Assembly: GCA_964610875.1 (NCBI GenBank)
Contig: CAZSWP010000065.1
Span: 1 to 12,578, forward strand
Source: an uncultured archaeon
GTDB taxonomy: Archaea; Asgardarchaeota; Thorarchaeia; Thorarchaeales; Thorarchaeaceae
Direction: 5' to 3'
Length of the DNA stretch: 12,578 bases
The position numbers and the translations under genes were made by a program. Under the pieces are notes generated by a model that was not told the origin of the DNA, ran no database searches, and saw nothing but the letters and a program-made list of their open reading frames with translations. Below, one piece after another: positions 1 to 12,578 of the stretch. Within the stretch, counting starts at the first letter, position 1. Every line of letters starts with the position of its first letter.

Positions 1-145
1 CACTAAAGAAATGTCCAACTTTGACCAGATCTCTTGTAACTGTTGGCAACCCCCGTTTCCATCCTGAAACAACTCTATTGGACAAATGCCCATAGATTGT
101 ATTTCTGACTAGATTCTTTGCTACTACCAAATTCTTTGGTTAGTT

Positions 146-1162
146 CTATTCATACGATTTCTCAATCTTTCGTGTCTTATCTTCTATAATCTCTCTGAAA
201 TCTACGTATTTCTTCACTTCATCCAGTAGTACGTTCAATAGAAAACAGAGCTCTCTCTCTGTTTGAAGTGCCCATTTTGCTCTGATTCTATTCATGTCAT
301 AACGTACGCGTACATACGATCTCATGTCTGACTCCCCTTTTGTCAGAATGATATCCTTGTCATCAACAATGATTGTTTCTTCTCCCCTTTCCTCTATGCT
401 CTCACTGAGATAGAAGGTATACTCTGGGCCTATGGTTTCCATCTTTGGGATTGTCACCTCAACCTCTAGCGGTGGTGCTGTTGATGTGACCAGTATAAGT
501 CGGACATCATCAACAGCCTTGAGTGAATGACCTTGTGCAATCCTGTATCGCATAATGACCGATGAAACAATATCACAATTTTTCAAGTATTTTCCAACAT
601 ACTCTCTGGTAAAGTACTTTGTAATCCGATGATGTAATGGGTTTCTCACAAGATTGCTAGATATTGGGGTTCCCTTGAATGCAAAGAAAATAGATACAAA
701 GTACAAAACAGCTCCTAGAGTCAACAATATCGACACACCAAAAGTATACCCAAAAGTATCGATAAACGACATGATAGCATAGAGAATCAAGACACTTGCG
801 ATTAAAACGAGGGTCCAACCACAAATATAGACAGGATGCCCTCCCAAATCCCCTGTTTCATCATCTCCTTCATAGTACACCTGACCAAAGTCATCAAGTT
901 CTCGTGTTTGCTCTTCAAATTCTAAATGGCCTACATTTATGGTAGTCGAACGTTTCCTGAAGAACCCAAGTACACTTCCTACACTGTAGAAGATGAATGG
1001 TGTAAAAGCAACTAGGATACCATACCCCGGGTCAATATCCATATTGACTTCATTTGAAACAAAGAAGAATTGCCAAGAAAATACTGCAACAAGGACAATT
1101 AAGACAAACCCAATAACGGGGTTCCACTTCCCATAGCTACTTGTATCAATCTCCTCATACAT
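146..1162 (-). CDS. Hypothetical membrane protein (about 4 N-terminal TM segments plus soluble C-terminal domain)
   Basis: 338-aa ORF with ATG start. Hydrophobic stretches (VIGFVLIVLVAVFSW, YGILVAFTPFIFY, GWTLVLIASVLILYAI, FGVSILLTLGAVLYFVSIFF) are followed by a hydrophilic domain. No family recognised. Confidence 0.8.
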   Translation of the reverse strand: MYEEIDTSSYGKWNPVIGFVLIVLVAVFSWQFFFVSNEVNMDIDPGYGILVAFTPFIFYSVGSVLGFFRKRSTTINVGHLEFEEQTRELDDFGQVYYEGDDETGDLGGHPVYICGWTLVLIASVLILYAIMSFIDTFGYTFGVSILLTLGAVLYFVSIFFAFKGTPISSNLVRNPLHHRITKYFTREYVGKYLKNCDIVSSVIMRYRIAQGHSLKAVDDVRLILVTSTAPPLEVEVTIPKMETIGPEYTFYLSESIEERGEETIIVDDKDIILTKGESDMRSYVRVRYDMNRIRAKWALQTERELCFLLNVLLDEVKKYVDFREIIEDKTRKIEKSYE

Positions 1163-1292
1163 AGTACCACGAACGTGACATTTTCAACGTGAAGGCAATT
1201 AAAGTTTTCAACCACTCTCGGGCTTTCTAACGATCCCCTAAGAAATGAAAGACATAATATAAGGGAGTGAACACTATCTGCAAGGGATTTCA

Positions 1293-2393
1293 ATGAAGGA
1301 TGTGGATGAAGCAGCTGTCTATCGTAATTTGCAAAAACACCTTGATAGCATGCCAGTGGGATTCCCAGCAACCGAGTCTGGCGTTGAGATTCGCATACTT
1401 GAACGATTGTTCACACCACAGGAAGCTCTAATTGCCACACATCTGACTTATTCTTGGACCCCCTCTGAAAGCATTGATGAGATTTATCCGCGATTAGAAC
1501 ATACTGGTATCTCTAGGCGGGAATTGGAAGCTTCTCTTGATATCATGGCTAGTAAAGGACTAATCTTCCGCAAAAAGGGAGAAAGCACTACATATTACGG
1601 TAATGTTCAGTGGGTCATTGGGATCTATGAGTTCCAAGTGAATAAAATGACAGCAGAACTCTACTCCGATATTGTGGACTACAACATGGAAGCATTTGGC
1701 AAAGAGTTATTCTATACTCCATTACCCCAACTTCGAATAATCCCCGTTGGAAAGAGCATAGAGCATACACATATGATTGCTGCATATGACAACATTAGAG
1801 AATTATTGGCCAAAGCCACAGGTCCCTTTATGGTTGCAAACTGTATCTGCCGACAAGCAATGGATGCAGTTGATAATCCATGTAAAGCAACTGATAGACG
1901 AGAAACCTGCATTGCATTTGGCGAGCATGCGCAGATGTATATTGATGAAGACTGGGGTAGAGAGGTAACTAAGGACGAATTAATCGACATCCTTCAACAG
2001 AATGAAGAAGATGGTCTTGTCCTACAACCAAGCAATGCAAGGTCTCTTGACTTCATTTGTAGCTGTTGTGGGTGCTGCTGCGGTATTCTTTTTGGATCGA
2101 AGATGTCTCGGAAACCGGTCAAGTTCTATTCCACCAATTATTTCGCGGAAGTAGACTCTGAACTCTGTACACTATGTGGGACGTGTGTAGAAAAGTGTCA
2201 GATGGAGGCCATTTCACTTGGAGATGATTCAGCAGTTATCGATTTGAATCGGTGTATTGGATGTGGTGTTTGTGTGGCTAACTGTCCTTCAGATGCTATG
2301 ACACTACAAAAGAAAGAAGGAGTGAAAGTCCCACCTAAAACCTCCGAAGAGCTGTATTCAATATTGTTAGAGAAGAAGCAAGAACAAAAATAG
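1293..2393 (+). CDS. Multi-[4Fe-4S] cluster protein (N-terminal wHTH-like region, Cys-rich core, C-terminal 2x[4Fe-4S] ferredoxin domain)
   Basis: Two ferredoxin motifs, CTLCGTCVEKC and CIGCGVCVANCP, plus CICRQ and ICSCCGCCCGIL motifs typical of a widespread anaerobe '4Fe-4S binding protein' family. Confidence 0.9.
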   Translation: MKDVDEAAVYRNLQKHLDSMPVGFPATESGVEIRILERLFTPQEALIATHLTYSWTPSESIDEIYPRLEHTGISRRELEASLDIMASKGLIFRKKGESTTYYGNVQWVIGIYEFQVNKMTAELYSDIVDYNMEAFGKELFYTPLPQLRIIPVGKSIEHTHMIAAYDNIRELLAKATGPFMVANCICRQAMDAVDNPCKATDRRETCIAFGEHAQMYIDEDWGREVTKDELIDILQQNEEDGLVLQPSNARSLDFICSCCGCCCGILFGSKMSRKPVKFYSTNYFAEVDSELCTLCGTCVEKCQMEAISLGDDSAVIDLNRCIGCGVCVANCPSDAMTLQKKEGVKVPPKTSEELYSILLEKKQEQK

Positions 2394-2439
2394 TTGACTT
2401 GGATTATGACAAGAAATGGTGCGCTCGCCGGGACTTGAA

Positions 2440-2471
2440 TTCCCGACCACGTTCGAGAATTGAACGCAGTT
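2440..2471 (-). other. tRNA-Gly intron 2 (32 nt, position 53/54 at the T loop), BHB motif
   Basis: Interrupts CCGGG|TTCAAGT. 9-bp stem ACTGCGTTC/GAACGTGGT, bulges GG|A and AA|T. Central helix CCCG/CGGG is complete only after intron 1 removal. Confidence 0.88.
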
Positions 2472-2476
2472 CCCGG

Positions 2477-2506
2477 TTCCCGACCATATCCGGATTGGAT
2501 ATGATT
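2477..2506 (-). other. tRNA-Gly intron 1 (30 nt, variable loop/T-stem junction, about 48/49), relaxed BHB (HBh') motif
   Basis: Central helix TCCG/CGGG, bulges GC|A and AA|C, 9-bp intron stem ATCATATCC/GGATATGGT. No outer helix. Confidence 0.85.
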
Positions 2507-2579
2507 GCCGGATCCGTGGCAGGGATCCATCATAGCCCCTAGACAACGAGCGCGTGTGGAATTGTTCGAATAGGTGAGC

Positions 2580-2596
2580 GTTAAAAAGTTTGCCGA
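2580..2596 (-). promoter_or_regulatory. Putative BRE/TATA promoter of tRNA-Gly
   Basis: Minus strand reads CGGCAAACTTTTTAAC, with a TTTTTAA box about 28-34 nt upstream of the mature tRNA 5' end. Confidence 0.5.
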
Positions 2597-2675
2597 ACAA
2601 CCAGAGTTTCATTTCATAGATACAGTTGGAGAATATGGGAAACAATAAACTGCAATAGAATATATCTCAGGAACC

Positions 2676-3710
2676 ATGGAGCGAGTTACTTGGATTGACA
2701 TTTCAAAAGCACTTGGCATCTTCTTTGTCATCACAGTGCATGCTATTATTCCTGCAATCAATCCCATAACCATTCATCTGAGTAGCTTTACAATCCCCTT
2801 GTTCTTCTTTATCACAGGGCTTACCTATAGTAATGAGAAGTATCGTGATTCTATCAGTCAATACATCATCAGGCGTGGTAGACGGCTAATGATTCCATAT
2901 TTTCTGCTCTATCTACTGATGATACTGCTTTTCATTCCCTTAGCTGGACTTATTGATACATATCTCACTCCGGACCAACTCATTTTTTGGCTACTATATG
3001 GTGCAGGTCCTCCCGATTCCTCGACTCATCTCTGGTTCCTTCAAGTTTTATTTTTCGGACTTTCTCTCTTTGTAATAATTGACCATTATCTCATAGGTAG
3101 GAGTCGAATTTGGAAAGGTATATTGCCGCCTGTACTTGCTACGGGTACCTTTGTTCTTGATGTACTATTTCAAGAAAGCCTTGTACCATGGAGGCTTGGG
3201 AGTGTTCTTCTCGCAACTGCATTCATTCTAATTGGCAATGAAACACGTTACATCTTTGAAAGATGCGAATGGACGATTCCAGTTCGAGAGTCGTTGATTG
3301 GGATTATCCTTCTCTCTATCACCCTCGTTCTACTCTCTACGATCAATGGTTTTACAGATATGGCTGTAGATAATTATGGGTATAATATTGGTCTATATCT
3401 TGTAAATGGTACACTTGGGTCCGTTCTCATCATATTTTTTGCTAGTCTTCTTTCAAGGGTTTCAAAAATCAATGACATCATGACTCCTATTGGCAATCAC
3501 ACGCAGGAGATTTACGAACTCCACCCTCTTCCTTTTCTGTTGGCTCCTTTCATCATTACCAGCGTACTTGGCGACTCTTTCTACGAACCACTATTATGGG
3601 TTGTAAGATTCACACTCAGTATTCTCATAATCATCCCCCTGGCTGTCTATCTCGTACGGAAGAGTCGATTAGCTCGTTTCATCCTTCGCGGATCATTTGA
3701 AGAGGATTGA
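2676..3710 (+). CDS. Acyltransferase family 3 (OafA/NolL-like integral membrane O-acyltransferase)
   Basis: Motifs RVTWIDISKALGIFFVITVH, FTIPLFFFITG, RRLMIPY and LWFL, with about 10 hydrophobic helices. Confidence 0.9.
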   Translation: MERVTWIDISKALGIFFVITVHAIIPAINPITIHLSSFTIPLFFFITGLTYSNEKYRDSISQYIIRRGRRLMIPYFLLYLLMILLFIPLAGLIDTYLTPDQLIFWLLYGAGPPDSSTHLWFLQVLFFGLSLFVIIDHYLIGRSRIWKGILPPVLATGTFVLDVLFQESLVPWRLGSVLLATAFILIGNETRYIFERCEWTIPVRESLIGIILLSITLVLLSTINGFTDMAVDNYGYNIGLYLVNGTLGSVLIIFFASLLSRVSKINDIMTPIGNHTQEIYELHPLPFLLAPFIITSVLGDSFYEPLLWVVRFTLSILIIIPLAVYLVRKSRLARFILRGSFEED

Positions 3711-3718
3711 ACACAGAA

Positions 3719-4798
3719 CTAACTTAAAATTAGTCCTGCTCGTTTCTTGATTAAAAGGGCTCTGAAAGTTGACTCATACTCAATACATTTCTCGCCTCTA
3801 TCTCTTTCATCATAACCCATATACGCACCTCCTACCCAGTATCCATCCATTTTTTCTAAGAGCCAACTCCGAGGAAATAGGTAAGTCCCCTTGGATGTTC
3901 TGAATTGCTCCAAGTATTCCATGTTATCCTTGAACCACTTACTTTCCCTTGCTCTTTTGAATGGAGCAAACATCTCAAGATTGAGAAGTAATTCAGCAAA
4001 ACAACGTCCTTCAGAATGTTTCCGATATCCTGGCAGTGTCACTGCCCATCCCACCACATAGTATCTATCTCCATACCATGCAACACCATAACTTGGTGGG
4101 AGACTCTGATATCTCTCAGTCAGAATCATCTCCACAATCCTCTCTAATTGTACTCTCAACTTCTCAGTATTCATTATTGATTCCAATGAACCAAGACCCC
4201 GAATATCGTGAATCCAAGGTAGCTGGAACTCTTTGTCCGGTTGTAACTCAGGATTGATAATTTGATGATGTTTCAAAGAGGGATGATTTGGAAGACCAAA
4301 TTCCTCTCTATTCACATATATTTCATCATAATTTGGTGCTCTGGCAAACTTGTAGAGTGCATCCAATCTAGAATAAAGAAATTGGATGACTGATTCAACA
4401 GCATCGTATCCTGCATATGCTAAGAAAGAAGCAACAATGGTGCGATGAAAAACAGCATGAGCAACTCCTGAAGGAACATCAAAATTCTCGCTTAACCATA
4501 CCCGAAATGGGAGTGTCTTGTTATCAAACGGTTGCAACCCTGCACGTAGACCCAGTTGTACTAGGTTTCCCATTGTGTTCTCATATGCTTCAGGTTTGCC
4601 AACATGAACCGCTTGAAATTTCGTATTTGGTTGAAGAAAGGATAACCACTTCTTCACATCAGATGAATTATTTAGGTCTCTGAGTGCACGACCAACTCTT
4701 CCTACATCTTGCTCTTCTATGATGTCGACCAATGTACGATACCGAATAATAGGGCCTGCATTTCTCACAAGCCATTCAGGTAGGTCTTCAATCTCCAT
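3719..4798 (-). CDS. Hypothetical soluble protein
   Basis: 359-aa ORF with ATG start, convergent with the acyltransferase and divergent from pyrE. Trp/Tyr-rich and helical in character. Function not recognised. Confidence 0.8.
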   Translation of the reverse strand: MEIEDLPEWLVRNAGPIIRYRTLVDIIEEQDVGRVGRALRDLNNSSDVKKWLSFLQPNTKFQAVHVGKPEAYENTMGNLVQLGLRAGLQPFDNKTLPFRVWLSENFDVPSGVAHAVFHRTIVASFLAYAGYDAVESVIQFLYSRLDALYKFARAPNYDEIYVNREEFGLPNHPSLKHHQIINPELQPDKEFQLPWIHDIRGLGSLESIMNTEKLRVQLERIVEMILTERYQSLPPSYGVAWYGDRYYVVGWAVTLPGYRKHSEGRCFAELLLNLEMFAPFKRARESKWFKDNMEYLEQFRTSKGTYLFPRSWLLEKMDGYWVGGAYMGYDERDRGEKCIEYESTFRALLIKKRAGLILS

Positions 4799-4888
4799 TT
4801 GTTAGTCAGATATACTGAGCAATGTTTGCCTTTGTACATTTGCTATAAATGGTGAAAGTTAAGAAGAATACGGATACGCAGATAGTAG

Positions 4889-5608
4889 GTGCAAGTTATG
4901 ACAAGTGAACGCGTGTTTGAGAACTTGAAAGCTGAGATTATTGCTGACATCTATCAAAATAGAATGCTGCTAACATCGAAGAGAGATCGTCCCGAAGGAT
5001 GGACATTACATTCAGGCCTATGGAGTCCCTTCTATATTCAGCTTCGTCTTATTAGTTCCTTTCCTCAAACACTCAAAAAAGTGGGCATGACGATGACTAC
5101 ACTTCTGGAAGAAAAAGCACCACACATCAACAAGGTTGTGGGAATCGCTTTCGCAGGTATTCCAATTGCCACTGCTATCTCTCTAGAATCAGGACTGCCT
5201 GCTTGCCATACACGAAAACTTGCTGGTGTGAAATCCCAGGATGATTTACAGAAATACATCAAAGAATATGGCCAGCATGCCATGGTTGAAGGTGTGATTG
5301 ATGATGGCGATGCCCTCTGCATTGTTGACGACTTGGTCACAGGAATGACAAGCAAATTCGAAGCTCGGAATCAAATACTTGCTGAAGTAGAACAGCGCGG
5401 GATAAAGGATGTAACATGCGACCATATTGCCGTGGTACTTGACCGGCAACAAGGTGCAGACAAAATTGCTCTGGCAAAAGGTCTACGACTTCACTCACTC
5501 ATTAAATTCTTGGACGAAGGCCTCCCGATGTTGAAGACGATGATGCCAGCAGAAGAGTTTGAGATAATCTCGAACTATTTAAAAGATCCCTCAGCTTTTC
5601 AAAAATAA
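4889..5608 (+). CDS. pyrE: Orotate phosphoribosyltransferase
   Basis: LHSGLWSPFYIQLR (SG-x-x-S-x-x-Y motif), AFAGIPIATA, RK...KEYG...VEG, PRPP-binding IVDDLVTG and VVLDRQQG. The start may be the GTG at 4889 or the ATG at 4898. Confidence 0.88.
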   Translation: MQVMTSERVFENLKAEIIADIYQNRMLLTSKRDRPEGWTLHSGLWSPFYIQLRLISSFPQTLKKVGMTMTTLLEEKAPHINKVVGIAFAGIPIATAISLESGLPACHTRKLAGVKSQDDLQKYIKEYGQHAMVEGVIDDGDALCIVDDLVTGMTSKFEARNQILAEVEQRGIKDVTCDHIAVVLDRQQGADKIALAKGLRLHSLIKFLDEGLPMLKTMMPAEEFEIISNYLKDPSAFQK

Positions 5609-5682
5609 TGAATGCACCTCTTTATAAAGACCGAAACGGTTTTCTTCATTAATACCATATCTTATTGAAAAAAGGGGTAGAA

Positions 5683-6138
5683 ATGACCAGGGATAAGCAA
5701 ATGCGCAACCTGCTGAACCAGGTTCTGGTCAAAGAAATGAACCATTACCACTTCTACTATGAAGGAGTACGTAATCTGGAAAAACCTACAGCGGTTCGTC
5801 TTTTTGAGAACCTCGCTGAATCAGCAGCCGGCTTCATTGATGCGCTGGAAATGATATTGAAGACAGAGGATCTGAACACAGAAATCGTCGAAAACTGTGA
5901 CCTTGCAATTCTAGATGACCCACCAGACCCCACACCTGTAGACCCCAAGAGAGCCGAGAAGGATATGGCTCTTCAAGCATGTAATGAGTCCTTGAAGAAC
6001 GAATATGCATCTTATATTCACCTTCTAGCCTGTGCTGGTGGCATTGAAGACTCGGAATGGGGTGACCTCTGTAAGAAGATTGCATGTCTAAAATCAGAGC
6101 GAATTGATTGGATAAGAGCTGTAGCTGAAACTCTATAG
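5683..6138 (+). CDS. Ferritin-like/rubrerythrin-fold protein with degenerate diiron ligands (paralog 1)
   Basis: Four-helix pattern: KEMNHYHFY, LFENLAE, NESLKNEYASY, LCKKIA. The ATG at 5683 follows GGGGTAG and is preferred over the TTG at 5665. Confidence 0.7.
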   Translation: MTRDKQMRNLLNQVLVKEMNHYHFYYEGVRNLEKPTAVRLFENLAESAAGFIDALEMILKTEDLNTEIVENCDLAILDDPPDPTPVDPKRAEKDMALQACNESLKNEYASYIHLLACAGGIEDSEWGDLCKKIACLKSERIDWIRAVAETL

Positions 6139-6177
6139 ACCCAATATAATCCATAACAGAAACCGCTTTGTAGGAAG

Positions 6178-6651
6178 ATGCCATATAATTACGATATCAT
6201 GAGCGTCCATAAGAAGACCCTCGATAATATGCTGCGACTTGCATTGACCACAACTGGCTCTCACTATCAATACTACCATAATGCAGCTATGAATATCGAG
6301 CACCCAAAAATCAAGGCACTCCTGATGGTCTTAGCGGAAACTGAATCTGATTTGATGGAAAAGATCAACCATATGATTGCAACAGGTGTGTTGGATGAGA
6401 TTATAGAGCTCGGTGACATGGGTCCCCTCGAAGACCCTGATGAGCTGCCATTCGACCTTACACGAGAAGACTCGGATCCCCGTATCTATGTTTGCAACAA
6501 AGCTCTTCAAAAAGAACTGAAAGGTTATGGCTTCTTCCTCTCTATTGCTGCCAGAGCCAAAGCGGAGCTGATAAGCAGAATCTTTGAATATCTAGCTCAT
6601 ATAAAACTCGAACAGATTCGTAGAATTCGTCGAGTCTGTGAGACCTTCTGA
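6178..6651 (+). CDS. Ferritin-like/rubrerythrin-fold protein with degenerate diiron ligands (paralog 2)
   Basis: LRLAL...HYQYY..AA...EHPKIKALLMVLAETE and ALQKELKGYGFF...IFEYLA match the rubrerythrin helix repeats. Shares a linker motif with the upstream gene. Confidence 0.75.
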   Translation: MPYNYDIMSVHKKTLDNMLRLALTTTGSHYQYYHNAAMNIEHPKIKALLMVLAETESDLMEKINHMIATGVLDEIIELGDMGPLEDPDELPFDLTREDSDPRIYVCNKALQKELKGYGFFLSIAARAKAELISRIFEYLAHIKLEQIRRIRRVCETF

Positions 6652-6657
6652 TACTGT

Positions 6658-6675
6658 CCTTTTTCCTTTGTATTT
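6658..6675 (+). terminator. Putative oligo-T/pyrimidine-rich archaeal terminator
   Basis: CCTTTTTCCTTTGTATTT lies a few nt after the stop codon of the ferritin-like pair. Confidence 0.35.
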
Positions 6676-6732
6676 CGCGCGGTTTATGTATTTAGAACAC
6701 ATGTTCCAACAAAGTTTTATTCAAAAAAATAC

Positions 6733-6783
6733 CGAAAAGAATAAATAAATAAATATATTTATATATATTATAGTATATACTAT
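6733..6783 (+). promoter_or_regulatory. AT-rich promoter region with TATA box (TTTATATA, 6758-6765) and two 14-bp palindromes
   Basis: Nearly pure A/T tract with perfect palindromes ATAAATATATTTAT (6749-6762) and ATAGTATATACTAT (6770-6783). Confidence 0.55.
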
Positions 6784-6789
6784 TAGTAT

Positions 6790-6867
6790 GCGACCGGGAG
6801 GTCGTCTAGACGTCATATCCTCCATCTGTTCCATCGGAAATGATGGGGTTGGAGGGTTTATTGGCGT
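6790..6867 (+). ncRNA. Candidate structured RNA / 5' leader (two GNRA-capped hairpins)
   Basis: GCGACC-GGGA-GGTCGT hairpin, followed by a three-segment hairpin ACGTCA/TGGCGT, TCCTCCA/TGGAGGG, TTCCATCG-GAAA-TGATGGGG with several G-U pairs. Begins about 25 nt after a TATA box. Confidence 0.45.
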
Positions 6868-6879
6868 GGAGAATGCGAA

Positions 6880-7272
6880 ATGGTGAGACCCTTGAACAAT
6901 AGAGAACAAAACTACATCCCTCCTGTGATTCTGCAGAATTATGAGGAGTTCAAACGCTTTGCGTGTAAGGCATCTGTGGTCACGTATAATCCACAGTATC
7001 TGAGAAGTCCTTTCTTGGATGATAAGAAACGAATTACTAGAGTCACACTAGCAGCAGTTGGTGTACCTGTAAGGGACATGCCTCTGAACTTTGTGATAAC
7101 TCTTGACTATGGCGAGATTATACAATTGGTCGGCATTGATGCTAGCGATACATATCTCTCTGAAGACATGCTACCTGCACTTCTTGAAGACCTAGGATCT
7201 GAGATAATATCGGTCCGCGGTGGGATAGAAACAGGACCCGCTATGGGAGAACTGCTGACAGTACGGTCATGA
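6880..7272 (+). CDS. Hypothetical protein
   Basis: 130-aa ORF with ATG start preceded by GGAG; globular composition. Confidence 0.75.
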   Translation: MVRPLNNREQNYIPPVILQNYEEFKRFACKASVVTYNPQYLRSPFLDDKKRITRVTLAAVGVPVRDMPLNFVITLDYGEIIQLVGIDASDTYLSEDMLPALLEDLGSEIISVRGGIETGPAMGELLTVRS

Positions 7273-7393
7273 TAACATAACAGAGAGTATCAAACACAAA
7301 TTACTCACATTGTAGCCGCCACGCCAGTCTAGATGCAGATGTTCTCACCAATAATCATATGAGTTGATACACATTCATCATACTTGATTTACT

Positions 7394-7915
7394 GTGCCTG
7401 ATGTAGAACCGATTGACTCCCTCTTGCCCCGAATTATGGATATGTATTCAGATAATCCCGCTGGATGGAGGGCAATAAGTACACCCAAGGGTGACATGAT
7501 CATAAGCAGTCCAAAAGCTGCTTTTCAACTCAAAGCCATATCGCTCAATCCCAGAGAGTTCACAGGTGCGGGAATTGAACTCGCTGATTCTCCTAGTATC
7601 ATGAAAAATATTGAAAAATCCCCTGATTTTGGTCTGAGACCAATACACATGACCGACCTTGAGGGATTGATGAAGTCACTACATAATCCTGAGGATGCTC
7701 AAGCCCAATTGCGTGGTATAATCAATCGAGCACCAGTTTCTACCAGAGATCTGAGTGGCAATGACATCAGCCATATTCTTAGCGGTCCAGTATTCACACG
7801 ACCGGACCTACATAGTCTGAGTCCTGAAATCAGTCGGACTCAAAGCACTTTGGAGAAATCAGCAAGAAAGATTTTCGAAGAGAAATATCCCTTCCGTGCT
7901 GGGATGTACTTTTGA
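7394..7915 (+). CDS. Hypothetical protein
   Basis: 173-aa ORF with GTG start that fills the gap before the longin-like gene. Confidence 0.75.
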   Translation: MPDVEPIDSLLPRIMDMYSDNPAGWRAISTPKGDMIISSPKAAFQLKAISLNPREFTGAGIELADSPSIMKNIEKSPDFGLRPIHMTDLEGLMKSLHNPEDAQAQLRGIINRAPVSTRDLSGNDISHILSGPVFTRPDLHSLSPEISRTQSTLEKSARKIFEEKYPFRAGMYF

Positions 7916-7932
7916 TATAAGAGGAATGATGA

Positions 7933-12578: not shown

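What the first reader, a model, noticed from the sequence alone, without database searches (positions are those of the whole stretch)
2440..2510. Two tRNA introns around a 5-nt micro-exon with apparent ordered splicing
Seen: the introns at about 48/49 and 53/54 are separated only by CCGGG (2472-2476). In the primary transcript the central helix of intron 2 would be ACCG/CGGG (A-G mismatch). After intron 1 is removed it becomes CCCG/CGGG and gains outer pairs (G-U, G-C), giving a full bulge-helix-bulge. Intron 1 has only a relaxed HBh' motif. Established: multi-intron tRNAs with sequential BHB formation are known mainly from Thermoproteales and need broad-specificity EndA types. Inference: ordered splicing in a probable Asgard lineage, in a gene that standard tRNA scanners may miss.
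Basis: partly seen in the sequence, partly recalled or inferred. Interest (0 to 1): 0.75.

Follow-up and report, generated by a model that had tools for sequence, protein, structure and literature searches.

The report
Two-intron glycine tRNA gene, Thorarchaeota
This is a real glycine tRNA gene of an Asgard (Thorarchaeota-like) archaeon, cut by two small enzyme-spliced introns that leave a five-base exon between them; the layout is a known kind, and the proposed fixed order of intron removal is plausible but unproven.

Summary
Observation confirmed. On the minus strand, 2553..2417 encodes the only tRNA-Gly(GCC) found in this 3.75 Mb Thorarchaeota-like assembly. It reads exon 1 (47 nt), intron 1 (30 nt, 48/49), micro-exon CCGGG (2476..2472), intron 2 (32 nt, 53/54), exon 3 (23 nt with CCA).

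ARAGORN and the Rfam tRNA model miss the gene. Splicing by coordinates gives a canonical 75-nt tRNA. At least 15 related genomes hold an uninterrupted gene reading CGGC-CCGGG-TTC(A/G)A across the site, which is the predicted junctions.

Fourteen orthologues carry both introns and none of about 50 loci inspected carries only one. Compensatory changes support the intron hairpins. The genome has a two-subunit EndA with the broad-specificity loop, and RtcB.

Ordered splicing is partly supported. Intron 2's central helix is complete only after exon 1 is ligated, in all 14 genomes, and folding models favour intron 1 first. However, the same outer mismatch occurs in introns that have no upstream intron to repair it, and no RNA data exist. 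The order is therefore a likely preference, not a shown requirement.

The two introns look like copies of each other. Multi-intron Asgard tRNAs and nested BHB splicing are published. This scan already reported the three-intron orthologue in another genome (e1-5585957).

The parts
2507..2553 (-). Exon 1 of tRNA-Gly(GCC): acceptor 5' strand, D-arm, anticodon arm (anticodon GCC) and 4-nt variable loop, ending CGGC
   Evidence: It is identical or near-identical to the 5' 47 nt of uninterrupted orthologues.
2477..2506 (-). Intron 1 (30 nt, position 48/49), an HBh' motif: H is TCCG/CGGG, the bulges are GC|A and AA|C, h' is a 9-bp hairpin, and there is no outer helix
   Evidence: One search gives the anatomy. 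In one search, 8 of 9 h' pairs show compensatory change and H pairs in 14/14 sequences. RNAalifold predicts the same H, bulge and h'.
2472..2476 (-). Micro-exon CCGGG, the 5' strand of the T-stem (49-53)
   Evidence: It pairs with CCCGG (61-65) in the spliced cloverleaf. It is invariant in 14 orthologues and sits at the same place in uninterrupted genes.
2440..2471 (-). Intron 2 (32 nt, position 53/54). h' is a 9-bp hairpin. H is ACCG/CGGG (3 bp plus A.G) in the primary transcript and CCCG/CGGG after intron 1 is removed. The bulges are GG|A and AA|T.
   Evidence: column pair 63-98 never pairs in 14/14 sequences and 2 of 9 h' pairs are compensatory. Modelled P(BHB2) rises from 1e-4 to 0.32 after removal of intron 1.
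2417..2439 (-). Exon 3: T-loop TTCAAGT, T-stem 3' strand, acceptor 3' strand, discriminator A and encoded CCA
   Evidence: matches at 115-137 in relatives.
2581..2592 (-). Probable promoter (BRE/TATA-like CAAACTTTTTAA), about 28-39 nt upstream of the mature 5' end
   Evidence: Read from the sequence. The same CAAACTTTTTAAC block lies upstream of orthologues. This is an inference and no promoter test was run.
2411..2416 (-). T-rich tract (TTTCTT) directly after CCA, a probable terminator
   Evidence: All orthologues have a T/C-rich tract at this place. Inference.

Best explanation
A functional, single-copy tRNA-Gly(GCC) gene is interrupted by two paralogous bulge-helix-bulge introns, at 48/49 and 53/54, that flank a 5-nt exon.

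The precursor is cut by the genome's (alpha-beta)2 EndA, which carries the CSL/L1 loop, and is rejoined by RtcB.

The two splicing motifs overlap. The last intron-1 base and the first micro-exon base (A63/C64 in alignment A1) lie in intron 1's 3' bulge and also in the 5' strand of intron 2's central helix. The two motifs therefore cannot be presented at the same time.

Intron 1's HBh' motif is available in the primary transcript. Ligating exon 1 to the micro-exon then supplies C48, G46 and G45, which complete intron 2's hBHBh' motif. The preferred path is therefore intron 1 first, then intron 2. This would also keep the 5-nt exon covalently attached throughout.

Shown here: the gene, the junctions, the motifs, the covariation and the enzymes. 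Inferred: that splicing happens, its order, and the benefit for the micro-exon.
For: - In-silico splicing gives a 75-nt tRNA-Gly(GCC). Variants with one intron removed, or with the micro-exon skipped, give nothing.
- Uninterrupted orthologues read ...GGATCCGGC CCGGG TTC(A/G)A..., are 74/75 identical to the spliced product, and are called tRNA-Gly(GCC) by ARAGORN.
- The neighbouring acyltransferase gene is the same next to interrupted and uninterrupted alleles, so these are orthologous loci.
- Covariation: 8/9 (intron 1) and 2/9 (intron 2) h' pairs changed on both sides, 95% of cells pair, and 0/500 shuffles reach this.
- Enzymes: the EndA alpha subunit has Tyr/His/Lys and aligns without a gap over the A. 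pernix CSL, including Lys44 (3P1Z_B, E 1.7e-44). A beta paralogue has lost the His. RtcB is present.
- Order, window gene: P(BHB1|primary) = 0.008, P(BHB2|primary) = 1e-4, P(BHB2|after intron 1) = 0.32, P(BHB1|after intron 2) = 5e-5.
- Order, orthologues: P(BHB2) rises in 14/14 after intron 1 is removed, 100- to 2700-fold, and P(BHB1) falls in 14/14 after intron 2 is removed.
- RNAalifold on the primary transcripts forms intron 1's H, bulge and h', but only the hairpin of intron 2.
- Only one Gly(GCC) gene was found in the 95%-complete assembly.
Against: - No RNA data: no RNA run holds this sequence, so neither splicing nor its order is observed.
- The outer-pair mismatch is not a barrier in this lineage. 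Met(CAT), Ala(GGC) and Ser(TGA) introns of the same genome have the same x||| helix and at most two outer-helix pairs (Met and Ala none), with no upstream intron. The same holds for the D-arm intron in 6/7 orthologues.
- Modelled P(BHB) of single-intron controls spans 3e-4 to 0.4. The 1e-4 for intron 2 in the primary transcript is low but close to that range.
- In 2 of 14 orthologues (G085, G020), P(BHB2|primary) exceeds P(BHB1|primary).
- The purine at the last position of intron 1 (A in 8, G in 6) is also the rule for intron 2 itself, so it is not specific evidence of selection for a mismatch.
- Nearest-neighbour folding ignores EndA binding, tertiary tRNA structure and co-transcriptional effects.
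Confidence: 0.6

Rival explanations
1. The gene and introns are the same, but there is no fixed order. The broad-specificity EndA cuts each relaxed motif independently, so either intron may go first and the apparent dependency is a by-product of two introns lying 5 nt apart.
For: Single introns with the same 3-bp-plus-mismatch H and no outer helix exist in this genome and in the orthologues' D-arm. The EndA has the CSL/L1 loop, which Kaneta 2018 (PMC5829648) associates with cleavage of relaxed motifs. Control introns have modelled P(BHB) as low as 3e-4. Two orthologues model intron 2 as the slightly more available one.
Against: The two motifs share bases A63/C64, so they cannot both be formed at once. 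Modelling makes the intron-2-first path unfavourable at both steps in 12/14 genomes, and P(BHB1) falls after intron 2 removal in 14/14. In C. merolae, order followed BHB stability even for independent motifs (PMC3728597).
Confidence: 0.3
2. It is a pseudogene or decaying copy: the inserts are not removed and the RNA is not a working tRNA.
For: No expression data. Aberrant relatives exist: L016 has an altered anticodon loop and a shortened intron 1, and L018 breaks off inside intron 1.
Against: It is the only Gly(GCC) gene found in a 95%-complete assembly, and GGC/GGU codons need it. Exons are 100% (exon 1) and 94% (exon 3) conserved over 14 genomes whose flanks are about 57% alike. The intron helices are kept by compensatory change. 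A conserved promoter-like block and an encoded CCA are present.
Confidence: 0.04
3. The two introns and the micro-exon are handled as one unit. The 5' site of intron 1 pairs with the 3' site of intron 2, which has an identical GGTCGGGAA end, so the whole 67 nt is excised.
For: Both introns end in the same 10 nt, and TCCG can pair with either CGGG.
Against: The product lacks the T-stem 5' strand and is not a tRNA (skip_e2). The modelled probability of that motif is 4e-10 or less. Uninterrupted orthologues keep CCGGG.
Confidence: 0.01

Closest known systems
[quoted passage not shown] 2024, PMC11291895; Goswami et al. 2026 preprint, 10.64898/2026.10.13.758758)
   Same: An Asgard genome with several short non-canonical BHB-type introns per tRNA gene. 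T-arm insertions have strong motifs. Standard annotators miss the genes. A two-paralogue (alpha-beta)2 EndA is present. Intron positions differ between related lineages, consistent with repeated gains.
   Different: Those papers centre on Atabeyarchaeia and Jordiarchaeia/Freyrarchaeaceae, and the preprint text does not name a Thor lineage. I found no mention there of micro-exons or splicing order. [quoted passage not shown]
'Nested' multi-intron pre-tRNAs of Thermoproteales (Sugahara et al. 2007, 2008, as cited in Soma et al. 2013, PMC3728597)
   Same: There are two or three BHB introns per tRNA, and the last intron's motif is completed only after another intron has been processed. A broad-specificity (alpha-beta)2 EndA does the cutting.
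   Different: The phylum differs (Asgard, probably mesophilic microbial mat). Here a relaxed motif for the second intron already exists before the first is removed, so dependency is a matter of degree. I could not read the primary papers.
Ordered BHB processing in Cyanidioschyzon merolae nuclear pre-tRNAs (Soma et al. 2013, PMC3728597)
   Same: Multiple ectopic introns, including in the T-arm. The order of removal correlates with the calculated stability of each BHB.
   Different: That organism is a eukaryote with a different endonuclease make-up. Its motifs fold independently, and intermediates were actually observed by RT-PCR.
Intron transposition in Thermoproteales (Fujishima et al. 2010, cited in PMC4090602 and PMC4033280)
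   Same: Similar intron sequences occur at different positions, and the target must allow a BHB.
   Different: Here the two copies lie 5 nt apart in one gene, next to similar exon words (TCCGGC| and CCCGGG|), and are never found singly.

Membership tests
Archaeal EndA-spliced (BHB) tRNA intron | Removal of the insert restores a canonical cloverleaf tRNA | tested here: met
   only the doubly spliced form is called tRNA-Gly(GCC), 75 nt; natural uninterrupted orthologues are called the same.
Archaeal EndA-spliced (BHB) tRNA intron | Splice sites lie in two 3-nt bulges, 4 bp apart on opposite strands (hBHBh' or the relaxed HBh'/hBH) | tested here: met
   Intron 1 has H 4/4, h' 9 bp and h 0 (HBh'). 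Intron 2 has H 3/4, h' 9 bp and h 2 bp in the primary transcript, and H 4/4 after intron 1 removal.
Archaeal EndA-spliced (BHB) tRNA intron | Helices maintained in evolution | tested here: met
   10 pairs with changes on both sides, and slid controls pair in 26-42% of cells against 95%.
Archaeal EndA-spliced (BHB) tRNA intron | Host encodes a splicing endonuclease able to cut relaxed motifs, and an RtcB ligase | tested here: met
   alpha with catalytic Y/H/K and the CSL Lys44 equivalent; beta without His; RtcB, 588 bits.
Archaeal EndA-spliced (BHB) tRNA intron | Intron absent from the mature RNA | not testable with these tools
   No RNA run is listed for this sequence.
Nested / order-dependent multi-intron pre-tRNA | One intron's BHB can form only after another intron has been removed | tested here: inconclusive
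   The H outer pair and the h pairs use exon-1 bases only after ligation (14/14 sequences). Modelled P rises 100- to 2700-fold. However, a 3-bp H plus h' exists beforehand, and equally imperfect single introns occur in this genome.
Heavily interrupted Asgard tRNA genes | Asgard genome in which many tRNA genes carry non-canonical and multiple introns that annotators miss | tested here: met
   The nearest named relative is Ca. Thorarchaeota. ARAGORN and Rfam find only 35 tRNAs, many with introns. My motif census adds Met, Ala, Glu, Leu, Tyr, Ser and Gly genes with roughly 30-nt ectopic introns.

The most novel reading that the evidence does not exclude
The intron pair is an obligately co-inherited unit that arose by local duplication of one intron, and its overlapping motifs act as a ligation gate. 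The second cut becomes efficient only once exon 1 has been joined to the 5-nt exon, so the tiny exon is never set free. The unusually strong conservation of intron 2 (stem 92% against 71% for its paralogue) would reflect this extra role.
Probability: 0.3. Interest if true: 0.5.

Novelty: new member of a known kind. Interest (0 to 1): 0.3.

Why it matters
The gene supplies the only tRNA found in this assembly whose anticodon (GCC) reads GGC/GGU glycine codons, yet ARAGORN and the Rfam tRNA model miss it. Annotation of such genomes therefore under-counts tRNAs.

It extends the published picture of heavily interrupted Asgard tRNA genes to a Thorarchaeota-like family. In that family one gene carries introns at seven or more different positions in different genomes.

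It also offers a compact test case: two paralogous introns, a 5-nt exon and 14 natural sequence variants. With it one can ask whether overlapping BHB motifs impose a splicing order and protect micro-exons. That question has been raised for Thermoproteales and a red alga, and in the papers I could read it has been tested only in the alga.

Tried and rejected
- ARAGORN (with and without intron mode) and Rfam (gathering and E-value modes) on the raw window and genome find nothing at this site. tRNAscan-SE and SPLITS are not available here, so I wrote a SPLITS-like scan instead. It is noisy and incomplete; for example, it did not recover the four-intron Asn gene noted earlier.
- RNA evidence: no RNA holder is listed. 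Reads were laid on DNA contigs and only confirms the DNA arrangement.
- BLAST of the introns against the genome gave no significant paralogues, because the queries are too short.
- The exon-skipping reading is rejected.
- A single-intron reading, or shifted junctions, is rejected because no other cut restores CGGCCCGGGTTCAAG.
- Reading the purine at the end of intron 1 as selected to block intron 2 is rejected as unsupported, because intron 2 ends in a purine as well.
- Sugahara 2007 (PMC1852824) is not held, and a search for 'splicing order' returned nothing.

Full report
**What is there.** The feature lies on the minus strand. From 2553 down to 2417 the sequence reads as follows:

| Part | Coordinates | Length | Notes |
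|---|---|---|---|
| Exon 1 | 2553..2507 | 47 nt | ends CGGC |
| Intron 1 | 2506..2477 | 30 nt | position 48/49 |
| Micro-exon | 2476..2472 | 5 nt | CCGGG |
| Intron 2 | 2471..2440 | 32 nt | position 53/54 |
| Exon 3 | 2439..2417 | 23 nt | starts TTCAAG, ends with an encoded CCA |

ARAGORN and Rfam find no tRNA in the raw window. The Rfam tRNA model run over the whole genome also misses the site. When both stretches are removed by coordinates, ARAGORN calls a 75-nt tRNA-Gly(GCC) with a regular cloverleaf. Removing only one intron, or skipping the micro-exon, gives nothing.

**Anatomy of the motifs.** Each intron is built as one base, a 9-bp hairpin (h'), CGGG, then AA.
- Intron 1 has H = TCCG/CGGG (4 pairs, one of them G.U). 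Its bulges are GC|A and AA|C, and it has no outer helix, so it is a relaxed HBh' motif.
- Intron 2 in the primary transcript has H = ACCG/CGGG (an A.G mismatch plus 3 pairs). Its bulges are GG|A and AA|T, and it has two outer pairs.
- After intron 1 is removed, H of intron 2 becomes CCCG/CGGG with outer pairs G-U and G-C, which is a full hBHBh' motif.

The last base of intron 1 and the first base of the micro-exon belong to intron 1's 3' bulge and also to the 5' strand of intron 2's central helix. Both motifs therefore cannot be formed at once.

**Comparative evidence.** I searched 87 genomes of the same order with the 137-nt gene and read about 50 loci.
- At least 15 genomes have an uninterrupted gene that reads ...GGATCCGGC CCGGG TTC(A/G)A... 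Some of these are 74/75 identical to the in-silico spliced product, and ARAGORN calls them tRNA-Gly(GCC). This fixes the mature junctions independently of any motif.
- The same acyltransferase gene lies next to the tRNA in interrupted and uninterrupted genomes, so the loci are orthologous.
- Fourteen genomes carry both introns at the same two places, plus one aberrant copy (L016).
- Seven of the 14 add a third 30-nt intron in the D-arm.
- Other genomes carry introns at 37/38, in the D-loop, at about 41/42, or in the T-loop.
- No locus has only one of the 48/49 and 53/54 introns.

On the alignment of the 14 genes (A1), the named structure pairs in 95% of cells. Eight of 9 (intron 1) and 2 of 9 (intron 2) hairpin pairs changed on both sides. 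No shuffle out of 500 reaches this, and slid controls pair in only 26-42% of cells. The pair between intron 1's last base and the last G of intron 2's CGGG is never a standard pair in any of the 14 sequences (A in 8, G in 6).

**Host and enzymes.** The assembly is 3.75 Mb in 124 contigs with 40.7% GC. Its completeness is 95%. The nearest named relative of a window protein is a Candidatus Thorarchaeota MAG, and earlier notes of this scan say the same. The DNA comes from microbial-mat metagenomes.

Two EndA paralogues are present.
- A 191-aa alpha subunit has both Pfam domains and the Tyr/His/Lys triad. It aligns without a gap to the Aeropyrum pernix catalytic subunit over the crenarchaeal-specific loop, including the Lys44 equivalent.
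- A 207-aa beta subunit lacks the catalytic His.

This is the (alpha-beta)2 type with the L1 loop that Kaneta et al. 2018 already reported for Asgard archaea. RtcB is present. Only one Gly(GCC) gene was found. The ARAGORN 'Gly gcc' call on C3 is a two-intron Tyr(GTA) gene.

**Is the splicing ordered?** No RNA run holds this sequence, so I could only model it.

For the window's gene, the ensemble probabilities of each complete motif are:

| Motif and RNA state | Probability |
|---|---|
| Intron 1 motif, primary transcript | 0.008 |
| Intron 2 motif, primary transcript | 1e-4 |
| Intron 2 motif, after intron 1 is removed | 0.32 |
| Intron 1 motif, after intron 2 is removed | 5e-5 |

Across the 14 orthologues:
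- The rise for intron 2 after intron 1 removal occurs in 14/14, by 100- to 2700-fold.
- The fall for intron 1 after intron 2 removal occurs in 14/14.
- Intron 1 is the more available motif in the primary transcript in 12/14.

RNAalifold, run without any constraint, forms intron 1's H, bulge and h' but only the hairpin of intron 2. A motif that would skip the micro-exon is negligible (4e-10).

Several results argue against a strict requirement:
- Three single introns of this genome have the same outer-pair mismatch in H, with none (Met, Ala) or two (Ser) outer-helix pairs and nothing upstream to repair it: Met(CAT), Ala(GGC) and Ser(TGA).
- The D-arm intron of 6 of 7 orthologues has the same defect (sequences).
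- Modelled motif probabilities of single-intron controls range from 3e-4 to 0.4, so 1e-4 is low but not far outside that range.
- The purine at the end of intron 1 is not special, because intron 2 also ends in a purine.

My reading is that intron 1 first, then intron 2, is the likely preferred path (about 0.6). The enzyme type and the controls argue against an absolute block. A plausible benefit, which is an inference, follows from intron 2's motif needing bases of exon 1. The second cut would wait for the first ligation, so the 5-nt exon would never be released.

**Origin of the pair.** The two introns are 72% identical within a gene (61-81%, best cross-genome pair 84%). Unrelated introns of the same architecture average 52% and reach at most 63-70%. 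With the constrained ends left out, the figures are 67% against 49%. The two insertion sites are similar words (TCCGGC| and CCCGGG|). This points to a local duplication of one intron, in the sense of the intron transposition proposed for Thermoproteales.

Intron 2 is much better conserved than intron 1: stem arms are 92% against 71%, while the flanks are about 57% alike. I cannot explain this difference.

**What is known already.**
- Asgard tRNA genes with several non-canonical introns are published (Valentin-Alvarado 2024; Goswami 2026 preprint).
- Soma et al. 2013 cite Thermoproteales work for the idea that a last intron forms its BHB only after others are processed. They also showed order following BHB stability in a red alga.
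- This scan already described the three-intron orthologue of this very gene in another Thorarchaeota genome and reached the same reading: paralogous introns that always occur together, with a probable order (e1-5585957). I reached these points independently before reading that note.

The finding is therefore real and neatly documented, but it is a new member of a known kind.

**DNA check.** A Logan contig from a second sample of the same study covers 2300-2532 with no difference, so the arrangement is not an assembly artefact.

Noticed in passing
window 2440-2471 against 2477-2506 (alignment A1 columns 69-100 against 34-63): Intron 2 is much more conserved than its paralogue intron 1 across 14 genomes. 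Stem arms are 92% against 71% mean pairwise identity, while the 3' flanks are about 57% alike. It also keeps an invariant tandem U.G/G.U in its stem. I have no explanation.
   Followed up: partly
L009-L011, L013-L015, L017; L035, L038-L054 (orthologous tRNA-Gly(GCC) loci): The same tRNA gene carries introns at seven or more different positions in different genomes of one family: D-arm 14/15, D-loop, 37/38, about 41/42, 48/49+53/54, and T-loop about 59/60. Alleles are mixed within genera. The 48/49+53/54 pair is never split.
   Followed up: partly
G000 C10:49482-49588, C9:19390-19496, C3:41861-41978: tRNA-Met(CAT), tRNA-Ala(GGC) and tRNA-Ser(TGA) each carry one 30-32-nt ectopic intron. In each, the central helix has a mismatch at the outer pair; Met and Ala have no outer helix and Ser has two outer pairs. 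ARAGORN miscalls the Met gene as Val(tac).
   Followed up: partly
G000 C3:71668-71763: tRNA-Gly(CCC) has a 19-nt intron at 53/54 that ends CGGGAA like intron 2 here. As spliced, its T-stem would hold an A52.C62 mismatch.
   Followed up: no
G000 C3:139002-139137: ARAGORN calls this Gly(gcc) with an intron. The motif census reads it as tRNA-Tyr(GTA) with a 28-nt D-arm intron plus a canonical 31-nt intron.
   Followed up: partly
L016 (G042:C10) and L018 (G059:C344): These are aberrant copies of the two-intron gene. L016 has anticodon loop CTCTCAC, a 26-nt intron 1 and no recognisable 5' exon. L018 breaks off 13 nt into intron 1. They are pseudogenes or assembly breaks.
   Followed up: no
window 3707-3740 and 6827-6855: Strong hairpins (12-bp and 9-bp stems) lie in intergenic gaps, between convergent ORFs at about 3710/3719 and between ORFs at 6651/6880. 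They fit the loose BHB filter but are more likely terminators.
   Followed up: no
window 2198-2533 (-) and 2367-2645 (-): Two mechanical ORFs of 111 and 92 aa overlap the tRNA gene. A gene caller could wrongly annotate them as proteins.
   Followed up: no

What the first reader, a model, noticed from the sequence alone, without database searches (positions are those of the whole stretch)
2440..2506. The two tRNA-Gly introns look like homologs: intron duplication/transposition with compensatory changes
Seen: intron 1 is A-ATCATATCC-AATCC-GGATATGGT-CGGG-AA and intron 2 is A-ACTGCGTTC-AATTCTC-GAACGTGGT-CGGG-AA. They share the architecture, the last 10 nt (TGGTCGGGAA) and loops starting AAT. All 9 stem differences are transitions that keep pairing. 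Both target sites present YCCG before the bulge. Established: tRNA intron transposition has been proposed for Thermoproteales. Inference: one intron re-inserted 5 nt away at a second site complementary to its CGGG, a plausible footprint of reverse-splicing intron gain.
Basis: partly seen in the sequence, partly recalled or inferred. Interest (0 to 1): 0.7.

Follow-up and report, generated by a model that had tools for sequence, protein, structure and literature searches.

The report
Two sister introns in tRNA-Gly
The only tRNA-Gly(GCC) gene of this Asgard archaeon carries two 30-nt splicing-endonuclease introns 5 nt apart that relatives show to be copies of one ancestral intron, a rare sequence trace of how such introns multiply.

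Summary
Window 2417-2553 (minus strand) is a tRNA-Gly(GCC) gene. It has a 30-nt intron after the variable loop (2477-2506), a 5-nt micro-exon CCGGG, and a 32-nt intron between positions 53 and 54 (2440-2471).

In this genome alone the similarity is modest: 9 of 18 stem positions match (p about 0.05). All 9 differences are pair-keeping transitions, which gives a joint p of about 0.001.

Fourteen related genomes from seven genera of the same family keep both introns at the same sites. There the two introns are more alike: 9-14 of 18 within a genome, 12 of 18 between consensus sequences, and 81 of 87 differences are transitions. The window's pair is among the least similar.

A covariance model built from both introns finds only these two sites in 86 family genomes and nothing at E 0.05 or better in 125 other genomes of the phylum.

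The shared layout, the leading A, the AA bulge and the loop motif are common to this genome's introns. CGGG is forced by exon pairing. Only the stem arms carry the signal.

Homology by one old duplication or transposition is well supported. Reverse splicing, and the direction of copying, are not shown. The kind of event is known from Thermoproteales.

The scan had already noted this stretch once, for ordered splicing.

The parts
2417..2553 (-). tRNA-Gly(GCC) gene with encoded CCA (2417-2419). It is 137 nt as a precursor and 75 nt after removal of both introns. It is the only Gly-GCC gene found in this assembly.
   Evidence: Sequence. ARAGORN calls the doubly excised sequence tRNA-Gly(GCC). No second copy appears in G000.
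2507..2553 (-). Exon 1, tRNA positions 1-47: acceptor 5' strand, D arm, anticodon arm with GCC, and the 4-nt variable loop CGGC. T42-G45 (2509-2512, TCCG) is the exon strand of the central helix for intron 1. G46 and C47 are the two exon bases of the 5' bulge.
   Evidence: Residues 1-47 are 96-100% identical in many relatives.
2477..2506 (-). Intron 1, 30 nt, between C47 and C49. Layout: A, a 9-bp hairpin with a 5-nt loop, CGGG (2479-2482, which pairs with exon TCCG), then AA.
   Evidence: Model R1 scores it 43.1 bits.
2472..2476 (-). Micro-exon CCGGG, tRNA positions 49-53 (5' strand of the T stem).
2440..2471 (-). Intron 2, 32 nt, between G53 and T54. Layout: A, a 9-bp hairpin with a 7-nt loop, CGGG (2442-2445), then AA. 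CGGG pairs with C47 + C49 C50 G51 once intron 1 is removed, and with only 3 of 4 positions before that.
   Evidence: Model R1 scores it 45.5 bits.
2417..2439 (-). Exon 3, tRNA positions 54-76: T loop, T stem 3' strand, acceptor 3' strand, A73 and CCA.
2581..2587 (-). TATA-like box TTTTTAA, 28-34 nt upstream of tRNA position 1. The motif AAACTTTTTAAC is conserved upstream of the orthologous genes.
   Evidence: from the upstream sequences of the relatives. The promoter function is inferred.

Best explanation
The two inserts are archaeal endonuclease-type (bulge-helix-bulge) tRNA introns of the relaxed HBh' form, and they are paralogues.

One intron was copied to a second site 5 nt away in the same tRNA-Gly(GCC) gene. 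The exon there offers the same YCCG + 2-nt context, because the exon reads T-CCGGC-CCGGG, a 5-nt quasi-repeat.

The copying happened in an ancestor of much of this Asgard family. Since then both copies have drifted by transitions that keep their 9-bp hairpins.

In the cell (inferred), the 137-nt precursor is transcribed from the TATA box. The intron's CGGG pairs with the exon's YCCG to form the 4-bp helix. The two-subunit EndA cuts 2 nt 3' of each helix strand, at C47|A and A|C49, and at G53|A and A|T54. RtcB then joins the three exons.

Removing intron 1 completes the fourth pair of intron 2's helix.

The direction intron 2 to intron 1 is slightly favoured. The route of copying, RNA-level reverse splicing or a DNA-level event, is open.
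For: Introns and gene
- Both inserts are exact and removable, and the product is a tRNA-Gly(GCC).
- Local folds give a 4-bp helix, a 3-nt bulge and a 9-bp hairpin.
- The genome has two EndA-domain ORFs and an RtcB. The (alpha-beta)2 broad-specificity type is reported for Asgard archaea (PMC5829648).
- This is the only Gly-GCC gene in a 95%-complete assembly.

Homology
- Fourteen genomes from genera g1, g3, g4, g6, g7, g8 and g11 hold both introns at the same sites.
- Arm identity within a genome is 9-14 of 18. Consensus against consensus it is 12 of 18, with all 6 differences transitions. Across genomes, 81 of 87 differences are transitions.
- Mean identity between intron 1 and intron 2 copies is 11.5 of 18, close to the 12.8 of 18 found among intron 1 orthologues.
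- Different lineages of intron 1 keep different intron-2-like parts. G000, g4 and g6 keep the TGGT end. G021 and G006 of g7 keep TGCATTC...GAATG.
- Both introns share a G-U pair at stem position 4.

Nulls
- Random 9-bp hairpins average 4.9 of 18. P(12 or more) = 0.004, and P(12 or more with all differences transitions) = 0.0008.
- 117 pairs of unrelated real introns average 4.7 of 18, with a maximum of 11.

Exclusivity
- Model R1 scores the two sites 36.6-47.4 bits in the intact genes. The best other locus in the 86 family genomes scores 25.6 bits or less.
- No match at E 0.05 or better in 125 genomes of 26 other families of the phylum.

Direction
- Intron 1 has CGGG, which makes a G-U pair with T42. 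In four scattered genomes plus one degenerate copy it has changed to CGGA, a perfect match.
- Intron 2 always has CGGG, a perfect match to CCCG.
Against: - The sequences are only 30 nt long. In the window itself the arms match at 9 of 18 (p about 0.05).
- Architecture, the first A, the AA bulge and the loop motif are generic in this genome. CGGG is forced by exon pairing.
- A 600-Mb model search turned up ordinary coding hairpins with similar arms (G075:C158 and G006:C46). That shows what chance can give when many sites are scanned. The comparison here was a single one, fixed in advance.
- No allele with one intron was found, so duplication is inferred from similarity and not seen as a step on a tree.
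- Intron 2 is much more conserved than intron 1 (16.6 against 12.8 of 18), and this is unexplained.
- Simple replication slippage or tandem duplication does not yield the observed arrangement in one step (my reasoning).
- There are no RNA data.
Confidence: 0.78

Rival explanations
1. Two independent insertions look alike by chance and shared constraint. Both must pair with an exon YCCG, which forces CGGG. Both follow the genome's standard 1+9+loop+9+4+2 intron layout with A-rich bulges.
For: Unrelated introns of G000 and its relatives have the same layout, the first A, A-rich 3' bulges and ATTTC-like loops. The window's own pair reaches only p about 0.05 on arm identity. Chance hits with comparable arms exist in coding sequence elsewhere.
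Against: The similarity rises in the orthologues (12-14 of 18). 93% of differences are transitions. Both share a G-U pair at the same stem position. The joint empirical p is about 0.0008 for one comparison fixed in advance. Unrelated real introns never exceed 11 of 18. No constraint on hairpin arm sequence is known.
Confidence: 0.12
2. Two introns of separate origin were made alike later by gene conversion between the neighbouring hairpins (concerted evolution).
For: The hairpins lie 5 nt apart. Some lineages share states between the two introns, for example T-A at stem pair 8 in G021, G006 and G079.
Against: The diagnostic differences at stem positions 2-3 (mostly TC in intron 1, always CT in intron 2) hold in all but three intron 1 copies. 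The introns do not group by genome. Conversion needs prior similarity to start. Conversion would itself be a copying event between the two sites.
Confidence: 0.06
3. The gene is a decaying pseudogene, and the inserts are duplication scars that are not spliced.
For: Decayed or truncated two-intron copies exist in G086, G068 and G083.
Against: It is the only Gly-GCC gene in G000. The exons are intact and form a cloverleaf. The promoter box and CCA are conserved. The hairpins are maintained by compensatory changes across seven genera.
Confidence: 0.03

Closest known systems
tRNA intron transposition in Thermoproteales (Fujishima et al. 2010, Mol Biol Evol 27:2233; as summarised in PMC4090602 and in bioRxiv 10.64898/2026.10.13.758758)
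   Same: Endonuclease-type introns with related sequences sit at different tRNA positions. The new site must be able to form the BHB motif with the intron. The host has a broad-specificity EndA.
   Different: - Here the two copies are in the same gene, 5 nt apart, at two turns of a 5-nt exon quasi-repeat.
- The host is an Asgard archaeon.
- Identity is lower, 53-77% overall. That is below the 80% cut-off at which the preprint found no excess of copying in Asgard archaea.
- The event is old, shared by seven genera.
- I could not read the 2010 paper itself.
Multi-intron tRNA genes of Asgard archaea (Valentin-Alvarado et al. 2024, as cited in the preprint; census in bioRxiv 10.64898/2026.10.13.758758)
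   Same: Asgard tRNA genes are heavily interrupted by short non-canonical introns at BHB-competent sites. Gains and losses are repeated, and D-arm introns are often missed by annotators.
   Different: [quoted passage not shown] An intragenic pair such as this one lies outside that test. Its text does not mention this family's likely lineage.
Relaxed HBh' bulge-helix-bulge motifs of non-canonical archaeal introns (Marck and Grosjean 2003, from my own knowledge; PMC5829648; PMC3241643)
   Same: A 4-bp helix made of exon and intron 3' part, a 3-nt bulge next to an intron hairpin, cuts 2 nt 3' of each helix strand, and no outer exon helix.
   Different: Nothing unusual in the motif itself. The central helices use anticodon-stem bases 42-43 (intron 1) and T-stem bases 49-51 (intron 2), so the tRNA arms must open for the motif to form.

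Membership tests
Archaeal endonuclease-type (BHB) tRNA intron | The insert interrupts a tRNA gene, and its exact removal restores a standard cloverleaf. | tested here: met
   Intron-less orthologues fix the boundaries. ARAGORN calls the doubly excised sequence tRNA-Gly(GCC), 75 nt. The mature sequence was assembled.
Archaeal endonuclease-type (BHB) tRNA intron | A BHB or relaxed (HBh'/hBH) motif at the junctions: a 4-bp helix, 3-nt bulges and symmetric cut sites. | tested here: met
   - Intron 1: helix TCCG/CGGG.
- Intron 2: helix CCCG/CGGG after intron 1 is removed, and 3 of 4 pairs before.
- A 3-nt 5' bulge sits next to a 9-bp hairpin.
- There is no outer exon helix, so the motif is the HBh' type.
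Archaeal endonuclease-type (BHB) tRNA intron | The host encodes the splicing endonuclease EndA, of a type that accepts relaxed motifs, and the ligase RtcB. | tested here: met
   Two PF01974 ORFs of 193 and 210 aa and RtcB at 588 bits. The (alpha-beta)2 type with the L1 loop is reported for Asgard archaea in PMC5829648. I did not check the loop.
Archaeal endonuclease-type (BHB) tRNA intron | The intron is removed from the precursor in vivo. | not testable with these tools
Transposed or duplicated tRNA introns (Thermoproteales type) | Introns at different positions share sequence beyond what the motif and chance give. | tested here: met
   - Consensus arms match at 12 of 18, with only transitions. 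Empirical p is 0.0008.
- Unrelated introns reach at most 11 of 18.
- The two sites are each other's only strong model matches in 211 genomes.
- Overall identity of 53-77% is lower than the 80% or more used in the preprint's test.
Transposed or duplicated tRNA introns (Thermoproteales type) | The new site can form the motif with the copied intron. | tested here: met
   Both sites read YCCG + 2 nt |, 5 nt apart.
Transposed or duplicated tRNA introns (Thermoproteales type) | A gain is seen on a tree: relatives with the donor intron only. | tested here: not met
   Every intact gene with either intron has both. Presence is patchy, with at least 7 changes on an EF-2 tree of 40 genomes. Paralogy blurs it further.
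Transposed or duplicated tRNA introns (Thermoproteales type) | Copies occur in several different tRNA genes of one genome (large-scale spread). | tested here: not met
   No other locus in G000 or the family scores above 25.6 bits.

The most novel reading that the evidence does not exclude
The pair is a footprint of RNA-level copy-and-paste. An excised intron would be re-inserted by the reverse EndA/RtcB reaction wherever its CGGG finds a YCCG + bulge. The same lineage of intron may also have entered a protein-coding gene. A genuine 30-nt BHB intron in the RNA polymerase A' trigger-loop motif of G007, G022 and G001 shares 13-15 of 18 arm positions and the ATTTC loop with variants of the tRNA-Gly introns.
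Probability: 0.1. Interest if true: 0.85.

Novelty: new member of a known kind. Interest (0 to 1): 0.5.

Why it matters
How endonuclease-type introns enter genes is unknown. A 2026 census of Asgard tRNA introns found repeated gains but no route of arrival and no excess of copying between tRNA genes.

This pair is a concrete, sequence-supported case of an intron copied within an Asgard tRNA gene.

- It has a readable target rule: the same YCCG + 2-nt context, 5 nt downstream.
- It shows later adaptation of the copy to its new site, CGGG changing to CGGA.
- It shows that copies older than about 80% identity, or copies inside one gene, escape the published test.
- It gives a defined substrate for testing reverse splicing in vitro.

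It is one example, not a new mechanism.

Tried and rejected
- ARAGORN and Rfam on the raw window found no tRNA, because the introns hide the gene.
- Exact searches for TGGTCGGGAA and GGTCGGGAA in the genome gave no further tRNA-linked copy.
- The search for related loci with a window protein returned only an unrelated bacterial hit and named no organism. The look-up of encoding contigs had no record.
- A first genome-wide scan timed out. Collapsing nested intron candidates lost the true boundary of intron 2. It was repeated with all candidates.
- Weak model hits were followed up.
  - G075:C158 and G006:C46 are conserved sequence also present in relatives, so not insertions.
  - G093:C422 stays unresolved.
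  - Only the rpoA' hit is a real intron.
  - Its likeness to the tRNA-Gly introns is no better than these chance hits, so I do not count it as a family member.
- The D-loop intron of the same gene was considered as a third copy. It matches at 6-11 of 18 with few transitions and was rejected.
- One-step DNA models were rejected: slippage between the CGGGAA repeats, and tandem duplication of CCGGG + intron. Each gives an extra or a missing CCGGG (my reasoning).
- Fujishima et al. 2010 is not held in the library.

Full report
**What is there**

Read on the minus strand, window 2417-2553 is a tRNA-Gly(GCC) gene with an encoded CCA. It is built from five pieces.

| Piece | Window coordinates | Content |
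|---|---|---|
| Exon 1 | 2507-2553 | tRNA positions 1-47, ending in the 4-nt variable loop CGGC |
| Intron 1 | 2477-2506 | 30 nt |
| Micro-exon | 2472-2476 | CCGGG, tRNA positions 49-53 |
| Intron 2 | 2440-2471 | 32 nt |
| Exon 3 | 2417-2439 | tRNA positions 54-76 |

ARAGORN and Rfam find nothing in the raw window. Intron-less orthologues read ...CGGATC CGGC CCGGG TTCRAG... and fix both boundaries without ambiguity. In a genome-wide scan I excised candidate introns and ran ARAGORN on the products. The doubly excised sequence is called tRNA-Gly(GCC), 75 nt.

A TATA-like TTTTTAA lies 28-34 nt upstream. Its context is conserved in the relatives.

No second Gly-GCC gene is found in this 95%-complete assembly. 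The gene should therefore be functional.

**The organism**

- The genome is 3.75 Mb in 124 contigs, with 40.7% G+C.
- It encodes an actin at 423 bits. None of the 14 control prokaryote genomes gives a match.
- It has two EF-2 paralogues, two EndA-domain ORFs and RtcB.
- This fits an Asgard archaeon, as earlier notes of the scan said.
- Kaneta et al. report the two-subunit, broad-specificity EndA for Asgard archaea (PMC5829648).
- I could not name the family. It holds 86 species genomes in 16 genera.

**Check of the observation**

- The two parsed introns are as written.
- Both share the last 10 nt, TGGTCGGGAA.
- The 9 stem differences are all transitions that keep pairing.
- The upstream contexts are TCCG-GC| and CCCG-GG|.

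The second context exists only after intron 1 is gone. In the unspliced RNA it is ACCG, which gives 3 of 4 pairs.

Local folds give a 4-bp helix between exon YCCG and intron CGGG, a 3-nt bulge, and the 9-bp intron hairpin. There is no outer exon helix. This is the relaxed HBh' form of the bulge-helix-bulge motif. Both cuts fall 2 nt 3' of a helix strand.

**Is it more than chance?**

I separated what is generic from what is specific.

Generic features:

- Other introns that my scan recovered in this genome, the D-loop intron of the same gene in relatives, and an intron in rpoA' mostly share the 1 + 9-bp stem + loop + 4 + 2 layout.
- They usually start with A, usually have an A-rich 3' bulge, and often have ATTTC-like loops.
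- The CGGG is forced by pairing with the exon.

Only the 18 arm positions are free, so the test rests on them.

| Comparison | Result |
|---|---|
| 7,467 random 9-bp hairpins of the same genome | mean 4.9 of 18 |
| Window's pair, 9 of 18 | p = 0.05-0.07 |
| Window's pair, all differences transitions | p = 0.0019 |
| Window's pair, both criteria | p = 0.0012 |
| 117 pairs of unrelated real introns | mean 4.7, maximum 11 of 18 |

**Relatives**

Fourteen genomes of the family, in genera g1, g3, g4, g6, g7, g8 and g11, carry both introns at exactly the same two sites. There are also three defective copies: a degenerate one in G068, a decayed pseudogene in G086 and a truncated one in G083.

Within these genomes the two introns match at 9-14 of 18 arm positions, so the window's pair is among the least similar. 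Further measures:

- The consensus sequences match at 12 of 18, with all six differences transitions.
- Overall, 81 of 87 differences are transitions.
- Overall identity between the two introns is 53-77%.
- Mean arm identity between intron 1 and intron 2 copies (11.5) is almost as high as among intron 1 orthologues (12.8). Intron 2 orthologues are nearly invariant (16.6).

Different lineages of intron 1 keep different intron-2-like parts.

- G000, g4 and g6 keep the TGGT end.
- G021 and G006 of g7 keep TGCATTC...GAATG.
- G050 has a 3' arm identical to that of intron 2.

For the consensus pair the empirical p is 0.004 on identity alone and 0.0008 with the transition criterion.

The hairpin is supported by covariation: 98.6% of cells are paired and 7 of 9 pairs change on both sides.

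**Exclusivity**

A covariance model built from both introns scores the two sites 36.6-47.4 bits in the intact two-intron genes. The best other locus in the 86 family genomes scores 25.6 bits or less. In 125 genomes of 26 other families of the phylum there is no match at E 0.05 or better.

**Distribution**

The locus is syntenic with an acyltransferase gene in most genomes, whatever the intron content. The intron content of Gly-GCC varies strikingly across the family:

- no intron
- canonical 37/38 intron only
- a D-loop intron
- D-loop plus canonical
- canonical plus 41/42 (G003)
- canonical plus 59/60 (G019)
- the two introns studied here, with or without the D-loop intron, and never with the canonical one

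On an EF-2 tree of 40 genomes, the two-intron genes lie in a crown clade of g1, g3, g4, g6, g7 and g8. Presence needs at least 7 changes.

Tandem remnants in G020 and G086 suggest two old paralogous genes that were sorted differently.

Every intact gene with one of the two introns has both.

**Direction and mechanism**

Intron 2 always has CGGG, a perfect match to CCCG. Intron 1 has CGGG, which makes a G-U pair with T42. It has changed to the perfectly matching CGGA in four scattered genomes plus the degenerate G068 copy. This fits an intron made for the 53/54 site and later tuned to 47/49, but it is weak evidence.

The exon reads T-CCGGC-CCGGG, so the two insertion points are equivalent positions of a 5-nt quasi-repeat.

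One-step DNA slippage or tandem duplication would leave one CCGGG too many or too few (my reasoning). Direct insertion of an intron copy at a motif-competent site gives the observed order in one step. That is compatible with reverse splicing, but nothing here shows it. The review I could read calls the mechanism unknown and supposes it proceeds at the DNA level (PMC4090602).

**A lead that did not hold**

The best non-Gly model hits included a genuine 30-nt BHB intron in the RNA polymerase A' gene.

- It splits GEPGTQMTLRT|FHYAGV and has in-frame stops.
- It is present only in G007, G022 and G001, and is absent from G000.
- Its arms match variants of the tRNA-Gly introns at 13-15 of 18.

Two equally similar hits of the same search proved to be ordinary conserved sequence. 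This likeness is therefore within chance for a 600-Mb search. I report it only as a possibility.

**Comparison with what is known**

The kind of event is tRNA intron transposition, proposed for Thermoproteales by Fujishima et al. 2010. I know that work through PMC4090602 and the 2026 preprint, because the paper itself is not held.

The 2026 census of Asgard tRNA introns (bioRxiv 10.64898/2026.10.13.758758) reports the following.

- It found repeated gains.
- It found no excess of intron families at 80% identity or more that span different tRNA types.
- It left the route of arrival open.

An old, intragenic pair at 53-77% identity lies outside that test.

**Verdict**

Homology of the two introns is well supported, at about 0.8. 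The direction of copying is weakly indicated, and the mechanism is open. This is a new member of a known kind, of moderate interest to specialists.

Noticed in passing
L061:104-133 (G007:C117:7983-8012, minus), L062:104-133 (G022:C581:22993-23022), L117:108-137 (G001:C2): A genuine 30-nt BHB-type intron sits inside the RNA polymerase A' gene. It splits the conserved motif GEPGTQMTLRT|FHYAGV and has in-frame stops. It has the same 1+9+5+9+4+2 layout as the tRNA introns. It is present in only 3 of 65 family genomes that match this region, and G000 lacks it. Known protein-coding BHB introns are few, for example Cbf5 in Crenarchaeota (PMC2738675).
   Followed up: partly
L005, L016, L019, L020, L022, L025, L027, L035-L040 (Gly-GCC genes of relatives): The same tRNA-Gly(GCC) locus carries at least six different intron positions across the family: D loop, 37/38, 41/42, 47/49, 53/54 and 59/60. 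The D-loop intron is itself a 30-nt hairpin intron with covarying arms.
   Followed up: partly
L030 (G020:C22 around 23.7 kb), L043:1500-1615 (G086:C107:9438-9551), L042 (G083), L041 (G068): Truncated, decayed or anticodon-altered extra copies of the Gly-GCC gene lie next to or near intact ones. This suggests two old paralogous genes with different intron sets and differential loss. G068's copy has CTC in place of GCC in the anticodon loop, and no recognisable 5' part.
   Followed up: partly
G000:C13:33731-34864 (minus): The actin gene (PF00022, 423 bits) contains one in-frame TAA.
   Followed up: no
G000 whole genome: Only about 30 tRNA loci pass the Rfam tRNA cut-off. A scan that excises hairpin introns recovers further interrupted genes, for example Ala-GGC on C9, Pro-TGG with two introns on C25, Leu-CAG with a 53/54 intron on C1, and a two-or-more-intron gene on C89 that ARAGORN miscalls with anticodon TTA.
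   Followed up: partly
family f1: Most genomes of the family show two EF-2-like genes: a full-length aEF-2 at about 660-690 bits, and a paralogue that matches only the first 470 or so positions.
   Followed up: no
Intron 2 is far more conserved across genera than intron 1 (16.6 against 12.8 of 18 arm positions), although both are spliced-out hairpins of the same gene. I have no explanation.
   Followed up: no
window 1293-2393 (+) and 2676-3710 (+): The tRNA gene lies between a 4Fe-4S ferredoxin-domain protein (convergent, ending 24 nt from the tRNA 3' end) and an Acyl_transf_3 protein. The acyltransferase is syntenic with the tRNA gene in most family genomes.
   Followed up: yes
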